From an uncultured Candidatus Micrarchaeota archaeon (GTDB lineage: Archaea; Micrarchaeota; Micrarchaeia; Burarchaeales; Fermentimicrarchaeaceae): a DNA stretch of 64,000 nucleotides. A program made the translations under genes and the position numbers. How positions within the stretch are numbered: the first letter of the stretch is position 1; every line of letters starts with the position of its first letter. The notes beneath the pieces are model-generated. The model had not been told where the DNA came from. It searched no databases and saw nothing but the letters and a program-made list of their open reading frames with translations. The stretch spans positions 148,722 through 212,721 of the forward strand of contig CAVXDX010000008.1 in the NCBI GenBank assembly GCA_963760615.1, written 5' to 3'. This document shows, in pieces, positions 1 to 64,000 of this stretch.

Positions 1-1269
1 GAAGTTCTGCTCAATGATGTCCCTGCATACGCAGGGCTGGGCTCTGTCGATGTTTACATGGGCACCTCGCAGTCATCCAAGGTTCACAAGCAGGAGTACG
101 GAGGAGGGCATGTCATAGAGGACCTTGTGAATGACAGACCCGTGAACCTCAAGGCATACGGGAGCGCAACCTACTGCCATCCGATGAAGGAGATAGTCAC
201 AACGGTCACTCTGCATGATTTGAACCAAGCCATAATGGTGAACCCGAGGGCATTCTACCAGAGATACAGCGCCGCAACAAACTCCTCTGACAAGTTGATT
301 TACACCTACCTGGGAGCGCTGCTACCAAGCTTCGGGAATGTCACATATTCATCTGCAGGCTCAATAAGCCCGCTCTACAACGACCCTGCCTACGAAACCA
401 TAGGAGTTGGAACAAGGATATTCCTAGGGGGAGGCAAGGGGTATGTTATTGGGGAGGGGACTCAGCACAACCCTAGGATGATGTCTGGCTCGCTCATGGT
501 CAAGGGTGACTTGAAGAAGATGAAGCCCAAGTACCTCCGGGGTGCTACAGTAACCAACTACGGTCCAACTCTCTTCATAGGAGGGGGGGTGCCAATTCCA
601 ATTCTGAATGTAGGAGTTGCAAAGAACTGCGGGATAACTGACAGGGAGATAAAGGCGACGATATACGACTATCACATAGCAACAAGGGTGAAGCCAGTTG
701 TCAAGAGGACAACATACGAGGAGCTCAAATCGGGCAGAGTTGCAATAGGAGACAGGGAGGTGAAGTGCTCTGGCCTGTCCAGCATAAACATGGCAATGGA
801 GATTTGCGAGAAGCTCAAGGAGATGATTGAGAGGGGGGAGTTCTTCCTCACGGCACCTGTTGAGAAGATATCAATTGAAACGGTGATGAAGCCAATGAAG
901 CAGCTTTACACAAGAGCACTGGATGTTATGTCGCCCGCCGTGACGTGCACCCCAGATGACAGCTTAAAGGATGCTGAGAAGCTCATGCTGGATAGGAAAA
1001 CAGATTATTTGGTTGCCGTTGACAAGCAGAAGCACCTCCAGGGGGTTCTCACCTCGTGGGATGTGGCGAAATCCCTGGTGACTGGGGGGAGCAAGGTGAA
1101 GGATGTCATGAAGTCGAAGGGAATTATAACAAGCAGGAAGGACGAGCCAGTTGAGGTGAGCGCCAAAAAACTGGAGCAGTATAGAGCTAGGGGGCTGCCA
1201 GTTGTGGATGAGGATGGAAGGGTGCTGGGAGTTGTGAAGATAGAGGATATAAAATACAAGGTGAAATGA
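1..1269 (+). CDS. Homocysteine biosynthesis protein (DUF39 + tandem CBS; L-aspartate semialdehyde sulfurtransferase, MA1821/MJ0100 family), 5'-truncated by window edge
   Basis: Frame open from base 1 (EVLLNDVPAYAGLGSVDVYMG). DUF39-type motifs YGGGHVIEDLV, TIGVGTRIFLGG and GEGTQHNP. C-terminal CBS pair (LPVVDEDGRVLGVV). Followed by NIL-ferredoxin and ApbE-like genes. Confidence 0.88.
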   Translation, partial: EVLLNDVPAYAGLGSVDVYMGTSQSSKVHKQEYGGGHVIEDLVNDRPVNLKAYGSATYCHPMKEIVTTVTLHDLNQAIMVNPRAFYQRYSAATNSSDKLIYTYLGALLPSFGNVTYSSAGSISPLYNDPAYETIGVGTRIFLGGGKGYVIGEGTQHNPRMMSGSLMVKGDLKKMKPKYLRGATVTNYGPTLFIGGGVPIPILNVGVAKNCGITDREIKATIYDYHIATRVKPVVKRTTYEELKSGRVAIGDREVKCSGLSSINMAMEICEKLKEMIERGEFFLTAPVEKISIETVMKPMKQLYTRALDVMSPAVTCTPDDSLKDAEKLMLDRKTDYLVAVDKQKHLQGVLTSWDVAKSLVTGGSKVKDVMKSKGIITSRKDEPVEVSAKKLEQYRARGLPVVDEDGRVLGVVKIEDIKYKVK

Positions 1270-1670
1270 TGGGCAAGAGGATTATTGCGCTGTTCCCAAA
1301 CAGGGAATACAGGGAGTCAATACTGCAGGAGGCTGTCCTCAAGAGCGGAACCATTTTCAATACTATCAAGGTGGAGACGACCCCCACCCATGTAAAAGTT
1401 ATGGGAGAGATAAAGGCGAATGAGGAGAAGGCGCAGGAGTTCATCAGGATACTAAAGAGGATGAGCGGAATTGTGAAGGAGCTTGGAGTGATTATGAGGT
1501 TCGACCCGGAAAAATGCGTTGCCTGCGGCCTGTGCGTCTCTCTCTGCCCCACCAAGGCGATAATAGCCAACAGGGATTTCTCCGTAAGATACGACTTTGA
1601 TGAGTGCATACTGTGCATGAACTGCGTGAACAACTGCCCAGTGAATGCTGTGAGCTACCTGGGTGACTAG
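1266..1670 (+). CDS. NIL domain + 2x[4Fe-4S] ferredoxin (MA1822-like partner subunit)
   Basis: CVACGLCVSLCP and CILCMNCVNNCP; N-terminal NIL-like region; overlaps the stop of the DUF39 gene. Confidence 0.85.
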   Translation: MMGKRIIALFPNREYRESILQEAVLKSGTIFNTIKVETTPTHVKVMGEIKANEEKAQEFIRILKRMSGIVKELGVIMRFDPEKCVACGLCVSLCPTKAIIANRDFSVRYDFDECILCMNCVNNCPVNAVSYLGD

Positions 1671-2393
1671 TTGATTGAGAGGAAGCTGGTTTTCAAGGAG
1701 TCGAAAATATTTTTGAAAATAGAGAGGGAGAGATTCTTTGATGTCGCCCATGCATCTCTTCTTAGAAACAGGGTGGAGCTGGAGGAGTATATCGCGCTGC
1801 ATCCATTCTTCAGAAGCACCCTGGAGCCGCTGGAAGTGGAGAGGGATGCACCAAGAGTTGTAAAGTTGATGGCAGACGCTGCTGAGAAAACACGGGTTGG
1901 ACCCATGGCTGCCGTTGCCGGTGCGCTTGCAGATTTGATGCTTGAGGATGTTGTGAGGGAGGGATGCAAATATGCAATCATCGAGAACGGCGGGGATATA
2001 GCAATGAAGGTTGACAGGGCTGCGAATGTGGCGGTGTATGCAGGCGATTCCCCCTTCTCAGGCAAAATCGGTTTTGAGGTTATGCCAAAGGATACACCCC
2101 TGGGGGTGTGCACAAGCTCAGGGACAGTGGGGCATGCAATATCATTCGGCAATGCGGATGCGGCAGTTGCATTTGCCGATTCTGCAGCGCTTGCCGATGC
2201 AGCTGCAACTGCTCTTGGGAATGCTGTGAAGAGCGAGGCCTATGTGAAAAAGGCTGCAGAGCTTGCAAAGAGCCTCTCTATAAGAGGGGCTGTTGTGATA
2301 AAGGGGAAGAGCATTGCAGCTTGGGGGAGGATCCCTAGAATTATAAATGGCAAGGGTTTACCAGAATACTTTTATAAGGAGTTTTTTGAATAA
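1671..2393 (+). CDS. UPF0280/ApbE-like protein (COG2122; sulfide assimilation)
   Basis: VGPMAAVAGALAD, IIENGGDIA, GVCTSSGTVGHAISFGNADAA. Confidence 0.88.
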   Translation: MIERKLVFKESKIFLKIERERFFDVAHASLLRNRVELEEYIALHPFFRSTLEPLEVERDAPRVVKLMADAAEKTRVGPMAAVAGALADLMLEDVVREGCKYAIIENGGDIAMKVDRAANVAVYAGDSPFSGKIGFEVMPKDTPLGVCTSSGTVGHAISFGNADAAVAFADSAALADAAATALGNAVKSEAYVKKAAELAKSLSIRGAVVIKGKSIAAWGRIPRIINGKGLPEYFYKEFFE

Positions 2394-2407
2394 TATACTG
2401 CACGCAT

Positions 2408-2479
2408 GGCCGCGGTAGTCTAATGGCATGACGGCGGGCTGTGGACCCGCAGGAGGGGGTCCGATTCTCCCCCGCGGCC
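2408..2479 (+). tRNA. tRNA-His(GTG) with genome-encoded G-1
   Basis: Acceptor GCCGCGG/CCGCGGC; anticodon arm GCGGG-CTGTGGA-CCCGC; T-loop TCCGATT. Confidence 0.93.
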
Positions 2480-2564
2480 CTTATCCTACTTATAAATAGG
2501 TAATCAGATATACGAAAGAAAACTTTATCTATTATATACGTAGTTAGTATACCAATATGGAGAG

Positions 2565-2930
2565 GTGTTGTTTGTGGAAAGAGGCATTACCAAGGAGGAA
2601 ATGGCATACATAAAGAGTCTTGCATCGGTTTTTTCTCAGAAATGGACATTTAATATTGTTTTTGCTCTTGCCAATGGTAATGAGGATACGGGGTTCAATG
2701 AGCTTATGAAGAATCTCGGGGGGATAAGCGCCGCAGTTCTGTCTCATAGGCTAAAAATCCTTCAGAAGTGGGGGTATGTGGAGCGTGAGGTAAGGATTGG
2801 CCCTCCTACAAGAACAAGGTATAAACTTAGCGAGAAGGGAAGAGGCTTGATAAAGGTTGCTGATTTTGTCCTCCAACACAGAGGCAAAACAACATATTCA
2901 ACAGAGACGTTGAGCGGCGCACGTTTGTAG
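2565..2930 (+). CDS. HxlR-family winged-helix transcriptional regulator
   Basis: FSQKWTFNIVFAL, GFNELMKNLGGISAAVLSHRLKIL, PPTRTRYKLSEKG. Confidence 0.85.
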   Translation: MLFVERGITKEEMAYIKSLASVFSQKWTFNIVFALANGNEDTGFNELMKNLGGISAAVLSHRLKILQKWGYVEREVRIGPPTRTRYKLSEKGRGLIKVADFVLQHRGKTTYSTETLSGARL

Positions 2931-4826
2931 CTACTTCAGCCTTATTGCATCAAGATTCATGGGGGCGCGAGTTTCGAAATGCATCATCTTGTTTAATGAT
3001 TTTGCCAAATCATCGCACTTGCTCTCATCGCCATGAAGAGTGAAAACCCTTTCAGGGCTTGGCCTGAGATTCCTCACGAAGTTCAGCAGCTGGTGCCTAT
3101 CGCTGTGCCCAGAGAACCCGTCGACTGTTTCAACTCTCATGTTAACCTTGACAGTTTCCAGCATACCTTTCTCCCCAAGCACTGGTATCTCCTTCATTCC
3201 ATTCTGTATCTTCCTCCCCAGGGAGAGGGCGCTCTGGTAGCCCACAAATATGAGAAGGTTGTTTGGGTTATCCGCCATCATCTTGAAGTACTCAACAGCA
3301 GGCCCTCCGCTCATCATGCCTGAAGGTGCAAGTATGACGCAGGGGTCTCCCTCAACTATGTCTTTCCTGTTGTTTTTTACAGATTCGAATATTTTTGACT
3401 CGAAGGGACTCTTGTTTGAGAGCACCCTCCTCTGCACATTCTGCCTGAGGTATTCTGGGTAGGCGGTGTGAATTGCTGATGCCTCCAGAATCATGCCGTC
3501 TATGTATATGGGGCATTCGAAGGCTGAACTCATGTTCTGTGCGTACTCCTCCATGACTAGCATTATCTCCTGTGACCTTCCCACAGCAAAGACAGGTATG
3601 AGCACCTTGCCCTTGTTCTGCACTGTCTGGTGAATGAGCTCGTTCAACCTTCTCTCCGCATCCTGCCTCTGGGGCATGATGTCATCCCTCCCTCCGTATG
3701 TGCTTTCCATGAAGAGAGTTTCGACTCTGGGGAAGGTTGTTGTTGCCTGGTCAAAAAGCCTTGTGAAGCCATATTTTATGTCACCTGTGAAAATGAGGTT
3801 GTGCAGCCCATCCCCTATGTGCAAGTGTATCATTGAACTGCCAAGTATATGCCCTGCATTGTGGAACGTGAGCTTAATCTCTGGAGTTATATCCGTAACC
3901 TCGTCATATTCTCTGGCTACGCACATGTTGAGCATCTTCCTTACGTCCTTCTCAGCATAGGGCGGGGTCAGGCCGTTCTTCTGCAGTACGTTGATGTAGT
4001 CGAACTGCAGCATCACCATGAGGTCTCTTGTTGGCGGGGTACAGTAGATTGGTCCGTCATAGCCATAGGCAACCAGGTATGGAAGGAAGCCGGAGTGGTC
4101 CAGATGAGCATGAGTAACTATGACCGCATCCAGCTCATCCAAAGCCAGATTCATGGCATTGAGGTATGGGTAAGCCCTGCTCCCCTCACTTGTTTCCGGG
4201 TTGACGCCGCAGTCCAGCAGTATTTTGTCGTTTGAAGTCTGCAGCAGCAGGCATGTCCTGCCAACCTCCCTGAAGCCTCCCAGAGCAGTGACCTTGACCC
4301 AGTCGCTTTTCTGCGGCTGTGCGGAAATCTTCTTGCCAAGCCCTGCCAGGAATTTTTTCCTGAAGTCTGATTCCTTGAAAAATGATGACCTTATCCCCTT
4401 TATGGTGTCCGAAGGCATAGTAGGGGTTCTGAGTATCTTTGGCGCCCATCCTGTCTGGAGTATTATCGCCTTGAGTGTCGAGCCGCCCTTCCCTATAACC
4501 AAGCCTGGCTTCAGCGAGTCTATTATGACCTCGCAGAACTCCGGGGAGAACTTGATGTCCGTCACGCCCGCTTCTTGAGGGATTATCTCCTGAATTTTCT
4601 TAAGGGCAACATCCGGAGGGGACAGGTGGGACGGGTCGCTCCTCACCAGAACCCTTTTCCTCAAGGCCCCAGCTATTTTCTTTATGAGGTTGGGGTCTGA
4701 GTAGAAAGCCTCTATGTTGTCTAGGTATATTGCTATGTCAGGGCCCTCATACTCGGTTTTTGTAATCGCGCAACCGCTAGGTAATATGGGCTCTAACTTC
4801 TTCTGTATATCGTTGTTATTGTTCAG
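2931..4826 (-). CDS. aCPSF1/FttA beta-CASP ribonuclease with N-terminal KH domains; probable CTG start
   Basis: THAHLDH, NAGHILGS, ESTYG and GFSGHSD motifs; KH motif PGLVIGKGG. Frame continues 54 codons above the TTG at 4664 and includes the conserved TEYEGPDIAIY. Confidence 0.92.
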   Translation of the reverse strand: MNNNNDIQKKLEPILPSGCAITKTEYEGPDIAIYLDNIEAFYSDPNLIKKIAGALRKRVLVRSDPSHLSPPDVALKKIQEIIPQEAGVTDIKFSPEFCEVIIDSLKPGLVIGKGGSTLKAIILQTGWAPKILRTPTMPSDTIKGIRSSFFKESDFRKKFLAGLGKKISAQPQKSDWVKVTALGGFREVGRTCLLLQTSNDKILLDCGVNPETSEGSRAYPYLNAMNLALDELDAVIVTHAHLDHSGFLPYLVAYGYDGPIYCTPPTRDLMVMLQFDYINVLQKNGLTPPYAEKDVRKMLNMCVAREYDEVTDITPEIKLTFHNAGHILGSSMIHLHIGDGLHNLIFTGDIKYGFTRLFDQATTTFPRVETLFMESTYGGRDDIMPQRQDAERRLNELIHQTVQNKGKVLIPVFAVGRSQEIMLVMEEYAQNMSSAFECPIYIDGMILEASAIHTAYPEYLRQNVQRRVLSNKSPFESKIFESVKNNRKDIVEGDPCVILAPSGMMSGGPAVEYFKMMADNPNNLLIFVGYQSALSLGRKIQNGMKEIPVLGEKGMLETVKVNMRVETVDGFSGHSDRHQLLNFVRNLRPSPERVFTLHGDESKCDDLAKSLNKMMHFETRAPMNLDAIRLK

Positions 4827-4885
4827 AAAACCGCCTTAATTCTGCCTATTCAAGACAGGATTATAAAATAATCAAAGTTAATCAC

Positions 4886-5512
4886 TCATGCCTTTGTTTC
4901 TAGAATCTTCTTTACTGCATCCTTATCAAATCTCTTAAAACCTTCGGGGGTTATGGTGACCAGATCTATTCCATCACCGGTTCCCACATCCCTCTTCATG
5001 GCAACTGAGAGTGCCTTGAGAGCAACCTTGAGGTTGTCCTTTATGCTCCCGCCCTCCTTGAAAGCATCCTCCAGCAGACCGTATGCAACCGGTGAGCCGC
5101 TGCCTGTGGAGACAGCCTTCTCCTCAGTAACACCGCCCACAGGGTCAAGGTTGAAAATGCGGGGCGTATCATCAACGCCTCCAACAAGAATCTGGACGAG
5201 GAACGGAGCGAACTTGTACTGGGAGAGTATGTTTGACAGCAGAGTCGTTGCAGCGCCGACGCTCATTGGCTTTGCGTAGTTCATCCTGTAGAGCTGCGAC
5301 TCAAATTTCATGTATCTAACAAGCGTCTGGGCATCGCCAACGCTCCCTGCGACCGTGACTCCCAGCATGTCATCTATCTGGAATATCTTATCCACATCTC
5401 TGTTTGCAATAAAGTAGCCCATCGTGGCTCTCTTGTCCGCAGCAAAGATTACTCCATCACTGCAGACTAACCCTATTGTTGTTGTACCTTTCAATGTTTT
5501 AGCTTCTTCCAT
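4886..5512 (-). CDS. psmB: Proteasome beta subunit
   Basis: Short propeptide then GTTTIGLV, AADKRAT and GSGSPVAYG. SD AGGTG precedes ATG at 5512. Confidence 0.95.
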   Translation of the reverse strand: MEEAKTLKGTTTIGLVCSDGVIFAADKRATMGYFIANRDVDKIFQIDDMLGVTVAGSVGDAQTLVRYMKFESQLYRMNYAKPMSVGAATTLLSNILSQYKFAPFLVQILVGGVDDTPRIFNLDPVGGVTEEKAVSTGSGSPVAYGLLEDAFKEGGSIKDNLKVALKALSVAMKRDVGTGDGIDLVTITPEGFKRFDKDAVKKILETKA

Positions 5513-5565
5513 ACTATGCACCTAGTGGTCGCAGAAAAAGCAATAGTATTACTGCATACATGTTT

Positions 5566-6252
5566 TTAAGCCTTCTGCTCCAGAGCATATTCCTCCACCA
5601 CGCTGACCTTCTTCACATCTCCCATGAGGTTTAGCAGAGAGTTCACGAAGTTGGATTTGCTAATTACGAAATCCACATCCTTCTTTACTGAAGTTGAGAA
5701 TACAACCTGCAGGACGTCCCCTTCCAGCTTGAAGCTGTCAGCCTTGAGGTTGAAGCTATCAAGAATTGCCTGTATTTTGGGGTTTGTTTCCGTGAGCTTC
5801 TCCTCAATTTTCACATCATATATGACTCTCTCGCCTGCAAGAGGGTGGTTCAGGTCCACCATCACCCTTCCGCCGCTCACGCTCTTGACAATTCCCTTCA
5901 TCCCGTCCAAATCGAGCAGCATGCCAGGGAATGGGTTCAGCTCCCTCTTCTTGAACTCCGCGAGGGGGAGTATTCTTACAAGATTCGGGTCCCTGGTGCC
6001 GAATGCATCCTCGGGGGGGAGCTCAATCGACTTCTGCTCCCCAACGCCCATGCTCTTGAGAGATTCATCAAGGCCCTTAACAACATGGCCCTTGCCGAGC
6101 ACGACCAGCACTGGGGCGTACCTCCTGCCCTCTTCAGGTATTCCAGCCTCCTTTGCTTTCTCTGCGCTTGTGGTGTCAAAAATCTTCCCTGTCGCTGCAG
6201 TTCTGCCTGTGTAGCTTATCTTTATGAAGTCGCCATCCTTGAGCTTGTCCAT
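5566..6252 (-). CDS. slyD: FKBP-type peptidyl-prolyl isomerase (long archaeal SlyD type)
   Basis: GKIFDTT, PPEDAFG, VDLNHPLAGE. Confidence 0.92.
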   Translation of the reverse strand: MDKLKDGDFIKISYTGRTAATGKIFDTTSAEKAKEAGIPEEGRRYAPVLVVLGKGHVVKGLDESLKSMGVGEQKSIELPPEDAFGTRDPNLVRILPLAEFKKRELNPFPGMLLDLDGMKGIVKSVSGGRVMVDLNHPLAGERVIYDVKIEEKLTETNPKIQAILDSFNLKADSFKLEGDVLQVVFSTSVKKDVDFVISKSNFVNSLLNLMGDVKKVSVVEEYALEQKA

Positions 6253-6297
6253 ACAAAAACCTCCTGGATTTAATATTTTGCGTTTAAATCATTATTT

Positions 6298-7488
6298 ATG
6301 GAGAGAGACACTTTAATAAAAGTATTTGCGCTGGGCATGGTGATTTTTTTTGTTGTGGAGCTGTTCTCAACGCGCTCTGCCGTAACCAGCACGCCCCAGC
6401 AGACAAACCAGACCAGCAATGAGACGCCGGTGTACGGAGCTGGAGCGGCAACTGCAACACTCATGGCGTATACAAACTACCTCAACCTTTTCAAGAGCGG
6501 TACGGATTTATCAAGAAACGCCTCAATCGGGGAGCTCAGCAGCATAGCGGGCGTTGGATTCGTTAATAACCAGAGCGGGGGAGTGACCCTGGTGCTGGAT
6601 AACGGCGCGAATGTAAGCCTGGTTGCCCAGAAGGTGAAAGAGAGGTTTCCGGATGTTAATGTCACGGCACTTGCCCTGTTCTCAATTCCATCAGATGTCG
6701 TATTCACCACTCAGAATGGCAGCAAGAACGTCAGCATACCATTCCTGCTTCAGATTGAGACTGAGCCCAATCTGGATATTGGGGATAATGTCACTGTATC
6801 ACTCTCCGGCATTCTGCAGGGGGACCAGCTTGCGAGCAACCCAATTGCAAAAATAATCCCAACCCAAATGGATGTATCCACTACTGCAGTTGTAAGCGGA
6901 ATCAGCGACCAGTATGTCGCTTTAATCGTGCTTAGCTGGGAGATGAGAAACGTAAATGTCAGCATGATTGCTGGGGAGTTTCCAGCCACAATGAGGAATG
7001 TGAGTGTTAACTACACCCCCAACTCCTATGTTGCTGTCACTGGGCTGAATTCAGCGGGCAATGACACAATAGGAAAAATCAGCAAGCTGAGCTATGTCAC
7101 GGAAGTCAACGGTGATATTGTGTATGTGAGAAATGAAATGAACAGCTCGGAGAAGCTGGCTGCAGATTTGAAAGGCATACTTGGGGGCAATGCGACTCTG
7201 GACTACCCTGTCTCCATAATGTCTGTACAGTTCTCATCGGAAAACTTCAGCATGGGGGACATACTTAAACCCACTGGTGGAGAGCTTTTGCTTTACAGGA
7301 AAATGTCCTTGGCACTTGGGGACAGTATAAAAGTTGGAGGGGTTGGTTATGAGGTACCTGCCAACACAACTTTTGATAGTTTCCTCAACAGTTCCTATTC
7401 TGTTGGCAAGAATATCAGCGTTGAGCTTGGAATCGGTACAATGGGGAAAAGGATTGTCAGCATATCTCTGAAAAATCTCTTGAGTTAG
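6298..7488 (+). CDS. Membrane-anchored/secreted surface protein, rich in N-glycosylation sequons
   Basis: N-terminal hydrophobic helix (KVFALGMVIFFVVELF), then an S/T/N/V-rich beta-type sequence with about 19 N-X-S/T sequons counted by eye. Confidence 0.7.
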   Translation: MERDTLIKVFALGMVIFFVVELFSTRSAVTSTPQQTNQTSNETPVYGAGAATATLMAYTNYLNLFKSGTDLSRNASIGELSSIAGVGFVNNQSGGVTLVLDNGANVSLVAQKVKERFPDVNVTALALFSIPSDVVFTTQNGSKNVSIPFLLQIETEPNLDIGDNVTVSLSGILQGDQLASNPIAKIIPTQMDVSTTAVVSGISDQYVALIVLSWEMRNVNVSMIAGEFPATMRNVSVNYTPNSYVAVTGLNSAGNDTIGKISKLSYVTEVNGDIVYVRNEMNSSEKLAADLKGILGGNATLDYPVSIMSVQFSSENFSMGDILKPTGGELLLYRKMSLALGDSIKVGGVGYEVPANTTFDSFLNSSYSVGKNISVELGIGTMGKRIVSISLKNLLS

Positions 7489-7518
7489 ACTTAAATTGAG
7501 GAAAGGCGAAGTTAATCT

Positions 7519-8034
7519 GTGCGAACCGGTTTTGGCGAGCATCTAGCCGCTGGAGTGGCGATATTCCTCATACTTCTTTTTCTTCTGGGGATTCCGGCAG
7601 CAGCTGAGCTGCTTCTCGGCGGCACATTCTTCATACTTGGGGCGCTCATGCCTGATGTGGACAGCCCTCTCTCAAAGCCAAGGAAGTTTATGAGAAAGGT
7701 CGTCTTTACTCTTGCTATTTTTTTCCTCCTTCTCTTTTACCCGCAGCTTTCTGCAGCCTGCGGCAGGTTTGCAGGTGAATCACTCTGTGTATATTTCCCC
7801 CTCATCTCCATTCTCCTTGTTTTTGCAATAGTCTACCTGCTGGATTTCTTTATTCCAAGGCACAGGGGTTTTTTTCACAGTTTCTCAGCTGCAGTGCTCT
7901 ACAGTACGGCAGTGTGCCTGCTGATGCTCTCCCTTGGAGCGGGAGGCTCTTTCAGAATTGGCGCATGGGCTTTTGGCGGGTACGTCTCCCATCTGGCTGT
8001 GGATTTCATTGGAGATGCCATTCCTTTTAAATAG
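7519..8034 (+). CDS. Membrane-bound metal-dependent hydrolase (YdjM/DUF457-like)
   Basis: H near the N-terminus, GALMPDVD, HRGFFHS, SHLAVD. Confidence 0.8.
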   Translation: MRTGFGEHLAAGVAIFLILLFLLGIPAAAELLLGGTFFILGALMPDVDSPLSKPRKFMRKVVFTLAIFFLLLFYPQLSAACGRFAGESLCVYFPLISILLVFAIVYLLDFFIPRHRGFFHSFSAAVLYSTAVCLLMLSLGAGGSFRIGAWAFGGYVSHLAVDFIGDAIPFK

Positions 8035-8114
8035 GGGATGAGTAATAGTATTGGCAATGACGATACCGTCCCAGAGGGATACAATATGACCGACGGAGTA
8101 GCTTCGGAGCCACT

Positions 8115-8390
8115 CTAATCTAGTTTGAAGTAATACGCCTTATCCTTGAGGTTGTACCTGCACTTCAATTTTCCGGATTTGACAAGCGAATCAAAAAGCT
8201 TGAAGCACAGTACTGAGAACTTTGACTTTCCGCTTCCAATGATTGCAAGGAACTGCTCCCCAGTGTCTGTGAGCAGGTACCTCTTCCCGCTTACCTCCCT
8301 TATGATTCCAAGCGCCTCAAAAAAGCCCAGTCCATCCCTGAGCTCATCCTCAGTCAGCTTGTAAGCCTTGAGTGGGGCGTCATCCTCCAT
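8115..8390 (-). CDS. Small hypothetical protein, possibly winged-helix
   Basis: 91-aa ORF with ATG after an AT-rich upstream region; wing-like GIIREVSGKRYLLTDTG. Confidence 0.5.
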   Translation of the reverse strand: MEDDAPLKAYKLTEDELRDGLGFFEALGIIREVSGKRYLLTDTGEQFLAIIGSGKSKFSVLCFKLFDSLVKSGKLKCRYNLKDKAYYFKLD

Positions 8391-8416
8391 AGTTTATTCA
8401 TTAATTGTTTAAATTA

Positions 8417-8671
8417 TTACTTGTTTGCCCCGTAATCGAACTCTATGAAGAACCCGTAGAGCACTACGAAGATGCTCACGATCATAATCACTTGAAAGAT
8501 GAGTATATCATTCTGGTATTTTGGTGAATTCATGCATTGGTAGCATGGGTTGTTTTCGCTTAATGGTGGAGTTGAAGTTGTGCAACCGCAGACGAAGTCG
8601 TACGCCCTGCTTGCCAGTATGAAGCCGAAAAGGAAGAAGAGGAAGCCGGCAATTGCAATTTTGTACTTCAT
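8417..8671 (-). CDS. Small two-TM membrane protein with Cys-rich loop
   Basis: Two hydrophobic helices flank CGC...PCYQC; start taken at MKYKIAI. Confidence 0.55.
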   Translation of the reverse strand: MKYKIAIAGFLFFLFGFILASRAYDFVCGCTTSTPPLSENNPCYQCMNSPKYQNDILIFQVIMIVSIFVVLYGFFIEFDYGANK

Positions 8672-8696
8672 ACGAAGTATATTCGTCAAGCCCGCT

Positions 8697-9608
8697 TTAA
8701 TACTTTTCTGAATTGGCTTCCCTTGTGGAGTAATAAACCCCTGCGAATATGAGCAAAGCGCCTAGGGCGGAGTATGGGGCAAGATTCTCACCGCGGAATA
8801 TGTAGGAGAGAATGATTGAGGAAAGGGGCACAAGATATATGAAGACGGCAGCCTGGGAGGCATCAATCCTCTCAAGCGAGTAGGACCATGCGAAATAGGC
8901 GAAAACCGTGCACGTAACTGCCAGGTAGAGGAACCCTGCCCAGCTGTAAAGCGAGAGCGAGAGGAACTTGGAGGGTGGGGAGGTTAGTAATGCGATGGGA
9001 AGCAGTAGGAGTGTGCCGAATATTGAAGCATACACCACTAGGAAGGCCGCCGAGTGCTTACTAACCGCCTTCTTGCTCAACACTGTGTAGGCCGCCCAGC
9101 AGCATGTGCTTGCAAGGGAGAGCAAAGAGCCTGCAATGTCATTCATTTTTGTCCCGAAATTCATATCGCCATTCGTTACAACCAGGAATGCGCCCAGAAA
9201 GGCAATGAATATTGCTGCTATTTTCCTGTTATCCACCCTTTCCTTCAGGAAGAAAGAGGAGAGCAACAGAGTAACCGCTGGGTTGAATGTTGTCATGAGG
9301 GATGCATTGATTGCTGTTGTGAGGTTAACTCCAGAATATTGGAGGATGTAAAGCAGCGCAACGCCAAAGATTCCAAGGGGAATCAGTGTTCCCAGGTCAT
9401 CTCTTTCAAGCCGCTCCCCCTTCATATGCAGCCAGAATGCCACTGGCAGGAAGATGAGAGAGACAAGCATGAACCTTCCTGTTGCTATGAGGATTGGGTC
9501 GACATCGGCTGTGAGAAATTTCACAACTACCCAGGAGCTCCCCCAGAAGAAGGCTGCCAAAACAAGCAAGAGGTAGAGGAATAACTTTCGCACAATGTGA
9601 TTTTGCAT
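8697..9608 (-). CDS. EamA/DMT family transporter
   Basis: About 10 TM helices in two repeats; FWGSSWVVVK, CWAAYTVLSKK. Confidence 0.9.
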   Translation of the reverse strand: MQNHIVRKLFLYLLLVLAAFFWGSSWVVVKFLTADVDPILIATGRFMLVSLIFLPVAFWLHMKGERLERDDLGTLIPLGIFGVALLYILQYSGVNLTTAINASLMTTFNPAVTLLLSSFFLKERVDNRKIAAIFIAFLGAFLVVTNGDMNFGTKMNDIAGSLLSLASTCCWAAYTVLSKKAVSKHSAAFLVVYASIFGTLLLLPIALLTSPPSKFLSLSLYSWAGFLYLAVTCTVFAYFAWSYSLERIDASQAAVFIYLVPLSSIILSYIFRGENLAPYSALGALLIFAGVYYSTREANSEKY

Positions 9609-9624
9609 GCAGGTTTTAAAAGGC

Positions 9625-9906
9625 TCAGCCGTAGGTTATGTAGAACGAGCTGAATTCGCCCTTGAATTCATCCCAGGAGTGCTCAACCCTGTCAACTTTG
9701 GAACCTTCAGAGCCTTTCTCGCACCAGGTGAGCAGGGCTTCAAGCGCCTCTTTCTCTCCTTCAGCAAGAATCTCAACAGAGCCGTCCCTCCTGTTCTTCA
9801 CCCAGCCGGTCAAACCCAGGTTGGAAGCCTTCTCCTCCGTGCTTGACCTGAAGAATACTCCCTGGACAATTCCGTAAACCTGAATATGCAGGCGGGCTTT
9901 GGCCAT
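9625..9906 (-). CDS. acyP: Acylphosphatase
   Basis: VYGIVQGVFFR and GWVKNRRDGSVE signatures. Confidence 0.95.
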   Translation of the reverse strand: MAKARLHIQVYGIVQGVFFRSSTEEKASNLGLTGWVKNRRDGSVEILAEGEKEALEALLTWCEKGSEGSKVDRVEHSWDEFKGEFSSFYITYG

Positions 9907-9999
9907 GTTGTTATATTACACAAACTTATTTTTAATTCTGCCACCTCTTCTGTGATATGCTTTATATTTCTTTCTGGAGAATTCTATTCGGGGGATGTT

Positions 10000-11043
10000 A
10001 TGAAGGGTGAGATGAAAGCAGTTATGAAGAAGAAGCCAGGTCCTGGAGCGGAACTTGTAACTGTCCCGATACCTCAGATAGGGCCGAGGGATATACTTGC
10101 GAAGGTCAAGGCAACTTCAATCTGCGGAACGGATTCTCACATATACGAGTGGAATGCTTGGGCGCAGAGGAGGATAAAACCACCAAGGATAATGGGGCAT
10201 GAGTTCGGAGGGGAGGTTGTTGAAATTGGCAAGGATGTCACCTTTGTTTCAGTTGGCGACCATGTGTCTGCGGAAACGCACATTGTGGACAACAAGTGCT
10301 TCCAGTGCAGGACTGGCAATGCGCACGTTTGCCAGAACATGAAGATACTGGGGGTGGACACAAACGGCTGTTTCGCCGAGTATGTTGCAATTCCTGAGGA
10401 GAATGCCTGGGTGAATGACAAGAGCCTTCCCCCTGAGATAGCCGCAATACAGGAGCCGTTTGGCAATGCAGTTCACACAGTCTTCTCTGAGGGTGTTGAA
10501 GGGAAGACAGTTGCAATTTTCGGTCTTGGTCCAATAGGGATTTGCGCGGTTGCCATATGCAGGGCAGCCGGGGCGGCCCATATATTTGCAGTTGGTAGAA
10601 AAAATGAGTACAGGCTGAACCTTGCAAAGAAGATGGGTGCTGACACAGTTATCAAATCAAACGAGCAGGATGCGGTGAAAATAATAAAGGAGGCGACAGG
10701 TGGTTATGGAGTTGATGTTTCGCTTGAGATGGCAGGCAGCCAAGAAGCAATAACACAGTCCCTGAAGGTGCTGAAATTCGCCGGCAGGCTCTCCGCACTG
10801 GGGTTGCCTGACGGGGACATAACACTGAATTGGGCCGATGATGTCGTTTTCAAGGCTGTGAGAATATACGGTATAACTGGGAGGAGGATGTACGGAACAT
10901 GGTACACCACTGCCGGTTTGCTGAAGTCCGGCAGGGTGAATGTGGAGCCGATAATAACCCACAAGTTCAAGCTTGAGGAGTATGACAAGGGGATGCAGCT
11001 GATGCGCGAAGGAAAGTGCGGAAAGGTTGTTCTATATCCATAG
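10000..11043 (+). CDS. tdh: L-threonine 3-dehydrogenase
   Basis: ICGTDSHIYEWNAWA, GHEFGG, structural Zn motif, GLGPIG, GITGRRMY. ATG at 10000 after an SD; adjacent to kbl. Confidence 0.93.
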   Translation: MKGEMKAVMKKKPGPGAELVTVPIPQIGPRDILAKVKATSICGTDSHIYEWNAWAQRRIKPPRIMGHEFGGEVVEIGKDVTFVSVGDHVSAETHIVDNKCFQCRTGNAHVCQNMKILGVDTNGCFAEYVAIPEENAWVNDKSLPPEIAAIQEPFGNAVHTVFSEGVEGKTVAIFGLGPIGICAVAICRAAGAAHIFAVGRKNEYRLNLAKKMGADTVIKSNEQDAVKIIKEATGGYGVDVSLEMAGSQEAITQSLKVLKFAGRLSALGLPDGDITLNWADDVVFKAVRIYGITGRRMYGTWYTTAGLLKSGRVNVEPIITHKFKLEEYDKGMQLMREGKCGKVVLYP

Positions 11044-11054
11044 GAGGTGTATGT

Positions 11055-12230
11055 ATGGGCAGCAGGCTTGGTTTCATATCTGCAGAAATTGAGGACATGA
11101 AGGCGAAGGGGCTTTTCAAAGTTCCGCCAATTCTTGGCGGGCCTCAGGGAGCCAGGGCGATTGTGAATGGCAAGGAGGTCATCAACCTTTCTTCCAACAG
11201 CTACCTCCAGCTCACAACAAATAAGAAGATGAAGAAGGCTGCAATTGAGGCGCTGAGGAAATACGGAGTTGGCACTGGAGCTGTGAGGCAGATTATAGGC
11301 ACAATGAGCATTCACGAGGAGCTTGAGAAGAAAGTTGCGCAGTTCAAAGGCGCTGAGGCAGTGCTGATGTTCTCTTCTGGAGTTGCTGCAAACAGCGGGA
11401 CAATCCCCACGCTTGTTGGAGAGGGTGACCTGATAATAAGCGATGAGCTTAACCACGGGAGCATAATTGACGGTTGCAGGCTGACAAAGGCCGAGAGGAA
11501 GATATATCCTCATTTGAACATGGAGGAGCTTGAGAAAATCCTCAAGGAGAGCAAGCACAGGAGGAAGCTCATCATCACTGATGGAGTATTCAGCATGGAC
11601 GGGGATATTGCTCCCATGGACAAAATAGTGGAGCTGGCTGAGAAATACGATGCGATAACATATGTTGACGATGCGCACGGGGAGGGAGTGCTTGGAAAGA
11701 ACGGCAGAGGCATAGTTGACCACTTCAATCTGCATGGCAGGGTGGACATAGAGATGGGCACATTTTCAAAAGCATTCGGGTGCATGGGAGGTTATATCGC
11801 AGGAACCGATGACCTGAGGAGCTACCTCATACAGAGGGCAAGGTCATTCCTCTTCAGCACATCACATCCTCCTGCGACTGTGGCGGCAATAAGCGCTGCA
11901 ATAGATGTGGCTCTTGAGAATCCCAAGCTTTTTGACAGGCTGTGGGGCAACGCCAAGTACTTCAGGAAGAAGCTGCAGAAGCTGGGCTTCAACACAGGGA
12001 ACAGCCAAACGCCAATAATACCTGTGATGACAGGAGACAGCGCGCTGGCGCAGCAGCTCTCCAACAAGCTCTTTGAAAAGGGAGTGTATGTGAACCCGAT
12101 TGTATACCCAATGGTTGCAATGGACAAAGCAAGAGTCAGAAACATCATAACCGCAGGGCACAAGAGGAAGGATTTGAATGCTGCGCTTGCAGCATTTGAG
12201 GAAGTTGGGAAGGAACTCAAGCTGATATAA
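11055..12230 (+). CDS. kbl: Glycine C-acetyltransferase (2-amino-3-ketobutyrate CoA ligase)
   Basis: SDELNHGSIIDG, TDGVFSMDGD, DDAHG, PLP lysine motif TFSKAFG. SD GGAGGTG precedes ATG at 11055. Confidence 0.88.
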   Translation: MGSRLGFISAEIEDMKAKGLFKVPPILGGPQGARAIVNGKEVINLSSNSYLQLTTNKKMKKAAIEALRKYGVGTGAVRQIIGTMSIHEELEKKVAQFKGAEAVLMFSSGVAANSGTIPTLVGEGDLIISDELNHGSIIDGCRLTKAERKIYPHLNMEELEKILKESKHRRKLIITDGVFSMDGDIAPMDKIVELAEKYDAITYVDDAHGEGVLGKNGRGIVDHFNLHGRVDIEMGTFSKAFGCMGGYIAGTDDLRSYLIQRARSFLFSTSHPPATVAAISAAIDVALENPKLFDRLWGNAKYFRKKLQKLGFNTGNSQTPIIPVMTGDSALAQQLSNKLFEKGVYVNPIVYPMVAMDKARVRNIITAGHKRKDLNAALAAFEEVGKELKLI

Positions 12231-12292
12231 GAGGCTCAAAAGGTATTTATAAGAAGCCCTAGCATATACTATCTCTGTTTGAAGGGTTAGCT

Positions 12293-13717
12293 ATGGGTGA
12301 AGATGAGGGGGAATACAGCGAGGAGAATGCCGAGAGCTACTATAAGACAGGCAACGAGTATTATGAGAAGGGCAACTTCGACCTCGCTGTTGAGTACTAC
12401 AACAAGGCAATTGAAGCAGACCCTATGTTTGACAAGGCGTATTACAACAGAGGACTGGCCTACGCCTGCAAGGAGGAGTACGACAAGGCAATTGAGGATA
12501 TAAACAAGATGATTGAGCTCAAGCCGAATTTTGCAGAGGCCTACTATATACTCGGCTTGGCATACGAGTACAAGAACATGCCTGACAAGGCTATTGAGAA
12601 CTACAACAAAGCTTTAGAGCTCAACCCGGATTTCAAGGATGCCCAAAATAGATTGGAGCTTGCAAAGAGCAAGAAGGAAAAAGCAAAGGAGGTCACAACA
12701 ACCGAGCCGGGCACCCTTGCAAAGGTGGAGTTCCTTGAGAAGCCGAAGGTGAACTTCAACGATGTTGCGGGAATGAGTTATGCCAAGGAAACTATAAACG
12801 AGCAGATTGTCTACCCATTCAAGAATCCCGAGCTTGCCAAGAAGTATGGGAAGACTGCAGGAGGAGGGATAATGTTCTACGGTCCCCCAGGATGCGGAAA
12901 GACGTTCATGGCAAAGGCAACCGCCGGGCAGTGCGACGTGAATTTCCTACACGCCAGGATAAATGAGATTGTTGACATGTATGCGGGCAACACTGAGAAG
13001 AACCTGCACAGGGTGTTTGAAACTGCCAGGAAGAATTCTCCAGCGGTTGTTTTCTTTGATGAAATGGAGGCGATGGGCGGGAAGAGGGAGGGGGACATGC
13101 AGGGATTCCAGAAGATGGCGATAAACCAGTTCCTGGCTGAGATGGACGGGCTGGAGAGCACCACGGAAAACATACTGGTAATAGGCGCAACAAACGCCCC
13201 CTGGGATGTTGACCCGGCACTCAAAAGATCTGGTAGGTTCGGCAAGACTATATACGTTGGGCTGCCCGACAAGAAATCAAGGGAGGCGCTGTTCAAGCTA
13301 TACTGCAAGAAGAGGCCTGTGAAGGGGATATGGTGGGGAAGGCTTGCCAGAGCTACAGAAGGCTATTCAAGTTCTGATGTGAAGCAGCTCTGCGACGATG
13401 CTGCAACAATACCATGGAGGGAGGCCTATGAGGGCAAGAAGGAGAGGCCTATTTTCATGAGGGACTTCATGAAAGCGATAAGGAAGAGGAAATCCTCCCT
13501 CCCGGAGTGGTTCGGCACAGTGAGGAAGCAGCTTGTGGGGAAGAAGGAGAAGGTTGTGCAGGATGGGAAGGAGCACTGGGTGGAGCACGAGAGCAAGCTC
13601 TCTCCTGAGGAGAAACAGCTGTATCTGGATTTGATAAAGGATGTGCACCAGTACACGGAATGGAGGTACAAGATTCCCAGAATTATAAAGACTGAATTCG
13701 CGAGATGGATTTTCTGA
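12293..13717 (+). CDS. TPR-repeat protein fused to a classical-clade AAA+ ATPase
   Basis: Three TPRs (YYKTGNEYY.., AYYNRGLAY.., AYYILGLAY..); Walker A GPPGCGKT; Walker B FFDE; SRH ATNAPWDVDPALKRSGRF. Confidence 0.88.
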   Translation: MGEDEGEYSEENAESYYKTGNEYYEKGNFDLAVEYYNKAIEADPMFDKAYYNRGLAYACKEEYDKAIEDINKMIELKPNFAEAYYILGLAYEYKNMPDKAIENYNKALELNPDFKDAQNRLELAKSKKEKAKEVTTTEPGTLAKVEFLEKPKVNFNDVAGMSYAKETINEQIVYPFKNPELAKKYGKTAGGGIMFYGPPGCGKTFMAKATAGQCDVNFLHARINEIVDMYAGNTEKNLHRVFETARKNSPAVVFFDEMEAMGGKREGDMQGFQKMAINQFLAEMDGLESTTENILVIGATNAPWDVDPALKRSGRFGKTIYVGLPDKKSREALFKLYCKKRPVKGIWWGRLARATEGYSSSDVKQLCDDAATIPWREAYEGKKERPIFMRDFMKAIRKRKSSLPEWFGTVRKQLVGKKEKVVQDGKEHWVEHESKLSPEEKQLYLDLIKDVHQYTEWRYKIPRIIKTEFARWIF

Positions 13718-13749
13718 TTGACATTTTTAAGCTTTGCATTGCTTAATCT

Positions 13750-14748
13750 ATGCGGGTGTCTGAACTTATGGCAGATGGGATTCTACAGGGTTTGGAGCGT
13801 ATTTTCAAGAGAATTGCCGATAGCGGTGTAATCAAAACTGACAGGGGACCTCTTGCCAGGGTTGAGGTATACCTGGCTCCATATGTAGATGTGATAAGGG
13901 GTGAGCTCACCGCCTCAGAATGGACTTTGCTCGTGGCTCTCTCAGCCATGGTGGGCTTCATTGTGCTCCTGCTCCCAGTCTACGCTCTAACAAATTCTCC
14001 TGCTCTCGCCATCATATTTTCACTTCTGGGTGCGATATTCATAGGGTATGTAGTGGTGACAATTCCCACAATACTGGCCTCCATGAAAACTGAGAATATG
14101 GAGAGGGCAATGCCCCTCTTCCTTTCGCATCTCACGGCGGTTTACTCAGACAGGAAGAACATGAGGGATGCCCTGCTCAGCATGATGCCAATGGACTATG
14201 GGCAGCTTTCATTGGAGCTCAGGGAGTCCATCTCTAATTTTGAAGTGAGTGGCAACCCAAAAACTTCCTTCAGGAGGTTGAGTAAAACAATACGCTGCAG
14301 AAGCATAAACAGGGCATTTGACCTCATAACCAAATCCATAGACAGCGGGATAGATGTATCGGAATCGCTGAGCATACTGACAAACAACATCACATCAGAC
14401 CTGGATGCGGAGGTCGAGAAGAACAGCAGGATAGGCCTTTCCACATGGATGATTCTGCTCTCCTCATCACTATTCTACCCACTCTTTGCTGGGATGGGGT
14501 ATAACATCACCCTCATACTGGAGGGGCTTATAGGGAGCCCACTCTACTCTGCTGTAGACAAGCAGCTCCTGCTCTTCAGCCTGCTCGTCTATATGCTTCT
14601 CGCGAATGCACTGGACTCAATGTTTATAGGGCAGGTGAGATACGGCTCGGTGAAGAGGGGGTTGATAATGGTTTTCCCCCTAATGCTACTCATATCAACT
14701 GTTGTGTTCACGGTTTCAATGAAGCTGGCCGGGATATTTGTGGGGTGA
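13750..14748 (+). CDS. Type II secretion system F / TadC-like pilus platform membrane protein
   Basis: TM hairpin, then a T2SSF-like cytoplasmic domain (ERAMPLFLSHL..DYGQLSLEL..SGIDVSESL), then 3 TM helices. Confidence 0.78.
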   Translation: MRVSELMADGILQGLERIFKRIADSGVIKTDRGPLARVEVYLAPYVDVIRGELTASEWTLLVALSAMVGFIVLLLPVYALTNSPALAIIFSLLGAIFIGYVVVTIPTILASMKTENMERAMPLFLSHLTAVYSDRKNMRDALLSMMPMDYGQLSLELRESISNFEVSGNPKTSFRRLSKTIRCRSINRAFDLITKSIDSGIDVSESLSILTNNITSDLDAEVEKNSRIGLSTWMILLSSSLFYPLFAGMGYNITLILEGLIGSPLYSAVDKQLLLFSLLVYMLLANALDSMFIGQVRYGSVKRGLIMVFPLMLLISTVVFTVSMKLAGIFVG

Positions 14749-14752
14749 TAGT

Positions 14753-15031
14753 ATGGCATGCATATCGGTTGAACTTGCAATTGCGATGCTGCTCTTCGCG
14801 GGAGCTGTAATACTGTTCAGGGAATACCAGAGCAGGAGGACCATCAAGCTGCTTGGGGATGAGAGCGATGAGCTCAGAAACTCTATATATGCCTTGCAGA
14901 CTGAAGAAAAGAACTTCAGGGAGAAGGACTTCAGGAAGCTGCTGGCTGATTTCAACAAAATTAAGGATAAGCTAGATGAGTATGAGAGTGAGAATGTGAA
15001 GTTGAAGAAGCTACTTGAGAAGAAAAAATGA
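14753..15031 (+). CDS. Single-TM coiled-coil hypothetical protein
   Basis: Hydrophobic N-terminus followed by a heptad-like K/E/L-rich tail; SD GGGGTGA. Confidence 0.6.
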   Translation: MACISVELAIAMLLFAGAVILFREYQSRRTIKLLGDESDELRNSIYALQTEEKNFREKDFRKLLADFNKIKDKLDEYESENVKLKKLLEKKK

Positions 15032-15358
15032 GGTGCTCATCCCATTCGCAGGGTCGGTTATGTTCGCCTCAGCTGGAAATTTTTGCAGGTCTATGCCTAC
15101 CTTCAAGCCATACGTGCTGGAGAGTTCTCTCTCCACGGTGTCGGCCCACTGGTTTCTGTGGCTCTCGTCCACTTTTTTGTAGCTCTTGATTAGCACGTTC
15201 CTTGCAATGGCAATTCTGTCCGAACGTATCTCTGAAGCAACCATGGAGGAGTATCCATTGCTTGCAATGCGCGGAGAGTTTAAGCCGAGCAGGAGCACGA
15301 AGCCTAGCATGAATACAGAAAGCATGAGCAGCCCTGCAAATCCTCTTCTCATTTCCAT
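15011..15358 (-). CDS. Pilin-like protein, class III-like signal (RRG|FAGLLMLSV)
   Basis: Basic N-terminus ending in G, then a hydrophobic helix; last gene of the cluster. Confidence 0.55.
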   Translation of the reverse strand: MEMRRGFAGLLMLSVFMLGFVLLLGLNSPRIASNGYSSMVASEIRSDRIAIARNVLIKSYKKVDESHRNQWADTVERELSSTYGLKVGIDLQKFPAEANITDPANGMSTSFFLLK

Positions 15359-15785
15359 AGGCTCACTCTCACAAGCCTGTTTTCCGCACCCCTCTTCAGA
15401 GGCATAACCAGCAGGAATTGCTCCCTGCGCGTTAAGGGGGAGCTGCTCATCTCAACAGAGAACTGGCTGGAGCCGTCCACCTGGACGTCAATCCTGCTGA
15501 CTCCGGCAATGCGCCCGTAGTTGTAGAGCCTCTCGCGAAGGTAGTTCATCTCGCTCGGGGATAGATAGCCCTTGACTTCAAGCCCTTTCTGAATCGTTCC
15601 GTATATCATCTCGTCATCGTAGAACGCATTCACAATATCATAGCCTGCTCTTTCCAGAGCCAAGTCTCCTGTTGGGTGCCTGCTCTGGGCCAAGCTGCAA
15701 AAAGCACGTAGGACAACATGATTGCAAGCAGGAGGGAGAGGGCGCCGTCCAGAACCATCACCTGCGCTTTCCCAAGCCTAGGCAT
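15349..15785 (-). pseudogene. Pilin-like gene (MPRLGKAQ|VMVLDGALSLLL) interrupted by a 1-nt frameshift
   Basis: ATG at 15785 with SD GGTGA. The signal-peptide frame stops after about 51 codons; the domain continues in the -1 frame (ORF 15349..15693). T5 run at 15699-15703. Confidence 0.65.
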
Positions 15786-17061
15786 AATTCACCACCAGCT
15801 TATAGTGGAAGTTTCCCTGCACATTGCGGAAGAGGAGGCTGTTTGTGCCATGCCTTAAGTAAGCGGATACGTCCTCCACTGCAAAAGCAGAGTGGGAGGA
15901 CTGGTCGTTAAGCTGAGTGCTGAGGATGTCTCCGACAGGTTCGGAGTTGGCTGAGGGAGCGTAGTAGTTTATTGTGAGCGTCGCATCCCCTCCAGAAAGA
16001 TAGTATCCTTGAGAGTTAGCTGGAGATCCCTCGCATGATACGGTATAAGGCATTGAAATGCTTATTGTGTTCATCCCGGGCTTTACCATATCGATGGAAA
16101 CAGGAGGGTTTTTGGCACCATTCACGTATACATCCATTGAGCCAGCTATTGAATTCCTGAGGTAGTTTGCATTGGTTATGATGCTGTTTGGAGGGATTTC
16201 AACGGTGCCTTGCTGGGAGGAGAAAGTTGATGATTTCACCTGAAGCACAAACACATCCGGAGCGGGATTTATACATTCATAACTTTGCTGAAGGTAGTAG
16301 GATGCCTGCGCCCCTGCAGTCTTGTCCTCATAGCGATGCGCATCTTCTATCTCAAGCACCGCAGAGTATATCACTGCGTCATCGGGCAGCGAGAATATCT
16401 CCTCGTAGTCCAGGCCCCTTGGTGCAACAACATCTTTCTCTATGTTGAATGTTTTCATTATTCCATTTGAAGGCGGTCTGGCATCAAGAACCGTGAAGTT
16501 GGTTCTAACAAGGACGGACTGGTTGGTATCTGGGTTTATCAATGTGTTGCCGTTATCATCCTGGGCAACTGCACTCACGTTGTAAACGCCGGGGCTGGCG
16601 GGAATGAAAGTTGCAGTGAGCGTGCGGGATGCAATTACTGTCACGTTATCCTCCTCCGAAGGCGAAAGGGGAATATTATTTCCTGAGGAGTTCACAATCC
16701 ATATCACAAGCTTCGGCACCTTCATTGGGTCTGGGTAGTTGTTCCATGCATTGAGCTGTATGACGGCTGGCTGGTTGAGGAAGTAGGGCTCGTTCTTAAT
16801 CAGCTCGAGAGAAAGCAGGCTGGCGTCAGTGTAGTTTCCAAACCCACCTGAAACTGGATAGAAGCCAGTTGCGAAGCTCTCGTTGCTTAGGTAGTTGAGC
16901 ATTGAGTTTGATGCATTCCCAACTCCGCTCTGCGCTGCCGAGTACGCTCCCTGCTGCATCTTCATTATCTCTGACAAGCTCATCACCCCTGCCAGCACCA
17001 CAAGCACAACGGCAGAAAGTATGAGAAGGAATTCAATCGAAGTCTGTGCTCTCACGGCCAT
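15778..17061 (-). CDS. Large class III signal-peptide protein (minor pilin/adhesin-like)
   Basis: RAQ|TSIEFLLILSAVVLVV, then about 390 aa of beta-rich extracellular sequence with two Cys. Confidence 0.78.
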   Translation of the reverse strand: MAVRAQTSIEFLLILSAVVLVVLAGVMSLSEIMKMQQGAYSAAQSGVGNASNSMLNYLSNESFATGFYPVSGGFGNYTDASLLSLELIKNEPYFLNQPAVIQLNAWNNYPDPMKVPKLVIWIVNSSGNNIPLSPSEEDNVTVIASRTLTATFIPASPGVYNVSAVAQDDNGNTLINPDTNQSVLVRTNFTVLDARPPSNGIMKTFNIEKDVVAPRGLDYEEIFSLPDDAVIYSAVLEIEDAHRYEDKTAGAQASYYLQQSYECINPAPDVFVLQVKSSTFSSQQGTVEIPPNSIITNANYLRNSIAGSMDVYVNGAKNPPVSIDMVKPGMNTISISMPYTVSCEGSPANSQGYYLSGGDATLTINYYAPSANSEPVGDILSTQLNDQSSHSAFAVEDVSAYLRHGTNSLLFRNVQGNFHYKLVVNYA

Positions 17062-17414
17062 ACCTTCACCTCCATCTGAGAAGGCTGCCCCTTCACAAAA
17101 ACCAGCCTCCTCACAGAATAAACATTAACATTGTCCGGCGCAGACCTGCCGAAATGCATGCCGCCGACTGTCAGCTCGACATTGTCTCGTATTGTGGAGT
17201 TGAGCTTTGCCAGGTCTACATTGCCACTGGAGTCAGTGTACTTCTTGACTATAGAATCCGCAATGTTGTCCGCAATAAAGTACATCCTCTCGTCAATTAT
17301 ATCGGAATTGGTCCTTCTGTTCAGCATGAAAAATGATGAGAAAAGCAGTATGGAGGCCAGAAAAGCCATGAGCAGCGAAAGCACCTCCTCTGCAAAAATT
17401 ATCTGCCCTCTCAT
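17052..17414 (-). CDS. Pilin-like protein, class III signal
   Basis: MRGQ|IIFAEEVLSLLMAFL. Confidence 0.7.
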   Translation of the reverse strand: MRGQIIFAEEVLSLLMAFLASILLFSSFFMLNRRTNSDIIDERMYFIADNIADSIVKKYTDSSGNVDLAKLNSTIRDNVELTVGGMHFGRSAPDNVNVYSVRRLVFVKGQPSQMEVKVWP

Positions 17415-17839
17415 GCGCTCTCCTCCATCCTCAGGAGCTTCCCCCCATCAGTCTGTTGTATTGATATCTGCAGGTTATCAAGAGGCAGGCTTGCAGCGAT
17501 GCTTACCGGGGCGTAGCCATCGGGCGAAACAACCACCCAGTTGGAGCGGAAGCTCACGTTGTAATCCACCTCTTTTGAGAAGCCCAAGCTTCGTATCCTG
17601 CCTGGAAGAATCAACGAGATTGAGCAGCCTCTACCGCTGCAGAGGTTTCTGTGCATAAGGTCTGCGGAGTTGGCTATTCTCTGCGCGAGCATGAGGGAAG
17701 CGATGCGTATCTGGCTGCCCTCCTCGCTGTTTCTGATATGCGTTGCGAAGATGAGAGAGGCAAGGAAAAGCAGAAGGACTGCTGAGATGGCCGCATAGAA
17801 CTCTATGGATATCTGACCTCTAGTAAATGAATTCGACAA
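17411..17839 (-). CDS. Pilin-like protein, class III signal
   Basis: RGQ|ISIEFYAAISAVLLLF. Confidence 0.78.
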   Translation of the reverse strand: MSNSFTRGQISIEFYAAISAVLLLFLASLIFATHIRNSEEGSQIRIASLMLAQRIANSADLMHRNLCSGRGCSISLILPGRIRSLGFSKEVDYNVSFRSNWVVVSPDGYAPVSIAASLPLDNLQISIQQTDGGKLLRMEESA

Positions 17840-18236
17840 TTACCTCACCTGCTTTTCTGCAGTACATCCTCGCGACATGCTTACCCTTTGAGAGGGTGAA
17901 GTTGCTTGGGAAAATTGACAGCTTGTATGGATTTAGCCTGCTGAAGTTCATCCCTCTGAATGTGAAAGTGGAGAGATAGTTGCCATCGGCGAGTCGGCTC
18001 TGATGGTATGCAGTCAAATCTTCAGGTATGTCTACCTGCACTATTCTCTGCGAGCCCTCGCTCAGCACATCGGCATTGCCGTAGATTGACTGAAGAGAAT
18101 CCGCGAACCTTGCTGTTGAGATGGAGGGGCCTACGCTGCCTAGGCCGCTGCGCATTGAGTAAAGAGTGAAAATGAGAAGAGTTACGCCTATTGCAGAGAT
18201 GAGAAGAAATTCTGCACTTGTTTGTCCCCTCAACAT
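17820..18236 (-). CDS. Pilin-like protein, class III signal
   Basis: MLRGQ|TSAEFLLISAIGV; start at ATG 18236. Confidence 0.78.
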   Translation of the reverse strand: MLRGQTSAEFLLISAIGVTLLIFTLYSMRSGLGSVGPSISTARFADSLQSIYGNADVLSEGSQRIVQVDIPEDLTAYHQSRLADGNYLSTFTFRGMNFSRLNPYKLSIFPSNFTLSKGKHVARMYCRKAGEVIVEFIY

Positions 18237-18240
18237 GAAA

Positions 18241-18477
18241 TCATGGATTCGTTTGGTTAGTTTGGTTGATTGAGTTTCTTGTCTCATTCATTATTGTGCT
18301 TATCGCTTGTGTCGGTGACTGGCTCTGGTTGTTTACGGTCACATTGCCCTGGGTGCTTTCCCTGAGCTCCCTCATTGTCAGGAACAGGCTCACGAGCAAA
18401 AGCACAATCACTGAGATTATGAGCAGGTATTCTATGGTAGTTTGTGCTTTTATCAACTGACGTTGTCTTATACTCAT
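18241..18477 (-). CDS. Short class III signal-peptide protein (DUF361-like candidate major pilin)
   Basis: KAQ|TTIEYLLIISVIVLL; short N/T/Q-rich tail with sequons; first gene of the operon. Confidence 0.78.
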   Translation of the reverse strand: MSIRQRQLIKAQTTIEYLLIISVIVLLLVSLFLTMRELRESTQGNVTVNNQSQSPTQAISTIMNETRNSINQTNQTNP

Positions 18478-18595
18478 AATTCACCACCCTATTCATTATG
18501 GGGAGAGATATTTAAAATCTATGGCTTTGGTAACCTTGCAGATGTATTAGACAATTTCTGCAATCTGCAGTTTTTCACCGGAAAGTTACCCCTCA

Positions 18596-18610
18596 GAGAG
18601 GTTTATAAAG
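18596..18610 (+). promoter_or_regulatory. BRE/TATA-like promoter upstream of the reRNA-like locus
   Basis: GAGAGGTTTATAAAG resembles other promoter-like sites here (AAAGGTATTTATAAG near 12240, AAGGTATTTAAG near 20510). No ORF follows it. Confidence 0.5.
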
Positions 18611-18627
18611 CCATCTTTTGTAATCAC

Positions 18628-18829
18628 ATCACCGCCAACCCATAAGGCGCAGAAGGGAGTCGCAAATACGAACCACCTATGTATGCCTGTATTGCATAAA
18701 GCCGGCAGGTTAAGCATAGGGGCGGAATACCTCCGGGCAGGGGGGAATGCAAGCGTGTGGAGAATCCGATGGGTATTCTGGGAAGCACGAAGTCCCTGAA
18801 GTAAAAAAGCTGATGAGGGGGCATGTCAC
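18628..18829 (+). ncRNA. Stand-alone IS200/IS605 TnpB reRNA (omega-RNA)-like structured RNA / non-autonomous element
   Basis: Blocks GGGGCGGAA..GCGTGTGGAGA..GAAGCACGAAGTCCC..GGGGCATGTCAC resemble tnpB 3' ends. Translation QACGE..SGKHEVP..GHVT resembles TnpB tails. 5' part has stems CGCC/GGCG, CCTATG/CATAGG and TATGC/GCATA. No tnpB or tnpA ORF. Confidence 0.55.
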
Positions 18830-18838
18830 AATCCATAC

Positions 18839-19537
18839 TTATAGTTTGGAATACTTCTCCCTTATTTCCTTCATTCTGCCGCAGGAGAAAGTCCCCTCTG
18901 GGCATGTGCCCAGTTGCACGCAGGATGGACCTGCTTTCTCAAATATGACCGGAGCAACCTTCTTGCATTCCTTTGCCATAAGCTCAGCGAGCTCCCTTAT
19001 CTCCCACTGCGCCCTCTCGCAGCAGCGCAGGGAAAAGAAGTGGAGCAGCTCCCTGCAGTTCATTGTCACGACAATTGTCGCCTTGGTTGCGTTAGGAAGT
19101 ATGTAGCGTGCGTCCTCAACGGGCACGCCCAGCTGTATGAGCTCATCATAGCTTCTCCTTATGTCGGAGAGAGCGGACTGGAAAAGTTTTGAGGCTTTTT
19201 CATTGCCGTTTACTATAGGGGGGATTACGAATGCATCCTCACCGCTTACCCTCACATACCTCTGGCTCTGCTGTGTGTAAGAAGCCATTCTGTGCCTGAC
19301 AAGCTCGTGGGTGAGGGCCCTTGAAACCCCGGATACGCTGAATGTGAAGGAGGCGTGCTCTGTAACAGAAATGTGACCTGATTTTATTATCTCCCTGAGA
19401 AGCTTCATTGCTTTTTCCCTCTCCCCTGCGGACTTGGCGAGCAGCTCAGCAGGTGCAAGGCTGCTCCTCGAAGTTTTTGCAACTGCTGCACAGACCAAGT
19501 CCGGGTCGGGCGTATGGGCTATGAGTTTTACTTCCAT
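18839..19537 (-). CDS. thyX: Flavin-dependent thymidylate synthase
   Basis: GHISVTEH, SRALTHELVRHRMASYTQQSQRY, AQWEIR. Confidence 0.95.
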   Translation of the reverse strand: MEVKLIAHTPDPDLVCAAVAKTSRSSLAPAELLAKSAGEREKAMKLLREIIKSGHISVTEHASFTFSVSGVSRALTHELVRHRMASYTQQSQRYVRVSGEDAFVIPPIVNGNEKASKLFQSALSDIRRSYDELIQLGVPVEDARYILPNATKATIVVTMNCRELLHFFSLRCCERAQWEIRELAELMAKECKKVAPVIFEKAGPSCVQLGTCPEGTFSCGRMKEIREKYSKL

Positions 19538-19603
19538 GAAAAAACCTCCCAATAGTGTTTAAGGGAGAAAGTATAAAAACGTTATAAGAGGCAATTTAAT
19601 TAC

Positions 19604-19690
19604 GCGGGGGTGTCTGAGCCTGGTCAAAGGAGCAGGGCTTAGGACCCTGTGCGCTTAGGCGCTTCGTGGGTTCAAATCCCATCCCCCGCA
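19604..19690 (+). tRNA. tRNA-Leu(TAG)
   Basis: Anticodon arm CAGGG-CTTAGGA-CCCTG; long variable arm; T-loop TTCAAAT. Confidence 0.95.
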
Positions 19691-19701
19691 TTCGTGTTAA
19701 A

Positions 19702-20169
19702 ATGAGCCTAAAAATAAGGGATGCAAAGTTGCATGATACGGAGTTCATTCTTTCAGGTATTAGAGATATATTCAGAATAGAAAAGTGTGTTTTTAGTGAT
19801 AGGATATACCGTGAAAAAAAGAGATTGACCAAGAACGCTATAAAAAACAAGCAGGTTAGAGTTGTAATTGAAGAAGATAAACCGGTAGGATTCTCATGGT
19901 TTAAAATTGGTGATTTGACACCATTTGGTCTGGATTACGGGAAGTGGAGCGAAAAGTATTGCTGGATTTCTTTTGTATATGTGTTGGAGAGCTATACGAA
20001 TCAAGGTATTGGTTCTTTGCTCTACGAGGATATAATGAGTATTTGCAAAAGGAAAAAAGTAAAGCAGATAATGCTGGATGTCTTTACTGTCAATAAAAAA
20101 TCTGCAAGGTTCCATGAGAGGATAGGGTTCAAGCCTCTTCTCAGTATATTCACTATGAGGACTAGGTAA
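19702..20169 (+). CDS. GNAT family N-acetyltransferase
   Basis: ISFVYVLESYTNQGIGSLL (motif A); NKKSARFHERIGF; start ATG 19702 just after the tRNA. Confidence 0.85.
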   Translation: MSLKIRDAKLHDTEFILSGIRDIFRIEKCVFSDRIYREKKRLTKNAIKNKQVRVVIEEDKPVGFSWFKIGDLTPFGLDYGKWSEKYCWISFVYVLESYTNQGIGSLLYEDIMSICKRKKVKQIMLDVFTVNKKSARFHERIGFKPLLSIFTMRTR

Positions 20170-20192
20170 CCTTGACTGTCTTCTTAATGTGC

Positions 20193-20351
20193 TTAAACTG
20201 CCTTCTTGGCTCTTATCTCCTTTCTCTTAGGCCTGAGATGCGTATAGTAGCACTTCCTGCATCTCTTTGCACCTGCGGGATTCCTTGCCTTGCACTTCCT
20301 GCATATCCATATCTCGGAAATCTTGGCATCTGCAACTGCGAACTTCCCCAT
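20193..20351 (-). CDS. rpl40e: 50S ribosomal protein eL40 (absent from ORF track, 52 aa)
   Basis: Hand-translated: MGKFAVADAKISEIWICRKCKARNPAGAKRCRKCYYTHLRPKRKEIRAKKAV; SD AGGTGA. Confidence 0.92.
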   Translation of the reverse strand: MGKFAVADAKISEIWICRKCKARNPAGAKRCRKCYYTHLRPKRKEIRAKKAV

Positions 20352-20423
20352 GAATATCACCTGGAGTTAGATATTTAGGGCAAGCAAGTTTAAATTCGTA
20401 TTCATCCATAAATTTATCCCTGA

Positions 20424-20495
20424 GCCCCGGTAGCTCAGTGGTAGAGCGAACGCCTTGTAAGCGTTAGGTCGCGAGTTCAATCCTCGCTCGGGGCT
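20424..20495 (+). tRNA. tRNA-Thr(TGT)
   Basis: Anticodon arm AACGC-CTTGTAA-GCGTT; T arm GCGAG-TTCAATC-CTCGC. Confidence 0.95.
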
Positions 20496-20543
20496 TGCTT
20501 TTCCTGAAAGGTATTTAAGAATTGTTAATCAAAAGAAAAAGCG

Positions 20544-22331
20544 ATGTGCGGAATTTTCGGGATAATCACCCTGAAGCCAAGAGTTATAGGCAAAGACCTG
20601 GCTGCAGGAGGCAAGAGACTCAGCTACAGGGGATACGATTCCGTGGGATGCGCGGTAATTTCTGACGGAGAGATAGATTTGAGGAAGGATGTCGGTAAAA
20701 TAGATGAGGTGAGCAAGAAGCTGAACTTCTCTGAAATGCACGGCGACAGGGGAGTGATGCAGCTGAGATGGGCCACATTTGGAGCTCCTTCCAAGAGAAA
20801 CGCGCAGCCCCACCTTGACTGCAATGGGGATATGGTTGGCGCGCACAACGGGAATATAGTGAACACTCCCCAGCTCAGGGAGCAGTTCATAAGAGAGGGG
20901 CATAACATAAGGAGCACCAACGATGGGGAGCTGTGCATCCATGCAGTTGAGAAGTATTATGACAAAGGATGCAGCATGGTTGAGAGCATAAGAAAAGCCT
21001 ATGATGACTTGATGGGGGATTATGCGTTCATCATATTCAACAACAGTGAGAAGAGGCTCTACGCAGTTAAGAAAGGCTCTGGCCTTGTGATTGGCATTGG
21101 AAAGGATGAGATGTACTGCTCATCAGACTTGCCCTCAATACTTCCTTTGACCAAGAAGATTGTTTTCATAAAGGATGGTGAGATTGCCTCCCTCTCTCCA
21201 AAAGAGGTGAAGCTGTTCAGAATCAGCGATGGGAAGGAGATTGAGGTGAAGGTTGTGAAGTATGGAGAAAGTCCGGAGTACGCGAAGAAAGGTGGTTACG
21301 AGCATTTCATGCTCAAGGAGATAAACGAGCAGCCCACTGTTGCGGAGGATTTGGTGGAGCTGCTTGATGATTCAAAATACGTTGATAAATTCCTGAATGC
21401 CATGAGGGACTCGGACAAGGTTTTCCTGGTTGGATGCGGCTCGAGCTACCACGCCTGCCTACTCGGCTCCTACTATTTCGGCAATATAGCCAGGAAGACG
21501 GTGATTCCCGCAGTTGCTCCGCAGTTCATAAGCCAGTATGGACATAGCATTGATGACAAGACATGCGTGGTGCTGGTTAGCCAGAGCGGGGAGACGAAGG
21601 ATGTCATAAACGCCATGGAGTATGCGAAAGGCAAAACCGATAGGATTCTTGGCGTGATGAACGTCATTGGCTCAACCCTTATGAACTCCAGCAAGGTTTA
21701 CCTGCCTCTCGCAGCTGGCTATGAGGTGAGCGTGCCTGCAACAAAGACATTCCTGAACCAGTGCGTCATGTTCCTCTACCTCGCAAAGAGGATGGGAGGA
21801 GAATCCTGCGAGGATATGAGGAAGGTTCCTCCTCTTATAAAGAGAACAATAAACTCTACTGACGGTGCTTGCAGGAAGGTTGCAGCCTATCTCAGGAGAT
21901 GGGATGAGTTATACTCACTGGGGTACGGCTCGACCCATGGAATAGCAAAAGAGGCGGCATTGAAGATAAAGGAGATAACCTACTCCCACTGCGAGGGAAT
22001 GTACAGCTCTGAGTTCAAGCACGGGCCTCTCTCAGCTGTTAGGAGAGGCTATCCTGTGCTGTTCATCAGCTCGCCGAAGGATGTTAACGTGATGGTGAGC
22101 CACATAAATGAGGTAACATGCAGAGGGGGCAGAGCCATAGTTGTGGCTGAGAAGGGCGAGAGCATGGTGAAAAACGCAAGTGAGCTGATTCAGCTCCCTC
22201 ATTCAAATGATTATACGGCACCGATTCTGGCGACAATTCCCGCCCAGCTCATTGCATACTACATGAGCACCGGCAGAGGGATAAACCCTGACTTCCCAAG
22301 GAATTTGAGCAAGACGATTACGGTTGACTGA
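20544..22331 (+). CDS. glmS: Glutamine--fructose-6-phosphate aminotransferase
   Basis: [46 protein letters not shown]. Confidence 0.92.
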
Positions 22332-22378
22332 AGTTACTCTTTTATTACTTCCATGCTAGTATTATTGGGAGTGATTCT

Positions 22379-23266
22379 GTGAAAATAGGCACAAAAACCC
22401 TGAAGGAAGGATTTGCGAAGATGCAGAAGGGAGGGGTGATAATGGATGTGGTCACCCCGCAGCAAGCCAGAATTGCAGAGAGAGCGGGAGCGGTTGCTGT
22501 GATGGCTTTGCATGCTGTGCCTGCAGACATAAGAGCAAAGGGCGGAGTCGCCAGGATGGCTGACCCTGCTGTGATTGGGAAGATAATGAAGGCTGTCACT
22601 ATTCCGGTGATGGCAAAGGTGAGGATAGGGCATTTCGCAGAGGCGCAGATTCTTGAGGAGCTTGGAGTGGATATGATTGACGAGTCTGAGGTGCTGACTC
22701 CTGCAGATGAGGAGTTCCACATAGACAAAAAGAAATTCAAGGTTCCTTTTGTATGCGGAGCCAGGAATTTGGGTGAGGCGCTGAGGAGGATAAACGAAGG
22801 GGCTGCCATGATAAGGACGAAAGGAGAGCCTGGAACAGGGGATGTTGTTGAGGCTGTGAGGCACGTGAGGCAGGTTAACAGGGAAATTGAAGAGCTGGTG
22901 TCATTCAGGAAGCACAGGGGCATGCTGAGGAGCAAAGCTGAAGAATATATGGTGCCTTTTGAGCTCGTTCAGGAAACTGCAAGTCTCGGGAGGCTTCCCG
23001 TGGTCAACTTTGCAGCTGGTGGCATAGCAACTCCTGCAGATGCATCCCTCATGATGCAGTTCGGAGTCGATGGCATATTTGTCGGCTCTGGAATATTCAA
23101 GTCTTCAAATCCTGAAAAGTATGCAAGAGCCATAGTTGAGGCTACCAGAAGTTATGACAAGCCAGCAGTGCTGCTGAAAGCTTCAAAGGGGCTTGGGGAG
23201 GCAATGTCAGGAATTGACAGCAAGAAGATGCCTGATTCGCAGAAGATGCAGCTGCGGAGTCACTAG
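22379..23266 (+). CDS. pdxS: PLP synthase lyase subunit
   Basis: [42 protein letters not shown]. Confidence 0.96.
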
Positions 23267-23291
23267 GTATTCTTTTTCTTAGGGTGTTTAC

Positions 23292-23867
23292 ATGAAGGTC
23301 GGAGTTATCGCATTTCAGGGTGCGGTGAGCGAGCACATGCATATGATTGATGCAGTGTTAGGCGAGGGAAGCGGGGTCGCAGTGAGAAGTGAGAAAGAGC
23401 TTGAGAAGGTTTCTGCAGTGATAATACCTGGGGGCGAGTCAACAACCATAGGGAGGCTGATGCGTAACTCAGGGGTTTTCAGAAAGCTTAAGGAGCTTGG
23501 GGAAAGCGGCTTTCCCGTATGGGGCACATGCGCAGGCATGATTATGCTCGCAAAGGAAGGGGATGAGCAGGTGAAGAGAACCGGGGAGCTTCTTAGTCTC
23601 ATGGACATGAGAGTTAAAAGAAATGCCTTTGGGAGGCAGAGGGAATCCTTCGAGGAGGAGCTGGAGATAGCAGGAATTGGAAAGTACCACTGCATCTTCA
23701 TAAGGTCGCCTGCAGTTGAGAAGATTTACGGAAAATGCAAGGCTCTTGCGCGCTTTGGCGGGTACATAGTTGCAGCCGAGCAGGAGAATCTGCTCGCAAC
23801 TGCATTCCACCCTGAGCTGAGCGGTAGTGTGAAGTTTCACGAGTATTTCATCAACCAGGCGAGATGA
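23292..23867 (+). CDS. pdxT: PLP synthase glutaminase subunit
   Basis: PGGESTT, GTCAG, RNAFGRQRESF, FHPEL. Confidence 0.96.
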   Translation: MKVGVIAFQGAVSEHMHMIDAVLGEGSGVAVRSEKELEKVSAVIIPGGESTTIGRLMRNSGVFRKLKELGESGFPVWGTCAGMIMLAKEGDEQVKRTGELLSLMDMRVKRNAFGRQRESFEEELEIAGIGKYHCIFIRSPAVEKIYGKCKALARFGGYIVAAEQENLLATAFHPELSGSVKFHEYFINQAR

Positions 23868-23923
23868 GCCGATATTTTTAAATAGTGAGAGATAAAAGAA
23901 ATGTGTCGAATGGAGGTGTGAAG

Positions 23924-24145
23924 ATGGCAGAGTTGACCCCGATAGAGCAGATAGTCTTGAAGGCATTGCAGGATATCGGCGCAAGCGATGAAAGCAAAAT
24001 GAAAACTGCAGATGATGTGCAGAAGAAGTGCAACAGACCGAAAGGGCAGGTGAACAACGCTCTCATGAGTCTTGTTAGCAAAGGGGTTGTGGTAAGGAAG
24101 GTACGGGAGAAGGCTGCAGGTTACTTCTTGAACAAGACAGGTTGA
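23924..24145 (+). CDS. Small basic winged-helix-like protein
   Basis: SD GGAGGTG + 5 nt + ATG; HTH-like ADDVQKKCNRPKGQVNNALMSLVSKGVV. Confidence 0.65.
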   Translation: MAELTPIEQIVLKALQDIGASDESKMKTADDVQKKCNRPKGQVNNALMSLVSKGVVVRKVREKAAGYFLNKTG

Positions 24146-24147
24146 GT

Positions 24148-25518
24148 ATGAAAACCGTTATTGTTGGTGCTGGCCCGGCAGGGCTTTTCTGTGCATACGA
24201 GCTTGCTAAAGCTGGTGCTAAGGTAGTTGTGGTAGACAGCGGAAGCAGCATAGAGAGAAGGAAATGCCCTATGAAGAAGATGGGCTACTGCGTTAAATGC
24301 AAACCCTGCAACCTTATACATGGAGTTGGAGGGGCGGGCTTATTCTCTGACGGAAAGCTGAACCTTGACCCCAGGATAGGCGGGGACATGCTGCAGTTCA
24401 TGAAGGAGGATGAAGCGCGCAGGATGATTGAGTACATCGACAGGATTTTCAGGGAGAATGGCGCGCAGGGGGACAGGAATGTGATAGACAACAGGGCGGA
24501 CGAGCTGATGAGAAAGGCGAAGATGGCAGGAGTGAAGTTCGTCCCCATTGTCCAGAGGCATATAGGCTCGGATATGCTGCCGGGCGTTATAGAATCGCTG
24601 AAAAGCTACTTGGAAGCGCTGGGAGTCAGATTCATACTTGACACAGAAGTTAATGATGTGGAAGTGCATAACGGCTCGTTGGAGGGAATTGTTGCCGGGA
24701 GGAGCAGCATAAAAGGGGATTTTGTAGTGCTGGCAACAGGCAGAGGAGGAGCGCAATGGCTTGCAAGGAAATGCATGCAGCTGGGTATCCCGACGCAGTA
24801 CCAGCCACTTGATGTTGGAGTGAGGGTTGAGGTGCCTGCGGAAATAATGAAGGAAGTTACGGATGCTTTCTGGGACCCGAAGTTCTACATCCAGACAACG
24901 CAGTATGACGATTTTGTCAGGACGTTCTGCACCTGCCCCTACGGCTTTGTCATTTCTGAGAGTTATAACAGTTTCATCTGCACGAATGGGCACTCCATGG
25001 TGTCACTGAAGTCTGAAAACACAAACTTTGCGCTGCTTGTGAGGGTTGCTTTGACCCACCCAGTGGAGAACACAACTGAGTATGGCGAGTCCATAGCAAG
25101 GATTGCCTCAACAATAGGCGGGGGGAGACCGGTCCTGCAGAGGCTTGGAGATTTGAAGGCTGGGAGGAGGTCAACCTGGGAGAGGATAAAGAGGAGCTAT
25201 GTAAAGCCGACATTCACCTATGTCACCCCGGGAGACATCAGCATGGTGCTGCCTGGAAGGATAATGGCAGATATGAAGGAGGGCTTGGAGACGCTAAACA
25301 AAGTCATACCCGGAGTTGCCGAGGATTCTACACTGCTCTATGCTCCTGAGATAAAGTTCCATGCCCTGCGCGTCAATGTCAGCAGACACATGGAGACACC
25401 TGTTAAGAATCTCTTCGCAGTTGGGGATGGGGCAGGAGTGTCGAGGGGCATAGTGGGAGCAGCTCTGAGCGGTATTGTTGCGGCAAGGGAGATAGCCATG
25501 AGATGCAGGCATGGATGA
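24148..25518 (+). CDS. NAD(P)/FAD-dependent oxidoreductase (COG2509-like)
   Basis: IVGAGPAG; CxxCxPC insert; GGAGLFSDGK; AVGDGAGVSRG. Confidence 0.82.
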   Translation: MKTVIVGAGPAGLFCAYELAKAGAKVVVVDSGSSIERRKCPMKKMGYCVKCKPCNLIHGVGGAGLFSDGKLNLDPRIGGDMLQFMKEDEARRMIEYIDRIFRENGAQGDRNVIDNRADELMRKAKMAGVKFVPIVQRHIGSDMLPGVIESLKSYLEALGVRFILDTEVNDVEVHNGSLEGIVAGRSSIKGDFVVLATGRGGAQWLARKCMQLGIPTQYQPLDVGVRVEVPAEIMKEVTDAFWDPKFYIQTTQYDDFVRTFCTCPYGFVISESYNSFICTNGHSMVSLKSENTNFALLVRVALTHPVENTTEYGESIARIASTIGGGRPVLQRLGDLKAGRRSTWERIKRSYVKPTFTYVTPGDISMVLPGRIMADMKEGLETLNKVIPGVAEDSTLLYAPEIKFHALRVNVSRHMETPVKNLFAVGDGAGVSRGIVGAALSGIVAAREIAMRCRHG

Positions 25519-25574
25519 GATAGCCTTCTCTGCAAAGGGCTTTGCGCATAAATTCACTTTCACCGGAAAGTTAC

Positions 25575-25623
25575 CACAATATAGCGGGAAAGCCCACACC
25601 ATTTATGGGTGGGAGCATGTCAC
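25575..25623 (+). mobile_element. 49-bp IS200/IS605-like single-hairpin miniature element (PATE-like)
   Basis: TTAC|14 nt-AAAG-hairpin CCCACACCAT-TT-ATGGGTGGG-AGCATGTCAC|; the end GCATGTCAC is shared with 18821-18829. Confidence 0.55.
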
Positions 25624-25665
25624 CAAAAGGTATTTATCCTTCAGAGGAATAAAGTAATCCCCTGA

Positions 25666-25738
25666 GGGGGGATGTGCTAGTCTGGTATGCTTCGGGGTTT
25701 GGGACCCCGCGACCCGAGTTCAAATCTCGGTCCCCCCA
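25666..25738 (+). tRNA. tRNA-Pro(TGG)
   Basis: Acceptor GGGGGGA/TCCCCCC; anticodon arm CGGGG-TTTGGGA-CCCCG; T arm CCGAG-TTCAAAT-CTCGG. Confidence 0.93.
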
Positions 25739-25802
25739 CTTTTAGCAAGAGAGAAACCAAAGCAAGCTTTGTAATTAAAATTCTTGCGTTTAAATTATTC
25801 TT

Positions 25803-26606
25803 ATGGATTTCCTGTCGATCATCCTACTCGGTTTAACTCAGGGGATAACTGAGTGGGTTCCAATCAGCTCCAAGACGCAGGTCACTGCGGTATACCTCAA
25901 ACTTCTCAACGGGGATCCAAGCTCGGTGGTTCCAGTACTGATGTATGTTCATATTGGGACAGTGCTTGCTGCGCTCATATACTTCCGCAAGGAGATAATG
26001 AAGATAATTTCGGATTTTGCGAAGAAACCTATGGACCTGCGGGCACATTCCAAAGGTAAGCTGGGCTTCCTCTTCACATCTCTGCTGTTTACGGGAGTGG
26101 TTGGCATTCCGCTGCTTATTTTAGAGAAAAAAATGCCCTCACTTGACGCGGGCTTGCTGTTCGTCATCATGGGAGTTGGGCTTCTGATAACAGGTTTTCT
26201 GCTGCTCATGCAGAAAGGCTTGAAGGAGCGCAAAGCAAAGGATGCAAATTGGCTGGACGGGGTTTTCACCGGCCTTCTACAGGGGCTGAGCATCCTGCCA
26301 GGCATCTCGCGTGCTGGGACGAGCACCACTGCCCTCATATGGCGTGGTTTTGACAGCGAGAGCAGCTTCAACCTGAGCTTCCTGCTCAGCATTCCCACGG
26401 TAATTCTCGCGGAGCTTGTCCTCTATGCGGGGGGTATGACGGCTTTTCCGGTTTGGGATGGAATCCTGCTATCGCTTTCAAGCTTCATTTTCGGCTATGT
26501 TGTGCTTGATGTTATACTGAGAATTGTGAAAAAAGTGAATATGACATACGTTGCATTCGCGCTTGGGGTTATAATCATTGCCGGAGGGATAGCAGGCGCT
26601 GGATGA
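25803..26606 (+). CDS. uppP: Undecaprenyl-diphosphate phosphatase (BacA/UppP family)
   Basis: QGITEWVPISS, HIGTVLA, QGLSILPGISRAGTS. Confidence 0.9.
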   Translation: MDFLSIILLGLTQGITEWVPISSKTQVTAVYLKLLNGDPSSVVPVLMYVHIGTVLAALIYFRKEIMKIISDFAKKPMDLRAHSKGKLGFLFTSLLFTGVVGIPLLILEKKMPSLDAGLLFVIMGVGLLITGFLLLMQKGLKERKAKDANWLDGVFTGLLQGLSILPGISRAGTSTTALIWRGFDSESSFNLSFLLSIPTVILAELVLYAGGMTAFPVWDGILLSLSSFIFGYVVLDVILRIVKKVNMTYVAFALGVIIIAGGIAGAG

Positions 26607-26672
26607 AGCCTAGCAATAACTCATCCTCTTTTAAATATTTAATCATCTAATATCTTGCGGAAAGGTGCAAGA

Positions 26673-27893
26673 ATGATTCCTGACAACGAGCTTGAAAGGA
26701 TTAGAAGCGACTTCCCTATTCTGAAGAACGGGCTGGGGGGCAAGCCTATCGTATATTTTGACAGTGCATGCATGAGCCTCAGGCCTAGGCAGGTTATGCA
26801 GGTCATGAATGAGTATTACGAGGAGTATCCTGCATGCGCCGGCAGGAGCATCCATAAGCTCGGGAAGAAGGTCAACGACAAGGTTGCCGAGGCGAGGAGG
26901 ACAGTTGCAAAATTCCTGGGAGCCAAGAAAAATGAGGAGATAATCTTCACAAGGAACACCACTGAAGGGATAAACCTTGTTTCCCGCTCCCTGAAGCTGA
27001 ACAGGGGCGACGTGGTGATAACAAGCGACAGGGAGCACAACTCGAATCTGCTTCCCTGGCAGCTGCTCTCCAAAAGGAGTGGTGTTGAGCATAGGATAGT
27101 TTACTCTACCGACAATATGGAGTTTGATTTGGAGAAATTTGAGGGCATGATGAGCGACAAGGTCAAGCTTGTCTCCATGGTCCACACTTCTAACCTTGAT
27201 GGGTACACTCTTCCTGCAGGCGAGATAGTAAAGATAGCGCACGAGCACGGTGCACTTGTAATGCTTGATGGAGCGCAATCTGCTCCGCATATGCCATTGG
27301 ATATGAGAAGGCTCAACGTTGACTTCTTCGCTTTCTCCGGGCACAAGATGCTAGGCCCCGCGGGCACAGGTGTTCTGTACGGAAAGTATGAACTGCTTGA
27401 AAAAATGGAGCCCTTCATTATCGGGGGGAGCACTGTCCAGGACTCAACCTATGACTCATACATCCTCCTGAAACCGCCTGAGAAGTTTGAGGCTGGCCTG
27501 CAGAATTATGCGGGCAGTATGGGGCTTGCAGAAGCAGCTCGTTACCTTGAGAGGGTTGGGAGAGAGAAGATTGAGAAGCACGAGAATGAGCTTAACAAAT
27601 TCATCAGCGAGAGGCTTATGCAGATGGAAGGGACAAGCATAATAGGACCAAAGCAGGTTGAGCTGAGGGGAGGAAGTGTATCCTTCAACGTGGAAGGTCT
27701 GAACTTCCATGACATAGCAATAATGCTGGATGAGAAGAATATAATGGTACGCTCCGGGCAGCACTGCGTGCACTCATGGTTCAACGCCCACAAGATCCCG
27801 GGATGCGTAAGGGTGTCTTTATATTTGTACAATACAAAAGAGGAAGCAGAAAAGTTCCTGAATGTCATGACGGAGATTTCGAAACTGAGGTGA
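26673..27893 (+). CDS. SufS-type cysteine desulfurase
   Basis: YFDSACMS, REHNSN, DGAQSAPH, FSGHKMLGP, RSGQHC; SD AGGTG + 5 nt + ATG 26673. Confidence 0.9.
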   Translation: MIPDNELERIRSDFPILKNGLGGKPIVYFDSACMSLRPRQVMQVMNEYYEEYPACAGRSIHKLGKKVNDKVAEARRTVAKFLGAKKNEEIIFTRNTTEGINLVSRSLKLNRGDVVITSDREHNSNLLPWQLLSKRSGVEHRIVYSTDNMEFDLEKFEGMMSDKVKLVSMVHTSNLDGYTLPAGEIVKIAHEHGALVMLDGAQSAPHMPLDMRRLNVDFFAFSGHKMLGPAGTGVLYGKYELLEKMEPFIIGGSTVQDSTYDSYILLKPPEKFEAGLQNYAGSMGLAEAARYLERVGREKIEKHENELNKFISERLMQMEGTSIIGPKQVELRGGSVSFNVEGLNFHDIAIMLDEKNIMVRSGQHCVHSWFNAHKIPGCVRVSLYLYNTKEEAEKFLNVMTEISKLR

Positions 27894-27897
27894 GCTG

Positions 27898-28557
27898 ATG
27901 ATTTTATGCCTTGTGGCAATGATCGTATTCGGCATACTAGGAATATTCTCGGCAAAATACAGAGTATGGGCCAAGGAAGCTTTTGGATGCTTCTTCAAAA
28001 CTGTCCAGCTCAAGCCATGCGACAGCAAGCTTGACCAGAGGATAAAGTCGAAGCTCGTAGCAGGAATTATGAGGTACTCGCCATGGCTGGCAAAGCAGGT
28101 ATACAGGAATTTTGAAGTTCTATCTTGGATTTTCACAATTATTTTCTTCGCGAGCATGGCATATTCGTTATACTCCATTTACAACCTCATTGCCTACGGG
28201 AGCTGCAGCCCAGGCAGCTACTGCATATTCAATCCTGGCGCAAACATTACAAGCGGCAATACATGCAACATAACCGGCAAGTTCATTGAGTTCTACGGTG
28301 AAGGATGCCCCCACTGTGCGAATATGGTTCCAGTAGTCGCGCAGGTTGAGAATGAGACAGGCGTTAAGTTTGATAAGCTGGAGGTTTGGTACAACAGCAC
28401 CAACAAGAATATTTTCATGAATTACTCGGCGGATATAGGAAGGGACTGCCGTGGAGTTCTTGGCACGCCTACTTTCCTGAGCCTGAAAACAAACAAGTCA
28501 GTATGCGGCGAGATTAGCTCTGATGCTCTGAAGAGTTTCATCATGCAGAACGGCTAG
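27898..28557 (+). CDS. Membrane-anchored thioredoxin-fold protein
   Basis: N-terminal TM segments; EFYGEGCPHC; GTPTF. Confidence 0.78.
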   Translation: MILCLVAMIVFGILGIFSAKYRVWAKEAFGCFFKTVQLKPCDSKLDQRIKSKLVAGIMRYSPWLAKQVYRNFEVLSWIFTIIFFASMAYSLYSIYNLIAYGSCSPGSYCIFNPGANITSGNTCNITGKFIEFYGEGCPHCANMVPVVAQVENETGVKFDKLEVWYNSTNKNIFMNYSADIGRDCRGVLGTPTFLSLKTNKSVCGEISSDALKSFIMQNG

Positions 28558-28997
28558 GTTTCAAGCCTCCTGCAGAATACGTAGAACCTCTCTCCGTTCT
28601 TCTCAAGCTCTTTTTTGAGGATGAAACCGTGCCTCTCGTAGAAATGTATTGCCGTGGGATTATCGCACCTAACATTGAGGTATAATATCCTCTTCCCATT
28701 TTCCGTTGAGAACTCAATTGTCTTCCTAATGAGCGCGTCGCCGACTCCACGGCCTCTGAATTTCTCATCCACGGCCATGCCCATCAGCTTTGCCGTTTTT
28801 TGTCTTAGCCTTATATCAACAAAACCCACAACCTCGGAGTTTACGACAGCAACAAAGTAGTTGTAGCCGAGCGATAGCCTCCAGGCTACTTTTGAAGGCG
28901 TCATCCTCATATGCGGGAAGTTCCTGTTGGTCAGCCTTGCGACAGCCTCGAAATCTCCTTCCTCAATATTTCGTATTAATGGCTCGAAGAGAGTCGT
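28554..28997 (-). CDS. GNAT (RimI-like) N-acetyltransferase; probable ACG start
   Basis: MAVDEKFRGRGVG, NPTAIHFYERHGF. A GNAT N-terminal segment (LIRNIEEGDFEAVARL) lies in frame upstream of the ATG at 28910. Confidence 0.82.
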   Translation of the reverse strand, partial: TTLFEPLIRNIEEGDFEAVARLTNRNFPHMRMTPSKVAWRLSLGYNYFVAVVNSEVVGFVDIRLRQKTAKLMGMAVDEKFRGRGVGDALIRKTIEFSTENGKRILYLNVRCDNPTAIHFYERHGFILKKELEKNGERFYVFCRRLET

Positions 28998-29076
28998 AAA
29001 AACACCTCTACGGATAATATTTTAAGAGTGTAGTTTTAATATTTGGAGTATAAATTCAGTTGCTCGGGTTGAGTGA

Positions 29077-29634
29077 ATGCGTATAAAAGAGTTGTTCCAA
29101 GGAATTGCAATGGGGTTAATGGATGGTCTGATTACGCTGCTCGGGATTATTGTTGGAGTTGGAGTGGCAACAGATGATGCGAAAGTAGTCATAATCTCCG
29201 GACTGATTGGCGGAATTTCAAACAGCTTCGGCACGTCAATCGGATTTTATACATCAGAAAACGCGGAGAGGGGCCAGCAGATAGAATTTTATAAAAAGAG
29301 CAAGGGTACTAGGAAAGATTTGCAGTATATACATTCGCATACAGAGATAATTGGTAGCGCAGTACTAAGTTTTATTGCAGGCGCTTTTGCCATAGTACTA
29401 CCACTTCTTCCCTTCTTCCTTCTTTCAGATATAATGGCTAGCATGGTAAGCTCTTTGGTGATATCTGCTATGCTGCTCTTCGTGCTCGGGTATTATATTG
29501 GGAAGATAAATGAAACTGATAGGTTAAGAAGCGGATTGAAATATGCTTTTTTGGGAATTATGAGTTCCATTGTTGCCTTTGTTTTGGGAGAGATTCTCAG
29601 GCGTTTTATTGAGGAAAAAAGTGGAATCTGGTAG
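29077..29634 (+). CDS. VIT1/CCC1 family Fe/Mn transporter
   Basis: GLMDGLITLLGIIVG, GGISNSFG, SENAE, LPLLPF. Confidence 0.85.
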   Translation: MRIKELFQGIAMGLMDGLITLLGIIVGVGVATDDAKVVIISGLIGGISNSFGTSIGFYTSENAERGQQIEFYKKSKGTRKDLQYIHSHTEIIGSAVLSFIAGAFAIVLPLLPFFLLSDIMASMVSSLVISAMLLFVLGYYIGKINETDRLRSGLKYAFLGIMSSIVAFVLGEILRRFIEEKSGIW

Positions 29635-29710
29635 AGCTGAGTTCAAAGTAACCAAGCGAAAGATGAAACTTTACAATAGTTTTTTAATAAGTATGCATAA
29701 AAATTATTGC

Positions 29711-30265
29711 ATGGAAAATCTAGTACCTAAAAAAATGTTTTTGACAAAAGGCGTTGGAAAGGATGTAGACCCTTTGTCCTCTTTTGAGCGCGCCTTGAAG
29801 GATGCGGGAATCGAGAGATGCAACCTAGTGAACGTCTCGAGTATCCTGTCGCCAGAATGCGATATAATTCCAAGAGAGAAGGGCGTGGAGCTGCTCAAAC
29901 CAGGGCAGATAACCTTTGTGGTGATGAGCAGAAACTCCTCCAATGAGCCCAACAGGCTTATATCTGCATCAATTGGAGTTGCCGTACCTGCGGATAAAAG
30001 TGCCTACGGGTATCTTAGCGAATACCACTCATTTGGGGAGACTGATGAGAAAGCCGGGGATAAGGCAGAGGATTTGGCTGCGAGCATGCTTGCATCCACC
30101 TTGGGAATAGATTTTGATATGAACCAGAGCTGGGATGAGAAGGAGCAGCTCTTCAAGCTCAGCGGCAAGATAGTCAGAACAAGGAACATCGCCCAGTCCA
30201 CTATTGTTGACAAGGACGGAATGTGGATGACTGTGATAGCAGCTGCAGTCCTGCTTCTTGATTAG
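29711..30265 (+). CDS. pdaD: Pyruvoyl-dependent arginine decarboxylase
   Basis: SFERALKDAGIERCNLVNVSSIL (S|S cleavage site); GYLSEYHSFG. Confidence 0.92.
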   Translation: MENLVPKKMFLTKGVGKDVDPLSSFERALKDAGIERCNLVNVSSILSPECDIIPREKGVELLKPGQITFVVMSRNSSNEPNRLISASIGVAVPADKSAYGYLSEYHSFGETDEKAGDKAEDLAASMLASTLGIDFDMNQSWDEKEQLFKLSGKIVRTRNIAQSTIVDKDGMWMTVIAAAVLLLD

Positions 30266-30270
30266 GCTAA

Positions 30271-31767
30271 TTAGCTTAGGGCACTCGCTCCTTCTATGTC
30301 TACTGGGCAGAAGTCATCGGTCAAGAGGGCATCAGCCGATGTGTTTATATCTTTTTCATAATAGTGATTCGCCAGCTCGCGTGTGCTGTTGTCGCTCGAG
30401 CGCTGGTTCACCAGCGATATGAAATCCGCCTTGCTTCCATAGCTGACATCGGTTGCAAACATCACAACGTTTTGCAGTGATGTGTAGTTCCCGTACATTG
30501 TTGGAAACAGGTACACGTTTTTGAAACTGCTTTTGTAGACTCTAGTTAGTGACCCCAGCAAGGCTGCTTTCGGCCCCTCGACTGGAGATATGATGTTTAC
30601 TAGAACAATGCCGTTGGGATTCAGATGGGATTTCAACTCCTCAACAAATTCCACCGTTGTGAGGTGGAAGGGAGGAATGACTGCTATGTACGCATCCACA
30701 ACGATATAGTCATACTTCTCGTTTGAATTTTTTAGTAAGATGCGCCCGTCACCAATTTCAGTTCTCATTCTTTCAGTCTCTGAAAAGTTGAAGAATCTTT
30801 TTGCAACATCCAATATCTCTGGGTCTATCTCAGCCACCGTGATATCCGCATCTGTCTTTCTGTGCATGTCCATGGGCATGACACCTCCGCCAAGCCCAAT
30901 GAAAAAAGCCTTTTTTATGTCCGGTTTCAGCACGTATATCAGCTTCTGGTATTTTTGGTAGTCAAGCAGTGGGTTTGCCGGGTTTAGGGAAACTCTCGTC
31001 TGAGCAAAGTATGGGGATATATAAATCGTCCTAATGGTTTTGTCAGGTGAATCCATAACCCGCATATACTGGTAGAGGGAGTAATTCTCGTATAGGAGTT
31101 TGTTTTGCGAGGGTGCGAAGTTCATCGGTTGCGGGACTATAGAGTTTACAGCTAGGCCAAGCATAAGGGGGAATATTCCCTTCTTGCCAAGGAATAAAAC
31201 TGAATTGGCTATGAGGATGATGCTGAGGGAGAAGAGAATCGCCTTGATTCCCATGTTCGGCATTATGTAGAAACCTGTCAGCAGGGTCCCCAGGATGCTG
31301 CCAACTGTTGATATTGCGTATATATTCCCTGAAATCTCGCCTATAACCCTCAGCTTTTTGGCGCTTAGTTTTATCAGATAAGGAGATATCATTGCAAGTA
31401 GTATGCTGGGAATTGAGAAAAGGCAGATGGATCCAAGAATTGGGCCGTACATTATGCCCAGATAGGAGGAAAAGTTCAGTATTGGGTAGGAGATAAGCGG
31501 GATTACGGCTATGGATAGGCCTGAGAGGATGTATATCAACGCTACATAATTGCCCTCTGGTTTTCTGTCCGCCAGCTTGCCTCCCAAAAAGTATCCAACT
31601 GCAAGGGAGGCCATCATCACAGAGATTACCCCTATCCACGTGAAGATGGAACTGCCGAGGAATGGCTCAAGTATCCTTGTCGCAATTATCTCCAGCACCA
31701 TCATTGACGACCCTGAGATGAGGGCGGAGATGTAGATTGTAAGGGTGAGCGAATGCTTGCCTATCAT
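30271..31767 (-). CDS. Fused membrane domain / spermidine synthase-like methyltransferase
   Basis: About 7 TM helices (GSSMMVLEI.., YAISTVGSILG); IGLGGG, AEIDPE, DGR, VDAY. Confidence 0.85.
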   Translation of the reverse strand: MIGKHSLTLTIYISALISGSSMMVLEIIATRILEPFLGSSIFTWIGVISVMMASLAVGYFLGGKLADRKPEGNYVALIYILSGLSIAVIPLISYPILNFSSYLGIMYGPILGSICLFSIPSILLAMISPYLIKLSAKKLRVIGEISGNIYAISTVGSILGTLLTGFYIMPNMGIKAILFSLSIILIANSVLFLGKKGIFPLMLGLAVNSIVPQPMNFAPSQNKLLYENYSLYQYMRVMDSPDKTIRTIYISPYFAQTRVSLNPANPLLDYQKYQKLIYVLKPDIKKAFFIGLGGGVMPMDMHRKTDADITVAEIDPEILDVAKRFFNFSETERMRTEIGDGRILLKNSNEKYDYIVVDAYIAVIPPFHLTTVEFVEELKSHLNPNGIVLVNIISPVEGPKAALLGSLTRVYKSSFKNVYLFPTMYGNYTSLQNVVMFATDVSYGSKADFISLVNQRSSDNSTRELANHYYEKDINTSADALLTDDFCPVDIEGASALS

Positions 31768-31908
31768 TTTATCACAAAATGATTTCGCATGATAATTTTA
31801 AATGAATATGCGGCTTCTGAGAATGAAATCTTTAAATACGGCATAAGAATGCTGATTCCAGCAGGGATAGGTCTGGTTGCGTAACTGCTGTCCGTGCCCC
31901 TAAAGAGC

Positions 31909-34098
31909 TCAGTCCATGAAATCCTGTGGGGTAGGTGGCTCCTTCTTATCTCCTTTCCTCTCTCTTATCTGCCCCACTACCTTGTCCTGCAAATCTTTTG
32001 GAAGCCTCTCAAAGCCTGCATATTCATAATACCAGAGAGCCCTTCCCTGAGTTGCTCCACGTATGTCATCTGAGAAGCCGAACATGTCTGAGACAGGAAC
32101 CTTGGCCGTGAGGGTGACTATCTCCTCCTCCTGCTGTATATCAAGAATCTGGCCCCTCCTTGCCTGGACCTGCGATATGACTGGCCCCATGTACTCCTGC
32201 GGAGCCTGCACAAGCAGCTTCTGTTTTGGCTCAAGCAGCACTGTCCCTGCAATCAGCATTGCTGCGTAGATGGGCCTCCTTATTGCGGGTATTATCTGGG
32301 CAGGCCCTCTGTGCACCGGGTCCTCGTGTATTGTTGCATCAGTAATCTTCACCTTGACCCCCGTAACCTTCTCCTTGGCAAGCGGGCCGAGGTTCACTGC
32401 TTCCTCAAAGCCCTGTATGAGAAGCTCCATCACCTCATTCATGTATTGTATGCCCCGGGTCATATCTATGAGCAGGCATTTGTTGAATACATCCTTGACG
32501 TTCTTTGCCTCCTCCCTGTCCAGCCCCCCCTCTATGAAAACGTCAACAAGCTTCTTTCCCTTTGGCTTGCCCTCCGGAATCTCTCCTTCACTCATCTTCT
32601 TGTAGACTCCCTCCTCAAGAGGTTCTACGATCACCTTGAATTTGCTGTGCTTGTTTGGTGATTTTCCCTCAACGGGGCCTGCCGGTCCAGTTATCGTCTC
32701 CCTGTAAACAACTATCGGCTTTGAAGTCTCTATCTCAATCTTGCCTTCCTTCAAAACCTTGTACTCGACTATCTCAAGGTGCAGCTCACCCATTCCCGAG
32801 ATGAGGTGCTCTCCAGTCTCCTGGTTTATCTCAACCTTTATGGTTGGGTCCTCCTTTGCGAGCTTTCTCAGCACCTCAACGAGTTTCACCAGATCCTTGG
32901 TGTTCTTGGCCTCTATGGATTTTGTAACAACAGGTTCGGAGTAGTGCTTTATCTGCTCAAACGGCTCTATCTTCTCCTCGCTTACAGTTTCCCCTACATA
33001 TAGGTTGTGGAGCCCCACAACGGCTGCTATATTGCCGGCAGGAACTTCCTCCACCATAACCCTGTCAGGACCCATGTAAACGCCAACCTGCTGAATCTTC
33101 TCAGTCTGAAGTGTGGATGCAACAGTAACCTCAACCCCCTTTTTCACAGTGCCTGAAAATACACGGCCTATGCCAACCTCTCCTGCATGCTCGTCTATGA
33201 CGACACCGAATACAATCATGCACACCTTCGCCTTTGGATCGCAGTTTGTCATTCCCTTCCCAGTCTCGCTCTCCAAATCGCCCTTCCACAGTGTCTGAAT
33301 TCTGTATTTCTGCGCCACTGCGGGGTTTGGAAGGTGCTTCACAGCCATCTCAAGCAGAACCTCCTCCAGAGGGGCTTTCTCAACAAGCGATTTGTGGTCC
33401 TCAATACTGCAATACTTGTATACATCCTTGAAGGTCAGCTTGGTTTTCTGCATGAACGGGAAGCTCAGGCCCCACTTGTTGTAGGCAGAGCCGAAAGCCA
33501 CGTTGCCCTTCTCTACCGTTATGAGCCACTCCTCCTTGAATTCCTTCGAGCCGTAGCGGTGTATCAAGTCATTGACGGACTTTATTATCTTGGTAAGCCT
33601 GTCCTGCATATCCTCAGGCCCCAGCTTTAATTCATTTATCAGCCTGTCAATCTTGTTTATGAATAGAACTGGCTTCGCCTTCTCCTTCAATGCTTGCCTG
33701 AGAACAGTTTCTGTCTGAGGCATCACTCCTTCAACCGAGTCTATCACCAGGATGGCACCGTCAATTGCTCGCATTGCCCTTGTCACATGCCCTCCAAAGT
33801 CTATGTGCCCGGGGGTGTCTATAAGGTTTATCAGGTAGTCCTTCCCACCATGGTGGAACCCCAGGGATATGTCTGATGCCTTTATGGTCATGCTCCTCTG
33901 CTGCTCTATCTCCTCCGAGTCCATCACCTTCAGCTCGCCGGCAAGCTCCTTTGAGATAAGGCCTGCTCCTGCAACAAGAGAATCTGTCAGGGTTGTCTTA
34001 CCATGGTCCACATGGGCGATTATCGCTATGTTCCTTATGTGCTCTGGCTCGTACATGAGTTTCTGAACTTCGTCTACGACAAACTCTTTTCTGACCAT
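31909..34098 (-). CDS. fusA: Translation elongation factor aEF-2
   Basis: AHVDHGKTT, DTPGHIDF, NKID, GMGELHL, diphthamide loop HEDPVHRGPAQ. Confidence 0.97.
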   Translation of the reverse strand: MVRKEFVVDEVQKLMYEPEHIRNIAIIAHVDHGKTTLTDSLVAGAGLISKELAGELKVMDSEEIEQQRSMTIKASDISLGFHHGGKDYLINLIDTPGHIDFGGHVTRAMRAIDGAILVIDSVEGVMPQTETVLRQALKEKAKPVLFINKIDRLINELKLGPEDMQDRLTKIIKSVNDLIHRYGSKEFKEEWLITVEKGNVAFGSAYNKWGLSFPFMQKTKLTFKDVYKYCSIEDHKSLVEKAPLEEVLLEMAVKHLPNPAVAQKYRIQTLWKGDLESETGKGMTNCDPKAKVCMIVFGVVIDEHAGEVGIGRVFSGTVKKGVEVTVASTLQTEKIQQVGVYMGPDRVMVEEVPAGNIAAVVGLHNLYVGETVSEEKIEPFEQIKHYSEPVVTKSIEAKNTKDLVKLVEVLRKLAKEDPTIKVEINQETGEHLISGMGELHLEIVEYKVLKEGKIEIETSKPIVVYRETITGPAGPVEGKSPNKHSKFKVIVEPLEEGVYKKMSEGEIPEGKPKGKKLVDVFIEGGLDREEAKNVKDVFNKCLLIDMTRGIQYMNEVMELLIQGFEEAVNLGPLAKEKVTGVKVKITDATIHEDPVHRGPAQIIPAIRRPIYAAMLIAGTVLLEPKQKLLVQAPQEYMGPVISQVQARRGQILDIQQEEEIVTLTAKVPVSDMFGFSDDIRGATQGRALWYYEYAGFERLPKDLQDKVVGQIRERKGDKKEPPTPQDFMD

Positions 34099-34114
34099 AG
34101 AATCACCAAAGAGG

Positions 34115-34717
34115 TTACCTGGCGCTCCTTGCCATTCTCTCAGTCTCGTCCCTCTTCTTTATTGCATAGCTGTTCGGGTCATTCTTCGCAGCAAGGGTTA
34201 TCTCATCGGCAAGTGCCTCGGAAAGAGTCTTCTTCTTGTCAAAAGCGCCTATAATTGCGGACAGGCTGATATTTCTCAGCGCCATATCCAGCCTCCTTCC
34301 TGCTGAAACATCAACAGCAACTTGGTATGAGACTCCTCCGTACTGCACCCTTGTGGTATCCTCCCTAGGAGCAGTATTCTGGATGGCATCAATAAAAACC
34401 TGAACAGGGTTTGACTTGGTTGACCGGGCTATGGAATCGAAAGCCTCCTCGACAATTTTCATTGCCGTGAACTTCTTCCCCTGCAGCCTCCCGTGGGTCC
34501 TTATCACCTTTCCTGACGTCTTCTCCCCTGTTCCTCCCCTCATGAGCTTGTTCACAAGCCTCTCTACAATATTGACCTTCATCTTCCCGAACTGCTTGTT
34601 GGTATGCCTGCCGTGGGAATGGGGTATTGAAACTGGTGAAAGGTCTATGTATTTCTTGAGGCTAGGGTCTGTGACCTGGACCTCGGTCATGTCATATTTG
34701 TCGAAGATTTTTTCCAT
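34115..34717 (-). CDS. rps7: 30S ribosomal protein uS7
   Basis: IVERLVNKLM, APRED, ERMARSAR. Confidence 0.96.
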   Translation of the reverse strand: MEKIFDKYDMTEVQVTDPSLKKYIDLSPVSIPHSHGRHTNKQFGKMKVNIVERLVNKLMRGGTGEKTSGKVIRTHGRLQGKKFTAMKIVEEAFDSIARSTKSNPVQVFIDAIQNTAPREDTTRVQYGGVSYQVAVDVSAGRRLDMALRNISLSAIIGAFDKKKTLSEALADEITLAAKNDPNSYAIKKRDETERMARSAR

Positions 34718-34722
34718 CTCAA

Positions 34723-35151
34723 CTACCTCTTGGGCTTCTCCTTCCTGCCTATCCTCACATCCTCAAGCGGGACTCCGTTGACTGCAACAACCTTGTACCT
34801 GACTCCCGGGATGGAACCCACCTGCCCCCTCTGTGAGCCCCCAAGTCCTTCTATAGTGACCTCATCATGCTCGTCTATGAAGCTTATTGCTCCGTCTTTT
34901 GGAGCGAAGACAGTGATTATCTTTCCATTCTTGATGAGCTGCACCCTCACGCATTTTATCAAGCCTGAGTGAGGCTGCTTCTGCTCAAGCGCCTTCTTCT
35001 CAAGAACGATGCCCTTGGCCTGGGGCGAACCCTCAAGCGGGTCGAACCTGTCCTTGAGCCTGAGCTTCCTCCTCTTCCAGGGCTTCTTCAGCCATTTCAT
35101 CTTCTGTCTTTTCCTTTTCAAATCCCTTGCTGCGAACTCTCCTCTCCCCAT
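34723..35151 (-). CDS. rps12: 30S ribosomal protein uS12
   Basis: [29 protein letters not shown]. Confidence 0.96.
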
Positions 35152-35159
35152 ATATCCAC

Positions 35160-35576
35160 CTAGAACAACTTCAAATCCATACCAAAATACCTTTGCATTA
35201 GCATCCTCGCCATCTTCACTTTCTCTCCGTTCCTCCCTATTGCCGTCCCCCTGTCTCTTGGGTCAACAGTTATCTGAACAATCCTGCTTGCCCCAGAATC
35301 ATCAATTTTGAGACTTTTTATTTCAACCGCAGAGAATATATTTCTTACGAACCTCTCTGGCTCTTCTGCATATTCAACGACCTCAACCCTCCTCCTGAAA
35401 GCATCTCTCACCCTCATTATTGCGCTGCCGCCCTTTCCAATTGCCCTTCCGAGCTCCCCCTCGCTTACCACGAAGATGGCAGTATCCTTGTCTACCACAC
35501 AATCCCTAGCAGAGGCACCGGTGAGCTGCTGGAAGAGCGTCATGCACTTGATGTCATCATTGGTCAGCTTCACCAA
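35160..35576 (-). CDS. nusA: NusA-like transcription factor (archaeal, 2 KH)
   Basis: GRAIGKGG and [10 protein letters not shown] motifs; operon position. Confidence 0.92.
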
Positions 35577-35580
35577 GCAA

Positions 35581-35880
35581 TCACTTCACAAGCTCTAGTA
35601 TGTTGGAGTTCCCTGGGTCATGTATGCTCAATGCAGAAATCGGAAATGGTTTTCCGCATAAGGAGCCTAACTCCAAAGATGTGCCGTTGAATTCATGCAC
35701 AGCAGTTTTTGACAACTTAGAATAATATGAGATATCTTCTTTAAATTTCTTTGGGCAGTTGCTTGAGACAACTATGAGCCTTACCTCCCCGCTTGAGGCG
35801 AGGCGCAACGCACGGTTAACCCCGAACTCCACCTTGCCAGTGTCCACGGCCATCCTTATTGCTTTGTCAATATCTACCAT
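35581..35880 (-). CDS. rpl30e: 50S ribosomal protein eL30
   Basis: AVDTGKVEFG, SLELGSLCGKPF. Confidence 0.95.
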   Translation of the reverse strand: MVDIDKAIRMAVDTGKVEFGVNRALRLASSGEVRLIVVSSNCPKKFKEDISYYSKLSKTAVHEFNGTSLELGSLCGKPFPISALSIHDPGNSNILELVK

Positions 35881-35884
35881 AGAA

Positions 35885-39434
<3,550 letters not shown>

Positions 39435-39438
39435 TCCA

Positions 39439-41286
39439 TCACGCCTTATCCTTCAACATGATTCTTGGGAACACGCCAATTGCCTTTATCTCATCCAGCA
39501 GAAGCTTGAATGCGTAGCTTATCTCAATCGGATACAGTTCATCAGCCTCAGCACAGAGTGGGCAGTAGCTTTTGTTCCTTATGTAATCTGTCACCGCAAC
39601 AGAGCCGCACTTCGCGCAGATGAGCTCTGTGGTCTTGTCAGACTCCTCCAGCATCCTCTCCTTCAGAAGCATGCTCGCTCCATGCCCAATGAGGCAGTCC
39701 CTTTCCATCTCCCCGAATCTCAAGCCTCCCTCCCTTGCCCTTCCCTCGGTTGGCTGGTGTGTCAGGAGCTGCACAGGCCCCCTGCTTCTCACGTGCATCT
39801 TGTTTGAAACCAAGTGATGTAGCTTCTGGTAGTATACGACTCCAACGAATATTTCAGCTTCTATGGCCTCCCCGCTTATTCCATCATAGAGGCGCTCCTT
39901 CCCGTCCTTCTTGAATCCATAACTCTCGAGAATTTTTGAGAATCCTTCCTCCGTGTCTCCGTTGAATGCAGTCCCATCCATTATCTTCCCGCTGAGAGCC
40001 GATGCCTTCCCTCCCAGCATCTCCAAAATATGACCTGCAGTCATTCTTGAGGGAATGGCATGGGGGTTTATTATCAGATCAGGAACGACGCCCTGTTCTG
40101 TGAAAGGCATGTCCTCCTGGTTTGCGAGAAGGCCAATCACCCCTTTCTGGCCATGCCTTGAGGCGAACTTGTCACCTGCTTCAGGTATTTTTACGCTCCT
40201 CACCTTGACTTTGACAAGCTTGTTGCCTGAAGGACTCTCTGTGAGCAGAACAGAATCGACAGACCCCTCCTCGCCTTCCTTTACAACAGCGGAGTTCTCC
40301 CTTTTCTTTTCCTCAGCGATGCCGAACCCGCTGACCTCCTCAAGGAATCTTGGCGGGGATGTTTTTCCAACGAGCACATCCTTTGCCTTCACCTCAGCCT
40401 CCGGGAAGATTATCCCATCCTCCCCAAGCTTGGAGTACATCGCTTCCTCCCTGTAGCCTGCCACAGTGGGCTGGGGAATCTCAAACTTGTCCTTCTGCCC
40501 TCCTGGGTACCTCCTCTCCTCAGTTTCGTATGTTTTGTAGAAGACAGACCTACCCAGCGCCCTGTCAACTGAATTCCTGTTTATCACAACTCCGTCTCCC
40601 ATATTGTAGCCGTAGTAGGTTGCAACTGCAACAACAAAGTTCTGCCCGCACGGCCTCTTTGAAAGTTTCAAATTCCTGTAAGGCCTTGTCTGAACAAGGG
40701 GCGCCTGAGGGTAGTACATGAAATGCGCCCTGGAATCCATCCTTATGTTGAAGCTGCTCGCATACAGGCCAAGCGACTGCTTGCTCATGGCACAAGCCAT
40801 TGTGATCCTTGGGGATGAGTTGTACTCCGGGAATGGGAGCTGCGCAACTGTCACCCCAACTATGGAGACGGGGTCTATCTCAAGATGAGTATGCTCCTCG
40901 GTGAGCTCCTCCTCCCTTGTTGCCACGTATGCATTCTCCTCCTCCTCAGCATCAAGGTACTCTATTATGCCGTTGCTCACCAGGTAGTCCCACGAAAACT
41001 CCCTCTTCTTCAGCTTCTCAACTATGTCTGGGGTGAGCTTGCTCTTTCCATTCTCAACAACTATGTAAGGTCTCCTCGCCCTGCCGCTGTCTGTGTTTAT
41101 ATACAGGGCTCTGTCCCTGGGGAAATGGGCGAAGTTGACCTGCCTGCTTACTGCTCCTGTCCTTCTTTTTTCTCTCAGGGATGTCACAAGCGCATTCCCT
41201 TTCTCATGAAAGCCGATAAGCCTGCCGTTCAGATACACTGCAGTCTTGTACTTTGGTTTTTCCATACAATCACTCAAGTTTGACAT
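39439..41286 (-). CDS. rpoB1: RNA polymerase subunit Rpo2C (B')
   Basis: GDKFASRHGQKG, HVRSRGP, GGLRFGEMERD. Confidence 0.96.
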   Translation of the reverse strand: MSNLSDCMEKPKYKTAVYLNGRLIGFHEKGNALVTSLREKRRTGAVSRQVNFAHFPRDRALYINTDSGRARRPYIVVENGKSKLTPDIVEKLKKREFSWDYLVSNGIIEYLDAEEEENAYVATREEELTEEHTHLEIDPVSIVGVTVAQLPFPEYNSSPRITMACAMSKQSLGLYASSFNIRMDSRAHFMYYPQAPLVQTRPYRNLKLSKRPCGQNFVVAVATYYGYNMGDGVVINRNSVDRALGRSVFYKTYETEERRYPGGQKDKFEIPQPTVAGYREEAMYSKLGEDGIIFPEAEVKAKDVLVGKTSPPRFLEEVSGFGIAEEKKRENSAVVKEGEEGSVDSVLLTESPSGNKLVKVKVRSVKIPEAGDKFASRHGQKGVIGLLANQEDMPFTEQGVVPDLIINPHAIPSRMTAGHILEMLGGKASALSGKIMDGTAFNGDTEEGFSKILESYGFKKDGKERLYDGISGEAIEAEIFVGVVYYQKLHHLVSNKMHVRSRGPVQLLTHQPTEGRAREGGLRFGEMERDCLIGHGASMLLKERMLEESDKTTELICAKCGSVAVTDYIRNKSYCPLCAEADELYPIEISYAFKLLLDEIKAIGVFPRIMLKDKA

Positions 41287-42733
41287 TCATTTTCTTCAGC
41301 ATGTTCTCGATGTTGCCCTCAGTGTCTCCTGTTGATATGTCGCAGAGCAACGCCATGTTTTTCACAAGCGCGCATGAAGGTCCCTCTGGGGATTCATTCG
41401 GGCAGAGCTTGCCCCAGTGCGTCCCGTGCAGGTCCCTTGCCTTGAAGTGAGGGTGTCTCCTGCTCAGGGGGGAGATTATCCTCCTGAGGTGCGATATGGT
41501 TGAGAGGTAGTTCGTCCTGTCGAGCAGCTGGGAGACGCCTGTCTGCCCCGCTATCCAGTTGCCTGTTGCCATTGAGTATCTGATTCTCTCTGTGAGCGCA
41601 TCTGGCCTCACAAGAGTCTGTATTACGAGCTTCCTACCTCTTGCAGATGCCCTCTCAACCTGATAAGCGATATCCTTTATGAGGAATTGGAAAGCATACC
41701 TGAAGAGCTCCTCCATGAGGTTGCCTGCAAGCTTTATTCTCTTGTTTGCATAATGGTCCTTGTCATCCGAGGTGGAGTTGCCAGATGCAACATCAATTGC
41801 CTTCTCTGTCATCTTGCACAGGTAGTAAGCCTTCGCCAGCCTTATGCTTGAGTCCACACCGATGTGCGGCAGCAGGTAGTTGTCAACAAGTATCTCAGCT
41901 CTCTTAAGTTGGTAGACCTTAGCCTGCCCCACTGCTGCCTTTTTGCCAATCGCCTCCATGGCATTGGCGGTTCCCGTTGTCTGGTCAATCTCCATGTTAA
42001 GGAGTATGTCGTTCTGCACCTCAAGATCGTCGCTGAATGAGTTGAGTATATCCTGGTTGGGGTGCAACCCCAGGGCTCTCAGGATAGTTATGAGGTTCAA
42101 ATCCTTTGGCGCAGCAGGGAAAACCACCGAAAGCTCCCCATTGGAGCTCCTCTCAACAACGCACCTGGCCCTGAAGCCGAACCTTGTTGAGAACACTTTT
42201 GAGGTCACAAGTGCGCCGTCCTTCTCCTTGGATACCATTATCCTGTTCGGAGCCAAATCTTCTATGCTCACGAGAACTCTCTCGCTGCCATTTATAACGA
42301 AATACCCGCCCGGGTCGTTAGGATCCTCCCCTGCCTCGATCAGCTCATCTTCAGTAAGGTTGTCCAGGTGGCACAGCTTGGATTTCAGCATCACGGGCAG
42401 CTCTCCTATGAACACTTCCTGGGGGTACCTTCTCTCTATGCCCCCAACTATCTGTATGAACTCCAGGAAGACAGGCGCTGCGTAGCTGAGGTTTCTCATC
42501 CTTGCCTCTGCAGGAAGGATCTGCCTCCTCGAGCCGTCTGCCTCCACTATGGTTGGCTTGTCCAGCCTCACACGGCCGAACTTGAGCTTGTAATTCTCAA
42601 CATTCGGGTCTATGGAGCCTATGTTGTCTATTATGTTTTGTATGCCATAGTCCACAAACTTATTGTAGGAGTCAAGGTGCTGCACGACGAGCTTGTTTTC
42701 CCTGAAGTACTCATCTACCAAGTCCCATTTCAT
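41270..42733 (-). CDS. rpoB2: RNA polymerase subunit Rpo2N (B'')
   Basis: DPGGYFVINGSERV, RDLHGTHWGKLCPNESPEG. Confidence 0.96.
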   Translation of the reverse strand: MKWDLVDEYFRENKLVVQHLDSYNKFVDYGIQNIIDNIGSIDPNVENYKLKFGRVRLDKPTIVEADGSRRQILPAEARMRNLSYAAPVFLEFIQIVGGIERRYPQEVFIGELPVMLKSKLCHLDNLTEDELIEAGEDPNDPGGYFVINGSERVLVSIEDLAPNRIMVSKEKDGALVTSKVFSTRFGFRARCVVERSSNGELSVVFPAAPKDLNLITILRALGLHPNQDILNSFSDDLEVQNDILLNMEIDQTTGTANAMEAIGKKAAVGQAKVYQLKRAEILVDNYLLPHIGVDSSIRLAKAYYLCKMTEKAIDVASGNSTSDDKDHYANKRIKLAGNLMEELFRYAFQFLIKDIAYQVERASARGRKLVIQTLVRPDALTERIRYSMATGNWIAGQTGVSQLLDRTNYLSTISHLRRIISPLSRRHPHFKARDLHGTHWGKLCPNESPEGPSCALVKNMALLCDISTGDTEGNIENMLKKMNVKLE

Positions 42734-42750
42734 ATTATCACTTCAAAAAT

Positions 42751-42987
42751 TTACTTCACAACTAGGCGGTAGTACAGATTCTCTTTCGTGGGGTCTTTCC
42801 GGGTTATCTTTATTATGTCGCCTTCCTTTGCACCAAGAAGCCTGACCTGAGGGTCTTGCAGTTTTATTTTTGGAAGCTTCTGCACATCCACTCCCAGAGA
42901 AGAAATAATTTCCTCGTGCTTGGATTTTGCCAGGATTTCATGCTTAGGAACAAGAAAATGGGATGTGTGAAAATCGGCAGAAGTCAA
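42751..42987 (-). CDS. rpoH: RNA polymerase subunit Rpo5 (H)
   Basis: HFLVPKHEIL, LPKIKLQDP, YYRLVV. Confidence 0.95.
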   Translation of the reverse strand: MTSADFHTSHFLVPKHEILAKSKHEEIISSLGVDVQKLPKIKLQDPQVRLLGAKEGDIIKITRKDPTKENLYYRLVVK

Positions 42988-43229
42988 TCTACCACCTAAG
43001 CTGGAGTTAACCTACTATTTAGGTCGCCAAGCTTTTTAAAGCTATCGTTAGAAAAGCTACGCTAATAGCACTCTATGGAACTTGAACGCTTTTTCTAAAC
43101 AAACTTCACCTTCTTTGCGTTTGTAGAATTAGTTACAACTTATATTTAAAGATAACTCCGTCATCTAGCGAGCAATGCTTCCGCGGGTGGGTAAACAGCT
43201 ATTTAAATCACTGAAAGTATAATTTTATC

Positions 43230-44033
43230 ATGCCTGTTGAGAAATTCGAGAAGCCACCAGTGTCAGAAGAGAAAACAATTGGAAACGAGGAGTTCGCGAA
43301 GTGGCTTGGCAGGAGTTACCAAATTCAGATGAGCATTGCAATCCGCAAGACGCTGGACTTGAGTCAGAAAGAAAGGAAGCTGATGATGAAGGTGAAAGAG
43401 GAGATACCTGAGATAACTCGTGAAGAGCTAGACTCTTTGAAGAATGTTAAGCTGGATAGGATTCTGGAAAACATAAAAACCTTGAAGGATAATAAGCTGA
43501 ATCCGCACGATTACGTACAAATTCTAGGGGCCTATCCGCCAAATGTGAAAGGTAATGTTGAGAATTTGGTAAGACGCGAGTTGAAAGTAAGAAGTTTCAT
43601 CTCAATTCTATCATGCAACCCGAAATTTGTTGAGGAGGACATGAAAGAACTTGATGGGCGCAATATAGATGTTGCTCATTTCGAGGCGAAGAGTAAAATT
43701 GGGATAAACCCGAAAAGATTTGTAGAATTCTTGGACACCCCTATAAGGGAGAGGGTGCAATATCGCTCATTGAACAACAAGAGGGATTTTAAGGAGTCTA
43801 TAAATAATCTTGGAGCGACGGATGAGCAGCAGGCATTGGCTAAGATACTTGGAGAAATGGAGAGAAGGGAGAGGGAGGGAAAGGGAGAGATGAGCAATGA
43901 TGAAATGTGGGAAATCTTCAGAACGTATTCCACTTCATCCCGCATTAGGATGAATCGTATACTGCTAACATTTGTTGAAGATGGTGGTTTGAAAGAAAGT
44001 GGGGAGAGGAGTGTAGAGAAGAGAAGGTATTAG
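43230..44033 (+). CDS. Hypothetical protein (charged, helical)
   Basis: 267-aa ORF with ATG after a TATA-like TATTTAAA; no firm motif. Confidence 0.6.
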   Translation: MPVEKFEKPPVSEEKTIGNEEFAKWLGRSYQIQMSIAIRKTLDLSQKERKLMMKVKEEIPEITREELDSLKNVKLDRILENIKTLKDNKLNPHDYVQILGAYPPNVKGNVENLVRRELKVRSFISILSCNPKFVEEDMKELDGRNIDVAHFEAKSKIGINPKRFVEFLDTPIRERVQYRSLNNKRDFKESINNLGATDEQQALAKILGEMERREREGKGEMSNDEMWEIFRTYSTSSRIRMNRILLTFVEDGGLKESGERSVEKRRY

Positions 44034-44041
44034 CTCTCATC

Positions 44042-44788
44042 TCAAATATACAGAATGCGCTTTGAGGTTTTGACTCTCCACATTGCCGGATATTCCTTCG
44101 CCTTCTCTACTGCCTCCTCATTTGAGAGCTTTAATGTCTTTATCCAATCCGCAGTCAGACCGCATCCCAGGAGCGAGGCGCGCTGCTCTCCAGAGAATCC
44201 AAGTTGAGAAAGCTTTCCGCCTTCAGTGTTATACCAATTGTTAAGATTACTCTGCTTTATTGTAGTACCCGAGTACCTCAACGCTGTGTAAAACTGCCTT
44301 TTGAGCAGAGAATCCCTCTTGAAGATAGAGGAGAGATAGGCTGCCTCCCCAATGAAAAAATTGAGCTCTTTTTCATCCTTCGGTATGAATGGCTCCTTTG
44401 CTATCCCTGCCTCTGACTTTAGTTCTGATAAGAAGTTTCTTGCGACACTATCAGATAAGCCGTTCTGCTTTATCAGCTCTGAGAACTGCGATAATGGAAT
44501 CTCGCCGTATTTATCGAACTCCTCTCTAATACTTTTTAGCAGATTTGGCACCCAGGGCCGTGTGATGACATCTTTATTTTTATCTTGAAAATCCTGGAAA
44601 GCCCTCTCGTCTTTAATCTTTATGCCGGCAGGGCCTCCGGGCAATTTGGCGTAACCACGTATTACTTCCATTCTTTTTTCCGAGAGGACTTCTGCATATG
44701 AAATTTTAATTTTCTCTACTGCATCATGCACGCTCTCTTCATTTTTCTGCTTCAGGGTACTCACATTTCCACCAAGTGAATTATGCAT
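44042..44788 (-). CDS. Hypothetical protein (start may be GTG at 44764)
   Basis: 248-aa ORF immediately downstream of tRNA-Ser(GCT); HTH-like stretch IPLSQFSELIKQNGLSDSVARNFLSEL. Confidence 0.55.
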   Translation of the reverse strand: MHNSLGGNVSTLKQKNEESVHDAVEKIKISYAEVLSEKRMEVIRGYAKLPGGPAGIKIKDERAFQDFQDKNKDVITRPWVPNLLKSIREEFDKYGEIPLSQFSELIKQNGLSDSVARNFLSELKSEAGIAKEPFIPKDEKELNFFIGEAAYLSSIFKRDSLLKRQFYTALRYSGTTIKQSNLNNWYNTEGGKLSQLGFSGEQRASLLGCGLTADWIKTLKLSNEEAVEKAKEYPAMWRVKTSKRILYI

Positions 44789-44817
44789 TCTGTCATTTAA
44801 AAAGAATTGTAAAAAAG

Positions 44818-44936
44818 CGCCAGGGGCGGGATTCGAACCCGCGAAGGCCTTTTGGACCTAACAGCTTAGCAGGCTGCCGCCCTTTAGAGCCTCGCTTCTC
44901 TTGTGAGAAACTCAGGAACCACTAGGCGACCCCGGC
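44818..44936 (-). tRNA. tRNA-Ser(GCT) with 34-nt intron at position 20/21 (44884-44917)
   Basis: Anticodon arm GCAGC-CTGCTAA-GCTGT; long variable arm; removing the BHB-bounded intron restores D-loop AGTGGTA. Confidence 0.9.
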
Positions 44937-44968
44937 TCCATTTATTTTGTGTATATATTATATATTAA

Positions 44969-45273
44969 CGCAGTGGGCCTCACTGAAATCGATGGAAGCC
45001 CTCTCGCCCGGTTGTTCAAGCATGGGCTAGACTTTGTTACTTGCTAGCATGGACGACTGCACTCACTGAGCATAGGCTCTGGTGATTTGTGTTCAGGGTT
45101 GCTCCTTCCGGCCTGGCCCGGTTCGCACGACCTTCCATCCAGCAAGGCAAAGCTTCAACGCTTGCGCCTGAGCCGAAGTGAGATGACTCGAACCTCTCCC
45201 AGCTTTTCGGTCTCACCGTGAAGGGGGTTTGTGATTACAGGAGACCCCTAACCTCCCGACCTATCCCACTGCG
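44969..45273 (-). ncRNA. ffs: SRP (7S) RNA
   Basis: Terminal helix CGCAGTGGG/CCCACTGCG; Alu-like 5' GGGATAGGTCGGGAGGTTAGGGGTCTCCTGTAA; helix 8 GGGCCAGGCCGGAAGGAGCAACCC; about 305 nt. Confidence 0.9.
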
Positions 45274-45438
45274 ATTAGTTATACTATTCAAAAGTTTAAA
45301 TAGCTATTGCACATGCATTTTATCTATAAGATGGGGAGGAATAAGAGAAAGGCTTTTAAATATCATCTTCATAATTATTCCACTCTTTTCTACGACTGAA
45401 GTTTGGGGTTTCCCGGCCCCCTCTCCAGAGGTCTTATT

Positions 45439-46425
45439 ATGGGAAAGATACGAAAGCCAAGAAGCGGGTCTCGCGCGTTTAGACCGAGAAAAAGGGCGGG
45501 CAGTCAGAACGCCCGCATAGTTAGCTGGCCGACGTCAGAAGAGACAAAGCTTCTGGGTTTTGCAGGCTTTAAGGCTGGCATGACGCACCTGACAATGATT
45601 GATGATTATGAGGGGTCTCCAACCAAGGGTCATGAGATTTCTGTTCCTGTAACTGTGGTTGAAACTCCCTCTCTTCTTGTTCTGGGTTTGAGGGCTTATT
45701 CTTCTGATGTCTGTGGTCTGATGGCTTTTTCTGATGCTTATGCAAACATTGACAAAAAAATTGCCGAGAGGATAAACCTGAAGAAAAATAGGTTTGAGGA
45801 TGCAATGAAGAAAATTGAAAGCAACGCTGATTCTATTAAGGATGTAAGAATTCTTACGATAACTGCTCCTGACAAGACTGGCTTTGGGAGGAAGAAGCCG
45901 GATGTCATAGAGATTGCTGTTGGGGGTAAGAATGCAAAGGAGAAGCTTGAGTTCTGCAAGGGCATGCTTGGGAAGGAAGTGAAGCCCTCTGATGTTTTCA
46001 CTGATGGCGAGTATGTGGATGCGATAAGCATAACAAAAGGAAAGGGATGGCAAGGTGCAGTAAAGAGGTTCGGAGTCCACAAGCAGAGGAGGAAAGCCAC
46101 CGGAAGGGTGAGGCACGTGGGAACTCTGGGTCCATGGCACCCCGCAAGGGTGATGTACACAACTCCAATGGCAGGTCAGATGGGTTACCACAAGAGGACT
46201 GAGATAAACAAAAGAATACTGAAAATTGCCGGGAAGGATGAGGTGAACTGCAAGGGTGGCTTCCTGCATTACGGAGTTGTCAGAAACGACTGTATACTCA
46301 TAAAAGGTTCAGTAGGGGGGCCGCGCAAGAGAATGATAAAGCTAAGAAAGAGCATTAGGGAGAAGGGAAAGCCGGTAAAACCTGAGATAAAGTACATATC
46401 AACGGAGTCGAAACAAGGTGCTTAG
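45439..46425 (+). CDS. rpl3: 50S ribosomal protein uL3
   Basis: PRKRA, GFKAGMTH, TKGKGWQGAVKRFG. Confidence 0.96.
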   Translation: MGKIRKPRSGSRAFRPRKRAGSQNARIVSWPTSEETKLLGFAGFKAGMTHLTMIDDYEGSPTKGHEISVPVTVVETPSLLVLGLRAYSSDVCGLMAFSDAYANIDKKIAERINLKKNRFEDAMKKIESNADSIKDVRILTITAPDKTGFGRKKPDVIEIAVGGKNAKEKLEFCKGMLGKEVKPSDVFTDGEYVDAISITKGKGWQGAVKRFGVHKQRRKATGRVRHVGTLGPWHPARVMYTTPMAGQMGYHKRTEINKRILKIAGKDEVNCKGGFLHYGVVRNDCILIKGSVGGPRKRMIKLRKSIREKGKPVKPEIKYISTESKQGA

Positions 46426-46426
46426 A

Positions 46427-47218
46427 ATGAAAGTTCACGTTTACTCAATTGACGGGAATCCTGTGGAGGAGCTGGAGCTTCCTCACCAATTCAGCGAGGA
46501 GATTAGGGAGGAGGTCATAAGCAGGGCAGTCATCGCTGAGCAGAGCATGAAATACCAGCCGAAAGGAGCATTCAAGCTTGCGGGTTTGCAGACGAGCGCA
46601 GAGTACATGGGAAGGAAGGAGGCATACAGAAGCATAAAGAACATGGGTATCTCAAGGCTGCCGAGGGAGAAGCTCCCGAAAGGAAGGTTCGGCAGGGTCC
46701 GGATAGTGCCATTCTCAGCAAAGGGAAGGAGGGCTCACCCGCCAAGGCCTGAGAAGATTCTTGTTGAGAAGATAAACAGGAAGGAGCATGACAAGGCTTT
46801 GAGGAGTGCCATAGCAGCAACTGCAAGGAAAGATATGATTGAGGCAAGAGGCCATGTCACAAGTGGGGTGAAGGAGATTCCGCTTGTTGTTGAAAGTAAA
46901 TTTGAGGAGTTTGATAAAACGAAGAACGTGCTCAACTGCCTCAGGGCTCTCGGGCTTGAGGGGGATTTGGAGAGGGGGCGCAGGACGAGGAGGGTAAGCG
47001 GCGTGAGGAAGAGGAGGAGGGGGGGAAGCGTGAGGCCGAAGTCAATTCTCATAGTTGTTGGCAAGGATAGCAAAGTTGAAATAGCTTCAAGAAATCTCGC
47101 CGGAGTCAATGTGAGAAGCGTGGATGAGCTTGATGTGAGTTCTCTAGCGCCAGGGACGCACGCAGGAAGACTGACTCTGTGGAGCAAGAGGGCGGTTGAG
47201 GAGCTTGCGAAGATGTGA
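46427..47218 (+). CDS. rpl4: 50S ribosomal protein uL4
   Basis: QTSAEYMG, GRRAHPP, LAPGTHAGRLTLWS. Confidence 0.95.
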   Translation: MKVHVYSIDGNPVEELELPHQFSEEIREEVISRAVIAEQSMKYQPKGAFKLAGLQTSAEYMGRKEAYRSIKNMGISRLPREKLPKGRFGRVRIVPFSAKGRRAHPPRPEKILVEKINRKEHDKALRSAIAATARKDMIEARGHVTSGVKEIPLVVESKFEEFDKTKNVLNCLRALGLEGDLERGRRTRRVSGVRKRRRGGSVRPKSILIVVGKDSKVEIASRNLAGVNVRSVDELDVSSLAPGTHAGRLTLWSKRAVEELAKM

Positions 47219-47472
47219 TGATTATGGTTGTGATGTACCCAATAACTACGGAGAAGGCAATTGCGCTGATAGAGAAAGAGAATAAAATGGTTTTCGTAGT
47301 TGAGAAAGACGCAACGAAGAAGGAGATTGCGGACGATGTTGAGAAGTCGTACAATGTGAAGGTGGAAAAGGTGAATGTCCTTATAACTCCGCAGGGAAGA
47401 AAGAAGGCGTATGTGAAGCTTCAGAAAGGCTACTCTGCAGATGAGCTGGCCGCAAAGTTGAAGATTATTTAG
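47215..47472 (+). CDS. rpl23: 50S ribosomal protein uL23
   Basis: PITTEKA, KKAYVKL. Confidence 0.95.
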   Translation: MMIMVVMYPITTEKAIALIEKENKMVFVVEKDATKKEIADDVEKSYNVKVEKVNVLITPQGRKKAYVKLQKGYSADELAAKLKII

Positions 47473-47481
47473 GTGGGATGA

Positions 47482-48237
47482 ATGGGAAAGAGGCTTATAC
47501 AACAGAAACTTGGCAAGGGCTCTCCAAGCTATAGGAGGCCATCCAGCAGGTGCAAGGCAGACGTGGAGTACAGGAACCTTGATGAGCTTGAGAAGAGCGG
47601 AAAACTGAGCGGAGAAGTGGTTGGGTTTATTGACGACCCTGCCAGAACTGCAATACTCATGGAAGTTAAGTTCGACAATAATGAGATGGGCTTGTTCATA
47701 GCGCCAGAGGGCGCCATGGTTGGAGAGAGGATAGAGGTCGGCGCCAGTGCGGGCGTGAAGCCTGGGAATGTTCTTCCCCTCAGCTCAATTCCCGAGGGGA
47801 TGCCTGTCTACGATATTGAGCTCACCCCCGGCGATGGGGGCAGGCTTGTGAGGAGCAGCGGCACAACCGCATTTGTTGTCTCCCATGAAGGCAACATTGT
47901 GACAGTCAGGCTTCCTTCAAAGAAGCTCAAGATGCTTGACGGCAGGTGCAGAGCGCAGGTTGGAGTCGTATGCGGAGGGGGCAGGCTGGAGAAGCCATTC
48001 CTAAAAGCCGGCAAGAAGTTCTACGCAATGGGGGCGATGAACAGAAGGTGGCCCAATGTGAGAGGAGTTGCGATGAACCCATACAACCATCCGTTTGGAG
48101 GCAAGGAACATCACAAGGGAAGGCCTTCAACAGTTTCAAGAAGCACTCCCCCAGGAAGAAAGGTTGGGCACCTTGCATCCAGAAGGACTGGGAGAAGAAG
48201 AGGGAAAAGCGTAGAGAGGGAGGAGACGGGTGAGTAG
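47482..48237 (+). CDS. rpl2: 50S ribosomal protein uL2
   Basis: MGKRLIQQ, VRGVAMNPYNHPFGG. Confidence 0.96.
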   Translation: MGKRLIQQKLGKGSPSYRRPSSRCKADVEYRNLDELEKSGKLSGEVVGFIDDPARTAILMEVKFDNNEMGLFIAPEGAMVGERIEVGASAGVKPGNVLPLSSIPEGMPVYDIELTPGDGGRLVRSSGTTAFVVSHEGNIVTVRLPSKKLKMLDGRCRAQVGVVCGGGRLEKPFLKAGKKFYAMGAMNRRWPNVRGVAMNPYNHPFGGKEHHKGRPSTVSRSTPPGRKVGHLASRRTGRRRGKSVEREETGE

Positions 48238-48633
48238 ATGGCGAGAAAGGTCCAGTACAGGGGAAAGACTCTTGAGGAGCTGAAGCAGATGACTGCTGAG
48301 GAATTCTCAAAACTCCTCAAGTCAAGGGCAAGGAGGGCCCTGAAGAGAGCTTCCGCGCGCTACAGGAATCTGCTTGAGAAAGTGAAGAAGGCTGGAGGCG
48401 ATGGCAAGGGGGAAAAGGTCGTTAAAACCCACCTGAGGGATGCGGTCATAATGCCGGATTGGGTGGGGCTGAAGTTTGGCGTTCATAACGGAAAGGAGTT
48501 CAAAACAGTTGAGATAAAGTTGGAGATGATAGGGCACAGGCTTGGTGAGTTCTCCCACACAACTGGCAGGGTGGCCCACTCAGGCCCAGGAGTCGGAGCA
48601 ACAAGAGGAAGCAAATTCATACCGTTGAAGTAA
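48238..48633 (+). CDS. rps19: 30S ribosomal protein uS19
   Basis: VKTHLRD, GHRLGEFS. Confidence 0.95.
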   Translation: MARKVQYRGKTLEELKQMTAEEFSKLLKSRARRALKRASARYRNLLEKVKKAGGDGKGEKVVKTHLRDAVIMPDWVGLKFGVHNGKEFKTVEIKLEMIGHRLGEFSHTTGRVAHSGPGVGATRGSKFIPLK

Positions 48634-48636
48634 GGT

Positions 48637-49086
48637 GTGATGATGGAGTACAGCTACAAACCAAGGGAAGGAGTTCATGCGGCTAGGGCACTGAGGCACG
48701 ACATTGATGCATCATTCAAAGACCTGAGCCAGGTTTGCGGCAACATAAGCGGCAAGGAAGCTTCAAAGGCAGTCCAGCTGCTCGAGAGCGCAAAGCTTGG
48801 TGAGGTCCCCATACTGTACAGGAAATTCAACAAGAAGCTCGGCCACAGGAAGGAGCTGGGAGGAAGAAGGGGCAGGTACCCCAAGAAAAGCGCAAGAATA
48901 GTTTTGGAAGTGCTGAGGAACGCCATGGCAAACGCGAAGAACATTGGACTGGGCGAGAAGCTTGTTGTGAGGCATGCTTCGGCAAACAAGCAGAATGTGT
49001 ATCCGAGGATGGCCTCTAAGGGAAAAGCCATGAGGTCAAACTACGAGACCGCAAAGGTGGAGATAGTTCTGGAGGAGTTGAAGTGA
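48637..49086 (+). CDS. rpl22: 50S ribosomal protein uL22
   Basis: GRYPKKSA; operon position. Confidence 0.94.
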   Translation: MMMEYSYKPREGVHAARALRHDIDASFKDLSQVCGNISGKEASKAVQLLESAKLGEVPILYRKFNKKLGHRKELGGRRGRYPKKSARIVLEVLRNAMANAKNIGLGEKLVVRHASANKQNVYPRMASKGKAMRSNYETAKVEIVLEELK

Positions 49087-49087
49087 T

Positions 49088-49753
49088 ATGGCAGTGGAGA
49101 GAAAATTCATAGAGGATTCAATAAGCAGGTACAAGCTTGCAGCCTACCTGGAGAAGGAGCTAGACAGGGCAGGCTTTTCAAAAGTTGACATACAGAGGAC
49201 TCCAATGGTCACAAGGATAAATGTTGAAGTGACAAAGCCGGGCAAGGTTATAGGAAGGAAGGGCAAGACAATAAAGGATTTGACAGACGCCATACAGAAA
49301 AACTTCGGTGTTGACAACCCGCAGATAAGCGTCTCAGAGGTTACAAACGAGAACCTGGAGCCGAGGCTGGTTGCCAAGAGAGTTGTGAGATCCGTGGAGA
49401 TGGGAAGGAACGTAAGAAGGATACTGCACTTCACGCTTAAGACAATCATGGATGCCGGCGCTCTGGGAGCCGAGATAATCGCAAGCGGAAAGATTGCGGC
49501 AAAGGGAGCGAGGGCAAAACGCCTCAGGGTTGGGGCGGGCTACCTGCCAAAATCCGGCGAGCCCTCAAGGCTGGTTAGAGTGGCACATGTCACTGCATAC
49601 CCGAAATTCGGCGCAATAGGAGTGCGTGTGAAGATAGTTCCTCCGGGAACTGTGTTCCCCGACAAGGAGAAGACAAAACCGGTTGAGCTGCCCAGGGTGA
49701 TAAAGGAGGCAGCTGCAGAGAGTGAGGAAGATGCCGATATTGAGACTAAGTGA
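49088..49753 (+). CDS. rps3: 30S ribosomal protein uS3
   Basis: KPGKVIGRKG, GAEIIASGK. Confidence 0.95.
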   Translation: MAVERKFIEDSISRYKLAAYLEKELDRAGFSKVDIQRTPMVTRINVEVTKPGKVIGRKGKTIKDLTDAIQKNFGVDNPQISVSEVTNENLEPRLVAKRVVRSVEMGRNVRRILHFTLKTIMDAGALGAEIIASGKIAAKGARAKRLRVGAGYLPKSGEPSRLVRVAHVTAYPKFGAIGVRVKIVPPGTVFPDKEKTKPVELPRVIKEAAAESEEDADIETK

Positions 49754-49937
49754 GCTCAGAAGCATGGAAACGAACGCTCTGAAAAGCAAGCTGTTAGAGC
49801 TAAGGAACGAGCTGAGGGTTGACAAGGGGAGTGTTGCAAGCGGAGGGAAGGCGAGCAACCCCGGCAGGATGAAAGAGTTGAGGAGAAGCATTGCAAGAAT
49901 ATTGACAGTCTGTAGGGAAAAAAGAATTGAAATTTGA
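49731..49937 (+). CDS. rpl29: 50S ribosomal protein uL29
   Basis: NPGRMKELRRSIARILT. Confidence 0.93.
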   Translation: MPILRLSELRSMETNALKSKLLELRNELRVDKGSVASGGKASNPGRMKELRRSIARILTVCREKRIEI

Positions 49938-49954
49938 CGAGGTGAGAGGTTCAG

Positions 49955-50260
49955 ATGGGAGAGATATGCTCCAAGTGTGGGCTTCCGAAAGAGATTTGCG
50001 CGTGCGAAGCTCTTGAGAGAGAAGGAGCGAGGAGGATAAAGGTTTACTGCACCAAGAAAAAATTCGGCAAGCTTGTGACAATAGTAGAAGGGTTGGATGA
50101 AGGCGAGCTGAACAAGATAACAAAGGAGCTGAAGAAAACGCTTGCATGCGGAGGCAGCTCAAAGGAAGGCGTGATAGTGCTGCAGGGAGAGCACAGGGAC
50201 AAGCTCAAGCGGCTCCTGACAAAGATGGGGTATCTTGAAGATAGCATAGATGTGGTATGA
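49955..50260 (+). CDS. Translation initiation factor aIF1 (SUI1)
   Basis: ICSKCGLPKEIC, LACGGS, LQGEHR. Confidence 0.93.
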   Translation: MGEICSKCGLPKEICACEALEREGARRIKVYCTKKKFGKLVTIVEGLDEGELNKITKELKKTLACGGSSKEGVIVLQGEHRDKLKRLLTKMGYLEDSIDVV

Positions 50261-50550
50261 TGATTGACAGGAACAACATATTGATTCATGAATTCATAGG
50301 GCTGGAAGTAGAGATAGCGAGGAGCACGTGCAGGAACCTCATTGGAAAGAGAGGAAGGGTAGTTGACGAGACGAAGAATACAATTGAGATTGAGAGGAAT
50401 GGCACCACAAAAATTGTTCCAAAGAGGGCGAGCACCTTCAGGTTCTACCTGCCCACTGGCGGCAGTGTTGAAGTTGACGGAAGGCTCATAGAGCACAGGC
50501 CCGAGGATAGGCCGAAGAGGCTCATGAGGCACATGGGGAAGGTGGGATGA
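50257..50550 (+). CDS. rnp1: RNase P protein Rpp29
   Basis: HEFIGLEVEI, VVDETKNT, HRPEDR. Confidence 0.92.
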   Translation: MMIDRNNILIHEFIGLEVEIARSTCRNLIGKRGRVVDETKNTIEIERNGTTKIVPKRASTFRFYLPTGGSVEVDGRLIEHRPEDRPKRLMRHMGKVG

Positions 50551-50855
50551 TGGTAACGTGTAATGATGAGAAATGTTTCAAGCATGGAAATGTCAAGCTA
50601 AGGGGCGGCACCATAGAGGGAGTGGTTGTGAGCGACAAGGGTAGGAGGAGTGTGATAGTGGAGAGGCCGCTGGTGAAATACATCTCCAAATACGAGAGGT
50701 CCGCCAGGAGAAATTCAAGGATAGCAGCGCACAACCCTGACTGCATAAGCGCAAAGGAGGGAGACACTGTGAAAATCTCCGAGTGCAGGAAGCTGAGCAG
50801 GACAAAGGCTTGGAGCGTTGTTGAGATTACAAAGAAAGCTGAGAGAGGTAGTTGA
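50547..50855 (+). CDS. rps17: 30S ribosomal protein uS17
   Basis: CFKHGNVKLRG, ECRKLSRTK. Confidence 0.94.
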   Translation: MMVTCNDEKCFKHGNVKLRGGTIEGVVVSDKGRRSVIVERPLVKYISKYERSARRNSRIAAHNPDCISAKEGDTVKISECRKLSRTKAWSVVEITKKAERGS

Positions 50856-50856
50856 A

Positions 50857-51255
50857 ATGAAAGGCTTGCAAAGCAGGGTCACGGGAGGATTGACAATAGG
50901 CTCCTATATGCTGTGTGATGACAACAGCGGTGCGAAGATAGTTCAGATAATAGGGGTGAAGGGAAGCCACACCAAAAGGACGAGGTATCCCTCAGTTGGA
51001 GTAGGCGACATAGTGATAGTTGCAGTCAAGAAAGGTGTTCCGCAGATGAAGAAGAAGGTTGAGAAGGCCGTTATAATAAGGCAGAGGAGGCCTTACAGGA
51101 GGGCTGGCGGCATGAGGATTGAGTTTGAGGATAATGCAGTTGTGCTCATAGATGACCAAGGTTTGCCGAAAGCAACTGAGATAAAGGGTGCAATAGCAAG
51201 GGAAGTTGTGGACAGGTTCCCGAAAGTTGCGGGCATAGCCAGCGCGGTGGTATGA
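50857..51255 (+). CDS. rpl14: 50S ribosomal protein uL14
   Basis: DDNSGAK, FEDNAVV. Confidence 0.95.
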   Translation: MKGLQSRVTGGLTIGSYMLCDDNSGAKIVQIIGVKGSHTKRTRYPSVGVGDIVIVAVKKGVPQMKKKVEKAVIIRQRRPYRRAGGMRIEFEDNAVVLIDDQGLPKATEIKGAIAREVVDRFPKVAGIASAVV

Positions 51256-51638
51256 TGACGTCTCTCACAGATTCAAAACAGCCAAGGAAGCAGAGAAAGG
51301 CTAGGTACGAGGCCCCGCTGCATAGTAGGCAGAAGTGGTTGGCAGTGCACCTGAATAAGGAAATGAGAGAGAAACTCAAGACGAAGAGAAGAAGCGTGCC
51401 CGTGAGGGAAGGAGACAGGGTAAAGATAATGAGGGGAGAGAACAAGGGGAAGAGCGGGAAGGTGTCAAGAGTTGATGTGAGGTATAGCAAGGTTTATGTT
51501 GAAGGAATCGTCAGGAAAAAGGGGAAGGGCGGGGAGGTCCTTGTCCCATTTGACCCTTCAAAGCTTCTGATGGTTGAGGCTGGCTTCTCTGACAAGATGA
51601 GAGGCAAAATACTTGAGAGGTCTAAGAAAATCGAATGA
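51252..51638 (+). CDS. rpl24: 50S ribosomal protein uL24
   Basis: SKQPRKQRK, VREGDRVKIMRG. Confidence 0.95.
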   Translation: MMTSLTDSKQPRKQRKARYEAPLHSRQKWLAVHLNKEMREKLKTKRRSVPVREGDRVKIMRGENKGKSGKVSRVDVRYSKVYVEGIVRKKGKGGEVLVPFDPSKLLMVEAGFSDKMRGKILERSKKIE

Positions 51639-51648
51639 GGTAGGTTGA

Positions 51649-52359
51649 ATGGCTAAAAAAGGCGGCTCGCCGCATATGAAAAGAATTGCTTCGCCGAGGT
51701 ACATTCCAGTGGCAAGAAAGGGGGATGTATGGCTCACTAAGCCCGCGCCAGGGCCGCACAGCCTTGGCAGTTCCATGGCAGTGGGAGTTGTCCTTAGAGA
51801 CATTATGGGAGTGGCGGATTCCATAAGAGAGGTCAAGAAAGTTCTCATGGAGGGCAGTGTGCTCGTTGACGGCAGGGTTGTGAAGGACAGGAAGTTCCCT
51901 GTTGGGCTCATGGATGTGGTGAGCATACCGAAACTCAAAAAGGATTACTGGGTTGGAGTTGACAGGAAGGGAAGATTCAAGCTTATAGAGGTTGGGGGGG
52001 AGAGGTCAAAGTTCAAGCTGTGCAGGATTGAGGGCAAGCACAGCATTCCTGGAGACGCTTTCCAGATTGCGCTGCACGATGGAAGGACTGCAGTTGGCGG
52101 CAGGGAGTTCAGAATTGGCGATACAGTCAAGCTGTCCGTTCCTGAGCAGAAGGTTGCTGCGGTCATGAAGCTGGAGCCCAACGCGAGCTGCATAATAACA
52201 AGCGGCAAGCATGCAGGGGAGCTGGCAACCGTTGACGAGCTCTACCACAAGAAAGGAGCGAGGAGGGCGGAGGCAAAGCTGCATTCAGATTCAGAAAGCT
52301 TCATAACAGTGAGGGATTACCTGTTTGTTGTGGGGGATGAGGCGCAGGTGTTCAAATGA
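51649..52359 (+). CDS. rps4e: 30S ribosomal protein eS4
   Basis: HMKRIASP, PGPHS, FPVGLMDV. Confidence 0.95.
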   Translation: MAKKGGSPHMKRIASPRYIPVARKGDVWLTKPAPGPHSLGSSMAVGVVLRDIMGVADSIREVKKVLMEGSVLVDGRVVKDRKFPVGLMDVVSIPKLKKDYWVGVDRKGRFKLIEVGGERSKFKLCRIEGKHSIPGDAFQIALHDGRTAVGGREFRIGDTVKLSVPEQKVAAVMKLEPNASCIITSGKHAGELATVDELYHKKGARRAEAKLHSDSESFITVRDYLFVVGDEAQVFK

Positions 52360-52862
52360 ATCCAATGAGAGATATACGCGTTGAAAAGGTCACCGCAAAC
52401 ATGGGGGTAGGGGAGGGTGGCGAGAAGCTGCAGAACCGCTCAGGGCTACTGGAAAGGATAAGCGGAAGGAAGGCAGTGAACACCGTTGCAAGGATCAGGA
52501 ATCCTGTGTTCAAGATAAAGCAGGGTGACCCCATAGGGACGAAGGTTACAATGAGGGGGAAGGAGGGCGAGGAGTTCCTCAAGAAAGCTCTGGAGGCCGT
52601 TGACAAGAAAATCAGCTCAAGAGCATTTGATAAGGAGGGCAATTTCTCCTTCGGGGTGAAGGAGTACATAGATTTCCCTGGTGTCAAGTACGATCCGAAG
52701 ATTGGAATTGTTGGGTTTGATGTTTGCGTGACTCTCAAGAGAAGGGGAAGCAGGGTGGCAAGAAGGAGAAGGGGGAAGCATGCAATTGGGAGGAGGCACA
52801 GAATAACAAAGGAAGAGGGAATGCTGTTTGCAAAGGAGGTTCTCGGAGTTGAAGTTGTGTGA
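52356..52862 (+). CDS. rpl5: 50S ribosomal protein uL5
   Basis: MNPMRDIRVEKV, GNFSFGVKEYI. Confidence 0.95.
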   Translation: MNPMRDIRVEKVTANMGVGEGGEKLQNRSGLLERISGRKAVNTVARIRNPVFKIKQGDPIGTKVTMRGKEGEEFLKKALEAVDKKISSRAFDKEGNFSFGVKEYIDFPGVKYDPKIGIVGFDVCVTLKRRGSRVARRRRGKHAIGRRHRITKEEGMLFAKEVLGVEVV

Positions 52863-52871
52863 GTTGGTTGA

Positions 52872-53048
52872 ATGACTAGCAAGAAAGTTTCGCAGGAGAA
52901 GAGGCTCAAGCTGAAGTATAAGGGGAGAGGACTGAGGAAGTGCAGGTTCTGCGGCAACGCGCGAGGAGTGATTAGAATGTACAATCTGTATATATGCAGG
53001 AGATGCTTCAGGGAAGTCGGAGAGAACATAGGCTTCAGGAAGTTCTAG
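52872..53048 (+). CDS. rps14: 30S ribosomal protein uS14 (absent from ORF track, 58 aa)
   Basis: Hand-translated: KGRGLRKCRFCG...LYICRRCFRE...GFRKF. Confidence 0.94.
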   Translation: MTSKKVSQEKRLKLKYKGRGLRKCRFCGNARGVIRMYNLYICRRCFREVGENIGFRKF

Positions 53049-53056
53049 GTGATTGG

Positions 53057-53446
53057 ATGACGAATGACCCGCTTGCGGATGCGCTTAACACGATAAAAAC
53101 GCACGAGATACTGGGCAGGTCCTCATGCGCGTTAAAGCCAGCCTCCAAGCTCATAAAGGAGGTGCTCATGATTTTCCAGCAGCACAAGTACATCGGAGAG
53201 TTTGAGTACATAGACGACGGAAAGTCGGGCTCATTCAGAGTGCAGCTCAATGGAACAATAAACAACTGCGGAGTGATAAAGCCCAGGTTTGCAGTGAAGA
53301 ATGACGAGTGGGCCAAATGGGAGCAGAGGCACATACCAGGACCGGAATTCGGAGTGCTCATAATCTCAACCCCCCAGGGGCTTATGACGAACACTGATGC
53401 AAGAAAGAAGAACATCGGGGGAAGGCTCATAGCATATGTTTACTAG
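53057..53446 (+). CDS. rps8: 30S ribosomal protein uS8
   Basis: DPLADAL, INNCGVIKPRF, GGRLIAYVY. Confidence 0.95.
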   Translation: MTNDPLADALNTIKTHEILGRSSCALKPASKLIKEVLMIFQQHKYIGEFEYIDDGKSGSFRVQLNGTINNCGVIKPRFAVKNDEWAKWEQRHIPGPEFGVLIISTPQGLMTNTDARKKNIGGRLIAYVY

Positions 53447-53455
53447 AGTGATGAC

Positions 53456-53950
53456 ATGGTAGATATACCAAAGGAAGTTGAAGTTGAGGTGAAGGGAAAC
53501 ATGGTTGTGGTTAAAGGCAAGAAGGGCAAGGTTGAGAAGAGCTTCAGGGGGATAGGGTTGAAGATTGAGAAGAAGGGAGAGGCAGTAGAAGTTGACGGAG
53601 GAAACGGGGGCAAGATGCTTGCCGAAACTGTTGAGTCGCACCTCAAGAACATGTTCCAAGGAGTGAGCGAGGGTTACTCCCGCAGGCTCCAGATTGTCCA
53701 CTCCCATTTTCCTATGAGCGTTGAGGTGAAGGGGAAAGAAGTACTCATAAAGAATTTCATAGGAGAGAAGAAGCCGCGCACAGCAGACATTGTTGGGGAG
53801 ACCAAGGTTGAGGTTAAGGGGACAGATGTCCTTGTTTCAGGGCCTGACAAAGAGGCTGTGGGGCAGACCTGCGCGAACATATACCAGGCAACGAAGATAA
53901 AAGAGAAGGACAGCAGGGTCTTTCAGGATGGAGTGTATCCGGTTGAGTGA
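53456..53950 (+). CDS. rpl6: 50S ribosomal protein uL6
   Basis: HSHFPM, DSRVFQDGVY. Confidence 0.95.
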   Translation: MVDIPKEVEVEVKGNMVVVKGKKGKVEKSFRGIGLKIEKKGEAVEVDGGNGGKMLAETVESHLKNMFQGVSEGYSRRLQIVHSHFPMSVEVKGKEVLIKNFIGEKKPRTADIVGETKVEVKGTDVLVSGPDKEAVGQTCANIYQATKIKEKDSRVFQDGVYPVE

Positions 53951-54306
53951 TTCTTATGGCAAAGGTGAAGAAGAAAAAACACCCGAAATTCTTCAGGCAG
54001 AACTACGGCAGGACGGACAGGAAGAGGATTGGGAGCAGCTGGAGGAGGCCCAGAGGCCATGACAACAAGAAAAGGGCCAAGCATGCTTTCGCTGGCGCCG
54101 AGCCCACCATCGGGTGGAGGAATGCCCGCGCTGTAAGGGGCCTGCATCCATCCGGAACAGGAGAGGCACTTGTGAATAATATGGAAGAGCTCGGAAAGGT
54201 GATGCACGGAACTGCTGTGAGAATAGCGCATGGAGTGGGAGGGAGGAAGAGAAGCGGAATTGTTGAAAAGGCCAAGGAGCTTGGCTTGAAAATTTTGAAT
54301 GAGTGA
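53947..54306 (+). CDS. rpl32e: 50S ribosomal protein eL32
   Basis: WRRPRGHDNK, GLHPSG. Confidence 0.94.
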   Translation: MILMAKVKKKKHPKFFRQNYGRTDRKRIGSSWRRPRGHDNKKRAKHAFAGAEPTIGWRNARAVRGLHPSGTGEALVNNMEELGKVMHGTAVRIAHGVGGRKRSGIVEKAKELGLKILNE

Positions 54307-54757
54307 TAGAATGGGAATGGCAACAGTGAGAAGAATTGCAGCTGAACTGCTCGGAGTTGGGGAGAGCAGGGTTAGGATAGACCCCAAAGACTCCAAGAAG
54401 GCAGAGGAAGCTCTTACAAGAGATGACATACGCTCACTGATATCGCAGGGAGTTATCTACGCGCTCAGAAAAAGAGGAGTTTCAAGGGCAAGGGGCAAGG
54501 AGAAGCACATGAAGACGAAGGTGGGCAGGAGGAGAGGGAGAGGCAGCAGGAAGGGCAAACGCTACTCCATCATTCCGAGAAAGAGGGTGTGGATAACCCA
54601 CGTGAGGGCGCAGAGGGCTCTGCTGAAAGAGCTGCTGCTTGAGAAAAAAATACAGAAGGGTGCTTACAGAAAGGTTTACAGGATGATAAAGGGAGGCGCT
54701 TTCAGGAGCAGGGCTAGTCTGCTCACGCACCTGAAAGACACTCAATTGATAAAGTGA
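54299..54757 (+). CDS. rpl19e: 50S ribosomal protein eL19
   Basis: RRIAAELLGVGESRV, GRRRGRGSRKG. Confidence 0.94.
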   Translation: MSDRMGMATVRRIAAELLGVGESRVRIDPKDSKKAEEALTRDDIRSLISQGVIYALRKRGVSRARGKEKHMKTKVGRRRGRGSRKGKRYSIIPRKRVWITHVRAQRALLKELLLEKKIQKGAYRKVYRMIKGGAFRSRASLLTHLKDTQLIK

Positions 54758-54761
54758 TAAG

Positions 54762-55343
54762 ATGGGAAAAGCAACAGGACCAACATACACCGTTCCATTC
54801 AGGAGGAGAAGGGAGAACCTCACCAACTATGCGAAGAGGCTGGCCCTTCTGAAGTCCATGGAGCCCAGGATGGTTGTGAGAAAAAGCAATAGGAATGTGC
54901 TAGTTCATTTCGTCAACTATGCGGAGAACGGCGATGTGACTGTGGCTGCCGCTAGCTCAAGGGAGCTCGCGAAGTTTGGATGGCACTGCAGCGGCAACAC
55001 ACCAACGGCATACCTGACCGGCTTGCTTGCAGGAAAGAGGGCAAAGGAAAAAGGAATTGAGAAATTCGTGCCTGACATCGGGCTTGCAACACCGTCGAAG
55101 GGCGCGCTGGCTTTCGCAGCAGTCAGGGGGGCAATGGATGCAGGGCTGGAGACAAAATATGAGGAGGGCATGGTGGACGAGGGGAGGATAAGGGGGGAGC
55201 ACATCGCAAAATACGCAGAAAGCCTGAAGGGCAAGCCGGAGTATGAGAAAATTTTCTCGTCATACCTGAAAGCAAATGTTCCACCTGAAAGCATTCCTGG
55301 GATGTTCGACAAAGTCAAAGAGGAGATAATGAAGAGCGGGTGA
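54762..55343 (+). CDS. rpl18: 50S ribosomal protein uL18
   Basis: RRRRENLTNY, NTPTAYLTG. Confidence 0.94.
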   Translation: MGKATGPTYTVPFRRRRENLTNYAKRLALLKSMEPRMVVRKSNRNVLVHFVNYAENGDVTVAAASSRELAKFGWHCSGNTPTAYLTGLLAGKRAKEKGIEKFVPDIGLATPSKGALAFAAVRGAMDAGLETKYEEGMVDEGRIRGEHIAKYAESLKGKPEYEKIFSSYLKANVPPESIPGMFDKVKEEIMKSG

Positions 55344-55349
55344 TAGCTG

Positions 55350-56066
55350 ATGGCTAGAAGAATGATTAGAGGCAGAGATGCGGAAGACAAGGTGTTCAAT
55401 ATTGATGAGTGGAAACCCAAAACTGATATTGGAAGAAAGGTGAAGAATAAGGATATAACATCCATAGAACAGGTGTTCAGTTTGGGAAAGCCGATTGTTG
55501 AGGATGAGATTGTTGATGCTCTCCTACCTGACTTGAAGGAAGAGGTGCTTGATGTTTCCATGACGCAGAGGATGAGCGAGAACGGCAGGAAGACTCTGTT
55601 CCGAGCAATAGCGATAGTTGGAGATGGGCATGGGCATATAGGTGTTGGCGCAGGAAAGGCTGAGGAGGCAAAGCCGTCAATAGAAACAGCGGTGAAGGCT
55701 GCCAAGAGAAATGTTATAGGGGTTCCGCTCGGGTGCGGCTCATGGGAGTGCGGTTGCAAGCAGAAGCACACCATCCCCATAAAAGTTGTTGGGAAGAACG
55801 GCGGGGTGATAATAACGCTCAAGCCAGCTCCAAGGGGTGTTGGCATAGCTGCTGATGAAGTAGTGAGAAAGGTTCTCGGTATGGCAGGGGTGAAGGACAG
55901 CTGGGGGTTCGCCAGGGGCAGAACAAGAAGTATATACAACACTGCAATGGCATCGTATGATGCTCTCAACAGTCTTAACAGGATGAAGTTCCACAGAGAG
56001 TGGGACACGCTGCTTGGGGAAAGCAAGGAGGTTGAAGAGAATGTCAAAGAGGGTAGCGGTAGTTAG
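55350..56066 (+). CDS. rps5: 30S ribosomal protein uS5
   Basis: WKPKTDIG, CGSWECGC, PAPRGVG. Confidence 0.95.
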   Translation: MARRMIRGRDAEDKVFNIDEWKPKTDIGRKVKNKDITSIEQVFSLGKPIVEDEIVDALLPDLKEEVLDVSMTQRMSENGRKTLFRAIAIVGDGHGHIGVGAGKAEEAKPSIETAVKAAKRNVIGVPLGCGSWECGCKQKHTIPIKVVGKNGGVIITLKPAPRGVGIAADEVVRKVLGMAGVKDSWGFARGRTRSIYNTAMASYDALNSLNRMKFHREWDTLLGESKEVEENVKEGSGS

Positions 56067-56505
56067 AGTGAGAGGCAGTGTGGGAACAAAGGGAGAGGTA
56101 GAGGACACCTTGGGAAAACTCAGGCTTACAAGGGTTAACCACTGTGTTGTGTTAGCCAACTCTCCGCAGAACATGGGCATGGTGAAGAAGTGCTCGAATT
56201 ATATAACATGGGGCGAAATAGACCCCAGCACGCTTGCCCTCATGCTCGGCAAGAGGGGGAGGGCTCCAGGCAACGCGAGAATCGGAAGCGACGAGCTCAG
56301 GAGCAGTGGTTTTGAATCGTTTGAGGATTTTGCCGAGAAAGTCTGCAATTTTGAGTGCGAGCTCAATGCACTGAAGTGCATGAAGCCAGTCTTCAGGCTT
56401 CACCCACCAACGAAGGGCTACAGGCACGTGAAGAAACCTTACCCAAAAGGTGCGTTGGGTTACAGAGGAGAGAGAATAAACGAGCTTTTGAGAAGGATGG
56501 TGTGA
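56041..56505 (+). CDS. rpl30: 50S ribosomal protein uL30
   Basis: AVVRVRG, VFRLHPP, INELLRRM. Confidence 0.94.
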   Translation: MSKRVAVVRVRGSVGTKGEVEDTLGKLRLTRVNHCVVLANSPQNMGMVKKCSNYITWGEIDPSTLALMLGKRGRAPGNARIGSDELRSSGFESFEDFAEKVCNFECELNALKCMKPVFRLHPPTKGYRHVKKPYPKGALGYRGERINELLRRMV

Positions 56506-56507
56506 TT

Positions 56508-56921
56508 ATGGTGAGGAGGCATAGGAAGAAAAGCAGGAGATACCTCGGTTCAAGAAGCTGCGGGGCTGGCAACATAAAGCACAGAAGAGGCAAGGGAAGC
56601 AGGGGTGGAGTTGGCTATGGGGGAACCAAGCACAAGTGGACGTACCTTGTGAAGTACGAGCCTGACCACTTCGGCAGGCATGGCTTTGTTCCACCAAGGA
56701 GTGGCAGATTGAAGGAAATAAATTTATGGGAGATCAATATAATGATAGAAAGTGGCAAGCTGGAGAAGGACAGCTCTGGCAGATTCATTATTGAGCTCAA
56801 GGGCTGTAAGGTCCTTGGCAGCGGCAGACTGAGTTCCCCAGTTTTCGTGAAAGCAGCTTCATTCTCCAAGAGCGCCGTCGACAAGATAAAGAGTTTCGGC
56901 GGGGATGCGAAAGTGGAGTGA
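56508..56921 (+). CDS. rpl15: 50S ribosomal protein uL15
   Basis: RGKGSRGGVG, KVLGSG. Confidence 0.94.
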   Translation: MVRRHRKKSRRYLGSRSCGAGNIKHRRGKGSRGGVGYGGTKHKWTYLVKYEPDHFGRHGFVPPRSGRLKEINLWEINIMIESGKLEKDSSGRFIIELKGCKVLGSGRLSSPVFVKAASFSKSAVDKIKSFGGDAKVE

Positions 56922-56925
56922 TCAC

Positions 56926-58374
56926 ATGGCGTTGGAATTCGTTGAACCGATAATAAAAATTCTGCCTGAGATAAAAACTCCCGAGAGGACCCTGCCGCTG
57001 AGAGAAAAGATATACTGGACTGCGGCTGCACTTTTTATATTCTTCGTCATGTACCACATTTACCCAGTGGGCAGATACCCCATTCAACAGCAGTTCGAGT
57101 TCATACAAATGATAACTGCGAGCAAGGTCGGGAGCCTTATAACCGCGGGGATAGGGCCCATTGTGCTGGCATCCATATTCCTCCAGCTCTTTGCGGGAGC
57201 TAAGATAATCGACATCGACCTTAATGATGAAAAGGATAAGAGGAGGTTCCAGGGTGCGCAGAAAGCGCTGGCGCTCATCCTAGCTTTCTTCGAGGGGGCT
57301 ATATATGTTTACACAAACGCAGTGCCTGTCAAGGGGATTGGCATTCCTGTAGAGAACACTGTGCCGCTCTTTGGAAGCCTTCTCTTCACCCAGTTGCTTG
57401 TCATATTCCAGCTTGCGATGGGATCTGTCATATTGCTATACTTGGATGAGATAGTGGCAAAGCAGGGCATAGGCTCTGGTATAAGCCTTTTCATAGCTGC
57501 TGGTGTCTCGCTTGCTGTTGTGCAGGGCACATTCGGAGTTTTGATTCCGCAGGCAGCGCAGTACCTTGGCGAGGGCGGGGCAAATGCTGTGCCCCTGGCG
57601 CTGGCGGCAATGCTGCCTCTTGTATTCACGTTCATCGTATTCATTGCAAGCTCATATGCAGAGGGCATGAGAGTTGAGGTGCCTCTGGTCTTCGAGAGAA
57701 TCAGAGGAGTTGGCGGCAGATATCCAATAAAGTTCCTGTATGTTTCAAACGTGCCGGTAATCCTTGCTGCGGCTCTCATGATGAACTTCCAGCTCATAGC
57801 AAGAGCCATTGGCAACAGTTCATTATACATAGGCGGAACGGATATCGTAAGACTCTTGGCAGTTGTTGACAGCAGCGGAAGGCTCGTTGACGGGCTGCTG
57901 TACTTCATGACCCCGAGCTTCCCCAACCCTGTTCTCGTTGGGTATATCCCCTATGTGAATGCACTTCTGGCATCCACCACTCAGTACAGTCACATACCGG
58001 AGTATATACATGTAATTGCATACGTGGTCACAATGGTTGTGCTGTGCGTCATATTCGGCAGCTTCTGGATTGAGACCACGGGTATGGGAGCAAAAGACAT
58101 TGCGGAGCAGCTCAAGGGCTCGGGCCTACAGGTGCCGGGCTTCAGGAGGGACCCGAGAGTAGTGGAGAAGGTGCTTGACAAGTACATACCAACGATAACA
58201 ATTCTGGGAAGCATATTCGTGGGGATTCTTGCATCATTTGCCGATTTGACAGGGGCGCTGGGTACTGGCACTGGCATACTGCTTACTGTCGGCATACTGA
58301 ACAACATGTACGAGATTTTGAAGAGGGACCAGATGCTTGAGCTGTACCCCGCTTTGAGGGGTTTGGTGGGGTGA
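56926..58374 (+). CDS. secY: Preprotein translocase SecY
   Basis: GIGPIVLASI, GIGSGISLFI, YPIKFLYVSN, GTGILLTV. Confidence 0.96.
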   Translation: MALEFVEPIIKILPEIKTPERTLPLREKIYWTAAALFIFFVMYHIYPVGRYPIQQQFEFIQMITASKVGSLITAGIGPIVLASIFLQLFAGAKIIDIDLNDEKDKRRFQGAQKALALILAFFEGAIYVYTNAVPVKGIGIPVENTVPLFGSLLFTQLLVIFQLAMGSVILLYLDEIVAKQGIGSGISLFIAAGVSLAVVQGTFGVLIPQAAQYLGEGGANAVPLALAAMLPLVFTFIVFIASSYAEGMRVEVPLVFERIRGVGGRYPIKFLYVSNVPVILAAALMMNFQLIARAIGNSSLYIGGTDIVRLLAVVDSSGRLVDGLLYFMTPSFPNPVLVGYIPYVNALLASTTQYSHIPEYIHVIAYVVTMVVLCVIFGSFWIETTGMGAKDIAEQLKGSGLQVPGFRRDPRVVEKVLDKYIPTITILGSIFVGILASFADLTGALGTGTGILLTVGILNNMYEILKRDQMLELYPALRGLVG

Positions 58375-58378
58375 TGAT

Positions 58379-58942
58379 GTGATAATCGTCATGGGGCTAC
58401 CGGGCGCAGGAAAGACAACCGTGCTCAATGGAGCAGTTTCAGGATTTGCCGACTGGAAAGTCCTGAACTACGGAGATATGATGTTTGAAATAGCGAAGAA
58501 GGAAAGGCTTGTGAGCGAGAGGGATGAGATGAGGAAACTCCCCCTCAAGAGCCAGAAGAGAATCCAGGATGAGGCAGCAAGCAAGCTCTCGGATATGAAG
58601 GGTAAGCTGATACTTGACACCCACTGCTCTGTTCACACGCCAACCGGTTATATGCCTGGGCTTCCCTATGAGCAGCTCAGGAAACTCAAAGTGGATTATC
58701 TGGTATTTGTATCTGCTCCGGCAAAGGACATACTTGGGAGGAGGCAGAGGGATACAACAAGGAAGAGGGATGCGGTGAGCATTGGAGACATCGAGCGTGA
58801 CATGGCGGTCAACACAGCCTACCTGTGCGCCTACTCCGCTCTGAGCGGCGCAGCTGCGAGCATAATAATGAACTCCGATGGAAAACTTGACGAGGCAGTC
58901 GGCAAACTTAGGGAAATTATAAAGAGGGCAGGTGAGGCATAG
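58379..58942 (+). CDS. adkA: Archaeal adenylate kinase
   Basis: GLPGAGKTT, NYGD, RDEMRKL, DTH, GYMPGLP. Confidence 0.93.
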   Translation: MIIVMGLPGAGKTTVLNGAVSGFADWKVLNYGDMMFEIAKKERLVSERDEMRKLPLKSQKRIQDEAASKLSDMKGKLILDTHCSVHTPTGYMPGLPYEQLRKLKVDYLVFVSAPAKDILGRRQRDTTRKRDAVSIGDIERDMAVNTAYLCAYSALSGAAASIIMNSDGKLDEAVGKLREIIKRAGEA

Positions 58943-58943
58943 C

Positions 58944-59453
58944 ATGTATGACTCTACAGTTACTTTTGTGATTATAACGGTGACAGCCGTGGTCTACTCG
59001 GCGCTATCATTGTATGTAACCCGGTTTCTGGGAAACAGGAAGAGGGTGAAGGAGATTCAAGAAGAGATGAACAGGATAAGCGCGATGCTGAGGAAGGTTG
59101 ATTACAACGATGAGGCAGGCAGGAAAGACGCTGAGAAGGAGCAGGAGAAGATTCCGAAGCTCATGAGCGAGAGTATGATTCTCCAGTTCAAGCCTCTGAT
59201 AGTTCTGCTGCCAATATTTGCGATACTGAGCTACTTCGTGAGGGAGTCCTTCCCGTACTTCGCCATTAAGCTTGGCTTCTCAATACCGACCTTCCCCTAC
59301 TACTGGCTGCTTCTGAGGTTCAACTTTGATACTTTTCCGAACTGGAGGGATGAGTTCGGGACGTTTGGCTGGCTTCTGCTGTGCGTGGTATTCTCAGGCT
59401 TGATAATCCAAGTAGTTGTGGACCAGATGGAAAAGAGAAAGAGGAGCAAGTGA
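58944..59453 (+). CDS. DUF106/EMC3-like (Oxa1 superfamily) membrane protein
   Basis: TM-coiled coil-TM layout; FKPLIV; conserved position after adk. Confidence 0.82.
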   Translation: MYDSTVTFVIITVTAVVYSALSLYVTRFLGNRKRVKEIQEEMNRISAMLRKVDYNDEAGRKDAEKEQEKIPKLMSESMILQFKPLIVLLPIFAILSYFVRESFPYFAIKLGFSIPTFPYYWLLLRFNFDTFPNWRDEFGTFGWLLLCVVFSGLIIQVVVDQMEKRKRSK

Positions 59454-59457
59454 TAAA

Positions 59458-59760
59458 ATGTTGCCAAGGTTTAGAACAAAATCAGTGAGAAAAGTCAAGG
59501 GGAAAGGGGTGAAGTTTCCATTCCGCTACGTGAGGAAAAAGGGCCGGGTGGCCTGCTGCCCGCTCTGCGGCGTAAAGCTTGCTGTCAGAAGGAAGGGCGC
59601 AAAAAGCGAGAGAAGGCCCAGCAGGGCATTTGGTGGGGTTCTGTGCGCAAGGTGCTCATTCGATGTGCTGAAGCTTGCAGGAAAGGTTATGGGAGCGCAC
59701 ATGAAGCTGGAGGATGTTGACATGGCGAGAAGGAAGTTTGTGAGGCAGATGGTGAGATGA
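59458..59760 (+). CDS. rpl34e: 50S ribosomal protein eL34
   Basis: CPLCG..RPSRAFGGVLC. Confidence 0.88.
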   Translation: MLPRFRTKSVRKVKGKGVKFPFRYVRKKGRVACCPLCGVKLAVRRKGAKSERRPSRAFGGVLCARCSFDVLKLAGKVMGAHMKLEDVDMARRKFVRQMVR

Positions 59761-60284
59761 TAATTTGCATATCGGGCCTAGCCGGCTCGGGCAAGAACAC
59801 TGTTGGGGAGATAGTGGCAAAGAAGCTCGGCCTAGATGAGGTAAAACTCTCATTCAAGGATGAGGCTGAGAGGGAGAACATTGATTTGATGACAGTGCAG
59901 AGGGAGGCAACAAAGGACGAGAGCTATGACAGGGAGCTGGACAAGGCGATTGTGAAACGCGCCAAGAAAGGAAATTGCGTTGTGATGACATGGCTTGGCC
60001 CGTGGATAGTGAAGAGTGCAGACCTGAGGGTTTGGCTCAATGTCAGCGAGAAAGAGAGAGCTAAGAGGGTTGCCAAGAGGGACAGGATGGGTTTCAAGAA
60101 AGCGCTTCAGCACATAAGGAAGAGGGATGAGAACAACAGGAGGAGGTACAGGAGGTATTACGGAATTGATATAATGGACCACAGCATATTCGACCTGGAG
60201 ATAAACTCCGATGTTTTCAACCCCCAGCAGATAGCCAGTATAGTCATAAAGGCCGCTGAGGCCAAGCGAGGCGGGAGGAGATAG
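59757..60284 (+). CDS. cmk: Cytidylate kinase (archaeal)
   Basis: ISGLAGSGKNT, RYRRYYGID. Confidence 0.9.
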   Translation: MIICISGLAGSGKNTVGEIVAKKLGLDEVKLSFKDEAERENIDLMTVQREATKDESYDRELDKAIVKRAKKGNCVVMTWLGPWIVKSADLRVWLNVSEKERAKRVAKRDRMGFKKALQHIRKRDENNRRRYRRYYGIDIMDHSIFDLEINSDVFNPQQIASIVIKAAEAKRGGRR

Positions 60285-60292
60285 GTGGTTGC

Positions 60293-60514
60293 ATGGCAGC
60301 TGTTACCGTAGGCAGTGTTTGCATGAAGAACAGGGGGAGGGATGCAGGGAAAAAGTGCATCGTGGTTGGTCTCGTTGACGCCAACTATGTTGAAATTCTC
60401 AGCGCTGCGAGGAAGAAGAGAAGGAAGTGCAACGTCCGCCACATCGAGATTCTTGGCGAGAAAATTGAACTCAAGGCGACTGATGAGGAAACTAGAAAAC
60501 TCATTGAGGGATGA
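60293..60514 (+). CDS. rpl14e: 50S ribosomal protein eL14
   Basis: VCMKNRGRDAGKKC, RKCNVRHIE. Confidence 0.92.
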   Translation: MAAVTVGSVCMKNRGRDAGKKCIVVGLVDANYVEILSAARKKRRKCNVRHIEILGEKIELKATDEETRKLIEG

Positions 60515-61470
60515 ACTTGCAGGAAGCATTGGTAAAAATTGAGGAGGGAAGTGACGAAAGATACGGGAAACGCCCCAAGGAAAGGGGAATTGGGGAGCTC
60601 ATGGAATCCGGCATTGTGCTCGTTGACAAGCCGCAGGGCCCCTCAAGCCACGAGGTGACCTCCTGGGTGAGGAAGATGCTCAACGCATCAAAAGCAGGGC
60701 ATTCCGGCACTCTGGACCCGAATGTGAGCGGCGTTCTTCCCGTGGGGCTCAATGCTGCGACACGGGCCATGGGGGTAATGCTCAAAAGCTCCAAGGAGTA
60801 TGTGGGGATAATTAAGTTCCACTGTGATGTAAGCGAGGATAAGGTGAATGCTATTTTCAACAAATTCAGCGGAGAAGTGGAGCAGATGCCGCCGGTGAAA
60901 TCCGCCGTGAGGAGAGTGCTCAGGAAGAGAAAGGTTTATTACCTTGAAGCTCTAGAATTTAATGGAAGAGAAGTCCTCTTTAGAGTCGGATGCGAGGCTG
61001 GAACCTATATCAGGAAGCTCTGCTTTGATATGGGGGAGGAATTAGGATGCGGAGCTAATATGCTCGAACTGAGGAGGACGAGGGTTGGCGGGCTTGATGA
61101 GAGCCGCATCTCAAAGCTCCAGGATGTTAAGGACGCTTACTGGCTCTGGAAGGAAAAAGGAGAAGAAAGGGAGATGAGAAGAGTCATCCCCCAAATTGAG
61201 GATGTGCTGGATTTGAAAAAAATCTGGCTGAGGGATTCTGCAATTGAGGCAGTATGCTCAGGGGCAGTCCTTGCAGCACCGGGAATTGCGAAGCTTGATG
61301 GGGGCATAGCTGCCGGTGATAACATCGCGCTTATGAGTCTGAAGGGGGAGCTCGTTGCATTTTCTGCTGCGGAGACGGGCTCTAATGAAATGCTTGCAAT
61401 GAAGAACGGAGTCGTAGCAAAAACAATAAGGGTGATGATGAAAAAAGGTACGTATCCAAAATGCTGGTGA
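60511..61470 (+). CDS. cbf5: Cbf5/TruB pseudouridine synthase
   Basis: DKPQGPSSHEV, GHSGTLDP, EAGTYIRK, PUA domain. Confidence 0.95.
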   Translation: MNLQEALVKIEEGSDERYGKRPKERGIGELMESGIVLVDKPQGPSSHEVTSWVRKMLNASKAGHSGTLDPNVSGVLPVGLNAATRAMGVMLKSSKEYVGIIKFHCDVSEDKVNAIFNKFSGEVEQMPPVKSAVRRVLRKRKVYYLEALEFNGREVLFRVGCEAGTYIRKLCFDMGEELGCGANMLELRRTRVGGLDESRISKLQDVKDAYWLWKEKGEEREMRRVIPQIEDVLDLKKIWLRDSAIEAVCSGAVLAAPGIAKLDGGIAAGDNIALMSLKGELVAFSAAETGSNEMLAMKNGVVAKTIRVMMKKGTYPKCW

Positions 61471-61478
61471 TGAGGTAT

Positions 61479-61579
61479 GCCGGGGTGACGGAATCTGGTC
61501 AACGTGTACGCCTGGAAATAGCCTCCCGGCAAGCGTATGGCCTTCACGGGCCTTATGGGTTCAAATCCCATCCCCGGCG
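61479..61579 (+). tRNA. tRNA-Ser(GGA) with 14-nt canonical 37/38 intron (61518-61531)
   Basis: TACGC-CTGGAA[intron]A-GCGTA; BHB central helix CTGG/CCGG. Confidence 0.92.
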
Positions 61580-61599
61580 TTTATCAAAAGAGTGATGGT

Positions 61600-62205
61600 A
61601 TGGCAAAGAAAACGGAAAAAGCAGTTGAGAGCAGGGCGGAAGCGGCCAGCTCAAAGAAGGAGATAAAGGGAATTGTCAGAATTGCTGGCAAGGATATAAA
61701 GGGAGAGATGAAGTTGCGCAGGGCACTCATGCAGGTTAAGGGCATAGGAGTGACTCTGAGCTCCGCGTTGACGAAGATTGTTTCCACTCAGCTCAGAATT
61801 CCAAGGGACATCATGATTGGGGAGCTGAGCGATGACCAGCTTGATAATCTTGCTGAGATAATAGGCAACCCATCCAAGCACGGCATACCCGAAAGGATGC
61901 TGAATAGGCAGAGGGATGTAGAGACAAGCCAGAGCAGTCACCTCATAGGCGCTGATTTAACCTTCAGGACGAAGCAGGATATAACAAACGCGAAGGATAT
62001 GAACACATGGAAGGGATATAGGCATGCCTACGGACAGAAAGTGAGAGGCCAGAGAACAAGGACAACCGGCAGAACTGGCATGACCGTGGGAGTGCTCAGA
62101 AAGGCAATGCTTGCAAAGGCTGCAGCGGCAAAGGCAGCTGCAGCAACTGGAACTGCAGCTCCTGCAGTTGAGGAGAAGAAGCCCGCTGAAGAGAAGAAGG
62201 AGTGA
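61600..62205 (+). CDS. rps13: 30S ribosomal protein uS13
   Basis: GIVRIAGKD, GQKVRGQRTRTTGRTG. Confidence 0.95.
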   Translation: MAKKTEKAVESRAEAASSKKEIKGIVRIAGKDIKGEMKLRRALMQVKGIGVTLSSALTKIVSTQLRIPRDIMIGELSDDQLDNLAEIIGNPSKHGIPERMLNRQRDVETSQSSHLIGADLTFRTKQDITNAKDMNTWKGYRHAYGQKVRGQRTRTTGRTGMTVGVLRKAMLAKAAAAKAAAATGTAAPAVEEKKPAEEKKE

Positions 62206-62211
62206 TGAGCT

Positions 62212-62763
62212 ATGGGAGACCCGAAAAAACTGAAGAGAAAATATGAATCCCCCCGAAAGATTTGGGACAGCGTAAGGATTGAGGAGGAGCAGAAGCTTCT
62301 GAAGGAATTCGGCCTGAAAAACATGAGGGAGCTCAGAGTTATGCAGAGCGAGCTTAAAAAGATAAGGAGGGAGGCAAGGAGACTGCTCTCAATGGGGGAG
62401 AAGGGAAAGAAGCTCGGCAAGCCCCTGCTGGAGAAGGTTGTGAGGCTCGGCATAGCGAAGCCAGATACTTCCTTGGAAGACCTGCTGTCTCTCACCATAA
62501 TGGATGTTCTTGAGAGAAGGCTGGAGACGAGGGTTTTCAAGAAAGGGCTGGCCCGTTCGATTGAACAGGGCAGGCAGCTCATAGCCCATGGGCACATAGC
62601 AATAGACGGCAGGAGGATGTCCGCACCAAGCTACCTGGTGCCTGTGGATGAGGAGGACAGGATAGGCTACTACAAGAATGTTGAGTTCATTCCAATTGTT
62701 GTAAACAAAGCGAAGGAGGGTGAGAAAGTTGCCGGAAGAGAAGGAAGCGGAAAAGAAGAGTGA
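62212..62763 (+). CDS. rps4: 30S ribosomal protein uS4
   Basis: [21 protein letters not shown]. Confidence 0.95.
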
Positions 62764-63193
62764 AGTACCAAGCGCAGCTGAGGAAGAGAAGATTGTCAGG
62801 AAGAGAAGGGAGGAGAGATGGGGAGTTGCAAACATATACTCATCCAAGAACGACACGATAATAACGATAACAGATATAAGCGGCGCAGAGACTGTGGCTG
62901 TGGGAAGCGGCGGAATGATTGTGAAGGCAGACAGGGAGGAAGGCTCACCCTATGCAGCCATGCAGGCCGCCTTCAAGGCTGCCAGCAAAGCGAGGGAGAG
63001 GGGCATAACTGCCGTCCACATAAAGATACGCGCACCCGGCGGGCACGGCAACAAGACGCCAGGTCCTGGTGCTCAGGCGGTTGTGAGGGCGTTGGCGAGG
63101 TCAGGCTTGAGGATAGGCAGCATAGAGGATGTTACGCCAATTCCCACTGATACAACGAAGAGGCCCGGCGGGAGAAGGGGAAGAAGGGTGTAG
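62720..63193 (+). CDS. rps11: 30S ribosomal protein uS11 (start possibly TTG 62729)
   Basis: [27 protein letters not shown]. Confidence 0.95.
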
Positions 63194-63203
63194 GGTGGTT
63201 GTC

Positions 63204-63782
63204 TTGAAAATTGAGGTATTGCGCTCGAAAGGAAATGAAATGGAGTTCGTGCTGAAGGATGCCACAGTAGCATTCGCCAATGCGATGAGAAGGATGGGCA
63301 TGTCCCAGGTGCCTGTGTTCGCCATAGACAGCGTGACGTTCTACGAGAACAACTCCGCTGTGTTCGATGAATACATAGCAAACAGGCTTGGCTTGATTCC
63401 TCTCACCAGCGAGGGTGCTCACAAACCTGATGAGGAAGTGCTGCTGTCCCTTGAGGCAGAAGGTCCGAAAATGGTGTACTCGAAAGGGCTCAAGAGCTCC
63501 AGCCAAAGAGTGAAATGCGTGTATGACAACATACCGGTGATAAAGCTCGGAGAGGATAGGAGAATAAGGCTGGAGGCAAAGGCAAGGATGGGGATGGGCA
63601 TTGAGCATGCAAAGTTTCAGGCGGGGATTGTATCATATGGGTATGAGCCTAACGATAAGAAAAATTTCAAGTTCATAGTTGAATCATTCGGGCAGATCAG
63701 CCCAAAAACGATGCTGCTGAAGGCGGCAGAGGGATTGAAGGGGAAATGTGATGAGTTAAACTCGCAGCTCAAGGATATATAG
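63204..63782 (+). CDS. rpoD: RNA polymerase subunit Rpo3 (D)
   Basis: ANAMRR, RLGLIPL, GIEHAKFQ. Confidence 0.93.
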   Translation: MKIEVLRSKGNEMEFVLKDATVAFANAMRRMGMSQVPVFAIDSVTFYENNSAVFDEYIANRLGLIPLTSEGAHKPDEEVLLSLEAEGPKMVYSKGLKSSSQRVKCVYDNIPVIKLGEDRRIRLEAKARMGMGIEHAKFQAGIVSYGYEPNDKKNFKFIVESFGQISPKTMLLKAAEGLKGKCDELNSQLKDI

Positions 63783-63783
63783 C

Positions 63784-63889
63784 GCGGGGGTGGCAGAGTC
63801 AGGTCAAATGCGCAGGACTGAGGCTCCTGTGCCTTTAGTGGCTGCGTGGGTTCAAACCTTAAGGTTGCCCAAAAATCCCATCCCCCGCA
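63784..63889 (+). tRNA. tRNA-Leu(GAG) with 19-nt T-loop intron at 56/57 (63854-63872)
   Basis: Anticodon arm CAGGA-CTGAGGC-TCCTG; splicing restores T arm GTGGG-TTCAAAT-CCCAT. Confidence 0.9.
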
Positions 63890-63903
63890 TTTTTGGTGAT
63901 TGA

Positions 63904-64000
63904 ATGAAAAGAGGTCCGGAAAGCAAGAGAACACTGGAAACCGTGAACTTCCTGAGAAAGAAGGCTGTGGAGGAGAACGTCAGTATATGGAAGAGGGTTG
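63904..64000 (+). CDS. rpl18e: 50S ribosomal protein eL18, 3'-truncated by window edge
   Basis: MKRGPES...IWKRV; conserved position after rpoD and tRNA-Leu. Confidence 0.85.
   Translation, partial: MKRGPESKRTLETVNFLRKKAVEENVSIWKRV

Follow-up and report, generated by a model that had tools for sequence, protein, structure and literature searches.

In the passage of PMC10691335 that relates the findings of Altae-Tran et al. (2021), stand-alone omega-RNAs are presented as mobilised, effector-less RNAs that act in trans, and the PATEs of IS605-family elements in Geobacillus stearothermophilus often encode omega-RNAs (Meers et al. 2023, PMC10055086). The structural reference used here is the omega-RNA (reRNA) of ISDra2 TnpB from Deinococcus radiodurans (PDB 8bf8, 8exa, 8h1j; PMC10097598). 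By cryo-EM it has a 116-nt scaffold with stems 1-4 and a pseudoknot between nucleotides −5 to −3 and the stem-1 loop, and RNA positions −231 to −117 overlap the coding sequence, are disordered and are dispensable (PMC10097598).

Here we describe a locus of this kind in a species of the archaeal genus Ca. Fermentimicrarchaeum (genome G000; 1.14 Mb in 16 contigs, 91% complete). It lies in a 64-kb stretch of DNA (C8:148722-212721, hereafter the window), and coordinates given without a contig are window positions. We read the locus, with a probability of about 70%, as a PATE-like, tnpB-less derivative of a resident TnpB-only (IS1341-type) IS200/IS605 family that inserted after TTTAA and whose RNA would act as a guide in trans. 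The initial annotation of the window had taken it for a free-standing guide-RNA gene serving a TnpB encoded elsewhere, or alternatively for a non-autonomous IS605 derivative. Both readings hold, given the matches of the RNA model to tnpB 3′ ends, the resident tnpB genes, a promoter module common to tnpB left ends and empty alleles in relatives, and the two describe the same object.

Ends of the element and history of its site

The element measures 314 bp (18516-18829, + strand) and lies between a pilin-like gene and thyX (Table 1). Its right end reads GCATGTCAC and stops at GTCAC, and its TATA-like box, TTTATAAA, covers 18602-18609; the scaffold motifs GGGGCGGAA, GCGTGTGGAGA, GAAGCACGAAGTCCC and GGGGCATGTCAC (the last ending at 18829), like the TATA box that the initial annotation had placed at 18602, are indeed present in the sequence. 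The element is without protein-coding capacity: indel lengths among its copies do not keep to multiples of three, and the changes compensate one another in the RNA. The flank that directly follows the scaffold, AATCCATACTTATAGTTTGG, overlaps the stop and last codons of the minus-strand thyX gene, so that the predicted guide is antisense to them, as had been proposed. The pilin-like genes on the other side of the element encode small proteins with weak matches to class III signal peptides. On the opposite strand, the pilin-like gene has a TATA-like region with which the TTTAA motif overlaps.

Table 1. Positions of the element's parts, of the RNA helices and of the neighbouring thyX gene in the window
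Feature	Position	Strand	Sequence or basis
TTTAA target/transposon-adjacent motif (TAM)	18511-18515	+	Precedes the left-end start; empty sites in G003, G004 and G005
Degenerate left-end region	18516-18573	+	Missing from empty sites; unique in the genome
Promoter module	18574-18612	+	TTCAC-CGGAAAGTTACCCC-N-GGTTTATAAAG; common to left ends of tnpB elements
Extra 5′ RNA domain, ~96 nt	18630-18725	+	Covariation; stand-alone copies only
Part mapping onto the canonical TnpB omega-RNA scaffold, 3′ 104 nt	18726-18829	+	R1 alignment to tnpB 3′ ends; ISDra2 layout
Predicted guide segment (flank past the scaffold)	18830-18849	+	Conservation among copies ends after GTCAC
Closing helix	18632-18636 / 18721-18725	+	CCGCC / GGCGG; covarying, long-range
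Px	18676-18681 / 18715-18720	+	CCTATG / CATAGG
Py	18685-18689 / 18706-18710	+	GCCTG / CAGGT
PK1 (pseudoknot)	18662-18669 / 18690-18695	+	GCAAAUAC / TATTGC
PK2 (pseudoknot; 5′ domain with stem-3 loop)	18639-18643 / 18769-18773	+	CCCAT / ATGGG
PK3 (core pseudoknot; stem-1 loop with 3′ strand)	18736-18739 / 18824-18827	+	GGCA / TGTC
Stem 1	18730-18734 / 18740-18744	+	CCTCC / GGGGG, loop GGGCA
Stem 2	18754-18757 / 18786-18789	+	CGTG / CACG
Stem 3	18760-18765 / 18775-18780	+	
Stem 4	18792-18797 / 18817-18822	+	
thyX	18839-19552	−	Pfam Thy1, E 1e-71

The module that contains the TATA box occurs in 18 copies in the genome, where it precedes tnpB genes, four stand-alone RNAs and some further genes, and TTCAC-YGGAAAGTTACCCC-N-GGTTTATAAAG (~38 nt) also stands at the head of the genome's tnpB genes, which begin M-x-AYKFRIYPSKKQE. 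The position of the TATA box predicts that transcription would start near 18630, where conservation begins. Two stand-alone copies, one of which keeps only the tip of the left end, are without the common promoter module and still have a TATA-like box at the right distance. Most of the full-length elements examined carry a terminal left-end hairpin, GAGTGAGCGGGAAATCCCAC...GGTGGGATGAAAGCGA, ~85 nt upstream of TTCAC. This canonical hairpin is intact in the sibling stand-alone copy at C8:7.6 kb and unrecognisable in the thyX-site copy (18516-18573), where no other copy of the unique 58 bp to the left of the promoter was found anywhere; of its ends, the element shares the right end with four closely related tnpB elements and, on the left, the promoter module with the genome's tnpB elements.

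We compared the thyX locus in six species of the genus (G000-G005), one of which, Ca. F. limneticum Sv326 (G002), is represented by a complete genome. Empty alleles, which the initial annotation had suggested looking for in relatives, were found in three of them (G003, G004 and G005): here the pilin-like gene and ...TTTAA are followed at once by the thyX-side flank. In G000 and G002 the element, ending in GTCAC, stands between TTTAA and this same flank, and G001 carries a tnpB element of another family at the same TTTAA. Insertion took place 3′ of TTTAA and without target duplication, and the comparison of filled with empty sites places the start of the element at 18516 rather than at 18590 as previously annotated, its right boundary at 18829 and its motif at TTTAA. 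The earlier candidate for the TAM, TTAC, gives way to TTTAA on the evidence of both the full left ends and the empty sites; in copies of either kind, full-length or short, T-T-(T)-A-A stands before the start of the left end. Another candidate for the TAM, the conserved TTCAC that lies ahead of GGAAAG, was ruled out by the full left end ~85 nt further upstream and by the empty sites.

Between the thyX-site copies of G000 and G002, identity is 85% for the promoter and 79% for the core and falls to 56% for the left-end region; the corresponding figure for the thyX genes is 77%. In the tree of the thyX locus G000 pairs with G001 and G002 with G003, the two carriers being non-sister. In the core tree the same-site copies do not group together (AU p 0.002), and a second site (site A) is occupied by two different subfamilies (AU p 0.0006), both values coming from post hoc tests limited to 200 nt of paired RNA. 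That the G000 and G002 copies are in-situ orthologues is rejected by the non-sister carriers and the AU test. Since the same-site copies are non-monophyletic, the conservation between them is not readable as in-situ purifying selection, and insertion more than once into a small number of permissive intergenic TTTAA sites in a compact genome, or recombinational replacement, fits better than one ancient insertion.

Fold of the RNA and its relation to tnpB 3′ ends

By BLAST and covariance model, the genome contains four full copies of the stand-alone RNA (the thyX-site element, C16:2306-2498, C8:7707-7908 and C3:83348-83555), with further copies in three of the genus's five other species. When public genomes were scanned with a pattern, the RNA came only from Ca. 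Fermentimicrarchaeum and related Micrarchaeota MAGs, and all 24 distinct copies belong to this genus or to sediment and groundwater metagenomes. The other copies occupy unrelated sites with unrelated flanks, and the search for more scaffold copies with different 3′ flanks that had been advised was productive. Conservation among copies stops exactly after GTCAC; immediately upstream there is promoter or other non-coding DNA in all 24, and never a tnpB ORF. Two alignments were made, A1 with 12 copies and A2 with the 24 distinct copies, 13 of which are metagenome loci retrieved with a degenerate pattern.

Searches with Rfam 15, at the gathering score over the whole window and at E values up to 10 over 18400-19000, gave no family on the element strand at 18630-18829. 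Rfam models cover few TnpB scaffold lineages, and we therefore treat this result as a weak negative. The single sequence folds no better than its shuffles (z −0.18), and neither strand exceeds them; since structure is not claimable from one copy under these circumstances, it was tested comparatively. We derived by hand a structure of ten helices, three of them pseudoknots, and tested it on A2. In this alignment 94.7% of cells pair, as against 41-49% in controls with the partners displaced by 1-3 columns, a count that leans towards the model for the nested helices, to which A2 was fitted, and for which the three pseudoknots, absent from the alignment model, provide an independent check. Compensatory changes are seen in 26 of the 47 pairs of A2, its covariation score was reached by none of 500 shuffles, and in A1 the paired cells amount to 91.7%.

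All three pseudoknots vary in a compensatory manner. PK1, in which GCAAYACG pairs with UAUUGC, has a C-G pair exchanged for G-C in seven copies; PK2 alternates between CCCAU/AUGGG, CCCG/CGGG and CCUG/CAGG; and PK3, GGCA with UGUC at −6 to −3, forms in all 24 copies, one of which has the doubly compensated GGAC/GUUC. Px and Py were misregistered by the aligner, and both fold in every copy, with differing sequences. Of the structure that the initial annotation had sketched, about 200 nt of structured RNA hold up across the 24 copies through covariation and not through the fold of the single sequence. Its CCTATG/CATAGG stem corresponds to Px, and its CCTG/CAGG pairing is real (Py) but is a nested helix rather than a pseudoknot. 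The two local hairpins had to be revised: instead of CGCC/GGCG, CCGCC pairs over a long range with the GGCGG that closes the domain, and instead of TATGC/GCATA, TATTGC forms the PK1 pseudoknot.

A different class of non-coding RNA (e.g. a ribozyme, C/D-box RNA or riboswitch) situated beside IS debris would account for the 5′ 96 nt, which are without counterpart in tnpB elements, and for a CUGA...UGAUGA pair in the stem-4 loop of some copies. However, this loop is variable among copies, for which reason a K-turn or C/D-like reading of the pair was set aside, and no Rfam family matches the element strand at 18630-18829 even at E 10. The 5′ domain, moreover, never occurs without the omega-RNA core, to which a covarying pseudoknot ties it, and we consider an RNA of another class extremely improbable.

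The relation to TnpB guides is seen with R1, a covariance model built only from stand-alone copies. R1 matches four tnpB 3′ ends in the genome with 38-45 bits (E 1e-10 to 5e-9), and its match extends from stem 1 through GCAUGUCAC; in the tnpB genes the aligned part overlaps the codons for ...ATPGQGGSNAC...KQEA. The alignment with tnpB 3′ ends on which the earlier reading had been made to depend is thereby found, and the covariance-model search it had recommended succeeds with R1 and returns no Rfam family. On sequence and layout, 18726-18829 maps onto the canonical TnpB omega-RNA core, including the hallmark pseudoknot. As in the ISDra2 omega-RNA, stems 1-2-3-4 follow in this order, the stem-1 loop forms a pseudoknot with nucleotides −6 to −3, the pseudoknot strand UGUC is followed by AC and then by the guide, and the guide is drawn from the flank after the right end; the resident TnpB matches ISDra2 TnpB at E 2e-43 (PDB 8bf8). 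Unlike these features, the sequences of the two RNAs show no similarity, and the TAM is TTTAA here and TTGAT in ISDra2. The two also differ 5′ of the core, where ISDra2 has a disordered coding overlap and the present RNA a non-coding, conserved domain that pairs with the stem-3 loop.

This 5′ domain, which has a covarying closing helix, PK1 in its interior and a link to the stem-3 loop by way of PK2, is skipped when R1 is aligned to tnpB-linked scaffolds (90-92 model positions deleted). In an nhmmer search of the own genome the 5′ module matched the four stand-alone copies only, in agreement with the earlier statement that the 5′ half is not decayed tnpB coding sequence, and no tnpB coding remnant was found in the domain. 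Full-length R1 matches in the family and in 151 sampled genomes of the phylum are restricted to the genus and to stand-alone copies. A parent tnpB carrying the domain was accordingly found neither by nhmmer in the own genome nor by R1 in the family and the 151 phylum genomes; none came from scanning genome and metagenome collections for exact patterns either, all 24 copies being stand-alone, and the same holds for phage and plasmid collections. One candidate parent, G004:C25, proved to be a 5′-truncated relic. The genome does contain a simpler derivative (C4:42417-42600), a promoter plus tnpB-type scaffold without the 5′ domain and with the ...CATGA-A...CTAC codons retained, which shows a route by which such cassettes arise; judged from this comparison, the extra domain is a lineage-specific addition.

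The domain may give a defined, stable 5′ end to a transcript that is no longer within a tnpB mRNA, or may aid loading in trans. A more far-reaching proposal is that it is the adaptation by which a guide of transposon origin became an RNA gene in its own right, acting in trans; selection would have maintained this promoter-plus-RNA unit in a TnpA-free DPANN lineage once the transposition end had decayed. In that case the domain might confer stability, define the 5′ end independently of TnpB or recruit another factor, and the locus would mark an early stage, reached in nature, in the passage from guides embedded in an IS to free-standing genes of the tracrRNA/crRNA type; we regard this proposal as distinctly unlikely.

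Resident TnpB genes, the predicted guide and a proposed mechanism

The search for tnpB genes recommended by the initial annotation gave six uninterrupted matches to PF07282 (TnpB/Cas12f TNB domain) in the genome, plus one with an internal stop, none of them inside the window. Four closely related ISDra2-like tnpB elements have the matching scaffold and the same ...GCATGTCAC right end. One resident TnpB, of 383 aa, is encoded by the element at C8:119977-121128. The one matching TnpB that we examined closely, which is the protein compared with 8bf8 above, has OrfB_IS605, TNB and HTH_OrfB_IS605 domains, and its RuvC-like motifs GIDLG and DRDLNAARNI align, with the E residue read by eye. Five of the six uninterrupted TnpB sequences keep RuvC-like motifs as judged by eye, one of them being aligned to a solved TnpB, and no nuclease-dead partner was seen among these five. 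Y1 TnpA (PF01797) was found neither in the own genome (91% complete) nor in nine other genomes of the family, one of which is complete, and positive controls worked. The earlier statement that the element has neither tnpB nor tnpA thus stands for the element itself; tnpB is encoded elsewhere in the genome, and tnpA was found in none of the ten family genomes. The genome also holds ~65-nt stubs of the same family, for example at 25559-25623.

Allowing up to two mismatches, the first 16 nt of the guide match nothing in the genome but their own flank, and the guides of the three sibling copies have no trans targets in the own genome. The guide has no TTTAA-flanked target there, and the previously suggested search for guide matches beside a TAM came to nothing besides the own flank. 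In the occupied allele this flank is preceded by GTCAC, not by TTTAA. Since the guide matches only its own flank, the only sensible target would be TTTAA followed by the flank, which is the empty allele.

Transcription, loading and cleavage are steps that we infer, and we picture them as follows. The archaeal promoter retained from the left end would start transcription near 18630, and the ~200-nt scaffold would fold into the canonical core, with the 96-nt 5′ domain docking onto the stem-3 loop. Read-through past the right end would make the next ~16-20 nt (AAUCCAUACUUAUAGU...) the guide, one of the four closely related ISDra2-like TnpBs encoded elsewhere would load the RNA in trans, and the complex would cut TTTAA plus flank, i.e. 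the element-free allele. Such cutting would favour retention of the element or its homing by recombination, a TnpB logic that has been published (PMC10055086). As the left-end hairpin is decayed and no TnpA was found, excision, to which this retention mechanism is the answer, may no longer happen here. Stem 3 and the 5′ domain differ from tnpB-linked scaffolds, and compatibility with the resident TnpBs is therefore assumed.

The decayed hairpin, the lack of a TnpA in the family searches and a guide without a target in the genome would be expected if the element, of the same origin, were now an inert relic, its RNA not made or unused and its structure reflecting the mobile past of the family. 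That copies do decay is seen in the truncated G004:C25 and in the ~65-nt stubs, and the same-site copies form no clade, so that the conservation between G000 and G002 cannot be taken for in-situ purifying selection. However, the promoter and all ten helices are intact at the thyX site, the nearest exception being a single G-G mismatch at the foot of stem 3, promoter and core are closer to the G002 copy than the adjacent left-end region is, and the two copies without the promoter module keep their TATA-like box at the right distance. Weighing these points, we think it unlikely that the element is a relic of this kind.

Occupation of the same site in two non-sister species, retention of the promoter and RNA with loss of the transposition end, overlap of the guide with the thyX 3′ end and an extra conserved domain missing from tnpB-linked guides could all be taken as signs of domestication. 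The RNA would then be an antisense or convergent regulator of thyX, or the guide of a TnpB that represses or that guards this insertion hot spot, and the 5′ domain would serve the new function. Yet four of the six species are without the cassette at thyX, where it is hence dispensable, the other copies stand at unrelated sites and their guides have no trans targets, and the five TnpBs inspected include no nuclease-dead partner, their RuvC-like motifs having been read by eye and aligned in one case. The non-monophyly of the same-site copies, for its part, fits repeated insertion at a hot spot, and we find a domesticated guide very doubtful.

Comparison with known systems

Among natural guide-RNA genes, stand-alone omega-RNAs are the simplest, and they are plausible intermediates between transposon-embedded guides and CRISPR-type RNAs. 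The present locus adds a covariation-supported case from an archaeon with a 1.1-Mb genome, several TnpB genes and no detectable TnpA, in which a minimal TnpB scaffold acquired another structured domain, in contact with a stem (stem 3) that is flexible and dispensable in ISDra2. If the 5′ domain improves stability or trans-loading, it could be of use in engineering compact TnpB editors; if it gives no such gain, the locus is a well-characterised mini-IS.

Like stand-alone omega-RNAs and PATEs, the element is protein-free, has IS200/IS605-type ends with the guide-RNA scaffold at the right end, and shares its genome with effector-encoding copies, whose product would be expected to serve it in trans. 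It differs from them in its archaeal (DPANN) host, in having the left end's own archaeal promoter, and in a further 5′ domain of 96 nt with two pseudoknots, which tnpB-linked guides lack. A further difference is that no TnpA was found in the family genomes searched and that the left-end hairpin is decayed. The terminal-only stubs or MITE-like derivatives of archaeal IS1341/IS605 elements resemble it as internal deletions of TnpB-only elements at scattered intergenic sites; these, however, consist of fused ends only and cannot encode a scaffold, whereas the element described here keeps its promoter and a full scaffold. With the guides associated with TldRs, the TnpB-derived RNA-guided repressors, it has in common an origin from a TnpB scaffold and the ability to persist at an immobile locus, but unlike them it has no visible nuclease-dead partner and no conserved promoter target, and its guides differ with each insertion site. 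Collectively, these comparisons indicate that a stand-alone guide RNA is a kind already known and that the variant part is structural, namely an extra folded domain that is absent from nuclease-linked guides; what is particular here is an archaeal promoter-driven cassette with a covarying, doubly pseudoknotted domain that persists in a TnpA-free lineage.

Stand-alone and tnpB-less variants

Two stand-alone copies of the guide-RNA core, L023 (contig C37 of the sister species G001) and L025 (contig C9 of G004, another Ca. Fermentimicrarchaeum species), are without the shared promoter module and keep a TATA-like box 20–27 nt before the core. At L023 only the left end's extreme tip, GTGAGTGGGAAGTC, remains, joined directly to the core. 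Where other copies have GTCAC at the right end, these two read GTCCC and GTCGC; both retain an intact pseudoknot strand, UGUC. The most divergent copy, L083, directly follows the hairpin end of another element (…GGGTGGGGGTGAAAGGCGG), and no promoter module was recognisable at this locus; it is the source of the compensated variant (GGAC/GUUC) of the core pseudoknot.

A second kind of tnpB-less cassette, on contig C4 of the same genome as the window, carries the same promoter as the mini-transposon beside thyX, joined at a point ~25 nt before a tnpB-type scaffold in which tnpB codons are still visible. The extra 5′ domain is missing from this cassette, which has also diverged at its 3′ terminus. 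The window itself also contains a stub of the same IS family, in which TTCACCGGAAAGTTACC is joined to a terminal hairpin and ...AGCATGTCAC; it is too short for a scaffold.

Coordinates of related elements, promoter-module sites and the tRNA match near thyX
Feature	Location	Strand	Remarks
Second kind of tnpB-less cassette	G000:C4:42417-42600	minus	
IS-family stub, 65 nt	window 25559-25623 = C8:174280-174344		immediately upstream of tRNA 25666-25738
tRNA match	window 19604-19690	plus	87 nt vs 71-position model
Most divergent copy, L083	Ga0116165_1011019:4227-4420	minus	
tnpB element of a different family, L060	G001:C20, site downstream of thyX		tail ...NADFNGAMNILKRS...
Promoter-module site, example	C8:18464	minus	upstream of SMC-like ORF
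Promoter-module sites, further examples	C5:21720, C4:140651, C14:2818, C14:26085		

Promoter modules away from tnpB

The GGAAAGTTACCCC-N-TATA module of the IS left ends also precedes genes other than tnpB in the genome containing the window, where 18 module sites were found. The modules before these other genes are either co-opted solo left-end promoters or instances of a genus-wide general promoter element.

The thyX-side site and element mobility

An intron, or else a long variable arm, may account for the excess length of the tRNA match near thyX. No Y1 TnpA (PF01797) was found in any of the 10 family genomes, among which that of Ca. F. limneticum is complete; despite this, both the tnpB elements and the mini-elements are polymorphic between species. 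Downstream of thyX in the sister species G001, the tnpB element L060 is inserted at precisely the TTTAA used by the mini-transposon and shares its orientation. This TTTAA site is an insertion hot spot.
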